Below the pieces are notes generated by a model. The model worked only from the letters and a program-made list of their open reading frames with translations, did not search any database and was not told where the DNA came from. Made by a program: the position numbers and the translations under genes. A stretch of 64,000 nt of DNA. It comes from an uncultured virus (IMG/VR IMGVR_UViG_3300032167_007731). Taxonomy: Duplodnaviria > Heunggongvirae > Uroviricota > Caudoviricetes. The stretch lies in IMG/VR virus record IMGVR_UViG_3300032167_007731, one strand, 5' to 3'. Shown here in pieces: positions 1 through 64,000 of the stretch (position 1 is its first letter; every line of letters begins with the position of its first letter).

Positions 1-24
1 TTTATTAATTTATTTTTATTAGGG

Positions 25-49
25 TGCGGGTTCGTGAAACGAACCCGCA
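25..49. repeat. Perfect inverted repeat (11-bp stem, GAA loop), copy 1 of the GGTTCGTGAAACGAACC hairpin
   Basis: TGCGGGTTCGT-GAA-ACGAACCCGCA; GC-rich island in AT-rich intergenic DNA. Confidence 0.9.
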
Positions 50-201
50 TTATATTTGATTTTTTAAATGATATAGATAATATTTACCACTCTTTTGAAT
101 AATTGAACTTTTATACTACTATTACCCTTTTATTTGTATATTTATTTCACTTTTTCTAATTAGCCTATTTTTCCATATTATCTACTTACTTATTTATTAT
201 A

Positions 202-230
202 GTGGTTGGTTCGTGAAACGAACCAACCAC
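202..230. repeat. Perfect inverted repeat (13-bp stem, GAA loop), copy 2 of the same hairpin
   Basis: GTGGTTGGTTCGT-GAA-ACGAACCAACCAC; shares a 17-bp core with 25..49; lies just downstream of the stop of CDS 254..1138. Confidence 0.9.
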
Positions 231-253
231 GCCTATTGGCACAAATATATTTT

Positions 254-1138
254 TTAATAACGCTGATATTTAGTTAATTTACGCTTGATTTTTTCCCAAT
301 CATATTTATCATCATATTTTTTAACCCTTTTATATCTTTTGGTATATTCTGTATCATTATCTAAATACTCATCTGAAAATGTACCATAACACAACTGCAC
401 TATTTCCTCTGATATTCTGGACATCTCTTTACAATAACTTACCAAAAAATTCTGAATTATATCTTTTACATCACAATCCATTTTATAACTTAAAATATGA
501 GCAAATATATTCTTACCAGCAACACCCTTTATTACCTCACCACGAATAAATAAATCACCCTCACAAATTACTTCTCTTATATGTTCACAAACTCCATAAT
601 CTAAAGGTGTCTTTATATCCACTATTATAGGTACATTAGGAACATTATCTATCAATAAATAATCCAAATCACCATCTATCTCTATTACTTGAAACTTCTT
701 TGAAGTATCTGGAATTATACCCATTTTCTTTTGTTCATCTAATTGCTTTTTATGAACTTCTGGATAAGTCTGAACTTTCAAATCAATTTCTTCTTTTTCT
801 TGACCTAAACTATTATATTTATTTAAACAACCATCTACAACCAAATTGCCACAACTTACTGCTTTATCTACATCACCTACTATTGTCATATTACCCTTAC
901 AATAAATATTACGACATAAAGCATTTATTTCAAAACGAATAGGTACGCCATCCTCTAAACCTATTATTCTATAACCATCTGCATCATGGTCCTCTACATA
1001 CAATACATTATTACTTTGCAAAAACACACCTGTTATATGACGAGCACTACCATAATTATCTACCCACATTTTTGTACCATCATATTCTGGACCATATTTT
1101 GTCAATAACCATTGACGCTTGATATTTCTCAAATTCAT
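254..1138 (-). CDS. Hypothetical protein (possible short beta-solenoid repeats)
   Basis: 294-aa ORF with AAGGTG RBS; two similar segments, IYCKGNMTIVGDV and VICEGDLFIRGEV; no recognised family. Confidence 0.65.
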   Translation of the reverse strand: MNLRNIKRQWLLTKYGPEYDGTKMWVDNYGSARHITGVFLQSNNVLYVEDHDADGYRIIGLEDGVPIRFEINALCRNIYCKGNMTIVGDVDKAVSCGNLVVDGCLNKYNSLGQEKEEIDLKVQTYPEVHKKQLDEQKKMGIIPDTSKKFQVIEIDGDLDYLLIDNVPNVPIIVDIKTPLDYGVCEHIREVICEGDLFIRGEVIKGVAGKNIFAHILSYKMDCDVKDIIQNFLVSYCKEMSRISEEIVQLCYGTFSDEYLDNDTEYTKRYKRVKKYDDKYDWEKIKRKLTKYQRY

Positions 1139-1353
1139 AAATAATCACCTTCAATCAATACTGAATATTTAATAATCATTACTATAATCACCAATAACTA
1201 TTACAACATTATATACATTGAAAGATATTATAACAAATTTTAAATTTTCCCCTATAATTAATATTTAAACTGTAGCATTTTATGTCCAAAGAAAAAATCT
1301 GTTTATGTTTCAATATTTTATAATGCATGTTTTAAACTATTGAAAAATCAAAA

Positions 1354-1869
1354 TTAAGACCTCTTATAAACCTTATATTTTAAAATACAATTTCCTTTTA
1401 CTTTAGGGTCATAAACCTTACCAGTATTGTAATCATATCTTTTTTCATTTTCATCTATATATAAATAAGGACAAGGACTATTCAAAAAATAATGTCTATC
1501 CTTATAATAAGTAGAAGAACCATCTGTCATAGCATCTCTATATGCTTGTTCCTTATATTCTTCTGTATCAGTTATTTTTTTCCAACCTTCCATAACTGAT
1601 TTCTCTAAATCTGTTAATTCTCTCAAACCAACAGAATATACTTTCAAAGTTTCACCATCATACTCCACAAGAGAAGCATAATTCAAATCTAAAGTAGAAA
1701 TTCTACCATCTTTTTTCTTTAATTTTACATTCTTTGAACATACTTCAACAACAGGGCAAATATAATGGTCATCAGATTTCTTACCAAATCTTTCTAATAA
1801 CTCTAATCCCATTTTTCCTGTTGAAGCATCCCTTTTAAATTGAGCCAAAGTTAAAAATTTTTTAGCCAT
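1354..1869 (-). CDS. Hypothetical protein
   Basis: ORF track 1354..1878, but its GTG is part of the GAGGTG RBS; likely start is ATG 1869 (MAKKF). Confidence 0.75.
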   Translation of the reverse strand: MAKKFLTLAQFKRDASTGKMGLELLERFGKKSDDHYICPVVEVCSKNVKLKKKDGRISTLDLNYASLVEYDGETLKVYSVGLRELTDLEKSVMEGWKKITDTEEYKEQAYRDAMTDGSSTYYKDRHYFLNSPCPYLYIDENEKRYDYNTGKVYDPKVKGNCILKYKVYKRS

Positions 1870-1881
1870 ATTAAACACCTC

Positions 1882-2592
1882 TTATCTATATTTCTGATGC
1901 CTTTTCCTCTCATACCAATTTTCATTTGGATACCAACCTATACTTTCTACAAAAGTACTCATAAAAATTTTTATAGGTTGAAAAACATTTTCATCTACAA
2001 ATTCATTACCTATTTCTTTATTATCATTTTCACTTAATAATAAATATAATAAACCTACTTTTGTATACTCACCACACTCAAAAAGTTCTTCAGGTATAGA
2101 CCTATTAAAATCTAAATAAATAACAGAACTAAACTTAAAACCTGCATTATAAGTATTTTTTGTTAAACAGATAGGACAATAATTTCTAATAAAAAATCTA
2201 CAAGCCCTTTTTAATTCTGTATTAGAATATTCATAATCATTATCCTTTAATACTTTTTTTGCACCTTCTAAATTCAGTACTATAGGCACAATAGTATTAA
2301 AATTATTTTCTATTTTACTTAACATTATTTTTCTTTCTTCAATTGAAGAAAAATAACCTAATCCATCTAAATAAAAACCTTCTGCTAATTCCACATAAGA
2401 ATATACAATATCAAACTTATCACTATTTCTCTTTGCTTTCATTAAAAATACTATTTGAGCGTTTAATTGTTTTGCTAATTCTATGGTAAAATAATAACTC
2501 TTTTTATCTACAATTAAATTACAAAGTTCAGGTATCCCTGTATAATGTATTGGAATACATTTAGATTTAACCATTTTTACTGTCTTTTCCAT
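1882..2592 (-). CDS. Hypothetical protein
   Basis: 236-aa ORF, translationally coupled to the upstream gene (TAATG overlap). Confidence 0.7.
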   Translation of the reverse strand: MEKTVKMVKSKCIPIHYTGIPELCNLIVDKKSYYFTIELAKQLNAQIVFLMKAKRNSDKFDIVYSYVELAEGFYLDGLGYFSSIEERKIMLSKIENNFNTIVPIVLNLEGAKKVLKDNDYEYSNTELKRACRFFIRNYCPICLTKNTYNAGFKFSSVIYLDFNRSIPEELFECGEYTKVGLLYLLLSENDNKEIGNEFVDENVFQPIKIFMSTFVESIGWYPNENWYERKRHQKYR

Positions 2593-2858
2593 TATATTTT
2601 ACCCTTCTTTCTAACAATAATTTCAATAGTATATTCATCACAATGTTTTACTATACCCTCTTCTAAATCAATACTATCCAAAGTGGAAACTATCTTGTCA
2701 ATAGGTATAGAATTAGCAACTTCAACTTTACAGAAATTTAAAAAGCGCAAAGCCTTTCTCCTACAAGTTTCAATACCACTTATATTCCCTATTGAATAAC
2801 ACAATATCTCACCGTCATTAAACTTAATTTCTATACACAATTTCAACATAATTAACAC
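2592..2858 (-). CDS. Small hypothetical protein
   Basis: ORF with GAGGTG RBS; true start probably the ATG three codons in. Confidence 0.65.
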   Translation of the reverse strand: MLIMLKLCIEIKFNDGEILCYSIGNISGIETCRRKALRFLNFCKVEVANSIPIDKIVSTLDSIDLEEGIVKHCDEYTIEIIVRKKGKI

Positions 2859-2944
2859 CTCACTTTAATACAAAATAAAGATTTCTGTCTCTTTTTACTA
2901 TGTTGTATTTATTTATTTATGTCCATATAATTATTTTAAAATTA

Positions 2945-2970
2945 AATAAACCCTCTAACGAGGGTTTATT
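2945..2970 (-). terminator. Intrinsic terminator-like hairpin
   Basis: AATAAACCCTC-taac-GAGGGTTTATT downstream of CDS 2995..3594. Confidence 0.75.
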
Positions 2971-2994
2971 CTATTGACACAAATATAATAAAAT

Positions 2995-3594
2995 TTAATT
3001 TGCTGGTACACTACCTGCTGCACCTATACTTACAATAAATAATAAAAGATAAAAGAAAATAGGCACTAATAACAAACACAACGCTATAATTTTATCATTC
3101 TTAGATTTCACAATCAAATGCTCACCATTTGAATCTGTAAAACCATCAGTAAACAATAAAATCATATCTATAAAAGAACCTATACCTAAAAAACCAAAAG
3201 TAAATAAATATAATAAACCTGTTCCTATTTTTCCTACATAAAAACGATGTCCACCAATATTTCCTAAAAAATACCACATAAGATAAGTAGGTAAAAAATT
3301 CTTTCTCTGATTAACCTTTGTTAATATTGGTGTTCCATTTACCGTTTGATTAGTATTAACATCATTAGAATTATTAATTACAATATTAACCTTTTTATCA
3401 TCTATTTCACTAGCATAATCTTTTTTAACTTTTTGTTCTGCCTTTTGTTCTGCTAACTTATCCATTACCTTTGGTAAATCTGCCTTACAAAACAATCTAC
3501 CTTTTAACTCTACCAAGCAATCTTCACAAAAAGGTTTTCCACAATATGCACAACAACCTGACGCTTCTCTATCTTTATGAATAGTACAATTCAT
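2995..3594 (-). CDS. B-box-like zinc finger plus TM2-domain membrane protein
   Basis: N-terminal CTIH...CAYCGKPFCEDC; TM2 signature FLGNIGGHRFYVGKIGTGLLYLFTFGFLGIGSFID; C-terminal TM helix. Confidence 0.85.
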   Translation of the reverse strand: MNCTIHKDREASGCCAYCGKPFCEDCLVELKGRLFCKADLPKVMDKLAEQKAEQKVKKDYASEIDDKKVNIVINNSNDVNTNQTVNGTPILTKVNQRKNFLPTYLMWYFLGNIGGHRFYVGKIGTGLLYLFTFGFLGIGSFIDMILLFTDGFTDSNGEHLIVKSKNDKIIALCLLLVPIFFYLLLFIVSIGAAGSVPAN

Positions 3595-3696
3595 AAAACA
3601 TACCTCCTAAAATTATTTTATATATCAAAGAATAACCTGGTATTTATTAAATAGATAGTATGTAATAAGTGGATATCCCTTGATTTTTATTTTAAC

Positions 3697-5151
3697 TTAT
3701 TCTTCTATATCTACAAATTCTTGTCCTTCAAAATCTGATTCTTCATAATCCATATCTTCTATATCTTGATAATCACCATTTTCTAATCTTTCTGCTTCTT
3801 CTAATGCTGCTTTATTCATTTTTACATTAGCATTAGGCATAGGATGTTTCTTACTCTTTTGATTTGCTTTCTTTAATTCATCCCTCTTCATACCCATTTT
3901 ATTAGAAGCCTCAATAGCAACATTACCATATTTCAAGATATTCTTAAAGATTCTTTCTTGTTCTTCATCTAAATCTTCTGGAATTTGAACATCTCCTGTA
4001 ACATAATTATGTAAAGTTAAATGACAATTTACACAAAGAGTTAAACCGTTTTCAACAGTATCAGGACCACCTGCATATACAGGAATCAAATGATGATATA
4101 CTAGAACACCTGCCCATTGAGGACCACCTGTTCCACAACAACGACACTTATTTCCATCTCTTATCAATGTAGCTTTTTTAACAGAATCATCTACAAAAGT
4201 TCTTTCACCTACTTTTTGGTGCATACTATCTTTTCTAATTTCATCTGTCATATTCAAAGCTTCAATAGAATCCTCATCAACATCTCTATCTAAATCTCTC
4301 ATTTCAAGTAAATCCTTTACTTCTGTATCAGATAATTTTTCTATTTCTGCATCAGGGTCATCATCATAACCAAAATTTTGTGTCTGTTTAATACCATCTC
4401 CATCTACACTCATTTTATCTTCTCTCTCAAGCTTATCTTCTTTCTTTCTCTCATTACATAATTTCTTATAAGCCTGTTCAATACTATATTTACCAATTAA
4501 TAATCCATCCTTAAAATCATCATATGAATGGTCTGAGAGCATAACATCTTTTAATTTCATAGCATCACCAGGTTCCATTTGTAATAAATACTCTATTAAT
4601 CCTGGTGTAGCATCATTTACAGACTCTAAAACTTTCATCTGCTCCCACATTTCTTTTGGAGTGAATCTCTGATTTCTATTAATCATAAGAGAAATAATAT
4701 TTGCTAATTCTTTACCCTCTCTCTTATCTGAAAAATTCCATATCATTGCCTCAATAGTTTTCTGACCTGCCCTTAATGCAGCATAAACTCTACGAAGACC
4801 ATCTAACAACTGATAACAGTCACCATCTTCCAATGCCAATACATGAATAGGTGAAACTACACCCCACTCACTTACAACACCAGTTAAACCTGAAACTGAA
4901 TCAGACCTACTTATCTTCTTAAAATTAGAAGTTATAATAGAATCTAATTCTATCTCTTTTTTTACTATTTCCAAATTTGATTTTATATTTGCTAACTGAT
5001 GTAATACCTTTTCTTCACCATCAAAAATAGAATCATACTCTTCAGACATTTTAGCAGATTTCTTTGGTTTCTTACCACTCTTTTTTCTCTCTTCTGCTTC
5101 AATGCGTTCATCTTCTAACTCAAAGACATCTTTTTCCATATCATCAAACAT
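3697..5151 (-). CDS. ParB/Srx-like N-terminal domain fused to an HNH endonuclease
   Basis: GVVSPIHV...YQLLDGLRRVYAA (ParB-like GxxR); RDGNKCRCCG...HHLIPVYAGGPDTVENGLTLCVNCH (HNH with CxxC pairs); acidic termini. Confidence 0.85.
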   Translation of the reverse strand: MFDDMEKDVFELEDERIEAEERKKSGKKPKKSAKMSEEYDSIFDGEEKVLHQLANIKSNLEIVKKEIELDSIITSNFKKISRSDSVSGLTGVVSEWGVVSPIHVLALEDGDCYQLLDGLRRVYAALRAGQKTIEAMIWNFSDKREGKELANIISLMINRNQRFTPKEMWEQMKVLESVNDATPGLIEYLLQMEPGDAMKLKDVMLSDHSYDDFKDGLLIGKYSIEQAYKKLCNERKKEDKLEREDKMSVDGDGIKQTQNFGYDDDPDAEIEKLSDTEVKDLLEMRDLDRDVDEDSIEALNMTDEIRKDSMHQKVGERTFVDDSVKKATLIRDGNKCRCCGTGGPQWAGVLVYHHLIPVYAGGPDTVENGLTLCVNCHLTLHNYVTGDVQIPEDLDEEQERIFKNILKYGNVAIEASNKMGMKRDELKKANQKSKKHPMPNANVKMNKAALEEAERLENGDYQDIEDMDYEESDFEGQEFVDIEE

Positions 5152-5344
5152 TAACTACACACCTTTCTACTCTGCAATAACATAATTAAATTACATTTAT
5201 AAAAATAAAATACTAAAAATTTTACAATTTCTATACTATATTATTTTTTTATGTTTTATATTTTTTCTTTTATGCATCAAAGTAATTTTTATAGTTATAC
5301 ATACACTTTACTATGTAAAATTTTTAATACTTTATAAATTAAAA

Positions 5345-5376
5345 AATGGTTTAACCTTTTCATAGGTTAAACCATT
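5345..5376 (-). terminator. Intrinsic terminator
   Basis: AATGGTTTAACCT-tttcat-AGGTTAAACCATT with an adjacent A-run (U-tract on minus). Confidence 0.85.
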
Positions 5377-5390
5377 CAACTAATAGAGTT

Positions 5391-6482
5391 TTAATAATTT
5401 ACTAAAACCATTTGAGCACCATTACTACTCTCTAAATTTTTTAATTCATTTGCAGTATTTTCAGTGTTACAATAATCATCATTATAATAATTCGCCCAAT
5501 TAGTAGAAGAATAAACTAAATATCCTGTTTCTGTCTTTTCTCTTATTACAATATAATGAGAACCATATGTATATCTACCACCATAATCACTACCTACTAC
5601 ATATATAACCATACCACCTTGACTTAAACAAGCATCTACTTTTTCTATATCAAAATAATCAGCTACTTCTGTTCTCAAACCACATTCCTCTATTACAGCA
5701 GCTAAATCAGTATGCTTAAATGCACCTGCACCATCACCATCACTATTACATAAAACCAAATCACTATCAGGATGTCTTAACTCATAGGTATTTACTGCTA
5801 ACGCAACTTCTGGCACATTTATATATCTTCCTAACATTGTAGATAATACACAAGCAGTACTATAAGCACCACAAGCACTTGCAGCAAAAGTGCTATCACC
5901 TGAACTTAAATTATTCCATTCTTCAGGCTTACAATTTCCTGAAGTTTGAGAATAACGAACAACACCTTTACCATTTTTTCTTTCCCATTTATCTACTGAA
6001 TAATCATAATTATCAGCATTTTCATTTATTGGTTTTTTACCTACTTCACTTAATAATTGTATAGACTTTGTTCTTCTATTTCCAGACAACTGATAAACAT
6101 ATTCAGTTAAATCACCCCAAGGTCCTTGAAACTCGCCAGGAGTTTCCTTAAATTCACCCTTTGATATATTTAACTTATTTATATATTCTTCTGTCATAGA
6201 AGAACAACAAGAAACTGTATTATCTTTTACTGTTCTAACAGAAGGTAAATATAACCCATTAAAATGATTTTTAATAACATACTCTGTATCAATAAATACC
6301 CTATTATTAAATCTTTCTTCTATCATATCTTGATAAGTATTATTTGGACTAATTAAAATATTTTTACTCACATCCAAAGGTCCTTGACCACCCATTATCA
6401 CACTATTTTCAAAAGCATATACAGGACTCACAAAAACCACACTTATTAAACAAAATAACATAAAAATTCTTCTTAATTTCAT
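5391..6482 (-). CDS. Secreted C39-like (papain-fold) cysteine peptidase/amidase
   Basis: Signal peptide MKLRRIFMLFCLISVVFVSPVYA (ATG 6482; ORF track starts at 6548); YSQ...SACGAYSTACVLS catalytic Cys and SHYIVI catalytic His. Confidence 0.75.
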   Translation of the reverse strand: MKLRRIFMLFCLISVVFVSPVYAFENSVIMGGQGPLDVSKNILISPNNTYQDMIEERFNNRVFIDTEYVIKNHFNGLYLPSVRTVKDNTVSCCSSMTEEYINKLNISKGEFKETPGEFQGPWGDLTEYVYQLSGNRRTKSIQLLSEVGKKPINENADNYDYSVDKWERKNGKGVVRYSQTSGNCKPEEWNNLSSGDSTFAASACGAYSTACVLSTMLGRYINVPEVALAVNTYELRHPDSDLVLCNSDGDGAGAFKHTDLAAVIEECGLRTEVADYFDIEKVDACLSQGGMVIYVVGSDYGGRYTYGSHYIVIREKTETGYLVYSSTNWANYYNDDYCNTENTANELKNLESSNGAQMVLVNY

Positions 6483-6560
6483 ATTCTCTCGCCTACTTTC
6501 ACTAAAATTTCGTTGATACATTTTGAAATTACGACTTTGCAACCTCAAATAAATATAAAA

Positions 6561-6600
6561 TTAGCCCATTTAGTCAATTTTTGATGACTAAATGAGCCAA
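6561..6600 (-). terminator. Intrinsic terminator
   Basis: Minus: UUGGCUCAUUUAGUCA-loop-UGACUAAAUGGGCUAA-UUUUAUAUUU; the G-U pairs work only on the minus strand. Confidence 0.8.
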
Positions 6601-6627
6601 CATTAAATAAAATTGATAACTTAAATA

Positions 6628-7272
6628 TTATTCATTTATGATATACACTTTTGCAGTAGTATTATATTCAGGTCTATAACAATTAGAATGATTTTCTACA
6701 TAAATATCTAATTTATTACCTTTAATAGCACCACCTACATCTTGAACAATTCTTTCACCAACACCCTCAATATAAATTTTTGTTCCTAGAGGAATTTTTC
6801 TTCTATCTGCTGCTACTGTAATACCCTCTTGCGCACGAACACCTGAAGCTGTATTACTTCCATAACCCTCTGAACAAGAATAACAAGGGCAATAACCTGT
6901 CAATTTGTAATCACCTATGTACTCATACTTATCTGCTTTTTCTTGTAATTCTAATTTCTTTTCCTGTAATTCTAATAAACTACTTTCCAAAACTTTTTTA
7001 CTTTCCTCTGCTTCAGCCCAAATATCTTTTGCCCTTTGAATAACTATGTCATCCTCAGAAAGATTTAATGCTCTCGCAGAATTTGCTAAATCATGAGCCT
7101 TTGATTGAGTTTCCAAATAAGCTGCTAATTCATTTTCAACTCTTACTATTTCTACCTCACAATTCTCAATTTCCTTTTCATAATCAACTGCAAATACACT
7201 TGATAATGAAATCGCTAAGACACATAGCACCACCACAGTACTCAATATGCCTACTTTTTTCAAACTTACCAT
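6628..7272 (-). CDS. Secreted coiled-coil plus 3D-domain (MltA-like) cell-wall protein
   Basis: Signal peptide, coiled coil, then LTGYC...TASG...[18 protein letters not shown]...[15 protein letters not shown] with the three conserved Asp. Confidence 0.9.
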
Positions 7273-7419
7273 AGTAACCTCCTAATTTTTATATGTACTA
7301 TTCAGCACACATGTTAAATTTTTAGCATAGTAGCATATGCAGACCTGTTTAGGTCATAAAATACAATTAACTTTGTAGAATACACAATAAGATACCCTAC
7401 AAAGTTAAATTATAAATAT

Positions 7420-7448
7420 ATTATAACATAAATTTTCCAATTTTGCAA
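7420..7448 (-). promoter_or_regulatory. sigmaA-type promoter (extended -10)
   Basis: Minus: TTGCAA-17 nt-TATAAT with TGn; upstream of the 3D-domain gene. Confidence 0.7.
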
Positions 7449-7515
7449 TACCCATAAGAAAAATATTAATATTTTTTTAATACTTATTTAACAAACTGCA
7501 CAAAAACAACAAAAA

Positions 7516-8079
7516 TTACTTAAGATACTTTGTCATCTCTTCTAAATAAATATCTTTATCCTCTTCTAAAAAACAACAAAAACCAACTTTCTTTATAATC
7601 GAATTTCTATTCTCAAAAAAGGTCATAACAGTTTCTATTGCTATTTTACATGCCTCTTCTTTTGGAAAATGATATATTCCTGTACTTATACAAGGAAATG
7701 CAATAGATTCCATACCATATTGTTCAGCTAATTTCAAACTATTTATATAGCAATTCTTTAACTGTTCTCTATACTTATCTTTTCTACTCTCTGAATCTGA
7801 ATTATGCCATATAGGTCCTACAGTATGAATAATATAATAACACTTTAAATCAAAACCTCTAGTTATCTTTGCTTCCCCTGTTTCACAACCACCTAATGTC
7901 TTACATTCTTCAAGAAGTTTAGGTCCTGCTGCATAATGAATTGCACCATCTACACCACCACCACCTAATAAGGTTTTATTAGCCGCATTTACAATACATT
8001 CATACTCTAAATCAGTAATATCACCTTTAATAACTTCAATATTTATATTATCACCACTATATTTTGTTACAAAATACAT
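7516..8079 (-). CDS. Macrodomain protein (ADP-ribosylhydrolase / O-acetyl-ADP-ribose deacetylase, YmdB-like)
   Basis: GDIT, IVNAANKTLLGGGGVDGAIH, IIHTVGP, IAFPCISTGIYHFP motifs. Confidence 0.95.
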   Translation of the reverse strand: MYFVTKYSGDNINIEVIKGDITDLEYECIVNAANKTLLGGGGVDGAIHYAAGPKLLEECKTLGGCETGEAKITRGFDLKCYYIIHTVGPIWHNSDSESRKDKYREQLKNCYINSLKLAEQYGMESIAFPCISTGIYHFPKEEACKIAIETVMTFFENRNSIIKKVGFCCFLEEDKDIYLEEMTKYLK

Positions 8080-8085
8080 ACTTAA

Positions 8086-8289
8086 TTACTCCTTTTTCTC
8101 TCTATTATACAAACTTATACTACTTAATATAACACAAGCCAAATAACAACCAAAAGAAATAGAAGTTGTTATTTTTACTGCTACCAATTCTGTTAAAAAG
8201 AAATTTAAAATAGATGCAATTGCAGCAATAGAATATAAAATAATCTGAAAAATAATTCTCTTTCTTACTTTCATATTACTGTTCTCCAA
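8086..8289 (-). CDS. Small two-TM membrane protein
   Basis: Two hydrophobic helices; in operon context. Confidence 0.6.
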   Translation of the reverse strand: MENSNMKVRKRIIFQIILYSIAAIASILNFFLTELVAVKITTSISFGCYLACVILSSISLYNREKKE

Positions 8290-8551
8290 TTAAAAGATAT
8301 TTATTTATCTCTTTACCATCTAATTTTCTAACAGGAACAGTATCAGAAACCATATTTAATTCACCAATATAGTTCTTATCCTTACAATAAATACAAACTG
8401 AAGGTTTTAATTCCACACTGCCTACTAACTTCTCTTGATTACCTGATATTTTCATATATACTTTACCATCATATTCATCATCTGACAACCCTAATACAAA
8501 AACATCACCTTTAACTAATTCTTTGAATAACATAATTTTTCCTCCCATCAT
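8276..8551 (-). CDS. Small hypothetical protein
   Basis: Likely start at MLFKELVKG behind GGAGG; no family recognised. Confidence 0.65.
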   Translation of the reverse strand: MMGGKIMLFKELVKGDVFVLGLSDDEYDGKVYMKISGNQEKLVGSVELKPSVCIYCKDKNYIGELNMVSDTVPVRKLDGKEINKYLLIGEQ

Positions 8552-9048
8552 TATTCAAAACAAAAATTTTCTTCACCTAACAAATATTTTTTAACATCTA
8601 TCAATCTTTGATTATTACTACCCCTAAACCTACACAAATAGTCCTTTTTCTCTAAAATAAAAGGTCCATCTACAATAACATCTATATAAGGTAATAAAGT
8701 TTCTTTGATTTCAGGATATTTTTCAACTAATTTATCTATTGTATAACCTGTAAAAACCCAAACATTCTTTTTTCTTTCCTTTATTGCTTTACATAATTCA
8801 AGCATCTCATCAAAATTACAAGGAGAAAATGGTTCACCACCACTTAAAGTTATTCCTGCTAAAATACTATCAGAATCAAAAATATTTAATACTTCTTCAA
8901 CTGTTAAATGATTGCACTCTTTATCATAGTCCCAAGTTTCAGGATTATGACAACCTTTACAATGATGAGGACAACCTTGAAAAAATAAAGTCATTCTTAT
9001 ACCTGAACCATCTACAATAGAATCCATTTCAATACCACTTATATTCAT
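8551..9048 (-). CDS. nrdG: Anaerobic ribonucleotide reductase activating protein (radical SAM)
   Basis: SIVDGSGIRMTLFFQGCPHHCKGCHNPETW (CxxxCxxC), GITLSGGEP, DVIVDGPF, FRGSNNQR. Confidence 0.95.
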   Translation of the reverse strand: MNISGIEMDSIVDGSGIRMTLFFQGCPHHCKGCHNPETWDYDKECNHLTVEEVLNIFDSDSILAGITLSGGEPFSPCNFDEMLELCKAIKERKKNVWVFTGYTIDKLVEKYPEIKETLLPYIDVIVDGPFILEKKDYLCRFRGSNNQRLIDVKKYLLGEENFCFE

Positions 9049-9052
9049 AAAC

Positions 9053-9307
9053 CTATTTTCTCTCCTTTTTAACTCTTATTATAGGAGAAGTAGGTTCTAT
9101 CCTACATTCTCCTGTCTCCCAATCAAAACCTAAATTTATTGCTTTTATTCCTACATTCCCTCTTCTACCTATTGACAAATCTTCTGTAGTAATAAGTACA
9201 TCAACTTCATCAGGATTATTAACTCCATCTGTTCTATAACCATTAACTACTTCTTCATATATGGCATCAACAACCCTTTTTAAATCTGATAATTTCATTT
9301 CATTCAT
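9053..9307 (-). CDS. Small hypothetical protein
   Basis: 84-aa ORF with AAGGGG RBS, in operon. Confidence 0.7.
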   Translation of the reverse strand: MNEMKLSDLKRVVDAIYEEVVNGYRTDGVNNPDEVDVLITTEDLSIGRRGNVGIKAINLGFDWETGECRIEPTSPIIRVKKERK

Positions 9308-9323
9308 GACAGAATAACCCCTT

Positions 9324-17745: not shown

Positions 17746-20700
17746 TTAATTCATACGAGTGGTATCACTTATACTTACATTAGGAACTAAATAATCTACA
17801 CCCTGATAACCAAAACTATCTAAACCATCGTTTGGTAAACTTGTTGTTTCAAAATAACTATTAGTATTGAAATTACCACCCTTTGGATTTGATACAGTTA
17901 ATGGTAAGTCATATTTTAAATAAGTATAACCTTTACCTAAAACACTGAAGAATTGGTTTTTATCTATTGGTGTATCTAAACCTTTTACTGACATTGATAA
18001 TTTATCACTTAAAGATATACTTGGAACCTCATAATTGGTTACATACTCTTTTACAACAAGAACTGTTGTATCTTCACTGTACCAACCCTCATTCTCAAAG
18101 ACTTTTGCATTATCTGGTGTTACCAAATTATTATCTATAACTTTTCTTGCTTCTTGTAACATTGAAGCATAAGAAGATTCTGTTAAAGTATTACCTGTCT
18201 TATGTTCAAATGTACTTAAAACTGTTTGAGATTTGTCATTTCCCTCATTATATAAATTCATATTTAATAAAGCATTGTATAAAGCAACATCTCTATTCTT
18301 CAAGTCAGAAATTGAAGTTATGGTCTTATTACCTGAACTTCTATTCATTAAATAAACACCTATTACTTGACCACCTCGAACTACTAACTCATGCTCAAAC
18401 ATTACTGTATTACCACCATCAAGTAAAGTACCCTTTGTACTTGAACCATATTTAACTTTGGTATATTTGTCACTTGTTAAACTCTTGATTGCACCTGTAT
18501 AATCTACTACTCTATCATAAGAATTTCCTACTGCACTATCTACTAACAATTTCTCTGATACATTAGCTCTACCTGTATTATCAATAGCATTTAATAAAGA
18601 AGTATGAGATTGTTTTGAATCATAACCACTATTTCCCCATTCATTCTTTACATTGACACCATTAGAATTGGTCTTTATATCAAGAGCAAAAGTTTTTACT
18701 GTCAAAATACCCTTCTTATCTGCACCTGAATCTCGATACATTTGGAATGTAGTATTTACTGGACCACCCTTATAAAGAACTTGTTTCCCATTAGCTGTAT
18801 TGTCACCTTGAACTACCTTATTCAATGAAGTTCTGGCTCTATTATCTGTTGCCATATTTCCTGTAGAAGTTGGTTTTGCATAAACTTTATGTTCCATTGT
18901 TTGATAAACCACAGGCTGAATCTTCCTTGCTTGGTCGCCTACCATCCATTTAATTGAAGAGTCACCATTATCATTATCAAATAACATACCATATTCAGGA
19001 TAAACATTTAAAACATCACTATCTTGATACTTTAAAGTAGTTAAACCATTATTGGATTTTATATCTGGATTTATAGATAATAAACGATTGTCTGTATTTT
19101 GTTGAATATATCTATTAAATGTAGCATATAAACTGTATTTTGCATCTACATAAGATGGTATTGGATTTTCATACCCCAAATAGCAATCGCAAACTTCATG
19201 ACTATAATACCTGTGATGACACCACCAATGATATTTTATACTATATGCATGAGTATAAGTATCTACATTTTGAATTCCATAATCTAAAATCTCTCTATCC
19301 TTTTGATACGTAGATTGATTAAAAACACTATTTGGTTTAACCGCATTTCTAATATCATATTTTAATAATTCATTAAAACTATTATTATTTTCTGATATCC
19401 ATTTAGCCACTGACAAACCTGAATCTTCTGTTGATTTTATTAAGTTTAAAGTACCACTCATTTCTACTGCTTTTAAATTAGAATCATGAGATATATTATA
19501 TGAACCACGAGTCAATGCCTTACTATGTAACCAACTATATAACTTATAATTTTCTGGTGTATTTCCTACTATCTGTTCATTTGGATTTACTGAATAATAA
19601 TTATATCTGCCTGTTGGTGTTAAAGAAGTTCCAGCGTGACCTCTATCTGGTGTTAAATTTAACCATGATAAAGCTGTTCTCCAATTACCAGGATTACCTG
19701 TATAATTAGTCAAATCTGATTGATACTGACTTAACTTCCATTGTGGTAAAGTTACTTTTACTTTCTTTGAAGAACTACTTCCACCGCCACTTTCTTCTTC
19801 ATCATCCGTATACCTTATTACACTCCAATCAGCATATACATTTTCTGTTTTTAAAACATTTTCTATTGTTTGTGGTATTGTTGTTCCTGATTGTGAACCA
19901 TTAGAGGGTATTGAATTATGTTTTAAATCCTCTACAACCTCTGAAGAAACAACCCAATTATTGAACTTAACAATATCACCTGTTTCCAATAATTCCTCTG
20001 TTAAATCATTAAATTGAACTGTAGTAGAAATACCATCATCATTTAATACAATTGAAACTGTTTCTTCTATATAAGAGTCTATTTCTATATCGTCCTCTAT
20101 AATATGAATTTTATTTAACTGCATAGTTCTTGGATATAATATATAACGTGCATAAACAATAGGTTCTAACTCTATATTTGTAGCCTCCATAGTAACAGAG
20201 GGAGTTTCATCACCATCAGCAAAATAATTTTCAGCCACATACACATCCTCTGTAATCATATTTCCACTTTTTTTATCATTTAACACTTTATTTTCAATAA
20301 TATCTAAAACACCACCAATAGCACCTTGACCTACTGCTGCCTCTACCGCAACTGCTGCTATAACCACACCCATTACACTATATCCTTTGCTCTCTGCATA
20401 TTTAGGATTATAAAAAGCAGCCAACTCTGTATTATCTAATAAATTTTCATACTCCTTTTTTGTAGCTACATCCGTTTCCTTATCTATTAAATTACGATAG
20501 CCTGATTTTATACCCTGAATTTTTGTCATCTTTTGTATATTTGGATTATCATATTTTTTCAATTCTTCCCTAACCCTCAATACTAATTCAGTTGTTGTAT
20601 TCTGTAATTCTATATATTTTTTAGGATTTAAATTTTTTATATTATTTAAGAATCCTGCAAATAAATCATAATTTATATCAGGATATTGCATTTCAAACAT

Positions 20701-22317
20701 ATCTACAAACTCTAATGCTTCTTTAATATTCCAGTCATAATACTGCTCCATCATCTGATTTACATATAAAACAAATGGGTCATCATAAATAACAGAACCA
20801 AACTCATCTATACTATTTATGAGTCTTTCCTTAATTACTTCAATATCACCCAAATATTTTTCATCTATATCATCAACAGACTTTCCAGCTTTATTTTTAG
20901 GTAATTCTGTTTTTTCCCACATAATATCCGTAGGTTCACCTAAATCCACAGCAGAAACTACAACATCATTCAAATCTGCCATATAATACTTATCATTAAT
21001 ATTTACAACATCTGAATCTTTTACAAATAAGGAGCCATCAGGTAATTCCTCTACATTTTCACTAATATCTCTTGAATCAAGTTGTTCATAAATTGGATTA
21101 CCATTTTCATCATTACCTTTATATAAAACATAAACACCAATTGCTTTCTGCTTTGGTTTTGAATATATATTCATAGTTAATTTATAAGAAAATTTAATAC
21201 CTACTGCACCTGCATTTGCAAAAGTATCTAAACCTATTCTATAATTACCTGTCTCATAAAGTTTATTAGGGTCAGGATTTTTACCATGTAAAGTCAAACC
21301 ATATCCTGAATATAAATAACCACTACTTCCACTACTTGGATTATTCTTACGCATTATCATTGATGGATGTATCTTACCTAATTCTAACTCATCTATATAA
21401 GCCAATGGTTCTGACATATATCTTGAGACTTCTATTTTATTACCATTTTTATCTAAACCACTCTCTGGTCCTAACCACATATATGCAGCCATATTCCCAT
21501 CATTCTGCACTCCACCTTTACCACGTGGATACATAGAAAATTTTATGTCTCCAAAACCTAATCTTGGAATAGGTATATATTTATTTAAACCATATGTCTT
21601 TCCTTCTTTATTCAACATCTGACGAAAATTTAATTCTTTTTCAGTATAATAATTAAGTTTTAATGGTAAACTAAAAACTATTTTATATTCATTATAATCT
21701 GTTGGTTTTGCCAATTTTTCAATCCTAGCAACTTGTGAAGTTTCATTACCATTAGAGTCATAACCTATAAGTGAACCATTAGAATCTGTCTTAAAAACCA
21801 TATTACCTTTTTCATTCATTATAGTTGGAAAATTAAACAACTTATCTAATGTAACATCTGTATTTGTAGATGCTGGAGATATTTCAACATAAATATCATC
21901 TCCATTCTTTATTGATTTTTCTAATTCAGAACCTCTTGCAATAGGAAAATCAAAATCCTGAGTTCCTACAATTAAACCACCTGCTGTTGCAGAGTCCTCC
22001 AAATTTGCAACACCACCTTCTGTCTGCTTGAACTCACTATCATATACTTTTCTACTTAATGTTCCTCCCCAATAACCACCTGAATAATGCCACATTTCTA
22101 TTGAAAAGTCACCTGATACAGCAGACAATATTAAATTTTTACCCTCTTTACTACCTGTCTGACCTGCTGCTGAAACATATATATTACTATCTGTTATGAC
22201 TTGATTACTTGCGGCCTCTACATCAATAGGATTTACCATATTAGTTATTGGTATCAAAGTCAGTACTATTACAAATGTCAATAAACCTGATATAAACCTT
22301 TGTTTTAAACTTGACAT
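17746..22317 (-). CDS. Large secreted/surface protein of unknown function (1523 aa)
   Basis: Signal peptide MSSLKQRFISGLLTFVIVLTLIP...VEA; modular; internal His/Cys patch HWWCHHRYYSHEVCDC. Confidence 0.8.
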   Translation of the reverse strand: MSSLKQRFISGLLTFVIVLTLIPITNMVNPIDVEAASNQVITDSNIYVSAAGQTGSKEGKNLILSAVSGDFSIEMWHYSGGYWGGTLSRKVYDSEFKQTEGGVANLEDSATAGGLIVGTQDFDFPIARGSELEKSIKNGDDIYVEISPASTNTDVTLDKLFNFPTIMNEKGNMVFKTDSNGSLIGYDSNGNETSQVARIEKLAKPTDYNEYKIVFSLPLKLNYYTEKELNFRQMLNKEGKTYGLNKYIPIPRLGFGDIKFSMYPRGKGGVQNDGNMAAYMWLGPESGLDKNGNKIEVSRYMSEPLAYIDELELGKIHPSMIMRKNNPSSGSSGYLYSGYGLTLHGKNPDPNKLYETGNYRIGLDTFANAGAVGIKFSYKLTMNIYSKPKQKAIGVYVLYKGNDENGNPIYEQLDSRDISENVEELPDGSLFVKDSDVVNINDKYYMADLNDVVVSAVDLGEPTDIMWEKTELPKNKAGKSVDDIDEKYLGDIEVIKERLINSIDEFGSVIYDDPFVLYVNQMMEQYYDWNIKEALEFVDMFEMQYPDINYDLFAGFLNNIKNLNPKKYIELQNTTTELVLRVREELKKYDNPNIQKMTKIQGIKSGYRNLIDKETDVATKKEYENLLDNTELAAFYNPKYAESKGYSVMGVVIAAVAVEAAVGQGAIGGVLDIIENKVLNDKKSGNMITEDVYVAENYFADGDETPSVTMEATNIELEPIVYARYILYPRTMQLNKIHIIEDDIEIDSYIEETVSIVLNDDGISTTVQFNDLTEELLETGDIVKFNNWVVSSEVVEDLKHNSIPSNGSQSGTTIPQTIENVLKTENVYADWSVIRYTDDEEESGGGSSSSKKVKVTLPQWKLSQYQSDLTNYTGNPGNWRTALSWLNLTPDRGHAGTSLTPTGRYNYYSVNPNEQIVGNTPENYKLYSWLHSKALTRGSYNISHDSNLKAVEMSGTLNLIKSTEDSGLSVAKWISENNNSFNELLKYDIRNAVKPNSVFNQSTYQKDREILDYGIQNVDTYTHAYSIKYHWWCHHRYYSHEVCDCYLGYENPIPSYVDAKYSLYATFNRYIQQNTDNRLLSINPDIKSNNGLTTLKYQDSDVLNVYPEYGMLFDNDNGDSSIKWMVGDQARKIQPVVYQTMEHKVYAKPTSTGNMATDNRARTSLNKVVQGDNTANGKQVLYKGGPVNTTFQMYRDSGADKKGILTVKTFALDIKTNSNGVNVKNEWGNSGYDSKQSHTSLLNAIDNTGRANVSEKLLVDSAVGNSYDRVVDYTGAIKSLTSDKYTKVKYGSSTKGTLLDGGNTVMFEHELVVRGGQVIGVYLMNRSSGNKTITSISDLKNRDVALYNALLNMNLYNEGNDKSQTVLSTFEHKTGNTLTESSYASMLQEARKVIDNNLVTPDNAKVFENEGWYSEDTTVLVVKEYVTNYEVPSISLSDKLSMSVKGLDTPIDKNQFFSVLGKGYTYLKYDLPLTVSNPKGGNFNTNSYFETTSLPNDGLDSFGYQGVDYLVPNVSISDTTRMN

Positions 22318-22357
22318 AATATTTTCACCTCTACTTTATAATCTTCTAATAAATAAC

Positions 22358-23980
22358 TTATTTACCTATACCTGACCAAATATGACTACTATTATAATCT
22401 ATATTTTCAGAATAACCTGAATTGTTTGACTCATTTATCTTTGTTTTGTTTGAAGAATAAACGTCATGTCCTATTGTATAACGTGTAGAACCATTAGGTG
22501 ATACCATAATCCCCACTTTTGCAAGGTCTATCATTGATTTTGTTACTTTTGCTGCATCATAATGTTCAAAATATTTCTTTCCACTTTGACCTGAAGTAAA
22601 CTCAAATCTTACATCCTCACAGAAATAAGTACCCTCTGAAGTTTCAACACTACAATGAACTATAAATCTAAAACCATCTTTTAATTCATCTGGTAAAGTT
22701 GGTGCTGTAAACTCTACATATACACCTTTTTCATCCTCACCAAACTTTACATTATTTAATGCTTGTAAATCAAATTCACGAGCATATTTTGGAATAATTA
22801 AACCCTCTGTCTGTCCCTCATCTGACAAATAAGAAGAATAAGTATTTCCTGAACTTGATGGCTTCTGCTGTTGAACTGTTACTGTTGGTCTTGTTGTATA
22901 ATTCATTACACGACAAAATACTGCAGCAACTTCTGCTCTGGTTAAATTATCATAAGGTGCAAACTGATTATTACCTTTACCTGTTAATAAACCATTAGAA
23001 TAAGCCTGCAATACTGCATCTCTTCTTACAGGTAATACTGCTGAAAGGTCTTTAATATTATTTTCAATACCATACTTGTATTCTAATGTTTCACCATTTG
23101 CTTTTGCTACATTAACTAGAATATAAGCCATATCTTGTCTTGAGATTGGAGCATTTAATGCCTCTGGTGAACTACCAAAATCTGAACTTCTAATCAATCC
23201 TGACTGAACTGCTGCATTGTAATTCTTGCCAGCCCAATGAGAATGATTACCCTCTACTATCTTATCTGATGCAACTAATCTTGTTGCAATAGCCAAGAAC
23301 TGACCTAATGTTACTGTTCCCTCTGGGTCATAAGTTCCTACACCATTGACTGGTGCTGTTGTACCTGCAATTATACCCTTATTGGCTATTGTCATTACAT
23401 CGTTGTAGGCCCAATGATTTGAGGGGAGGTCTGAAAATGAAGTTACTGTTGCATTAGCATAATTATTCTTCAAAGTAACACTTTCTTCAATTACAGGGCT
23501 ATCTATACCTAAACTTGTTTTTACAACAGTTAAAGCAATATTCACTTTTTGAGAGTTACTTAAACCTTGAACTGCCTTTTCTGCCTCAAAAATAATATCT
23601 CTAACTTCCTGTGTTACACCATCACCTGATATTCTTACAGAACTTTCTAAACTTAATAATTGATTAGCTAAACTCTGCAAAATACCATCTGTAACTGCAC
23701 CACTTTTTCTCATATCATTTATAGCCTTTATTGTATTTTTTATACCAACTATTGACTGTTCAACAGAAATACCATATTCTTGAACTATTTTACTATCACT
23801 ATTCAAAGTAATATAATTATTATCTGCCGCCATAGCAGGCATTATTGTACTACTTAACAAAGTAGTCAATATCAAACCACTCACTAAAACCTTATTCATA
23901 ACTGCCTTAAATTCTGTCTTACATTTAGATTTACGACCATGAGTTGTTTCCATTACTAATTCTTGTTTAACTTCTGACAT
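22358..23980 (-). CDS. Secreted protein with three central SLH domains
   Basis: ATG 23980 behind AGGAGG; FSDLPSNHWAY...GIIAG, ISRQDMA, GLLTGKGNNQFAPYDNLTRAEVA. Confidence 0.9.
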   Translation of the reverse strand: MSEVKQELVMETTHGRKSKCKTEFKAVMNKVLVSGLILTTLLSSTIMPAMAADNNYITLNSDSKIVQEYGISVEQSIVGIKNTIKAINDMRKSGAVTDGILQSLANQLLSLESSVRISGDGVTQEVRDIIFEAEKAVQGLSNSQKVNIALTVVKTSLGIDSPVIEESVTLKNNYANATVTSFSDLPSNHWAYNDVMTIANKGIIAGTTAPVNGVGTYDPEGTVTLGQFLAIATRLVASDKIVEGNHSHWAGKNYNAAVQSGLIRSSDFGSSPEALNAPISRQDMAYILVNVAKANGETLEYKYGIENNIKDLSAVLPVRRDAVLQAYSNGLLTGKGNNQFAPYDNLTRAEVAAVFCRVMNYTTRPTVTVQQQKPSSSGNTYSSYLSDEGQTEGLIIPKYAREFDLQALNNVKFGEDEKGVYVEFTAPTLPDELKDGFRFIVHCSVETSEGTYFCEDVRFEFTSGQSGKKYFEHYDAAKVTKSMIDLAKVGIMVSPNGSTRYTIGHDVYSSNKTKINESNNSGYSENIDYNSSHIWSGIGK

Positions 23981-24102
23981 AATATAACCTCCTATATTTA
24001 AGATACATAACATCTAAATCACTATAATATATTATCTTTTTCTGTTATAATTTATTCTATAACTGTAGTATATTTTACTCAAAATATTATTTTTATATAA
24101 CA

Positions 24103-24130
24103 AAGACCCTTGCTAAAATTCAAGGGTCTT
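24103..24130 (-). terminator. Intrinsic terminator
   Basis: AAGACCCTTG-ctaaaatt-CAAGGGTCTT after the PBP stop. Confidence 0.8.
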
Positions 24131-24134
24131 TATT

Positions 24135-27100
24135 TTATACTTCTAAATTATTTTCTAACCTTTGATTTACTTCATTTTCAGTAGAACTTTCATCTTCAAC
24201 ATCAGAGTTTTCAGTTGCATCTTCATTTTCCTCTGTATTTTCTTGTTCTTCTTCTTTTTCTGTTTCTGTTTCCTCAATAGGTTCTTCTATTTCAGGTTCT
24301 TCAATAGGTTTTGTAGATAATAAATATTCTTTATCTGCTAAATAATCCTCATAAATACCTGAAATATCTACTTCAATAGATTTACAATATTCAAAATGAC
24401 TTTCAATATTCTTAAACAATACTTCTAAATCATCTGAATAAACTGTATAAGTATTCAATGTTTCCATATACTCTAATAATTTAGTTTGAGCATCATCTTT
24501 TTGTTTTTGTTTTTCTTGTTCAATTTCAAGTCTATAAGGTTTTAAAGAAATTTCCTTATACTTCTTAATTTCTTCATAATAACCTGTATATTTCTCTACT
24601 TTACCACTATCTTTTAATAATTTCAACTGTCTCTCTACATTTCTATATAATGCTTCAACCTTTGAAATATCATATCTACTATACACTACATAAGAATTTA
24701 AGTCATTAAGACTACTTACAACAATTCTTTCCTGTTCAAGACCTTTATTTGCTTTTTCTATCTTTGTCTGTCTTTCATTATATTGTTGCATTGTTCTAAT
24801 ATCAACTGCAAAATAACTCTTAATACTTTCTAATTCTGCGTCTAATCTTGGTATATTTTCAGTTTGATATACATTAGCAATTCTCTTATCTAAATCACTA
24901 AATGAAGCAGTTAAATAATCCAAAGCACTATTATTTACAATCTTATAATTTCTTAATAACTTTAATTCTGCTTCTATCTCTGAAATCAACTGATTATCAG
25001 CAGAAATTTTCTTTCTTTCAATATTAGCCTTACGCTCTTCTTCTGCCTTATCTAATAGATTTTGAGAGAAAATACCATATACACCTGTATCATTTTTTGC
25101 CATTAATCCTTTACTATTTACAGGTTTAGTAATAACTGTTTCAGGTCTCTCAAATTCTACTTTCTCTTTACCTTTATGCAATTCTACCATCATTTGTTGC
25201 CAAATTTTACCTGGTAAACTACCACCTGTCAAACCTGTTGAACGAGGTGTATCATATCCACACCACACAGCCATTGAATAATAAGTACTTGCACCACAGA
25301 ACCAAGCATCCTTATGCTCATTTGTTGTACCTGTTTTACCCATAACAATAGCATTATTAGGCCTTCTACTTGTTGAAGTTCCATAAGGTTCATACATAAC
25401 TGCTTTACAAGAATCAACCATCATATATGCTGCATCCTCATCATATACTTCTTTTCTTTCACTATCTTCTTCAAAAATAGTTCCTTCATTTTGATAATCT
25501 ATCTTTATTACACAATTATTATCTATATATTCACCTTTATTTACTAATGTAGAATAACCCTTTGCCATATCACTTACTCTAACACCATAAGTAAAACCAC
25601 CTAATGCAACAGCAGTATTATTATTATCCACATAAGAAATAGTATCAAATCTCATATTAGCCAAATATTCTAAGCCTGTATTTGCACCAATAGATTTCAT
25701 AATCTGATATGCAATAGTATTTGTACTTCTACCTACTGCCTCTTTAATTGTCATATTTCCCAAGAAATTACCACTATAATTTCGAGGATAATACTTATCT
25801 TTTGGGTCATCCTTATCTGTCATTATCATAGATGGAAAATACAAACCACTATTATAGGCAGGAGCATAAACAACTAATGGTTTTATAGAAGAACCTGGTT
25901 GTCTCTTTGCCAAAAAACCTCTATTATATTCATCATCTGTCCCTCTACCACCAACTATTGCCTCTATATAACCTGTTTCATTATTTACAATTACTGCTGC
26001 ACTCTGGAAAGCATATCTACCATCTTCTGATTTTTCCTTGAAACCAGCAGTATTATTATCTACAATTTTCTGCAATTTACTTTGCATTTCTTGGTCTAAT
26101 GAAGTATAAATTTGATAACCACCTGCACGAATTTTCTCACCTATTTCATTATACCTATCAACATATTTTTCTCTATACAAAGTATAATCTAATTCATTCT
26201 CAAAAAGATATTTATATTCAAAGTTTTCTTCATCTAACAAACTTAAAACAGCACAATGAATTGCATAACTTGTTAAATAATCTTCTTTTCTTCTGCCTTC
26301 TCTTTCATATACAAACTCTAATTTTGTATTTAAAACTTCTTGATATTCTTCTTCAGTTATTACACCCTCTTCTTTCATTTCATCCACAACAAATCTCCAT
26401 TTTTGCATTGTTGCGTCATAATTTGTTCTAGGATTATAATAAGAAGCATTATTACTCATACCAACAAATAAGGCTGATTCCGCAATAGTTAAATCCTTTG
26501 CTGTTTTACCAAAGTAATATTGAGATGCCGCTTCAATACCATAACAATTATTACCATAAAAGTTTGTATTTACATAAAATTCCATTATGTCTTGCTTACT
26601 ATATTTACTCTCAAATTCAGGTGCTAAGAAAAATTCTATAAGTTTTCTCTTAAATGTTCTCTCTTGTGTTAAAAGATTATTTTTTAACACCTGTTGAGTT
26701 ATGGTACTACCACCTTGAGTTATATTTCCCCTATTTTTGATAAGCGCAAAACCTGCACGAGCCAAAGCTTTATAATCTATACCATTATGAACTTTAAAAC
26801 GCTTATCTTCAACAGCAATATATCCCTCTTGAACCCATTTTGATACGTTTTCTATCTCTACATATTGATAATTTCCAACATTTATTTCACTTATAATTTC
26901 ACCATTTTTATCATAAATAACAGTATCACTCAAATGGGAGAAAGTATTTGGTCCAATACTGTCAAACTTATCATATGCTATCTGCTTATAATCATCAAGA
27001 GTAGGCATAACCTTAAAACCAATATATCCTCCTGCTATACAACCTACTACAAATAAAACTATAAACAAAACCATAAATGTTTTGGCAAAAAATCTTATAA

Positions 27101-27173
27101 CTTTACCTGAAATACTCTTAAATTTAGATAAAAAACTACCAACTTTTACCCAATCTATTGTCTTACTATTCAA
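24135..27173 (-). CDS. Class A penicillin-binding protein (PBP1A-like) with a long helical and acidic C-terminal extension
   Basis: TM anchor; EDKRFKVHNG, QGGSTITQQVLKN (GT51); SSIK, STN and KTGT transpeptidase motifs. Confidence 0.95.
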   Translation of the reverse strand: MNSKTIDWVKVGSFLSKFKSISGKVIRFFAKTFMVLFIVLFVVGCIAGGYIGFKVMPTLDDYKQIAYDKFDSIGPNTFSHLSDTVIYDKNGEIISEINVGNYQYVEIENVSKWVQEGYIAVEDKRFKVHNGIDYKALARAGFALIKNRGNITQGGSTITQQVLKNNLLTQERTFKRKLIEFFLAPEFESKYSKQDIMEFYVNTNFYGNNCYGIEAASQYYFGKTAKDLTIAESALFVGMSNNASYYNPRTNYDATMQKWRFVVDEMKEEGVITEEEYQEVLNTKLEFVYEREGRRKEDYLTSYAIHCAVLSLLDEENFEYKYLFENELDYTLYREKYVDRYNEIGEKIRAGGYQIYTSLDQEMQSKLQKIVDNNTAGFKEKSEDGRYAFQSAAVIVNNETGYIEAIVGGRGTDDEYNRGFLAKRQPGSSIKPLVVYAPAYNSGLYFPSMIMTDKDDPKDKYYPRNYSGNFLGNMTIKEAVGRSTNTIAYQIMKSIGANTGLEYLANMRFDTISYVDNNNTAVALGGFTYGVRVSDMAKGYSTLVNKGEYIDNNCVIKIDYQNEGTIFEEDSERKEVYDEDAAYMMVDSCKAVMYEPYGTSTSRRPNNAIVMGKTGTTNEHKDAWFCGASTYYSMAVWCGYDTPRSTGLTGGSLPGKIWQQMMVELHKGKEKVEFERPETVITKPVNSKGLMAKNDTGVYGIFSQNLLDKAEEERKANIERKKISADNQLISEIEAELKLLRNYKIVNNSALDYLTASFSDLDKRIANVYQTENIPRLDAELESIKSYFAVDIRTMQQYNERQTKIEKANKGLEQERIVVSSLNDLNSYVVYSRYDISKVEALYRNVERQLKLLKDSGKVEKYTGYYEEIKKYKEISLKPYRLEIEQEKQKQKDDAQTKLLEYMETLNTYTVYSDDLEVLFKNIESHFEYCKSIEVDISGIYEDYLADKEYLLSTKPIEEPEIEEPIEETETEKEEEQENTEENEDATENSDVEDESSTENEVNQRLENNLEV

Positions 27174-27988
27174 GAATTTTCACCTGCTTTCATTACACAA
27201 TAAACAGCATCCATTGTATTTTCTAAATTATCAAAATTTGCTAAAAACCCTGTTGAATGACAGAAAATAAAACCTTTAACACTCTCTAAGTTTCTCTTTC
27301 CCCACCACTCTTCAGGAAATTCAAAACCCATATTCATTCTTCTTTCTGCATTCCAACCACCACGATTACTTGGATATACAACAACCTTTACATCTGTATT
27401 TTTCAAAGTTTCCTTCCAAGGGGCATATTTATCTAAAATAACTATACCGTCTTTACTCCATTGATAACAGTCTAAAACATATCTCTGACTTTTCTCAATA
27501 GCCTCATATTTTGCTATGTATCTCTCTAAAAACTTTTTAAATATTTCTACAGCTTCAAAATATCTTTCATCCTGCTTTTCTTTTGAACAATCTTCATTCC
27601 AAAAACCATTCATATTTGATATTACAGAACACAAAGTATCTCTTTCACCTGTATTATCAGAATTATCAATAGGACAAATAAACTCTTCATCTATTGCTTT
27701 AGATACATAATCAGAAACAATCATACGAGAATATTTACGCCACAACTTACCAAATGACGCAAAATAAACACCATTATCTCTCATTTCTCTATCTATTCCA
27801 TGATGGTCAAATTCCCCGTCACCTATATCAAAAACAATACCTTCAAATTTTTCTGGTACTTCAAACCCTCTTGTTATTTTAATATATGGATTTAACATAA
27901 GAAGAAAAGCACCACTAGCCACATCATCTGTATGAAAATCTCCTGCATGAGTAAATGCTTCGTCACAAGATATAAATACTTTATCCAT
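27170..27988 (-). CDS. MYG1-family (DHH-like) hydrolase/exonuclease
   Basis: THAGDFHTDDV, FDIGDGEFDHH, ASFGKLW, PIDNSDN, FPEEWWG, FCHSTGF. Confidence 0.88.
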   Translation of the reverse strand: MDKVFISCDEAFTHAGDFHTDDVASGAFLLMLNPYIKITRGFEVPEKFEGIVFDIGDGEFDHHGIDREMRDNGVYFASFGKLWRKYSRMIVSDYVSKAIDEEFICPIDNSDNTGERDTLCSVISNMNGFWNEDCSKEKQDERYFEAVEIFKKFLERYIAKYEAIEKSQRYVLDCYQWSKDGIVILDKYAPWKETLKNTDVKVVVYPSNRGGWNAERRMNMGFEFPEEWWGKRNLESVKGFIFCHSTGFLANFDNLENTMDAVYCVMKAGENS

Positions 27989-28006
27989 ACTACAACACCT
28001 TTCAAA

Positions 28007-29674
28007 TTACTTATATAAAATATATTGTAAATCTTTTATATCATTTAAATTATAATCTGTAAAGCCATACTTTGATTTATAAAAATCTGCTATATCACAT
28101 AAATCAGTTGTATGCAACACATAATCCTTATAATAGAAATTCAAATACTTCTTTACTATATTTAACCCTTTTCCTCTGACATTTTCCATAGTATAAATAC
28201 CAAAATGAACTTTATCTTTTTCTATATTTTCATATAAACAACCTATATGTTCTCCTTTTATTTTCAAAGGATAAAAAGAATTAGTATCTACAAAAGAGGG
28301 TGATACTTCTACAGTATGCTTATGGCAATCTAAAGAAATATCATTTGTATCATAATCAATATAAGGAACTGTATCAAATAATTCACTTATTTTTGACGCA
28401 CAAACATTAAAATTATTACCTAAAACAATTAAACCATGTTTCTTCAACTGAATAATATCCACAGAAGGATTTTTCTTAATTATAGATAATATAGACTTAC
28501 ACTCTAAATCACAACCACAAGGGTAACAATCTTCAACCAAAGGATAACCTAAAAACACCTTATTTGTATGAATATGAACTATACAACTATAATCACTATA
28601 TCTATAAATTTCTGAATGAATTGTACTATCTATCGATGGTTTCAACTCACTATGATAATTTACCTGTGAATAAACACTATCATTTTCATCAAATAAAACA
28701 TTTTCAATCCAACTTAAATCAGTTTCTTTCAAATCTGCCTTATTTACATTTCTACAAGTTATATAAAAACCTTTATCACGCTTACAAGACATATTACCAT
28801 AAGTTCCTATTTTATCTGGTCTATCATGATTTATAACTTTTGGTAAGAAATTTTCTTTATCTAACCACTTACCCATATCTCTAAAATCTTTATACATAGC
28901 CTCTGGTATATAAGGTTTATCACTTATTTTAACTGATTTTGGATGCTTAACACTATTTCTCTCAATACTCTTTTCTACTATTAATTCAGCAATATTTTCT
29001 TTACCCTCTACTACATCATAAGTCTTTTCAGGATAAATCAATAACCCCCTATGATTCCCCTGTCTTATAAGAGATATATCATTTGCTAAAACTAAATTAC
29101 AACGATTTTTTCTTAACAAATTAAAACCTACATCAAATAATTCTTCTTCTGAAACCTTATCTAATAACTTAAAACCTACCAAAAATGTATAAGGTGATAA
29201 CTTTTTAACTAACTCTATAATTTTAGGTGTTTTCGTTAATACAACAGCAGGTTCTTCCATATCAGAAGATATTTTACTATTATTTAATATTCTACATTCT
29301 TCAATATAATTTTCTAAATTTTTAACATATACATTCTGAACTAAATCCTGTAACTTACCAAAATCTATTACATAAGAAGTAGTATAATCTGCAACTGCCA
29401 TAGAATGAACAAAAATATCAACTTTTTTACTTGTCAATATTTCTGAAATACTATCTTGCAAATCTCTTGTATCTTTTACCCAAATATTTTCTACTCTATC
29501 ATCCTCATAAGACTGTGCATCTCCACCATATACATAAATAATTTCACAATCTACTTCACTCTCTAAAAACTTATCAACAATAAGATGACCTAATTTTCCT
29601 GTGGAACTATTTGTTATACTACGCACATTATCTATTTTCTCACGAACACCACCTGCAGTTACAACTACTAACAT
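28007..29674 (-). CDS. Fusion of phosphopantothenate-cysteine ligase (CoaB-like), class II aldolase/adducin domain and GNAT-like domain
   Basis: VTAGGVREKIDNVRSITNSSTGKLG, HSMAVADY, TPKII, LVGFKL, LANDI (CoaB); GNMS...PSIDSTIH...IVHIH...KKHG (aldolase II Zn ligands); VRGKGL...FYKSKYGF (GNAT-like, weaker). Confidence 0.8.
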   Translation of the reverse strand: MLVVVTAGGVREKIDNVRSITNSSTGKLGHLIVDKFLESEVDCEIIYVYGGDAQSYEDDRVENIWVKDTRDLQDSISEILTSKKVDIFVHSMAVADYTTSYVIDFGKLQDLVQNVYVKNLENYIEECRILNNSKISSDMEEPAVVLTKTPKIIELVKKLSPYTFLVGFKLLDKVSEEELFDVGFNLLRKNRCNLVLANDISLIRQGNHRGLLIYPEKTYDVVEGKENIAELIVEKSIERNSVKHPKSVKISDKPYIPEAMYKDFRDMGKWLDKENFLPKVINHDRPDKIGTYGNMSCKRDKGFYITCRNVNKADLKETDLSWIENVLFDENDSVYSQVNYHSELKPSIDSTIHSEIYRYSDYSCIVHIHTNKVFLGYPLVEDCYPCGCDLECKSILSIIKKNPSVDIIQLKKHGLIVLGNNFNVCASKISELFDTVPYIDYDTNDISLDCHKHTVEVSPSFVDTNSFYPLKIKGEHIGCLYENIEKDKVHFGIYTMENVRGKGLNIVKKYLNFYYKDYVLHTTDLCDIADFYKSKYGFTDYNLNDIKDLQYILYK

Positions 29675-29689
29675 ATACACACCTCATCC

Positions 29690-29965
29690 TCAAACTAATA
29701 TCTCTGAACCTAAAATTTTATCTATTTCTTCTTTTGCATATTTTGTAACTTCTTGAACTTTAACAATACCATACTTTGTTTCTAAAGTATCTTTATCAAA
29801 AACAAAAGTTACTTCCTCTGAAACAGAATAAACTTTATCACCAATATATAAATGGTCATCCTCACTTGGTCTTGTCTCTAATTCAACAATACCTACAACT
29901 TCCTTAAACTCTTGACTTAAAGACAAGCCATCATATTCAGCAACTACATACTTCATTTTCTTCAC
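29690..29965 (-). CDS. Small hypothetical protein
   Basis: ORF in operon. Confidence 0.65.
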   Translation of the reverse strand: MKKMKYVVAEYDGLSLSQEFKEVVGIVELETRPSEDDHLYIGDKVYSVSEEVTFVFDKDTLETKYGIVKVQEVTKYAKEEIDKILGSEILV

Positions 29966-30344
29966 CTAACCCAATTATATTTTTCATTTTTCTATTTACA
30001 CAATATATACCTATTAAACCAATTATCAATATTATACCAAATATCAATACAAATATATATAAAGGTATATTATTTATAAAAGGTGCAGTATAAAATAGTT
30101 TCAAAATATCTAATAATTGAATAAACCCTATTTCAGTTACCATCAAATTCATCAACCAACCTACTAAAAAGACAAAAGGTATTAATACACAAGTTGCCAT
30201 CATTACAAACATACCAATATATGCAACTATTTCAAATAAAGTTTTAATCACTTTATACTTAAAATCAACCAATTTATCTTTACAATAAAAACAATTTTCT
30301 AATTCTTCTGGCATTGATTTATTACAATGTATACAATATTTCAT
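29937..30344 (-). CDS. Zinc-ribbon plus two-TM membrane protein
   Basis: MKYCIHC...NCFYC followed by two hydrophobic helices. Confidence 0.75.
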   Translation of the reverse strand: MKYCIHCNKSMPEELENCFYCKDKLVDFKYKVIKTLFEIVAYIGMFVMMATCVLIPFVFLVGWLMNLMVTEIGFIQLLDILKLFYTAPFINNIPLYIFVLIFGIILIIGLIGIYCVNRKMKNIIGLGEENEVCSC

Positions 30345-30391
30345 AAATCTTCACACTACTTTCTACATATCTAAAGTTCATACCTTATAAT

Positions 30392-30420
30392 ATTATAACA
30401 CAGATATACCTACTTGTCAA
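30392..30420 (-). promoter_or_regulatory. Consensus sigmaA promoter (extended -10)
   Basis: Minus: TTGACA-agtaggtatatctgtgt (17)-TATAAT. Confidence 0.9.
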
Positions 30421-30430
30421 TATATACACA

Positions 30431-31393
30431 CTATTTAACTACCTTATTTCCAAGACTTAACACTATATTATGAATACCATAACCACTCTTTTTTACCAAA
30501 TAATTTATTCTCTCTATAATACCTATATTTGTATCTGGTACAGTTATATAAACTTTACCACTCTTTGTTTCAAATTCTATATTTGTTGAGTTTATAGGCT
30601 TACAAGAAAATTTAGTATTTGCAATCTTTCCATTCTCTTGTATATCCTCTTGTAATGCCAGACTATATAATAAATCAGGCTTTAATTTATTAACTTCACT
30701 TATTAAATGTTTATATAACTTACGAAAGTTCTTTATACCTTTTACTAATCTACCCTTTAACCATACACTATCTATATCAACTTCTTGACTTTGTGATTTA
30801 AAATAATTAAATACGTTTTCAATTACATCTATTCTATAAGGTGTATATAATTCATATACTTCTTCAGAAGTTATAATATCAGTATTTACTTTTCTATTTA
30901 CATTTTCTTTACTATACTCTAATAATTTCAATCTTTCACAATCTTCTGAAATACTTAATTTAATTGTGAAAAAAGGTTCACAATCTATCTTACCACATTC
31001 TAAAGTATCAGTATAAAATAAATACAAATCACCATCAGTCAAACAACCTATCAACTCTTTTTGGTTATAATCATACATTTTCTGCACAGCATTGAAGTAT
31101 CTCTCTAATTGACTATATTTCTCAAACAAATCAACACCTAAACTTTTTGCTTCTATCAACAATTTTGGCTTATTATTCAATAATACACAATAATCTAATT
31201 TATCATATCTATTTACACGCTCTTCATTATCTAAACTAAATTCTACTTGAATATCACTTCTATTATAACCTAAACCATCTAGTAATAAAGTATCTATCAA
31301 AAGCCATCTTGTCTGTGCCTCATTACCCTCTAAAATAGAACGACAAACATTTGATGTTTGAACAATTCTATCTATCAATTCTATAAAATTCAA
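30431..31393 (-). CDS. Stand-alone type I restriction enzyme R N-terminal (HSDR_N) PD-(D/E)xK nuclease domain protein
   Basis: NEAQTRWLLID...LGY...VEF...LDY...LIEAK...QLERY...LTDG; no helicase domain; TTG start with AAAGGAGG. Confidence 0.85.
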   Translation of the reverse strand: MNFIELIDRIVQTSNVCRSILEGNEAQTRWLLIDTLLLDGLGYNRSDIQVEFSLDNEERVNRYDKLDYCVLLNNKPKLLIEAKSLGVDLFEKYSQLERYFNAVQKMYDYNQKELIGCLTDGDLYLFYTDTLECGKIDCEPFFTIKLSISEDCERLKLLEYSKENVNRKVNTDIITSEEVYELYTPYRIDVIENVFNYFKSQSQEVDIDSVWLKGRLVKGIKNFRKLYKHLISEVNKLKPDLLYSLALQEDIQENGKIANTKFSCKPINSTNIEFETKSGKVYITVPDTNIGIIERINYLVKKSGYGIHNIVLSLGNKVVK

Positions 31394-31413
31394 ATGTTTG
31401 TCGCCTCCTTTTA

Positions 31414-34011
31414 TTACTCTACCATACCTATTAAATCAAATAACATCTTATATGCTATTGTAGGTGTTAATGAAGATTTATCAATAGATTTCAACTTCTT
31501 AACTACATCTATTTCTTCTGATTCTTCAATAGCCTTTTCAAAAACATTATCTGTTTCTATCTTCTCTAAAACATCCCAAGCTCTATCAATAACTTTATTA
31601 GGTAAACCTGCCAACTTAGCAACATCTATACCATAACTTTCTGATAACCCACCCTCTTTAACTTCTCTGTTAAATACAAGATTATCATTTTCATCTTTAC
31701 TTACAGATAAATGGTAATTCCTCAAACCATCCAATCTTTCTTCAAGTGAAATCAATTCATGATAATGAGTTGCAAACATTGTTTTACAACCTATTTCATT
31801 ATGAATATGCTCTGTTATAGCATTTGCAATAGCCAGACCATCTGAAGTACTTGTTCCCCTACCTACTTCATCTAATAAAACTAATGACTTATTAGTTGCA
31901 TTATCTAAAATATTCTTTACTTCTGTCATTTCAACCATATATGTACTTCTACCAGAACTAATATCATCACTCGCACCTATACGAGTAAATACCTTATCCA
32001 CAATACATATATTTGCATAATTCGCAGGAACAAAACTACCTATATGAGCCATTACAGTTATTAAAGCAACTTGACGCATATATGTACTCTTACCTGCCAT
32101 ATTTGGTCCTGTTAATAAAACAAATCTATTTTTTGTCTTATCTAAATAAACATTGTTTGATACAAAATTTTCATTTGACATTTTTTCTACAATTGGATGT
32201 CTACCACCCTCAATAGATATTGTATCATCCATATTTATAATAGGTCTTACATATCCATTATCTACTGCAACTCTCGCCAAGCTGCAAATAACATCAAATG
32301 TAGATATAACAGTACACAATAAAGTTATATTATGTAAATCATCAAGAATTAACTTTTTTAATTCTTCATACAATTCTATTTCTATGGATTTACTTCTTTC
32401 CTCTGCTGAATATAACTCCTTTTCTAATCTTTCAGAATCATCAGTCACATACCTAACACAATTCTTTAATGTCTTCTCTATTCTAAAATAAGATGGAACT
32501 TTTGATAACTGACTATTAAGAACTTCAAAAGTACACTTACCATTCTTATTTACCATTTTTAAATTCTTAATACCTGTTTTTTCTCTTTCTACTTCTTCTA
32601 ATTCCATCAAATATCTATTTGAATTTTCTATCATATCACGAGATTTATCTAACTCACTATTATAACCTGACTTTAACACTAAACCCTCTCTAATATCACT
32701 AACAGGGTCATCTAACAAAGAAGAGTCTAACAAGAATGTTAATGCCTGAAAATCACCCATATCTCTATTTAAATTTACAAACAAATCACTATTAAATACA
32801 GAAAGATACTGCTGTATTCTTGGTATAAGATGTAATGAACTTCTTAAATTTACTAAGTCTTTAGGTATTGCCCTATTCAATTTTAACTTACCCATTATTC
32901 TAGATATATCTAAAATACCTGTCATACTATCCTGAATTTCAGATAATTTATCACTATCTACAACTAATTCTGAAATGGCATCTAACCTATTCTCTATTTT
33001 TCCTTTTTGTAATAATGGTTTATCTATCCATTGTTTCAACAAACGACTACCCATTCTTGTCTTACATCTATCAAGTACAGCTAAAAGAGTTCCTTTTCTT
33101 CCCTTATCAACTATATTCTCACACAATTCTAAATTATTCTTTGAGTCCATATCTATTGACATATAATATTCATTTGTATAAAAATGTGGTAAACTACCAA
33201 AATTTATTTCCATTTTTTGTGTATATTCTACATACTTTAACAATATATACAAACTCTTTATCTCTGTAATTGTATGATAATCTAACTTCTTCCAATCATC
33301 TAAAGAAAATGACTTCTCAATAGGTGATATAAAATCAGAAATCTCAAATAAACTATCATCTATTGTAATCATAACTTTTAACTTAAGTTTTGTTTCAATA
33401 GAATTACCTAACAACATTTCCATTTCTTTAGTCATTACTATTTCACTAGGCTTATACCTTGATACCTCATTTAATATTGCACCTATACTATCCACAGTTG
33501 TTAAATAAATATCACCTGTCAATATATCTGCAAAACATAACCCAAACTCATTACCCTCACGATAAATAGTACATAAGAAATTATTAGCATACTCAATTAA
33601 ATGTTCATCTGAAATATCTACAGAAGACATTATTTTTATTACACCTCTTTTTAAATTTCTACCTACTACTTCTTTTGGATTCTCTAACTGTTCTACAACA
33701 ACAACACGATAACCCGCATTTATCATCATATCAGCATAAGTACTTAATGCTTTCCAAGGAGTACCAGCCATAGGAATTCTCATACAATTCTCATCAGACT
33801 TCTTACTACCATCACCCATCTTCTTTGAAGTAAGAGTAAGACCACAAATCTGACTATATAAAACAGCATCTTCAAAATATGCCTCATAAAAATCTCCAAC
33901 TCTAAATAAAATCAAATCATTAGGAAACTTATCTTTCTGCTCCGCATACTCTATCATCATACTTGACAATTTACTTCTATCTACATTTTTTGTAGTTATT
34001 AATTCTTTCAT
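31414..34011 (-). CDS. mutS: DNA mismatch repair protein MutS (MutS1 type)
   Basis: FRVGDFYEAYFEDA (Phe-X-Glu), IPMAG, GPNMAGKSTYMRQ, STYMVEM, DEVGRGTST, ATHYHEL, SYGIDVAKLAGLP; ATG 34011 behind GAGGTG. Confidence 0.97.
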   Translation of the reverse strand: MKELITTKNVDRSKLSSMMIEYAEQKDKFPNDLILFRVGDFYEAYFEDAVLYSQICGLTLTSKKMGDGSKKSDENCMRIPMAGTPWKALSTYADMMINAGYRVVVVEQLENPKEVVGRNLKRGVIKIMSSVDISDEHLIEYANNFLCTIYREGNEFGLCFADILTGDIYLTTVDSIGAILNEVSRYKPSEIVMTKEMEMLLGNSIETKLKLKVMITIDDSLFEISDFISPIEKSFSLDDWKKLDYHTITEIKSLYILLKYVEYTQKMEINFGSLPHFYTNEYYMSIDMDSKNNLELCENIVDKGRKGTLLAVLDRCKTRMGSRLLKQWIDKPLLQKGKIENRLDAISELVVDSDKLSEIQDSMTGILDISRIMGKLKLNRAIPKDLVNLRSSLHLIPRIQQYLSVFNSDLFVNLNRDMGDFQALTFLLDSSLLDDPVSDIREGLVLKSGYNSELDKSRDMIENSNRYLMELEEVEREKTGIKNLKMVNKNGKCTFEVLNSQLSKVPSYFRIEKTLKNCVRYVTDDSERLEKELYSAEERSKSIEIELYEELKKLILDDLHNITLLCTVISTFDVICSLARVAVDNGYVRPIINMDDTISIEGGRHPIVEKMSNENFVSNNVYLDKTKNRFVLLTGPNMAGKSTYMRQVALITVMAHIGSFVPANYANICIVDKVFTRIGASDDISSGRSTYMVEMTEVKNILDNATNKSLVLLDEVGRGTSTSDGLAIANAITEHIHNEIGCKTMFATHYHELISLEERLDGLRNYHLSVSKDENDNLVFNREVKEGGLSESYGIDVAKLAGLPNKVIDRAWDVLEKIETDNVFEKAIEESEEIDVVKKLKSIDKSSLTPTIAYKMLFDLIGMVE

Positions 34012-34265
34012 AAAAAGTCCACACCTCAAAACTATATAATAATACTCATATATTTTACCATAAAAATTATTATTTTGCAATAACCATGACAAAATATTTT
34101 TATATTTTACCTAAAAATTTTCACCTTTTTAAAGTTATATAATTGTGTCATTATAAAATTATCAACTATTTTATTTTTATAATAAAAAATATAAAAATAT
34201 TTAACTTATATAATAAAAATACTGTGATTTTACAGTATTTTTTATTTTAAAAAGTACAAGCATAT

Positions 34266-34302
34266 TAAAAAGTTGATTTCTCAATGAAAAACCAACTTTT
34301 TA
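34266..34302 (-). terminator. Intrinsic terminator-like hairpin
   Basis: TAAAAAGTTG...CAACTTTTTA after CDS 34333..34917. Confidence 0.65.
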
Positions 34303-34332
34303 TAAAATTCATATTAATTTTTCTAAATTTTA

Positions 34333-34917
34333 TTATTTCATTCTACCATCTGCTCTAAATTCCCAACCTAAATTCTTTAAGAAACCTACCAGTCTATTAT
34401 CTTTCTTTAATACATCAATATTAGTTTCTTCAGGCATAAATTGAGCAACTGATTCCATTCTAACTGCAGCTAATTTTGCTTTCTTCAATCTCTCAATAAA
34501 TGGGTCAGATTCTATCCATAATTGACCTGATTTATGTTCTATCTTTATTGCAGTTATATATTTACCATACCAATCACATATAACCCATCTCTCTGTTAAA
34601 TGATAATAAGCATCTGTTAATTCTGCCTTTTTATACAATTTATTTATTAAATACAAATCACCATTTGGCCTTACTTCTACCTTTGTACCACGAATACCAT
34701 TATCTTTTCTTATCTTCTTTTGTTCATCATTATATGCCTTTTTATCTTCTTCCAAAACAAAATTACCATAAACTGTTAATGGTTTATGACATCTTGAACA
34801 ATGATGACCTTTCAAAGGGAGTAACCCTTGATTTACCAAATCCATTCTTTCTGAATTCTTTTCAACATATTTACCACAACAACGAGAATAATAAGTTCTA
34901 TCTGACATAAAAATCAC
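34333..34917 (-). CDS. Hypothetical protein with N-terminal Cys/His (possible Zn) motif
   Basis: SRCCG...HHCSRCH; true start probably MSDRTY. Confidence 0.7.
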   Translation of the reverse strand: MIFMSDRTYYSRCCGKYVEKNSERMDLVNQGLLPLKGHHCSRCHKPLTVYGNFVLEEDKKAYNDEQKKIRKDNGIRGTKVEVRPNGDLYLINKLYKKAELTDAYYHLTERWVICDWYGKYITAIKIEHKSGQLWIESDPFIERLKKAKLAAVRMESVAQFMPEETNIDVLKKDNRLVGFLKNLGWEFRADGRMK

Positions 34918-34920
34918 TCC

Positions 34921-35802
34921 TTATTTACTTTCTATATCTTTACTTAATTCCTTAAACACTTCAGATTCCATTAAATCCAAATGTATTTTTCTTTCATCCC
35001 CATCTTTATAATACCAATTAAAATACTTTGTCATTCTTTCAACAGCAGGCTTAATAGACTTCTCTTTCAAACAAGCAAAAGGTATATATAAAGTTCCCTC
35101 TTTTTTATAACCCCTCTTATCTTTATAATCACTTACTGTAATATAAAACTCAAAGGGTTTATCTAAATGATACAATCTAATATCGTATTTATTAAAATAC
35201 TTTTTCATATAAGGATAATCATATAACATACAATCTTTCAAAAAGTTAGCCTCTTTTAATTGATATTTGTCAGGAACAATATATCTATGACCTTTTCTTT
35301 GAATTCTATAATCTGGTCCAGAAGGATTATGTACTACTTGTTCTGTTGAACATTCTCCTAAACAAGGATAACCTTGTCTTAAATAAAAGTCATCCATACA
35401 ATCATAGGCATCTTCTTTTGTAGTAAAATCATTAGGTCCTACATTAGTCAAAGCTTTTCTTATTGCATTTTCTGTAAAAAACTTTTTATAATTATCAAAA
35501 TTTCTTATAAATCTACCTTTTGCATACATATCTGGTTCATATTTATTTTGAATAAAGCCCAATCTAATCCTTATAATACCTTTTACTTTCTTACCAAAAC
35601 CATCTAACTCATCAGTATATTTTAAATTTGCCAACTTACGAGTATCTTCCCAAACACTTACTGTTTCTTTCATATGATTCATTACTTGATTTAAGCATTC
35701 AGGATTTGCCCTTATTTTTTCATAAGAAAATAAATTATGCTTACCCATTACTATTTCTTCAACAAATAACAAAAACTTCTCACTTTTAAGCATAATTATC
35801 AA
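34921..35802 (-). CDS. Hypothetical protein
   Basis: ~290-aa ORF in operon. Confidence 0.72.
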   Translation of the reverse strand: MIIMLKSEKFLLFVEEIVMGKHNLFSYEKIRANPECLNQVMNHMKETVSVWEDTRKLANLKYTDELDGFGKKVKGIIRIRLGFIQNKYEPDMYAKGRFIRNFDNYKKFFTENAIRKALTNVGPNDFTTKEDAYDCMDDFYLRQGYPCLGECSTEQVVHNPSGPDYRIQRKGHRYIVPDKYQLKEANFLKDCMLYDYPYMKKYFNKYDIRLYHLDKPFEFYITVSDYKDKRGYKKEGTLYIPFACLKEKSIKPAVERMTKYFNWYYKDGDERKIHLDLMESEVFKELSKDIESK

Positions 35803-36098
35803 CCCCTATCTTTACATTCTCTATCCCAAATTTCTTGTGCTCTATTCTTCATATTTTTATGACTTATATTATGACTATGCTTATATCTATCACATAATCT
35901 CCAAGTCAAACTATCCATATCTACACAATAATCTAATCTTTTTCTCCTTTTTCTATCAGGAGTTAATTTCTCAAATAAACCATAATACTTTCTTCCATCC
36001 ACAGTACATTCATCAAACTCTACATCTGTTATACCATATTCTTTCAAACACTCATTATAACAATAACAAATCAACTTGAAAACATTATCTATTTTCAT
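35799..36098 (-). CDS. Small hypothetical protein
   Basis: 99-aa ORF with AAGGTG RBS. Confidence 0.68.
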   Translation of the reverse strand: MKIDNVFKLICYCYNECLKEYGITDVEFDECTVDGRKYYGLFEKLTPDRKRRKRLDYCVDMDSLTWRLCDRYKHSHNISHKNMKNRAQEIWDRECKDRG

Positions 36099-36104
36099 AG
36101 AATA

Positions 36105-36902
36105 TCACCTTTCTCTCACAATAATATTTTTTGCCAACTTTATCGCCATTTCTTTTGTTATTTCTTCATACCCTAACTTTATTTCATAAATACTCTTAAA
36201 CAACAATGCTGTTTGACTATTATTCATTTCCAAATCTGCTTGTTCTCTCATCTTTGAACGAAATGTAGGACTCTTAAAAGTCAATTCTATACTATTACAA
36301 CTATAATTACTATAAAATACAGAATTATAAGCAGGATTTTCTTTATCTATAACATACTTACCTATTAAATAACCATGAGTATTCTGTCTATACACAAAAT
36401 TACTATAAGTACATCCATTATTTAAATCTTTATTTGAAGCTAATTTTATCCTTTTTCTAATACTTAAAATGTAACTATTTCCCTTTTCACTACTCTCTAA
36501 TTTTATTACATAATGAAATCTATTACACAATAATTCAAATATTTCACTATTCAAATTATTCTTAAATATCTCTATAAACTCTTTAACTTCAACAGTATTA
36601 TTTAACTTATTTAATTTCTCTAAATTTGAAATATAATTACAATATATTTCTTTCTTACGCCTTGTTAAATTTTCAATTTGGCTATCTATCATTTTATTAC
36701 TCTTATAACTCTCACAAACTTTACCAAATTGCTCTCTTATTTCAGGTCTTAACCATACTGATTTATAAGGTGTCTCCTTTGGAATATAATTCTCATTACC
36801 CATCTCATTTATCACTAAATATTTTAAATATCCTACTTCACAAACAACACCAACACCATAACCCTCAAAGTTTCTTATATCACCAATATTCAGAATATCC
36901 AT
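36105..36902 (-). CDS. Hypothetical protein
   Basis: 265-aa ORF with GAGGTG RBS. Confidence 0.72.
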   Translation of the reverse strand: MDILNIGDIRNFEGYGVGVVCEVGYLKYLVINEMGNENYIPKETPYKSVWLRPEIREQFGKVCESYKSNKMIDSQIENLTRRKKEIYCNYISNLEKLNKLNNTVEVKEFIEIFKNNLNSEIFELLCNRFHYVIKLESSEKGNSYILSIRKRIKLASNKDLNNGCTYSNFVYRQNTHGYLIGKYVIDKENPAYNSVFYSNYSCNSIELTFKSPTFRSKMREQADLEMNNSQTALLFKSIYEIKLGYEEITKEMAIKLAKNIIVRER

Positions 36903-37028
36903 AAAAACACCTCATTTTAATATAAAACTTTAATATAAATTAAATATATCTGTCTTGTTTTATTGTATCATAAAAAATTATTTTTGTCCATAAGTATAAG
37001 TTAATTTTATCTATATTTCAATAAAAAT

Positions 37029-37064
37029 AAAAAAAGTGTTTATATCCACAAGACATAAACACTT
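37029..37064 (-). terminator. Intrinsic terminator after the glycyl-radical mini-gene
   Basis: Minus: AAGUGUUUAUGUCU-UGU-GGAUAUAAACACUU-UUUUU. Confidence 0.85.
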
Positions 37065-37079
37065 AATTTATAATAAAAA

Positions 37080-37229
37080 TTAATAAGCCTTTTGAGTATG
37101 TTTAACTCTATCCTTCAATTCAGCCTGTTTACTTGACCCCCATCTAGAAATATCGCCTGTCAAATAACCTGTGATGCGTCTTATACGCTCTATTTTCACA
37201 ATAGATTTCATTTCTTCACCCTTTTTCAT
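37080..37229 (-). CDS. 49-aa autonomous glycyl-radical domain of class III RNR (split NrdD C-terminus; not in ORF track)
   Basis: Translated by hand: MKKGEEMKSIVKIERIRRITGYLTGDISRWGSSKQAELKDRVKHTQKAY*; RRITGYL and ELKDRVKH match the NrdD C-terminus; GGAGGT RBS. Confidence 0.92.
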   Translation of the reverse strand: MKKGEEMKSIVKIERIRRITGYLTGDISRWGSSKQAELKDRVKHTQKAY

Positions 37230-37312
37230 ACTATTACCTCCTAAACAATTTATCTTAAAAATGAATACACTATAATATAATTTCTACAGTCATAAAAATA
37301 TCATTTTTGTAT

Positions 37313-37344
37313 GGTGTTCATGCTTCAAAAAAAGCATGAACACC
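37313..37344. other. Strong stem-loop between nrdD and the glycyl-radical mini-gene
   Basis: GGTGTTCATGCTT-caaaaa-AAGCATGAACACC; no U-tract on the minus strand. Confidence 0.75.
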
Positions 37345-37376
37345 TATACTTTTTTCTAAACTATTTAAAATCAAAA

Positions 37377-39671
37377 CTAACTATTGTGAGATAAATTATA
37401 ATTCGTTGTCAAACCAAATTTTTTACGAATAGTATTAATTTCTCTCTGTGAAATAGTCTCTCTTACATCTCTACCACATCTAGGACAAATATCACCAATA
37501 ATACCTGTATAACCACATACTGGGTCTCTATCAACAGGAACATTTATTGCACCATAACCTACACCATTTTCTTTCATACAACGAATAATTGCTTCAAAAG
37601 CATCTAAATTTTGTGTAGCATCACCATCAAACTCAATATAACAAATATGACCTGCATTTTCTAAATTATGATAAGGTGCTTCTTTTTTTATTTTATCTAC
37701 AAAACCTATTTGAAAACCTACTGGAATATGACTACTATTTGTATAGTAATCTTTATCTGTTACACCTTTAATTACACCATACTTTTTCTTATCTTTTCTA
37801 ACAAATGTACCTGAAAGTCCTTCTGCTGGAGTTCCAAGAACACTCCAATTCAAATGTACTTTCTTACCACTACTTAAAGTATACCACTCTTTCTGCCAAG
37901 CATCTGTCATTTCTCTCATATGACCTATAATTTTAAGACCTAATTCTTGAGCCTTATCACTTTGACCATGATGCTCTCCAATTAATGCTGTTAGACATTC
38001 TGCAAGACCTATAAATCCTATACTCAAAGTTCCTTGCCCTAATACACTTTCAACTGAATCTTCTGGACCTAACTTATCACTACCAAGCCATAAACCCTGA
38101 CCCATTAAGAAAGGATAATTATAAACATGTTTAGTACATTGGAACTTAAATCTCTTAATTAACTGTCTCTTAACTAAAAACATTTTTTCATCTAATAATT
38201 CAAAGAATTTATCTAAATCACCTTTTGATTCTATACCTAATCTTGGAAGATTTATTGAAGTAAATGAAAGATTACCACGAGCAGGAGCAACTTCATTTTT
38301 AGGGTCATAAGCATTACCTATAACACGAGTTCTACAACCCATTGTTGCTAATTCCGTTCTAAAATCACCTTTTTTATAATACTGTAAATTAAAAGGTGCA
38401 TCCAAAAATTCATATGTTGGGAATAATCTCTTTGCACTTACTCTAATAGATAACTTAAATAAATCATAATTAGGGTCTTCTGGATTATAATTTACACCAT
38501 CTTTTACCTTAAATATACTAATAGGGAATATTGCAGTTTCTCCCGCACCTAATCCTGCTTCAGTAGCTAAAAGTAAATTACGAGTAACCATTCTACCCTC
38601 TTCACTTATATCTGTACCTAGGTTGGCACTAGTGAATGGAACCTGGGCTCCTGCACGGGAGTGCATAGAATTTAAATTATGTACCAAAGCTTCCATAGCC
38701 TGATAAGTTTCTTTTTCAGTCTTTTTTAAAGCCTTTTTTAATACAATATCTATATTTTCTTTACTAAAACCATTATTACCTAATATTTTGTCTATCACTT
38801 CATTTCCTTTTTCAGAAATAATATGATATTTTAATGGTTTTAATTGCTTTCTTAATTCTTTCTTAATTTCAGATTTAACATCCTCATCAATATCAAATCT
38901 ATCTTCTAACACTTGACATATTTCACTCACATAAGTTTTCGCAACACCTGGAGCTAAATAATAGTCTAATGCTGGTATTGATTGTCCTCCATGCATCTCA
39001 TTTTGATTGCATTGTAAAGCAATCGCTGTTAATGCCGCATAACTTCTAATACTTTCAGGTTCTCTCAAATAACCATGACCTGTACTAAAACCACCTTCAA
39101 ATAACTTATCTAAAGGTATTTGACAACAAGTTTCTGTTAAGCTATAAAAATCAAGGTCATGAATGTGAATATCTCCACTTTTATGAGCATCACTTACATC
39201 CCTATCTAAAAGATATAAATGATTAAACTCTTTTGCTGCTTCAGAACCATACTTTAACATTGTACCCATCGCTGTATCCGCGTCTATATTAGCATTTTCA
39301 CGCTTCATATCTGCATGTTTAGCATCTACAAATGTCAAATCCTCAAAAATCTTCATCAAATCTGCTCTCATTTCACGAGTTCTATTTCTCTCTGCACGAT
39401 ACAAAATATACTCTTTTGCAATAGACGCATGACCCAATGATACTAACACTTCTTCAACAACATCTTGAACTTGTTCGACAGTAGGACTTTTACGCCCATT
39501 AAACACCTCACAAAGTTTATCATCCACTTTTTCCGCAACTTCTTCTGCCAATTTTACATACTCATTTGCTTCCAAACCAATAGATACAGCAGCCATTAAA
39601 ACTGCATCCTGTATCTTTGAAACTTCATAAGGTACTTTTCTACCATCTCTTTTGATAATTGTCTTAATCAA
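37377..39671 (-). CDS. nrdD: Anaerobic (class III) ribonucleoside-triphosphate reductase, catalytic barrel lacking the glycyl-radical loop
   Basis: ATP cone IIKRDGRKVPY; HKSGDIHIHDLDFY, ETCCQI, MGCRT, RGNLSFTSINLPR, TPAEG, YYTNSSH; ends after DPVCG...CPRCG with no RxxGY. Confidence 0.95.
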   Translation of the reverse strand: MIKTIIKRDGRKVPYEVSKIQDAVLMAAVSIGLEANEYVKLAEEVAEKVDDKLCEVFNGRKSPTVEQVQDVVEEVLVSLGHASIAKEYILYRAERNRTREMRADLMKIFEDLTFVDAKHADMKRENANIDADTAMGTMLKYGSEAAKEFNHLYLLDRDVSDAHKSGDIHIHDLDFYSLTETCCQIPLDKLFEGGFSTGHGYLREPESIRSYAALTAIALQCNQNEMHGGQSIPALDYYLAPGVAKTYVSEICQVLEDRFDIDEDVKSEIKKELRKQLKPLKYHIISEKGNEVIDKILGNNGFSKENIDIVLKKALKKTEKETYQAMEALVHNLNSMHSRAGAQVPFTSANLGTDISEEGRMVTRNLLLATEAGLGAGETAIFPISIFKVKDGVNYNPEDPNYDLFKLSIRVSAKRLFPTYEFLDAPFNLQYYKKGDFRTELATMGCRTRVIGNAYDPKNEVAPARGNLSFTSINLPRLGIESKGDLDKFFELLDEKMFLVKRQLIKRFKFQCTKHVYNYPFLMGQGLWLGSDKLGPEDSVESVLGQGTLSIGFIGLAECLTALIGEHHGQSDKAQELGLKIIGHMREMTDAWQKEWYTLSSGKKVHLNWSVLGTPAEGLSGTFVRKDKKKYGVIKGVTDKDYYTNSSHIPVGFQIGFVDKIKKEAPYHNLENAGHICYIEFDGDATQNLDAFEAIIRCMKENGVGYGAINVPVDRDPVCGYTGIIGDICPRCGRDVRETISQREINTIRKKFGLTTNYNLSHNS

Positions 39672-39868
39672 TGTAGAACACCCCTTATTATTAAATTTTT
39701 ATTATACTCTATTATAAAATAGCTATGTCTTTATTAAAAACCCTCCTATCATTTATGTCCAAGATAAAACGCATCAGTTAAATTATATTATAATATGTCT
39801 GCAATATATACACAAAAACAATAAGAAAATTTTATTTTTTTGACAAAACTCATTTTATTTTACATAAC

Positions 39869-39897
39869 AAAAAATGCTCACCAATGGTGAGCATTTT
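39869..39897 (-). terminator. Intrinsic terminator
   Basis: AAAATGCTCACC-aat-GGTGAGCATTTT with U-tract on minus. Confidence 0.88.
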
Positions 39898-39904
39898 CAT
39901 ATTT

Positions 39905-41173
39905 TTAATTATTCTCTTCTTCCAAAACTTCTTCTTCTGACTTATTCCAAATAACTTTTATTTTCATAACTCTATGTGAATCTGTTTCAGTTATTGTTAT
40001 ATCTAAATCCTCATAAACAAACTTATCATCCTTTTCAGGTATCCTACCTAATTGTTCCATCACCCAACCACCTAATGATACACTATCACATTCACATTTA
40101 ATATCATAAAAATCACAGAAATCATCAAAGTTCACAGAACAATCAACTTCATATGTATTTTCACCAATTTCCTTAAAAGGCTCAATTATTTCATCATGTT
40201 CATCCCATATTTCACCAACTAATTCTTCAAGTATATCTTCCATAGTTACAATACCATGAGTTCCACCAAATTCATCAATTACAACTGCAATATGAGATTT
40301 ATTTGTCTGTAATATCTTCAAAATATCATTTATTTTTTCTGATTTTTGAATAAACACAGGTTTAACCATAATATCTTTTATATCTTTTTCAGTTATACCC
40401 TTTTCTGTAAAGAAATCTTTCAAGTGAATAACACCTAAAACATTATCTATACTTTCCTCATAAACCAACAATCTTGAAAATTGAGAAGTATTAAATACCT
40501 CTGCTATCTTTTCTTTATCCTCATCAATAGATACTGCTTCTATATCCACACGATGAGTTATAATATCTTCTGCCTTATGTTCATTAAACTCAATAGCATT
40601 TTTAATTAACTCACCATCTTCAATATCCAAATTACCATCTTGTTGTATTTCTTCTACCATAGTTAGCAGTTCATCAGAAGAAGTACCACTATCTTCTTTT
40701 ATTCTAAAAATTATCGATAATAACTTTTTCCATTGACTAAATATAAAATTTATAGGTGTTAGTAAAATTATCAACATATTTATAAAAGGTGCTGAAAACA
40801 TAGCAAAATTTTCAGGACAATCTTTTGCAATACTTTTTGGAGATATTTCACCAAAAATTAAAACAATTATAGTTATAACAATTGTTGAAATTGTTGCACC
40901 ATGTACCTTATCCAAATTCATAAAAAATACAACACCTAATGAAGATAATGTAATATTTACAACATTATTTCCTATTAAAATAGTAGATAATAACTTATCA
41001 TACTCTTCTGCTAATTTCAAAGTCAACTCTGCTCTTTTATTTTTACCATCACTTTTCTCTATCATTGTCTTTAACTTCGTCTTATTTAACGAAGAAAAGG
41101 CTGTTTCTGTTGCTGAAAAATATGCTGACAACATCAGACACACAACCATTGCAACTATCAAATTTATATCCAA
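39905..41173 (-). CDS. HlyC/CorC (CNNM/CorB-type) transporter: DUF21 + CBS pair + CorC domain
   Basis: SAYFSATETA, TILIGNN, IFGEISPK, FSRLLVYE, VIDEFGGTHGIVTMEDILEELVGEIWDEHD; likely TTG start at 41173 behind AAGGAG. Confidence 0.95.
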   Translation of the reverse strand: MDINLIVAMVVCLMLSAYFSATETAFSSLNKTKLKTMIEKSDGKNKRAELTLKLAEEYDKLLSTILIGNNVVNITLSSLGVVFFMNLDKVHGATISTIVITIIVLIFGEISPKSIAKDCPENFAMFSAPFINMLIILLTPINFIFSQWKKLLSIIFRIKEDSGTSSDELLTMVEEIQQDGNLDIEDGELIKNAIEFNEHKAEDIITHRVDIEAVSIDEDKEKIAEVFNTSQFSRLLVYEESIDNVLGVIHLKDFFTEKGITEKDIKDIMVKPVFIQKSEKINDILKILQTNKSHIAVVIDEFGGTHGIVTMEDILEELVGEIWDEHDEIIEPFKEIGENTYEVDCSVNFDDFCDFYDIKCECDSVSLGGWVMEQLGRIPEKDDKFVYEDLDITITETDSHRVMKIKVIWNKSEEEVLEEENN

Positions 41174-41229
41174 TTTTAACACTCCTTAACACTTTCTCTT
41201 AATATATTTACATTACTTATAATTTGACA

Positions 41230-41274
41230 TAAAAAGGCATGCCCACAGCCTTATATCATAGACGTAGGTATGCC
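41230..41274 (-). terminator. Attenuator-type intrinsic terminator in the leader of the CorC gene
   Basis: Minus: GGCAUACCUACGUCU-loop-AGGCUGUGGGCAUGCC-UUUUU, between the promoter and the CDS. Confidence 0.8.
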
Positions 41275-41330
41275 AATTTGTAAATATATAAAGCAGATTT
41301 AGTATTACTCGCGTCGCCATCTGAATCCAT
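41256..41330 (-). CDS. Putative 24-aa leader peptide (uORF) MDSDGDASNTKSALYIYKLAYLRL
   Basis: GAGGA RBS; acidic N-terminus; stop codon falls in the loop of the terminator hairpin. Confidence 0.65.
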   Translation of the reverse strand: MDSDGDASNTKSALYIYKLAYLRL

Positions 41331-41365
41331 ACTAAAACTTCCTCACTTTCTTAAAACTTTAATTC

Positions 41366-41394
41366 ATTATAACATATTATAAATAACTTGTCAA
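41366..41394 (-). promoter_or_regulatory. Consensus sigmaA promoter (extended -10)
   Basis: Minus: TTGACA-agttatttataatatgt (17)-TATAAT. Confidence 0.9.
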
Positions 41395-41412
41395 CACCTA
41401 AACAATAATTTA

Positions 41413-42507
41413 TTACTCATCATCACCTGTGTACTTTGTTTGAGTACCATTCGCCAAAAATTGATAATGTGGATTATAACCTGCCTCTGCTGCCTCCTGA
41501 AAACTATCAAATTTTCTATCAACATTAACATTTACATAATTACCATTCTTATCTTTTTGCTGACCAGCATAACAATAATATTTTACACCATTTTGAGTAA
41601 AACCTATAATAAATGACTTCATCTTTACACGATAACCTGAAACACTTACAACATCTATGTCATAACCATTTAAAAATGTTGAATCCTGAAACATCAAAAG
41701 CAAACTTGGACTTTCTATACTATTTATAGTCGTTTGAGCACCCGAAGAAGAAGGCATATAAAAAGCATTTAATTTATTCTTTGTTCTCTGAACATTTCTT
41801 GTATGTATAGCATAGTTCATATCCTCTGTAATGCATTGACTTATAGCCTGTCTTTTTAACCTTCTAAACTCTTCATCTGTAGGTATTGCAATACCATCTA
41901 ATGTACCTAATTGAGTATTTACATCCTCTGGATTTGCAAAACTATCTAATGCCATAATACCACCACCACCGTCTACTGTTTTCCATACACCTGTTAAATC
42001 CTCTGTTACTAAATTTACAGCAAAAACAATATTATCACAAGTCAATAAATAAGGTCTTTTTGGACCCCAAAGTAATCCATAGTCCTCACCCACTACTTTT
42101 TTACCCTCTGGTGACTCTGTATCATCATCTTTTTCTACTTCTTCTAAAATATAATAACCATCAATAGCACATAAAGCTGCTGTTGGAATACAATCCTCTA
42201 TTTTCTTTAAGTTTTCTTCACTACTTGACATATCATAAGATAAGCATAAAACATTAGAAAATGTTTCTAAAACCTTTGAATGATTCAAATGAATATTATT
42301 CAATTCATTATTAGCATAGTCAGTACCTACTGAATCCGCAGAAACAGCAGACCTAAAAGCAGCCTCAACAGCATAATCAACTGCCTGTGCTAATCTTAAT
42401 TCCTCAAACTGTCGCCTATTTGTATTTTCAATATTATTTATAACTATTAGCATTATAGCAATTATAACAACTGCAATTAAATTAAATATAGCACTCCATA
42501 CTTTCAT
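41413..42507 (-). CDS. Minor pilin-like / TadG-like protein
   Basis: N-terminal TM followed by RLAQAVDYAVEAA helix (TadG-like pattern); C-terminal FDSFQEAAEAGYNP; last gene of the pilin cluster. Confidence 0.6.
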   Translation of the reverse strand: MKVWSAIFNLIAVVIIAIMLIVINNIENTNRRQFEELRLAQAVDYAVEAAFRSAVSADSVGTDYANNELNNIHLNHSKVLETFSNVLCLSYDMSSSEENLKKIEDCIPTAALCAIDGYYILEEVEKDDDTESPEGKKVVGEDYGLLWGPKRPYLLTCDNIVFAVNLVTEDLTGVWKTVDGGGGIMALDSFANPEDVNTQLGTLDGIAIPTDEEFRRLKRQAISQCITEDMNYAIHTRNVQRTKNKLNAFYMPSSSGAQTTINSIESPSLLLMFQDSTFLNGYDIDVVSVSGYRVKMKSFIIGFTQNGVKYYCYAGQQKDKNGNYVNVNVDRKFDSFQEAAEAGYNPHYQFLANGTQTKYTGDDE

Positions 42508-42524
42508 AGTCTCACCTCTCTACT

Positions 42525-43001
42525 TTATCTTACTGTTCCAGCAAGACTAAATGAAAATTTACCTTTATCTACCCTTAATACAGTCCAAAATAGTCTCTTA
42601 CCTGGTGATAATGCAGATTCTTCTACATGAACTTTAACAACATCCTTTATATTTAATTTTACATTATCTAAATCTCCTGCTTCTAATCTTTCTACATCAT
42701 CCAATTTCAAATATAAAGATTTTGTTTTATCGCCTGGTAATTCCTCCTCTACTAATTGATATCTATAAACATCTATATCAAATGAATTACCATGTGAGTT
42801 AACAGCCATATATAACTCATTCAAATCCTGCTGTGTTATTAAAGCCTTATCAGTAGTTTTATCTATAAATTGAGTCACATCATTTAAAACCAATCTTTCT
42901 GTTACCATATCTGTACTCATATAAGAAATAAGTAGAGGTGCTAAAACCAATAAAACAAATATTAAAATTATTGTTATTACTTTATTTAAAAAATCTGACA
43001 T
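42525..43001 (-). CDS. Minor pilin-like single-TM protein
   Basis: N-terminal hydrophobic helix plus small globular domain; Tad-like locus context. Confidence 0.6.
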   Translation of the reverse strand: MSDFLNKVITIILIFVLLVLAPLLISYMSTDMVTERLVLNDVTQFIDKTTDKALITQQDLNELYMAVNSHGNSFDIDVYRYQLVEEELPGDKTKSLYLKLDDVERLEAGDLDNVKLNIKDVVKVHVEESALSPGKRLFWTVLRVDKGKFSFSLAGTVR

Positions 43002-43017
43002 TTAACTATACCCCCTC

Positions 43018-43626
43018 TTATCTCTTTAAATCAATCATATGTTCTTCCCACTCTTCAAAAGAATCCTTTGTATGAACCATATATCTTTCCTCTTCTTCAC
43101 CTGGTACTTCATATTGATAATGTATAGAATATTTCTTTTGAAAAGCACCTGTATCTGTTTCTTTTAAATCTCTTACTATTCTTCTTACTTTTGAACGATT
43201 TAACATATACACTTGTAAATCATTTACAGTTTCATCATAAGATACATTATTCTTATTATCACCCTCTTGAACTGTTACAGTATAATTCTCACCTAAACCA
43301 CCTATAGAAGAATCATATACTGTATTAGTATCTGCACCTTCATTAACACCTTTTAAATCTATCTTATTAGGTTCTCCCATTCTTGTATCTTGAACGTACA
43401 TAAACAATACTAATTCAGGATATGTATATTTCCTTTGCAACACATCTTCATAAGTATCTAAGTCATCATATTCAACTACATTATTCAAAACAGCCTTATC
43501 CTCATAATTTGCGTCATATTGCATTACATCACCATTAACCAAAGGAATAATAAAACCAAATGCAATAGCAACAACTATACCTAATACAAGAATAGCAGTT
43601 AATAAATCTAAAATGCCATCTACCAT
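43018..43626 (-). CDS. Minor pilin-like single-TM protein
   Basis: N-terminal hydrophobic helix; locus context. Confidence 0.58.
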   Translation of the reverse strand: MVDGILDLLTAILVLGIVVAIAFGFIIPLVNGDVMQYDANYEDKAVLNNVVEYDDLDTYEDVLQRKYTYPELVLFMYVQDTRMGEPNKIDLKGVNEGADTNTVYDSSIGGLGENYTVTVQEGDNKNNVSYDETVNDLQVYMLNRSKVRRIVRDLKETDTGAFQKKYSIHYQYEVPGEEEERYMVHTKDSFEEWEEHMIDLKR

Positions 43627-43640
43627 TTGATATCACTCCT

Positions 43641-44045
43641 TTAATCTATTTTTTCATTACTCACAATAACTTTATAACCACCATAAGGTCTATCCTTTAC
43701 TAATACATGAACTTTACCCTCTAAATGTTTTATCACACAAGGGTTATCATCAGTTAAATCTACAACACCACCACCACAAATCTTACACTCAAATTCAGGC
43801 ACTGCATTACTATAAGTTTTTAAAACATTATATATGGCAGCAGAAGGCATAATCACCTCATTCTTTCCTGATAATTCCTCTAAAACAGAAGACTCCATTG
43901 TAGCAACTATATCACTACCTGTTTCTGACGCTTGATTTGCAACATCATTACCCAAATAAACAGTAAACCATATTATACTTATTACCGCACATATCGCCAC
44001 CAAAGCCACAGATATTTCTACTGTCAATGAAACTTCTCTTTCCAT
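43641..44045 (-). CDS. Minor pilin-like single-TM protein
   Basis: ATG 44045 (MEREVSLTVEISVALVAICAVISII) resembles the major pilin N-terminus; CKIC...C in the head domain. Confidence 0.62.
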   Translation of the reverse strand: MEREVSLTVEISVALVAICAVISIIWFTVYLGNDVANQASETGSDIVATMESSVLEELSGKNEVIMPSAAIYNVLKTYSNAVPEFECKICGGGVVDLTDDNPCVIKHLEGKVHVLVKDRPYGGYKVIVSNEKID

Positions 44046-44061
44046 ATAATCACCTACTTTT

Positions 44062-44652
44062 TTAATCAATATCTCTCATAAATATTATTGCATCATACTC
44101 ATATAAATCTGAATTATATACAGGTAAGCAATAAAAACCATTTGTTTCTGTTACACTTGAACCTAGCCACTCACTCAATTTCGATGGTTGCCAATCTGTA
44201 AACTCATCTTTACCTGTTAATCCTTTTAATTCTATTTCATCATCCTCTGCATCACTGTATAACTTCAATGAAGTACCTTTTAAGTCAAATATATAAATAT
44301 CATATTCTCTTGGAAAAGTACCTACAAACTTTATTACGTCATCACCTTTCATCTTTACAACACAATCACTGTAATTACTCAATATTTTTGTTTCAAAAAA
44401 ATTTGAAGTATAACCACTAAAGTTTAAGCCACCATCTATACCTTTAAGAACACTTGTTTCTATCTGTTTACCTGAGGTATATTCATACAATTTTCTCATT
44501 TCACCCAACTCAACCATTGCATTATTCTGTTGAATTTTTAAATCTAATGAGTTACGAGCAACACCACCAAAAAAAGAGATTATTAAAATCAATATCGCAA
44601 ACAAAAAACACTCTATACATATATTTATAGCCTCTCTTAATTCATTACTCAT
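44062..44652 (-). CDS. Minor pilin-like single-TM protein
   Basis: MSNELREAINICIECFLFAILILIISFF; KGDDVIKFV motif shared with neighbours. Confidence 0.62.
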   Translation of the reverse strand: MSNELREAINICIECFLFAILILIISFFGGVARNSLDLKIQQNNAMVELGEMRKLYEYTSGKQIETSVLKGIDGGLNFSGYTSNFFETKILSNYSDCVVKMKGDDVIKFVGTFPREYDIYIFDLKGTSLKLYSDAEDDEIELKGLTGKDEFTDWQPSKLSEWLGSSVTETNGFYCLPVYNSDLYEYDAIIFMRDID

Positions 44653-44671
44653 TTACACTCACCTCACAAGA

Positions 44672-45175
44672 TTATTTCTTTTCTATCACAATAGCAGTAA
44701 CCTCACCAAAATTCAAATTACCATATGCGTCTTCACCTTTTCTATCCAATAACTCACTATAATCATCTCTATTATACTCACCAAATACTAAATAAGAAGT
44801 ATATTCAACACCCCTTGTCGCTTTCATAAGTTCATCTATTTTAAATCTATCTGAATCTAAACCATCAGCTTTTTCTATTTCATAAGTATAATAGCGACCA
44901 CCTATACCCTCAAAATCATCAACATACACTTCAATATCACTATCAAAAAATTCTCTTATACATACAATAACATCATCAGTATAAATTGTCTCATTATTAT
45001 ATCTATTTAATGTTGTGTATGCACTCATATTTCTTTGACTTGCCAATTCATTATTATTTACAACAGCCAAATCACTCCTTATATTCATAGCAAAAGCAAT
45101 TAATCCTAAAACTGCTGCTGCTAGCATACAACCTATTGCTATATAAATAGTTTCTTTTATTTCTGAAGAAAACAT
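44672..45175 (-). CDS. Minor pilin-like single-TM protein
   Basis: MFSSEIKETIYIAIGCMLAAAVLGLIAF; RYNNETIYTDDVIVCIREF aligns with the major pilin DYNDKIVTGTMVKSAVQNF. Confidence 0.65.
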   Translation of the reverse strand: MFSSEIKETIYIAIGCMLAAAVLGLIAFAMNIRSDLAVVNNNELASQRNMSAYTTLNRYNNETIYTDDVIVCIREFFDSDIEVYVDDFEGIGGRYYTYEIEKADGLDSDRFKIDELMKATRGVEYTSYLVFGEYNRDDYSELLDRKGEDAYGNLNFGEVTAIVIEKK

Positions 45176-45250
45176 ACTTATCCCCTCCTTTATTCAATCA
45201 TATAATAATAATTTTTTATGCATTAAAAATTATATAAACTGTCTATAAAT

Positions 45251-45286
45251 AAATAAAGTATGTGCTTTTTTGCACATACTTTATTT
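45251..45286 (-). terminator. Intrinsic terminator
   Basis: AAATAAAGTATGTGC-tttttt-GCACATACTTTATTT. Confidence 0.85.
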
Positions 45287-45301
45287 TAATATTTAAGCAT
45301 A

Positions 45302-48022
45302 TTAATATAACTTTATTGTTCTAATGAAATCAAAACTTTTATATCCTGCTGTACCTTTTGATATATAATATTTTAAATTAATAGTTATAGAAGCATTTGA
45401 TAAATCTCCAAAATCTTCAATAATAATATATTTACCATACTGCATATCTTCCATTTTCAAAGTTCCTGAAGTAGATAACGAAGATGACATAAAATCATAA
45501 TTACCCTTTTCAGATAAATTCAATACATACTTAATATCTGAACCATTTATCTGTTTATCTGTTAAAACAAAATCATATTTATTTGACATATCAAAAGTTA
45601 TATTTACAACATTTGAATATAAACCTAAAATATCTTTCAATCTAAAAGATAAAGAATAAACACCTGAAACATCTAAATTATCTAAACAAATATATAAGTT
45701 ATTACCATCTATATAAGTTGTATAATCTGATAAAGTCTTATAAAGTAATGATTCTTGTGATACACCATCTTTAACAGCACTTACAAAACAACTTCCTGTA
45801 TTAAAATCTAAAGACTCATTATAAGTAAAAGGTATTTTCAATAATACTGAAGTATCACCAAGACACTTAACTTCTACATTCTCATTTATAACAGGACCAC
45901 CCTCATCACCAAGCCAATTATTCTCTACTTTAATTACTTCACCATAATAATATCCATTAGATGTTTTAACATAAGGTGCATAAAAAGTATTCAATTCACT
46001 ATCTACTGTATTAATTGTAGTATTAAAAGTATATGTTTCCTTACTACCTATATTTCTACCACCTGATAAATGTGTCCAACTATTACTTGGTTCACTCACA
46101 GAAGAAGAACTAGTTTCTCTATATGCTATACCTACTTCATCCACTGATATAGAATTTGTTACCACTTTACTATTATTAATTACCAAATTTCCATTTACAA
46201 ATGTTACATAACCACCAACTAAACTACTTACAGGGTTCATACCTTCAGGTAGTACATTAGTTAAAACAGGATAAGTATTTATAAGAGAACCATCACCAAA
46301 ATCTATAACATAACCAAAATCTGTAGGTGTGTTATAAACCTGTTCTCCATTTACATAGGTTCCTCTAAATGACAAATACCCATTAAATCTAATATATTCA
46401 TTTTCAGGTGTTGGGTCTTCATCATTAGGTTTTGTATACTTTTTCAAATATACTAATTTTAAGTCATCCAATGTTTCTGCATCTTCTTCTAAATAAGTTA
46501 CACGAACTGCCGCAACAACAGGAACATTATCACCTTTTAATATTACATCTGCTTTTAATTTCACTGGATAATCTTCATCTGAAATACTCATTTCTATGTC
46601 AAAATCAAAAGCCTCTAAAGTAAATGGAGTACCATAAGCATATAAACCATCCCTATCCTTTACATATAATCTATATGTACAATAACCCTCTATATCATCT
46701 AATTCTATTGTAAAAGGTTCATAATGCTGACCTGTATATCTTTGTTTTCCATCATTATTCTTATAAGTAGGATTTATAGGCTCCTCATCTTTATCACTTT
46801 CTAACCAAACTATACCTACTTCTCGAACTTCACTATCACCCTCTGTTATGCGAATTTCAGAAATTTCTAATGTGTTATCATGATAATGCTTAACAATACC
46901 ATTTGTAATTTTTGGACCACCAACTACATTACCCTGCTCATCTGCTACATTAAAAATCAAATCCTCACCATAATAAGTTTTTGTTCTTGCAGTTGTATTC
47001 TCATACATAGTACCACTTATTTTTACTCGAACACCTGGTTCTAAAACTAATTTATTTGGAAAGGTATCTAAAACACTTTCAGTTGCTTTTTCTGAAACAT
47101 ACACTTCACCTACATCATTAGACATACCATATAAAGTGGATTTCTCATTTACTAAATATATTTGAGACACTTCTGAATTACTTAAAGTTAATTTTATATC
47201 TTCAAAACAAACTATCCTACCTAATACTTTTGAATTAGTTAAAGTCAAATTTGAAACACTTTGAGTTAAATAAATATCTCTTCCTACTGTTGAATTCTGT
47301 AAAACTATATCCCTTGAAACAACTAAATTTTTTGGAAAATTAGAAACAAATGTTTTACCTGATTTATCTATATCTATTTTTGGAATATAAGTATCTGCAA
47401 AATTACTTAACAACGTTATCATTTCTGCTCTGGTTATATTTGATTTTGGATTTACCCTACCATCTGGAGTACCATTTAAATAACCTAATCTTGATAACGC
47501 ATAAACACTACTACGAGCCCAAGAAGATATACTACTATCATCTTTAAATCCCGTACTACCACTATAACTTGTATCTATCTTAAAAACTCTACATAATATT
47601 ACAGCAACTTCTTCACGAGTTGCATTACCACGAGGATTTACTTTATTATCACCTACACCATTAATATAACCCTCTGCAACACATCTTAAAACACTTTCTC
47701 TATAATAATCTTCAATATATAAATCTCTAAAATAATTATAAGTTGTTTTATTTAAACCTAACATTCTATCTACTATAATTGCCAAATCGCCACGAATTAT
47801 TGGACTATCTGGCATAAATCTACCATCTGAACCATTGACTATATTATAATCAGCCCATTTTAATATTTGGTCATGAGCCCAATGATGCTGTGTATCTAAA
47901 AAATCAGATATTTGTACACTCTTACCATTTTCATCCTTAAAACTTGTAGTAAAACCAAAAACATTTACAGATAAAGAAAATATAAGGCTCAAAACTACTA
48001 ATAAACTTAATATCTTTTTCAC
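45302..48022 (-). CDS. Secreted protein with three N-terminal SLH domains and beta-rich C-terminal domains
   Basis: GTG 48022 behind GGAGGG; signal peptide; FLDTQHHWA...PDSPIIRGDLA, NATREEVA, NITRAEM; embedded in the pilus locus. Confidence 0.9.
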   Translation of the reverse strand: MKKILSLLVVLSLIFSLSVNVFGFTTSFKDENGKSVQISDFLDTQHHWAHDQILKWADYNIVNGSDGRFMPDSPIIRGDLAIIVDRMLGLNKTTYNYFRDLYIEDYYRESVLRCVAEGYINGVGDNKVNPRGNATREEVAVILCRVFKIDTSYSGSTGFKDDSSISSWARSSVYALSRLGYLNGTPDGRVNPKSNITRAEMITLLSNFADTYIPKIDIDKSGKTFVSNFPKNLVVSRDIVLQNSTVGRDIYLTQSVSNLTLTNSKVLGRIVCFEDIKLTLSNSEVSQIYLVNEKSTLYGMSNDVGEVYVSEKATESVLDTFPNKLVLEPGVRVKISGTMYENTTARTKTYYGEDLIFNVADEQGNVVGGPKITNGIVKHYHDNTLEISEIRITEGDSEVREVGIVWLESDKDEEPINPTYKNNDGKQRYTGQHYEPFTIELDDIEGYCTYRLYVKDRDGLYAYGTPFTLEAFDFDIEMSISDEDYPVKLKADVILKGDNVPVVAAVRVTYLEEDAETLDDLKLVYLKKYTKPNDEDPTPENEYIRFNGYLSFRGTYVNGEQVYNTPTDFGYVIDFGDGSLINTYPVLTNVLPEGMNPVSSLVGGYVTFVNGNLVINNSKVVTNSISVDEVGIAYRETSSSSVSEPSNSWTHLSGGRNIGSKETYTFNTTINTVDSELNTFYAPYVKTSNGYYYGEVIKVENNWLGDEGGPVINENVEVKCLGDTSVLLKIPFTYNESLDFNTGSCFVSAVKDGVSQESLLYKTLSDYTTYIDGNNLYICLDNLDVSGVYSLSFRLKDILGLYSNVVNITFDMSNKYDFVLTDKQINGSDIKYVLNLSEKGNYDFMSSSLSTSGTLKMEDMQYGKYIIIEDFGDLSNASITINLKYYISKGTAGYKSFDFIRTIKLY

Positions 48023-48054
48023 TTTTAACCCTCCATAACTCATTAAAAATAATA

Positions 48055-48086
48055 AAGGGATGTTATAGCCAAGTATAACATCCCTT
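48055..48086 (-). terminator. Intrinsic terminator directly after the major pilin-like gene
   Basis: AAGGGATGTTATA-gccaag-TATAACATCCCTT. Confidence 0.85.
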
Positions 48087-48114
48087 GTTAATAAGATACT
48101 ACACCTAGTATCTA

Positions 48115-48816
48115 TTATTTTACCTGCTGTTCAAATACGATACCAATTGTTGTACCAGAAGTATCTTTAATCAAGTTAGCAGTAAATTTAGCAGAAGGTG
48201 ATAAATATTCACAGTTACCTGTTCTGCTGAAACCACCGATTGTATTATCATATACAACTTTACCAGTACTATCTAACATAAATGCTGCGTCTGTTGTATA
48301 AATACCATCTTTAAGTTTAAATCCTGCTGCACCCTCTGTATCTAAAAGAGCATTATAGTTTACAAAGTAACCAGCACCAACTTTAGAAACATCATCAGAA
48401 GTTGTACCTACTTTAACACCACCTGTGATGTCTGACTTAAATGCACCTGAAGTTCCGTCTATTTCTCCATGTATATGCTGCATAGCGCCACCATCTAATG
48501 TCCAAACAGATAAATATTCATGAGCATTATATGTAGTAACATCCTTATCCATTGCATTTGTATTGATTAAGATAGCAACTGACTTACCACTGAAGTTCTG
48601 AACTGCTGACTTAACCATTGTACCTGTTACAATCTTATCATTGTAATCTTCAAATGCTGAACCTGATACAGCTTCCAAGTTATCCTGAACACCTACTGTA
48701 CCTTCGTTAGCAACACCTTTAGCGATACTAAATACGCCAAAACCTAAACCAATTACTGCTGCAAGAGCAATCAATACGATACCAAGCATAGTACCTGAAC
48801 TAATTTCTTTTTCCAT
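48115..48816 (-). CDS. Probable major pilin of the Tad-like system
   Basis: N-terminal hydrophobic helix; AGGAGG RBS; own 180-bp upstream region and terminator; frequent AAC/TAC/TTC/ATC codons, rare elsewhere here and suggestive of high expression. Confidence 0.7.
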   Translation of the reverse strand: MEKEISSGTMLGIVLIALAAVIGLGFGVFSIAKGVANEGTVGVQDNLEAVSGSAFEDYNDKIVTGTMVKSAVQNFSGKSVAILINTNAMDKDVTTYNAHEYLSVWTLDGGAMQHIHGEIDGTSGAFKSDITGGVKVGTTSDDVSKVGAGYFVNYNALLDTEGAAGFKLKDGIYTTDAAFMLDSTGKVVYDNTIGGFSRTGNCEYLSPSAKFTANLIKDTSGTTIGIVFEQQVK

Positions 48817-48997
48817 AAAAAAACTACCTCCTAAAATTTTTCTTAATTTATTTTTTTATATTCTCAAAAAGATTTATTATCTTTTCGACATACTAATATA
48901 TGAATAACTGTAGTTAATTTAATACAACTGTCCAAAATTAACTAATTTATTTAAAATTAAAATTAACATGCTTTTGATATACCTTTATGTTCACTAT

Positions 48998-51073
48998 TTA
49001 TTCCATCATTGTCATAGCACTCATAAATTCTCTTACACCCAAATACCCTAAAGGTATCAGCAATTCTCCTACTACCATACACCCTAAAGGAGTTAAAGAT
49101 AAAGGACCACATAAACCACGCTTTTTATCAATTGTTGCTTGAATTGTTATTTCTCTAATTCTCATTATCTGTTCTCTTTCAATAACTAAATCTGAAAAAG
49201 CTTCTTGCATTGATAAATCACTAATAGTTAATTTTAATTTACCTATAAATCTTTTAAACTCTGTTAATGGTGTCTTTGACTGTAATCTCGTTAACTCCAA
49301 TTCAGGATTTGCAGGATAACTATGATAACAATATGTTAGCATATCCTTATGAATTCTAGAATGCTGACTTAACTCATACAAAGTATCAAGAGTGTCCATA
49401 TCTGTTGTCATATAAATACTTACAAGAGTTTGTAACTGTAAAAAGTCATCTTCAGCATCAGTCTTTACAAGTATTTTTCTAAGAGTTATTAATAAATTTG
49501 GAACATTATACCCTATCAAACCTATTAAAAAACAAACCCAGACTAACCACCAATGAAACTTTGTATTTTGAACTGTATCAAATTTATCTTGCAATCTTTT
49601 TACTTGGTCTAAAACCTGTAAATCAGATAAACCTGGCATATAACCTTTAACCATCGCTATTATAGCATCCTCTGACAAATCAGGGGCACCACCACTACCA
49701 TCTTCTGGTTTTGGGGCTAAACCTACTAACTGTTTTATAGATAATACAACTTTTGCTATTTCATCTTTAAGTGTCATTTCAGGCTGCAATGCTAATCTTT
49801 GTGCCATATATCTTTCATCTAACATCAAAATAGACTCATGGGAATATTGTTCCATTTCATCAGTTGCAACCAACGATAATTGTTGAGTACTATTTCGAAC
49901 ATAGTCACTACCCATTTGAATTACACTAAAACAAACAACAAAACCTGCAATAAATGCTATTAAACCAAATATTACTTTTTGTGTATATAATTCCTCTATA
50001 GTTTGACGAGATAAAGCTTCCTTAAACTTTTGTTTTAACTTAAAAGCCTTTTTATTCTTAGGTTTTAAGTTATCTATAAACCTTTTCCAAGATGGTTTAT
50101 TCAACAAATTTAAAGCCCATATAACTCTATCATCTTCCTTTACAGGAACAGTAGTATTTATTTTTGTTATTACTGCATAACAAATAATACTCATTAGAAC
50201 TGTAACTGTTCTACAAATATAACCTATAGGACCACCATAAATCAATGCTGTACCTGGCATAATACCTGAAAAATAAGACTCTACAAGACCACAAGCAAAT
50301 ATAGGAACAAAAGGTAAATATTCAATCATACCAAATTTCTTATTCTGTGTTGTAATTTTTGTTATTTCAGCATTAACATCAGTAGATAATGTTGTTAAAG
50401 CATTTATAAAATTAGAACCACCTTTTTCATCTTTTGAATCACCCTGATTGTTTATATTATGACAAATACCAACCAATGTTTGTAATGTTCTAAAAGGTGT
50501 TGCTGCATAAAATTCTTGCAATCTTAATTCAGCGTCAGTACAAGTCAATATACTATAAATTTCATCAAAAGGTTTCTTCAAAATATCCGCAATAGGTGCG
50601 TCATTTATGGCCTCAACAACACTATTTGACTTCATATATTCTTCTCTTATAGCACCTAAAGCTTTACTCATAGCATACAAAACCTTAAAATACTGTTTAT
50701 CTAATTGTTTATCTATCAAAGTTGTATTCAATAATACAGCAAAAGCCACACACATTAAAATAGATACAACATCATTAAACATAAATATACTTATACCTAT
50801 TAAACCCGCTGACACACCCCAAGATAATAAAAAATACTGTGTACTTAATAAGTATAATTCTTCTCTTTTATAAACACATAAATTTGCTAATTTACTATAA
50901 ATCTTTCTAATACTACCTTGAGTTATAAAGTTACGAGCCAAAAACTTATAAGCTTTTCTATACATTTCTTTTTTTGCTTTGGCCTGTTCTGCTTTTGATT
51001 TATTACCATTTATTATACTAAATACTGCAAAAACGACTACTATACCTAAAACTGCAAATATCGCAATAGTCAT
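48998..51073 (-). CDS. Pilus assembly platform membrane protein, TadB+TadC-like halves fused
   Basis: 691 aa, multi-TM, two halves each with a cytoplasmic helical domain; immediately after the ATPase (TAATG coupling). Confidence 0.7.
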   Translation of the reverse strand: MTIAIFAVLGIVVVFAVFSIINGNKSKAEQAKAKKEMYRKAYKFLARNFITQGSIRKIYSKLANLCVYKREELYLLSTQYFLLSWGVSAGLIGISIFMFNDVVSILMCVAFAVLLNTTLIDKQLDKQYFKVLYAMSKALGAIREEYMKSNSVVEAINDAPIADILKKPFDEIYSILTCTDAELRLQEFYAATPFRTLQTLVGICHNINNQGDSKDEKGGSNFINALTTLSTDVNAEITKITTQNKKFGMIEYLPFVPIFACGLVESYFSGIMPGTALIYGGPIGYICRTVTVLMSIICYAVITKINTTVPVKEDDRVIWALNLLNKPSWKRFIDNLKPKNKKAFKLKQKFKEALSRQTIEELYTQKVIFGLIAFIAGFVVCFSVIQMGSDYVRNSTQQLSLVATDEMEQYSHESILMLDERYMAQRLALQPEMTLKDEIAKVVLSIKQLVGLAPKPEDGSGGAPDLSEDAIIAMVKGYMPGLSDLQVLDQVKRLQDKFDTVQNTKFHWWLVWVCFLIGLIGYNVPNLLITLRKILVKTDAEDDFLQLQTLVSIYMTTDMDTLDTLYELSQHSRIHKDMLTYCYHSYPANPELELTRLQSKTPLTEFKRFIGKLKLTISDLSMQEAFSDLVIEREQIMRIREITIQATIDKKRGLCGPLSLTPLGCMVVGELLIPLGYLGVREFMSAMTMME

Positions 51074-53184
51074 TATACATCAACCTCCCCATCAAAGAAG
51101 TCAAAGAAAAATGCTGCGTCATCTAAATCTTCTTCAGAAACAGTTTCACCACCCATTGTTATATTTAATGAACTTGTTTCACTATCCTCTACAACAGATT
51201 CACCAACTATTTCTAAATCACCAATAGATGCTGTTTCAACACTAACTTCTTCAGGAAGTCCTTTTTCTAATCTTAATTTCTTTTCTTCCTCTTCATATCT
51301 TAATACTGCTTCTGCTACTTCATCTACAACACCATCATATTCTTCACTTGGAGGTCTTCTTCCCCAATTTGCAAAAATAAACTTATCATAAGCCTTTAAC
51401 ACCTCTGGTGTCATAACTGAACGCATTTTTGATTCTAATGCTGGACTAAATCTATCTGCAACATAATATGTATGAGTAGATACATCATATTTCAAAATAT
51501 CATGAGAATAGAAAGAAACTCTATCAGTACTTCTTTCATAATATTCCCTATCCAATACAGCTTTTGTATAATCCAAATCATTTTTATCTACTTCTGGATA
51601 AGGAACACCCTCTGCCAATGGTACTATTTCACTTACCCTCTCAATATAACGCTTACCATCAGGTGTATAATCCAAGTGAATATCACACTTAACAACGTCT
51701 ATTACCTGTCTTTCAGCAGTTGACATATTACTAAAACCACCCGCATTTACAAGTGAATTTCTTAAAGCAAACACAAGGTCTTTTGGTGTATTAGCATGGT
51801 GAGAGAATATTGTAAATATAGATGCAACCTGACCCATCTGAATCATACGAGCAGCAATTATATCAGTAGCAACCTCACCAACAATTGAAACTGCTGCGTC
51901 AGATTTTTTCAAAGCATCCTGTAATTCTGCTGCTGTAACTGTCGTTGTTTCCTGAACTGACAAAATATTTCTTGTAGGATATAATTCACGCAAATATAAC
52001 TCTGGTGCCATTTCCAATACACGAATTGTATAACGAGGGTTAATAAATCTTATAATAGAAGACATCAAAGTTGTCTTACCTGAACCCTGACGACCTGTAA
52101 CACCACAAGTAACCTGCCCTCTCATTAAAAATTCTATCAAAGCCATAGGTAAATCACCACGCTTTGTATAAGGTTTCACAATAAGTGCCTTTGGAGATAC
52201 ATCACTTAATGAGAACTTACGAACAAATATAGCCCAATATTCAGAAGCAGGAGGTCTTAAAGCCAATATACGAGATTTATCATACATTGTATTTACCATA
52301 TAACCACGCTTTGCTGTTAAAGGACCTGGATTACCCCAACGAACTAACAACTGAATTATTCTCTTTAACTCTTCTTCTGTTCCAAAATTCATAAATCTTA
52401 AATGAATATATTTACCTTGATAATATAACCATACAGCATTAGTCGCTTTCATAATACCTGCTTTACTTTTATTAATATTACTTAATATAGAACCTGAAGT
52501 ACCCATATTAAAACCATTAACATCCATTTCACGCAAAGTATCTACAATACCAAAGCCTTTATATAATTGATAAACTAATACTGCTAATACATCTATTTTT
52601 TCATCATTATTTAAGTGTATATCTTCTTCATCATATGACATATAAAGTTCTTCTATATCTATAAAGTAAGAAGATTCACCACCACCGTCTGCATCTATTC
52701 CTGTTCTTTCTCTTGCAAAATTATTTTTATCTATCCAAGCAGAAAGAGCACCTTTACCATATTTCTTTTTATACCTATACATAAGTATTTCAAACTTTAT
52801 ATGGTCTGAAGGGTCTTGACCCTCTCCTAAACCTAATAATTCCTCTACTGTATCAATAGGTATATTCTCTGCTATAAAAGTTCTTATTAACTCTATTACA
52901 ATAATTTTTGCACTATCTATACCAAATACACAATTTCTTAAGGCTTCCTGAATTCTTGCCTTTCTCTTATACAAAGCATTAAATTCTGCTTCTGTTAAAC
53001 CTAAAGAATAATCATCCTTTATTATTTCAACCATTTCTAATTTAACAGCCTCAACTACCTTATCAATACTTCCAAAATCATCTTCCTCAATTATTTCCTG
53101 CTGACCTTTTGATTTCTGATACATTGAAAATAAAATTAAAACAACTGCTATTAAACTAACAACAATTAAAATACTATTGAGCAT
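51073..53184 (-). CDS. cpaF: CpaF/TadA-family pilus assembly ATPase with an N-terminal TM anchor
   Basis: RILALRPP...FVRKF, Walker A GRQGSGKTT, EMAPEL Asp-box-like, SIVGEVA Walker B, FSHHA His box; ATG 53184. Confidence 0.88.
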   Translation of the reverse strand: MLNSILIVVSLIAVVLILFSMYQKSKGQQEIIEEDDFGSIDKVVEAVKLEMVEIIKDDYSLGLTEAEFNALYKRKARIQEALRNCVFGIDSAKIIVIELIRTFIAENIPIDTVEELLGLGEGQDPSDHIKFEILMYRYKKKYGKGALSAWIDKNNFARERTGIDADGGGESSYFIDIEELYMSYDEEDIHLNNDEKIDVLAVLVYQLYKGFGIVDTLREMDVNGFNMGTSGSILSNINKSKAGIMKATNAVWLYYQGKYIHLRFMNFGTEEELKRIIQLLVRWGNPGPLTAKRGYMVNTMYDKSRILALRPPASEYWAIFVRKFSLSDVSPKALIVKPYTKRGDLPMALIEFLMRGQVTCGVTGRQGSGKTTLMSSIIRFINPRYTIRVLEMAPELYLRELYPTRNILSVQETTTVTAAELQDALKKSDAAVSIVGEVATDIIAARMIQMGQVASIFTIFSHHANTPKDLVFALRNSLVNAGGFSNMSTAERQVIDVVKCDIHLDYTPDGKRYIERVSEIVPLAEGVPYPEVDKNDLDYTKAVLDREYYERSTDRVSFYSHDILKYDVSTHTYYVADRFSPALESKMRSVMTPEVLKAYDKFIFANWGRRPPSEEYDGVVDEVAEAVLRYEEEEKKLRLEKGLPEEVSVETASIGDLEIVGESVVEDSETSSLNITMGGETVSEEDLDDAAFFFDFFDGEVDV

Positions 53185-54004
53185 CCCCTTCACCCCCTAC
53201 AGTATTCTTTGTTGTACTTACTTTCTTTTCCTGTTGCTTTGCTTTAAGATTATTTATTCTTATTTTTGCAACAACAGAAGCCAAACGATTAATATCACTA
53301 TTTAATTCAGCAACTTTTGAATTCTTTGCCCTAATATTTTTATAAATAGTTAATAATTGACCACTATTACAACCAAGAATAACCCAGGGGTTATAATGAA
53401 TAACACTAATAGGTGCTTTCACTCCTAATCTCTTTGGAACATCTCTATCCTTTCCAGCAACAGAAGAATACTTATTACAAACAAGAACTATCTTTTTACC
53501 TGAAAACATTTTCATATATTTAGCACTTTGATTCTTAAAATCATCCAATTCCGCATAAGATTGAGTAAAGTTTAATATTACTAACTCTGATTTACCTAAA
53601 ATATATTTTGCTGTTTCAGATTCTATACTATTAAAATCATATATAATATATTCAAAATCTGAATGGTCCACTAAATACTCTGAAAAAGTAAGCATATCTT
53701 CACTACCAAAATTACTTTTATTATTGGTAAAAACATAAACATTATCTGCTACATTTTTACAATAATCAGGTATTGCTTCTGACTGAATTGCACCCTCTCT
53801 TAATAATTTAACCATTTGAGTAGGTGTAGAAGTTTTATCTTCAAACTGTTGTAATCCTAAATAAGCATATAAAGAATTTGAAACAGAATCAGTATGAGTA
53901 AGTAACACCTTTTTCTTCATATTACCCAAACCCAATGCAGTAAATAATGCTGTCACTGTATTACCATTACCACCACAATGAGGTGAAATAACTGAAATAA
54001 CCAT
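53174..54004 (-). CDS. CpaE/TadZ-like (MinD/ParA-fold) protein with a degenerate Walker A
   Basis: VISVISPHCGGNGNTVTA (Lys replaced by Asn), FEYIIYDF, LVCNKY. Confidence 0.75.
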   Translation of the reverse strand: MVISVISPHCGGNGNTVTALFTALGLGNMKKKVLLTHTDSVSNSLYAYLGLQQFEDKTSTPTQMVKLLREGAIQSEAIPDYCKNVADNVYVFTNNKSNFGSEDMLTFSEYLVDHSDFEYIIYDFNSIESETAKYILGKSELVILNFTQSYAELDDFKNQSAKYMKMFSGKKIVLVCNKYSSVAGKDRDVPKRLGVKAPISVIHYNPWVILGCNSGQLLTIYKNIRAKNSKVAELNSDINRLASVVAKIRINNLKAKQQEKKVSTTKNTVGGEGDAQ

Positions 54005-54023
54005 ATATCATTAACCCCCTATA

Positions 54024-54602
54024 CTATTGTAACTCTCTTGCAATTATTTGAGAAAATTCTTCTTTTGAAACTCCTAATGTCTGTGCAAATAGGAATGAAC
54101 AAATATTTACAAGTTCTGGAATCTTACAAGGCATAAATAATTTATTTTCCTCACAATCCCAAACATAACTTATTTTTTTACTATCTACACCACAAAACTT
54201 AACATCTTTTTCCTTTGGTCTTTTTGTAGAAATTAACATATCTATATGTTCATTTACTTCCAATTCATCCAAAGTATCTTCACTACAAATTAATTCATTT
54301 TGACCATGACAATAAACTAAATTATCATTACCTTCTATTATCTGATTTGTTGTTATTATTAAAACATAATCATAAGAGGATAATCTTATACCTAAAGCCT
54401 CAACTGATTCTTTATTTACTAAATTCATTACATAAAAATCACTTCTACCAACTGTAAATTCATTAGAATAATCATCAGAAAATCTTCTAAAATTAGTATC
54501 ATCTGTAATTACTAATACTTTTCCTAAATTATCACAAATCTTAAATAAAGGATATGCTATAACACGTTTATCTATTGGACCTACTAATTGTATTTGTCTC
54601 AT
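54024..54602 (-). CDS. Hypothetical cytoplasmic protein of the pilus locus (possible degenerate P-loop fold)
   Basis: IQLVGPIDKRVIAYPL...KVLVITD...YDYVLII; sits between the SAF and CpaE-like genes. Confidence 0.6.
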   Translation of the reverse strand: MRQIQLVGPIDKRVIAYPLFKICDNLGKVLVITDDTNFRRFSDDYSNEFTVGRSDFYVMNLVNKESVEALGIRLSSYDYVLIITTNQIIEGNDNLVYCHGQNELICSEDTLDELEVNEHIDMLISTKRPKEKDVKFCGVDSKKISYVWDCEENKLFMPCKIPELVNICSFLFAQTLGVSKEEFSQIIARELQ

Positions 54603-54620
54603 TATTTTACCCCCTATTTA

Positions 54621-55586
54621 TTAACCTTCTTGCGCTGCTTTTAACTCTGCTTCAACACGCTTATCATATTCTTGCTGACCATCTTTTATAGTTTCTGTTA
54701 TTTCAGTTCTAATTTTTGCAGCAGTATCTCTACTTGCAGCGTCACCTAAACCTGCCTCAATCATCTTTCTTCTTAATACTAAATCAGTTTCAGATAATTT
54801 TCTATCACCTAAATTTGGGTCACCTGCCATAATGCCTTGAACCAGAGTACTAGGAGCATAGAAACTATCTGCTTTTTCCTGATTTCCACCCTCAACATAT
54901 GTTACTGCATATATAATTGAACCTACTGCATCAACAGTATCATTTAATTTACCATCACCATTCAAATCAAGAGGAGATTTAAAAGACTCATTATAAACTA
55001 TATTATCAACCAACATATCACTATATAAATGTATATCTTCCTCTGTTAAAATTAATTTTATAACATTACCATTTACCTGAGCAACCTGTCTATGTGATAT
55101 ACCTACAAAGTCTGCACCTGTACCATATTTTATACGAATATCAACATATTCTCCTACTTGAAGTCCTATTGGTAACTGGTCCACAATAACATCATAATAT
55201 CTCATATCTGAGGTTATAACTTCTTCATACACACAGTCTGTTGTTAAAACAGAACCCGCTGTCATATTTAATCTAAAATGTTTTCCTACTAATTCTTCCA
55301 TATCCTGAACTAAATTAGTAGCCATACTAACAGGAACATCTATCTGAACTAAATCAGTTTCCTCTATTTTCTTACCACTTGGCACATCTGCACCTACTGT
55401 ATATGCAGGAACTAACTCACCAATAGCAGTCAATGAATCATTTAAACTTGCAATTTCTGAATCTTTTGCAGCTAACTGACTATCTACATCCCCCTTATAC
55501 ATATAAAAGAAAACACCTGTTGCCACCCAAGATAATATCAATAATACTATCAAGATAACCTTTAAATTCAATAACTTTTTTAACAT
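54621..55586 (-). CDS. cpaB: SAF-domain CpaB/RcpC-like pilus assembly protein
   Basis: TM plus short coiled coil; DVPSGKKIEETDL...ELVGKHFRLNMTAGSVLT (SAF); LPIGLQVGEYVDIRI (RcpC-like). Confidence 0.8.
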   Translation of the reverse strand: MLKKLLNLKVILIVLLILSWVATGVFFYMYKGDVDSQLAAKDSEIASLNDSLTAIGELVPAYTVGADVPSGKKIEETDLVQIDVPVSMATNLVQDMEELVGKHFRLNMTAGSVLTTDCVYEEVITSDMRYYDVIVDQLPIGLQVGEYVDIRIKYGTGADFVGISHRQVAQVNGNVIKLILTEEDIHLYSDMLVDNIVYNESFKSPLDLNGDGKLNDTVDAVGSIIYAVTYVEGGNQEKADSFYAPSTLVQGIMAGDPNLGDRKLSETDLVLRRKMIEAGLGDAASRDTAAKIRTEITETIKDGQQEYDKRVEAELKAAQEG

Positions 55587-56189
55587 TTACTGTTCCTCCT
55601 TATTAACTTGATTTATCTCAAAACTAAACTTTTTATCTATAAAATTATTATAATTATAATTTTTTAAGTACTCACTTATTTTTGGTAATTCAGCATTTAA
55701 TGACATATCACACATCATCATACTATCATTAAAAAGAACTACTCTCCTATAATGTTCTTCATTTCTCAAAAAGGCTTCAAAATATTGCGAAGAACATATA
55801 TACATTTCCATTTCATAACCTTTATTCATTAAATATTTTAAGTATTTACAGCCATCAAGAAAAGAAATTTCATAAGTAAAATCCATAATATTATTCTCTA
55901 TTGATAACATATTTTCAGGTTCTACTTTTTCTAAATCAGGTAAACTCAATCGAACTTTTGCTTCTCTTGGATACTTAAATATAATTTCTTCATTTTCATT
56001 CTCTCTAAAATATGTATATTTATTTTCTTTATTAACTTTTATCTCATATTCATTACCATCTTTATATATTAACATTTCTGAAGTATAAATATTTGATTCA
56101 GTTAATGGTTTACTATAAAAATAAAAGAAACAAGATAAACAAACTATTATAAAACAAATAAAAATTATATATTTTACATATTTACTCAT
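55587..56189 (-). CDS. Hypothetical membrane-anchored protein
   Basis: ATG 56189 (MSKYVKYIIFICFIIVCLSCFF) behind GAGGTG. Confidence 0.7.
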   Translation of the reverse strand: MSKYVKYIIFICFIIVCLSCFFYFYSKPLTESNIYTSEMLIYKDGNEYEIKVNKENKYTYFRENENEEIIFKYPREAKVRLSLPDLEKVEPENMLSIENNIMDFTYEISFLDGCKYLKYLMNKGYEMEMYICSSQYFEAFLRNEEHYRRVVLFNDSMMMCDMSLNAELPKISEYLKNYNYNNFIDKKFSFEINQVNKEEQ

Positions 56190-56202
56190 CCTATCACCTC
56201 TA

Positions 56203-64000: not shown

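What the first reader, a model, noticed from the sequence alone, without database searches (positions are those of the whole stretch)
42525..48816. Family of pilin-like proteins with no class III signal peptide and a shared head motif
Seen: these proteins start with a short acidic leader followed directly by a hydrophobic helix (MEKEISSGTMLG, MFSSEIKETIYI, MSNELREAINI, MEREVSLTVEI, MVDGILDLL, MSDFLNKVI). None has the basic leader plus G|xxxxE motif of type IV/Flp prepilins. Several share a post-helix motif (DYNDKIVTGTMVKSAVQNF, RYNNETIYTDDVIVCIREF, VKMKGDDVIKFVGTF, EVIMPSAAIYNVLKTY). Inference: pilins that assemble without prepilin-peptidase cleavage, where Glu near position 4-5 could replace E5.
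Basis: partly seen in the sequence, partly recalled or inferred. Interest (0 to 1): 0.7.

Follow-up and report, generated by a model that had tools for sequence, protein, structure and literature searches.

The report
Pilin-like subunits of a divergent Tad-like machine
These small genes most likely encode the main and minor building blocks of a surface filament made by a very divergent relative of the bacterial Tad pilus machine, and their unusual acidic, leader-less starts raise the testable possibility that they are assembled without the usual trimming enzyme.

Summary
Six small minus-strand ORFs (42525-45175 and 48115-48816) begin with 3-9 mostly acidic residues followed directly by a transmembrane helix. 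None has a basic leader or a G|xxxxE motif.

They lie downstream of a SAF/CpaB-like protein, a weak ParA/TadZ-like protein, a CpaF-like ATPase with an N-terminal membrane anchor, and a 691-aa PilC/TadB-like platform.

- **Synteny:** the gene order recurs in 29 Firmicute loci and on Bacillales megaplasmids.
- **Major subunit:** p233 looks like the main building block. Residues 1-47 are identical across its clade and the middle is hypervariable. Relatives carry up to four tandem copies. AlphaFold gives a 50-residue helix plus a beta head.
- **Paralogues:** p167, p196 and p142 are related to p233 (hhalign E 9e-12 and 1.5e-9). p202 and p158 share only the architecture.
- **Known families:** 0 of 54 members match any pilin family.
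- **Peptidase:** no A24 peptidase lies in the window, and only 1 of 30 related loci has one. Yet 28 of 30 host genomes or records encode one elsewhere.
- **Possible cleavage site:** Gly8 of p233 could be one, but it is Gly in only 81 of 141 family representatives.

Filament subunits of a Tad-like type IV filament: about 0.7. Assembly without cleavage: about 0.4, unproven.

The parts
48115..48816 (-). p233, candidate major filament subunit (family A)
   Evidence: N-terminal hydrophobic helix. AF2 gives a helix at 7-56 plus a beta head, pLDDT 74. Residues 1-47 are identical and 96-152 are 21% identical among 17 clade members. Up to 4 tandem copies in relatives. 2115 representatives at E<=1e-3.
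44672..45175 (-). p167, minor subunit, paralogue of the major one (family B)
   Evidence: hhalign family A vs B: Prob 97.4, E 9.3e-12, 142 columns over the full length.
44062..44652 (-). p196, second family B paralogue
   Evidence: BLASTP to p167 E 1e-4. Aligned within family B.
43641..44045 (-). p142 (start taken at the internal ATG, MEREV...), minor subunit (family C)
   Evidence: hhalign A vs C: Prob 96.3, E 1.5e-9 over the N-terminal 54 residues. Orthologues start MDNE/MENE.
43018..43626 (-). p202, pilin-like architecture only (family D), very acidic N-terminus
   Evidence: N-terminal helix. Orthologues M-x-E-x-DDAFD, mean N-flank charge -3.6. No similarity to families A or B.
42525..43001 (-). 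p158, pilin-like architecture only (family E)
   Evidence: N-terminal helix. Found in 26 of 29 loci. No similarity to family A. ComGD model only at E 0.093.
41413..42507 (-). p364, large bitopic protein closing the subunit gene row (family F), basic N-terminus
   Evidence: Found in 27 of 29 loci directly after family E. N-flank charge +1.0.
45302..48043 (-). p913, SLH-domain wall-anchored protein inserted between the major and minor subunit genes; not pilin-like
   Evidence: Pfam SLH 6e-27, 3 repeats. Signal-peptide-like N-terminus.
48998..51073 (-). p691, polytopic platform protein (PilC/GspF/TadB-C-like, fused)
   Evidence: hhalign to a TadB of L024: E 1.1e-4, Prob 56, 200 columns. AF2 pLDDT 82. 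VIA-align top hit is the PilC N-terminal domain 2whn_B, Z 8.6, 101 of 103 residues; EpsF Z 6.9; SpoIIIAB Z 5.9. No Pfam match in 0 of 16 members.
51073..53193 (-). p706, CpaF/TadA-like secretion ATPase with an N-terminal membrane anchor
   Evidence: PDB CpaF 7.1e-10, with Walker A, Walker B and His box aligned. TIGR03819 1e-9. The N-terminal hydrophobic segment is present in 30 of 30 family members.
53174..54004 (-). p276, weak ParA/MinD/TadZ-like protein with a degenerate P-loop
   Evidence: AAA_31 E 0.003. MinD E 0.027. hhalign to the CpaE-like protein of L024: E 3e-4, Prob 40.
54024..54602 (-). p192, conserved cytoplasmic protein of unknown family
   Evidence: Found in 15 of 29 loci by phmmer, always between the SAF and ParA-like genes.
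54621..55586 (-). p321, SAF-domain CpaB/RcpC-like bitopic protein
   Evidence: Pfam SAF 24.8 bits against a cut-off of 21. TIGR03177 CpaB E 8.8e-4, below its cut-off. Found in 28 of 29 loci.
56203..57402 (-). p399, secreted M23 peptidoglycan peptidase linked to the locus
   Evidence: Pfam Peptidase_M23 4e-20. A relative lies next to the locus in 14 of 29 loci.

Best explanation
The region encodes the building blocks of a surface filament made by a very divergent, monoderm, Tad-like member of the type IV filament superfamily.

Roles proposed:
- p233 is the major subunit.
- p167, p196 and p142 are paralogous minor subunits.
- p202, p158 and p364 are further pilin-shaped proteins, probably tip or base components.

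Proposed mechanism: the subunits are inserted into the membrane by their N-terminal helix. They are then extracted and stacked helix-to-helix by the membrane-anchored CpaF-like ATPase p706 acting through the PilC/TadB-like platform p691. A SAF/CpaB-like protein, a TadZ-like protein and an M23 wall hydrolase help the filament through the cell wall.

What is shown: the gene context, the conservation, the paralogy, the predicted fold class and the absence of a canonical class III signal. What is inferred: filament formation, the roles of the minor proteins, membrane topology and maturation.

On maturation, my estimates are:
- about 40%: the subunits are used as translated, with Met1 and Glu/Asp at positions 2-5 standing in for the Phe1/Glu5 pair of ordinary pilins;
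- about 35%: a host A24 peptidase encoded elsewhere trims p233 and p142 after residue 8;
- about 25%: something else.
For: Machine context:
- CpaF is the best solved relative of p706 (7.1e-10, catalytic boxes aligned).
- p691 resembles TadB (hhalign E 1.1e-4) and PilC/EpsF/SpoIIIAB domains (Z 8.6, 6.9, 5.9). The nearest named Atlas cluster is TadB at 0.87, a lead only.
- p321 has a SAF domain above the Pfam cut-off.
- The same gene order occurs in 29 of 29 loci for the ATPase and platform, 28 of 29 for p233 and 26-27 of 29 for p158 and p364. It also occurs on plasmid pPPM1a, annotated SAF / CpaF / hypotheticals.

Major-subunit signature:
- Residues 1-47 have mean pairwise identity 1.00, against 0.21 for residues 96-152, in 17 sequences.
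- Relatives carry up to 4 tandem copies.
- AF2 predicts a helix at 7-56 followed by a beta head.

Paralogy: A vs B E 9.3e-12; A vs C E 1.5e-9; B vs C E 4.4e-5.

Non-canonical N-termini:
- 141 of 149 top representatives start exactly at the profile's Met1.
- 132 of 141 have Asp/Glu in the first five residues.
- Column 8 is Gly in 81 of 141, and Ile, Val or Met in 24 of 141.
- At the equivalent position, family B has Ala/Thr, family D has Asp and family E has Lys.

No A24 gene lies in the window or in 29 of 30 related loci.

Weak hint of transcription: in one gut metatranscriptome assembly, a 710-nt contig covers 48123-48832, which is the p233 gene alone. The runs were chosen for holding this gene, and contigs do not measure expression level.
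Against: - No sequence or structure link to any known pilin. 0 of 54 members of the seven families match a pilin model in Pfam or NCBIfam at E<=0.05. The p233 profile has 0 PDB hits at E<=10.
- Fold searches with the p233 model returned nothing above noise, or only generic long helices.
- Matches of the machine parts are all below curated family cut-offs, except the SAF and M23 domains.
- The flanks of the helix carry no positive-inside signal, so the topology that puts the head outside is assumed, not shown.
- p202, p158 and p364 could be machine parts rather than filament parts.
- Against the uncleaved reading: every studied type IV filament uses a prepilin peptidase (PMC6668835, passages). 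28 of 30 carriers encode one. Column 8 is Gly, Ala or Ser in 99 of 141 representatives.
Confidence: 0.7

Rival explanations
1. These are ordinary prepilins with an atypical, archaeal-style class III signal. A host A24 peptidase encoded elsewhere cuts p233 (and p142) after the small residue at position 8, or after Gly12. The acidic stretch is a discarded leader, and no Glu5 is needed, as in archaeal pilins.
For: Column 8 of the p233 family is Gly in 81, Ala in 11 and Ser in 7 of 141. Column 12 is Gly or Ala in 134 of 141. Column 10 is Lys or Arg in 63 of 141. The p142 family has Gly, Ser or Ala at position 8 in 14 of 16. In the divergent clade the site reads K-G, K-A or R-A in 3 of 5. An A24 gene is present in 28 of 30 carrier genomes or records. 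Peptidases shared between systems or encoded apart are documented (PMC6668835, passages).
Against: The leader is acidic and not basic. Column 8 is Ile, Val, Met or Thr in 34 of 141. Families B, D and E have Thr, Asp or Lys at the equivalent place. Residues 1-8 are as conserved as the helix itself. The 185-kb viral-class record and one MAG have no A24 match, though both may be incomplete.
Confidence: 0.35
2. Only p233 (with its paralogues) is a filament subunit. p202, p158 and p364 are bitopic parts of the membrane machine, comparable to PilN/PilO or to the uncleaved archaellin-like FlaF/FlaG. (This comparison is recalled, not tested here.)
For: There is no detectable similarity of families D and E to family A or B. 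p364 has a normal basic N-flank, as do the machine's other bitopic proteins. Their sequences are more uniformly conserved than p233.
Against: They sit in the subunit gene row after the major subunit, in the fixed order B-C-D-E-F. This is the usual layout for minor pilin sets. Families D and E share the acidic or neutral short N-terminus of the subunits rather than the basic one of the machine parts.
Confidence: 0.25
3. The apparatus is not a long pilus. It is a short pseudopilus that pushes large wall-associated proteins through the cell wall, like a type II secretion piston. Candidate cargo: the giant glycine-rich protein, the SLH proteins, and DUF5704 proteins in the plasmid clade.
For: Giant secreted proteins are linked to the locus. 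These are the ALK_LTK_GRD protein at 57531-63998, relatives next to 4 of 31 related loci, and a DUF5704 protein on pPPM1a. An M23 wall hydrolase lies in 14 of 29 loci.
Against: The hypervariable middle of p233 and its tandem gene copies suggest an exposed, abundant polymer. The linkage to giant proteins was seen in only a minority of loci.
Confidence: 0.12
4. These are small membrane proteins with the acidic N-terminus outside and the C-terminal domain in the cytoplasm, and they are unrelated to filament formation.
For: Acidic short N-tails and a Lys/Arg just after the helix (K33 in p233) fit N-out insertion by the positive-inside rule (general knowledge; charges).
Against: A hypervariable cytoplasmic domain would be odd. 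There is operon linkage with a filament ATPase and platform. The predicted helix runs 50 residues, beyond the membrane span, as in pilins.
Confidence: 0.05

Closest known systems
Tad / Flp (type IVc) pilus systems, e.g. the Caulobacter Cpa system
   Same: CpaF is the closest solved relative of the ATPase. The gene order is SAF/CpaB-like, TadZ-like, ATPase, platform, then pilin-like genes. The platform is related to TadB. Only one ATPase gene was found in each locus examined.
   Different: The ATPase carries an N-terminal membrane anchor in 30 of 30 members. The platform is one fused 650-700-aa protein with no T2SSF Pfam match in 0 of 16 members. The major subunit is 150-310 aa with a globular, variable head, unlike the short Flp (Flp size recalled). 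There is no G|xxxxEY motif. No TadV gene lies in 29 of 30 loci. No TadE/TadF family match was found.
Archaeal type IV pili and archaella (recalled knowledge, not tested here)
   Same: Major subunits have a globular, variable head and no conserved Glu5. There is precedent for uncleaved pilin-like proteins (FlaF/FlaG) within a type IV filament machine.
   Different: The archaeal FlaI model matches the ATPase far more weakly than CpaF does (E 7.5e-4 vs 1e-9). Archaeal signals have a basic residue next to the cleavage site, which the window's proteins lack.
MSH pili and other type IV filaments whose loci lack a prepilin peptidase (PMC6668835, passages)
   Same: The locus has no peptidase gene, while the genomes hold one elsewhere (28 of 30).
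   Different: MSH pilins keep a canonical class III signal (recalled). Here the signal itself is missing or unrecognisable.
Com and type IVa pili of monoderm bacteria (recalled; listings only)
   Same: A filament machine in single-membrane Firmicutes, with one major and several minor subunits.
   Different: The ComGD model matches only at E 0.093 for p158. PilT-type ATPases are much more distant than CpaF. No N-terminal methylation-motif family match was found.

Membership tests
Type IV pilins (class III signal peptide proteins) | Short basic leader ending in Gly at -1, with Glu at +5 of the mature protein | tested here: not met
   N-flanks are acidic or neutral. No G|xxxxE occurs in any of the six. 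Only p233 has a Gly (position 8), which is Gly in 81 of 141 representatives.
Type IV pilins (class III signal peptide proteins) | Cleavage by an A24 prepilin peptidase | not testable with these tools
   This needs N-terminal analysis of the mature protein. An A24 gene is absent from the window and from 29 of 30 loci, but present in 28 of 30 carrier genomes or records.
Type IV pilins (class III signal peptide proteins) | About 50-residue N-terminal helix with a hydrophobic first half | tested here: met
   Hydropathy scan. AF2 helix at 7-56 in p233. Modelled for p233 only.
Type IV pilins (class III signal peptide proteins) | Globular beta-sheet head like that of solved pilins | tested here: inconclusive
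   The model has a beta head at pLDDT 43-93 per ten-residue block. Foldseek found no hit at E<=0.001. The VIA-align list is filled by long helices.
Type IV pilins (class III signal peptide proteins) | Match to a curated pilin sequence family | tested here: not met
   No pilin family appears among the hits of 54 members in Pfam or NCBIfam at E<=0.05. The profile gives 0 PDB hits at E<=10.
Tad (type IVc) pilus system | CpaF/TadA-type ATPase | tested here: met
   CpaF 7.1e-10 with Walker A, Walker B and His box aligned. TIGR03819 E 1e-9, but 38 bits against a cut-off of 373. So it is a relative, not an equivalog.
Tad (type IVc) pilus system | TadB/TadC platform (T2SSF domains) | tested here: inconclusive
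   No Pfam match in 0 of 16. hhalign to TadB E 1.1e-4, Prob 56, and to TadC E 0.01, Prob 4. PilC N-terminal domain Z 8.6 with 101 of 103 residues aligned.
Tad (type IVc) pilus system | Flp-type major pilin with the G|xxxxEY motif | tested here: not met
   p233 is 233 aa with no such motif. No Flp family match was found.
Tad (type IVc) pilus system | TadV/CpaA peptidase | tested here: not met
   None lies in the window. Within 22-kb loci it occurs only in L024, where it belongs to an adjacent canonical Tad operon.
Tad (type IVc) pilus system | RcpC/CpaB (SAF) and TadZ/CpaE accessory proteins | tested here: inconclusive
   The SAF domain is above the Pfam cut-off, but the CpaB model scores 18.6 bits against a cut-off of 71. 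p276 is weakly ParA-like. hhalign to a CpaE-like protein gives E 3e-4, Prob 40.

The most novel reading that the evidence does not exclude
This is a widespread, unstudied branch of the type IV filament superfamily in Firmicutes. It is carried on chromosomes, megaplasmids and possibly huge phage-like elements of gut bacteria. Its subunits would be leader-less pilins: inserted and polymerised as translated, with no prepilin peptidase. Met1 plus Asp/Glu at positions 2-5 would play the part of the processed Phe1/Glu5 end, and the motor ATPase is itself anchored in the membrane. That would break the rule that every type IV filament needs an A24 peptidase.
Probability: 0.35. Interest if true: 0.85.

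Novelty: new variant of a known kind. Interest (0 to 1): 0.62.

Why it matters
The prepilin peptidase is treated as one of the few universal parts of type IV filaments (PMC6668835, passages). A large family of filament subunits without a recognisable signal, in operons without a peptidase, makes that rule directly testable in culturable carriers found: Paenibacillus, Cohnella, Vallitalea maricola and Pseudoflavonifractor capillosus ATCC 29799. The family has 2115 representatives at 50% identity.

Even if the subunits turn out to be trimmed, the system adds a distinct, unannotated surface filament to common soil and gut Firmicutes and their mobile elements. It combines a membrane-anchored motor with a hypervariable major subunit, which may bear on adhesion, phage reception or cell-to-cell contact.

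Tried and rejected
**Searches for a solved or known relative of p233**
- The PDB sequence search with the p233 profile gave 0 hits at E<=10.
- Foldseek of the p233 model against PDB gave no hit at E<=0.001; the rows were unrelated.
- VIA-align wide for p233 returned only generic long helices at Z 5.2-5.5, so the head was barely tested.
- The viral-contig scan with p233 found no relative. tblastn of the ATPase against phage records gave one weak partial hit.

**Machine parts**
- Foldseek of the whole p691 model gave nothing. Only the wide aligner gave the PilC, EpsF and SpoIIIAB rows.
- Single-sequence PDB searches with p691, p321 and p276 gave nothing significant. The PDB search with the p691 family profile (alignment A3) also gave nothing significant.

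**Complex prediction**
- Complex prediction with three copies of p233 returned 'no answer' (score 0.00).

- No whole genome is held for the window.
- The search of earlier findings returned nothing three times.

**Literature**
- Searches found no paper that describes this system. The library lacks most subscription journals.
- I followed a possible link to pXO16-type conjugation through PMC9673590 (one passage). It gave nothing relevant.

**Viral nature of the 185-kb IMG/VR record**
- No capsid (PF05065) or portal (PF04860) match, and only a sub-threshold terminase match. Its viral nature is therefore not confirmed here.

**RNA evidence**
- Parts of the operon without RNA contig cover prove nothing.

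**Idea dropped**
- I considered whether p691 hides a fused peptidase. Nothing supports it.
Full report
**What is there.** The window is low-GC DNA (26-39% GC) with strong negative GC skew, and every sizeable ORF lies on the minus strand. Between 41413 and 57402 a tight gene row reads, in the direction of transcription:
- an M23 peptidase, p399;
- p212;
- a SAF-domain protein, p321;
- p192;
- a weak ParA-like protein, p276;
- a 706-aa ATPase, p706;
- a 691-aa polytopic protein, p691;
- p233;
- an SLH wall-anchored protein, p913;
- five small proteins, p167, p196, p142, p202 and p158;
- p364.

A giant protein with four ALK/LTK glycine-rich domains lies just upstream and runs off the window.

**The observation.**
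- The ORF listing starts each ORF at the first ATG/GTG/TTG after a stop, so no longer leader is available. Five of the six have a clear Shine-Dalgarno sequence.
- For p142 the internal ATG at 44045 (MEREV...) fits the orthologues, behind a weaker AGGTG.
- Each protein has one N-terminal hydrophobic segment.
- None has a basic leader or G|xxxxE. p233 does have Gly at position 8.

**Relatives and synteny.** The ATPase retrieved 29 loci in Paenibacillus, Cohnella, Vallitalea, Pseudoflavonifractor, Ruminiclostridium, Clostridium and Metabacillus. Identity is 33-59%.
- Searching the window's proteins against the plus-strand ORFs of these loci found the ATPase and platform in 29 of 29. p233 was in 28, the SAF protein in 28, p364 in 27, and p158 and the ParA-like protein in 26 each.
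- In the 25 loci where both anchor genes were recognised, the genes after the major subunit keep one order. The N-termini are conserved: MNEW.. or MDEW.. (family B, which includes p167 and p196), MDNE.. (family C, p142), M-x-E-x-DDAFD.. (family D, p202) and MTD(L/I)(I/F)NK.. (family E, p158).
- Some loci carry 2-4 tandem genes for the major subunit.
- A more distant clade (L024-L029) has fewer minor genes. The ATPase also has 33-38% identical relatives on Bacillales megaplasmids. On pPPM1a the neighbours are annotated SAF domain protein, CpaF, hypotheticals and a DUF5704 protein.
- In Cohnella and Paenibacillus chromosomes the locus sits among housekeeping genes.

**The machine.**
- The best solved relatives of p706 are CpaF structures (7.1e-10), with Walker A, Walker B and His box aligned. 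PilT and an archaeal ATPase follow at about 1e-3. The best NCBIfam model is the TadA-family TIGR03819 (1e-9), far below its cut-off.
- All 30 family members examined begin with a hydrophobic segment followed by basic residues. The motor therefore appears anchored in the membrane.
- p691 matches no Pfam family in 0 of 16 members.
- The p691 profile aligns 200 columns with a TadB from the canonical Tad operon next to L024 (hhalign E 1.1e-4, Prob 56).
- Its AlphaFold model has pLDDT 82. Its top hit among 48,161 chains is the PilC N-terminal domain (2whn_B: Z 8.6, rmsd 3.0, 101 of 103 residues). EpsF scores Z 6.9 and SpoIIIAB Z 5.9. These Z values are modest for helical proteins, but they point to one family.
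- The protein-language-model Atlas gives TadB as the nearest named cluster at 0.87, a lead only.
- p321 passes the Pfam SAF cut-off and weakly matches CpaB.
- p276 is weakly ParA/TadZ-like.

Together this is a Tad-like type IV filament machine, but a remote one.

**The subunits.** p233 has 461 relatives in the 90%-clustered database, none with a Pfam domain or an informative name. Its family profile finds 2115 representatives at 50% identity (941 at E<=1e-10).
- Within the window's clade, residues 1-47 are identical, while residues 96-152 are 21% identical and full of indels. This pattern is typical of an exposed polymer with a conserved assembly helix.
- AlphaFold with 34 sequences gives a helix from residue 7 to 56, then a strand, a short helix (the 'head motif') and a beta domain. 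Mean pLDDT is 74 and is low in the variable part.
- Profile comparison shows that family B is a full-length paralogue of the major subunit (Prob 97.4, E 9.3e-12). Family C shares the N-terminal 54 residues (Prob 96.3, E 1.5e-9). Families B and C are weakly related (E 4.4e-5).
- Families D and E show no similarity to A or B.
- None of 54 members of the seven families matches a pilin model in Pfam or NCBIfam. Neither sequence nor fold searches link p233 to a solved pilin.

**The N-terminus.**
- Of the 149 best representatives, 141 begin exactly at the profile's Met1. The short N-terminus is therefore a family trait and not a mis-called start.
- Among the 141, position 4 is Glu or Asp in 117, position 6 is Ser in 105, and 132 have an acidic residue within the first five.
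- Position 8 is Gly in 81, Ala in 11 and Ser in 7. It is Thr, Met, Ile or Val in 34.
- At the equivalent place, families B, D and E have Ala/Thr, Asp and Lys.
- N-flank net charge averages -1.0 (A), -1.1 (B), -1.6 (C), -3.6 (D) and 0 (E). It is +1.0 for p364 and +1.2 for the SAF protein of the same operons.

So the usual topogenic and peptidase-recognition features are absent. An acidic residue a few positions from the N-terminus, the hallmark of mature pilins, is present in the primary product.

**The peptidase.**
- No A24 domain occurs in any sizeable ORF of the 64-kb window.
- PF01478 was found in 28 of 30 carrier genomes or records. The two misses are a MAG and the 185-kb IMG/VR record, and both may be incomplete.
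- Only L024 has an A24 gene within the 22-kb locus, and it belongs to an adjacent canonical Tad operon.
- The same search rings in 12 of 14 control genomes, so co-occurrence says little.
- Denise et al. 2019 note that prepilin peptidases can be shared between systems, that tadV can be encoded apart, and that MSH loci lack one (PMC6668835, passages).

Absence from the locus therefore does not show absence of cleavage.

**Reading.**
- I put about 0.7 on these being the major and minor subunits of a Tad-like filament.
- Given that, the uncleaved ('leader-less pilin') reading and trans-cleavage after residue 8 are close to even. I lean slightly to the former, for three reasons: the candidate -1 residue is not conserved, several families cannot offer one, and the first eight residues are as conserved as the helix.
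- p202, p158 and p364 may instead be machine parts.
- A pseudopilus role in exporting the linked giant wall proteins cannot be excluded.

**Occurrence and expression.** Near-identical DNA occurs in animal gut and faeces metagenomes of 15 studies. In one gut metatranscriptome assembly, a 710-nt contig covers 48123-48832, which is the p233 gene alone. Only short fragments cover other genes of the operon. The runs were chosen for holding this gene and contigs do not measure level, so this is only a weak hint of transcription.

**Novelty.** I found no description of this system in six literature searches. The library is incomplete and supplements were not consulted. I class it as a new variant of a known kind: a type IV filament machine of the Tad lineage with a membrane-anchored motor, a fused unrecognised platform, no cognate peptidase, and subunits that no pilin model recognises.

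Noticed in passing
window 57531-63998 (minus strand, runs off the window): A giant protein of more than 2150 aa with four ALK/LTK glycine-rich domains (Pfam 1e-111) lies directly upstream of the operon. Its C-terminal part has relatives beside the homologous loci L005 and L022. Other parts match large proteins in L016 and L027. In all, 4 of 31 loci match by tblastn. It may be cargo or an adhesin of the filament system.
   Followed up: partly
window 51073-53193: The CpaF-like ATPase begins with a transmembrane segment followed by basic residues in all 30 family members examined. As far as I recall, a membrane-anchored type IV filament motor is unusual.
   Followed up: partly
window 1-41200: The rest of the window carries NrdD/NrdG, MutS, a Pnkp-RNA ligase fusion, a ParB-HNH protein, a DNA methylase, a Macro domain protein and a class A PBP, all on one strand. 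Several have strong PHROG matches (for example RNA ligase 2e-192 and MutS 5e-210). The Atlas cluster of p233 is labelled 52% viral. No capsid, portal or terminase gene was seen in the window. Whether it is a huge phage, a plasmid or a chromosome is open.
   Followed up: partly
L038 (IMG/VR record of 185 kb) and L019 (P. capillosus ATCC 29799): Nearly the same operon lies in a record classed as viral, next to DnaB-like, primase-like and Thg1-like genes. No capsid or portal Pfam match and only a sub-threshold terminase match were found in that record.
   Followed up: partly
L024 16454-21451: A canonical Tad operon lies immediately downstream of the divergent system in one Paenibacillus. It comprises CpaE-like, TadA, TadB and TadC genes and an A24 peptidase.
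   Followed up: partly
L013-L018, L020, L021 (about 16000-16900 in each): A conserved 95-110-aa ORF without a hydrophobic segment (MKLFGLLIPSFRKG...) sits between the family D and E genes in eight Paenibacillaceae loci. It is absent from the window.
   Followed up: no
window 14172-16484: A 770-aa SLH protein carries a 'pilus formation protein N-terminal region' domain (PF13629, E 3e-7, 30.4 bits against a cut-off of 23). It lies 25 kb from the operon.
   Followed up: no
window 53174-54004: The ParA-like protein lacks the Walker A lysine (SPHCGGNGNT; relatives SPDRRQGGTT). This recalls the atypical P-loop described for TadZ (PMC6668835, passage).
   Followed up: no
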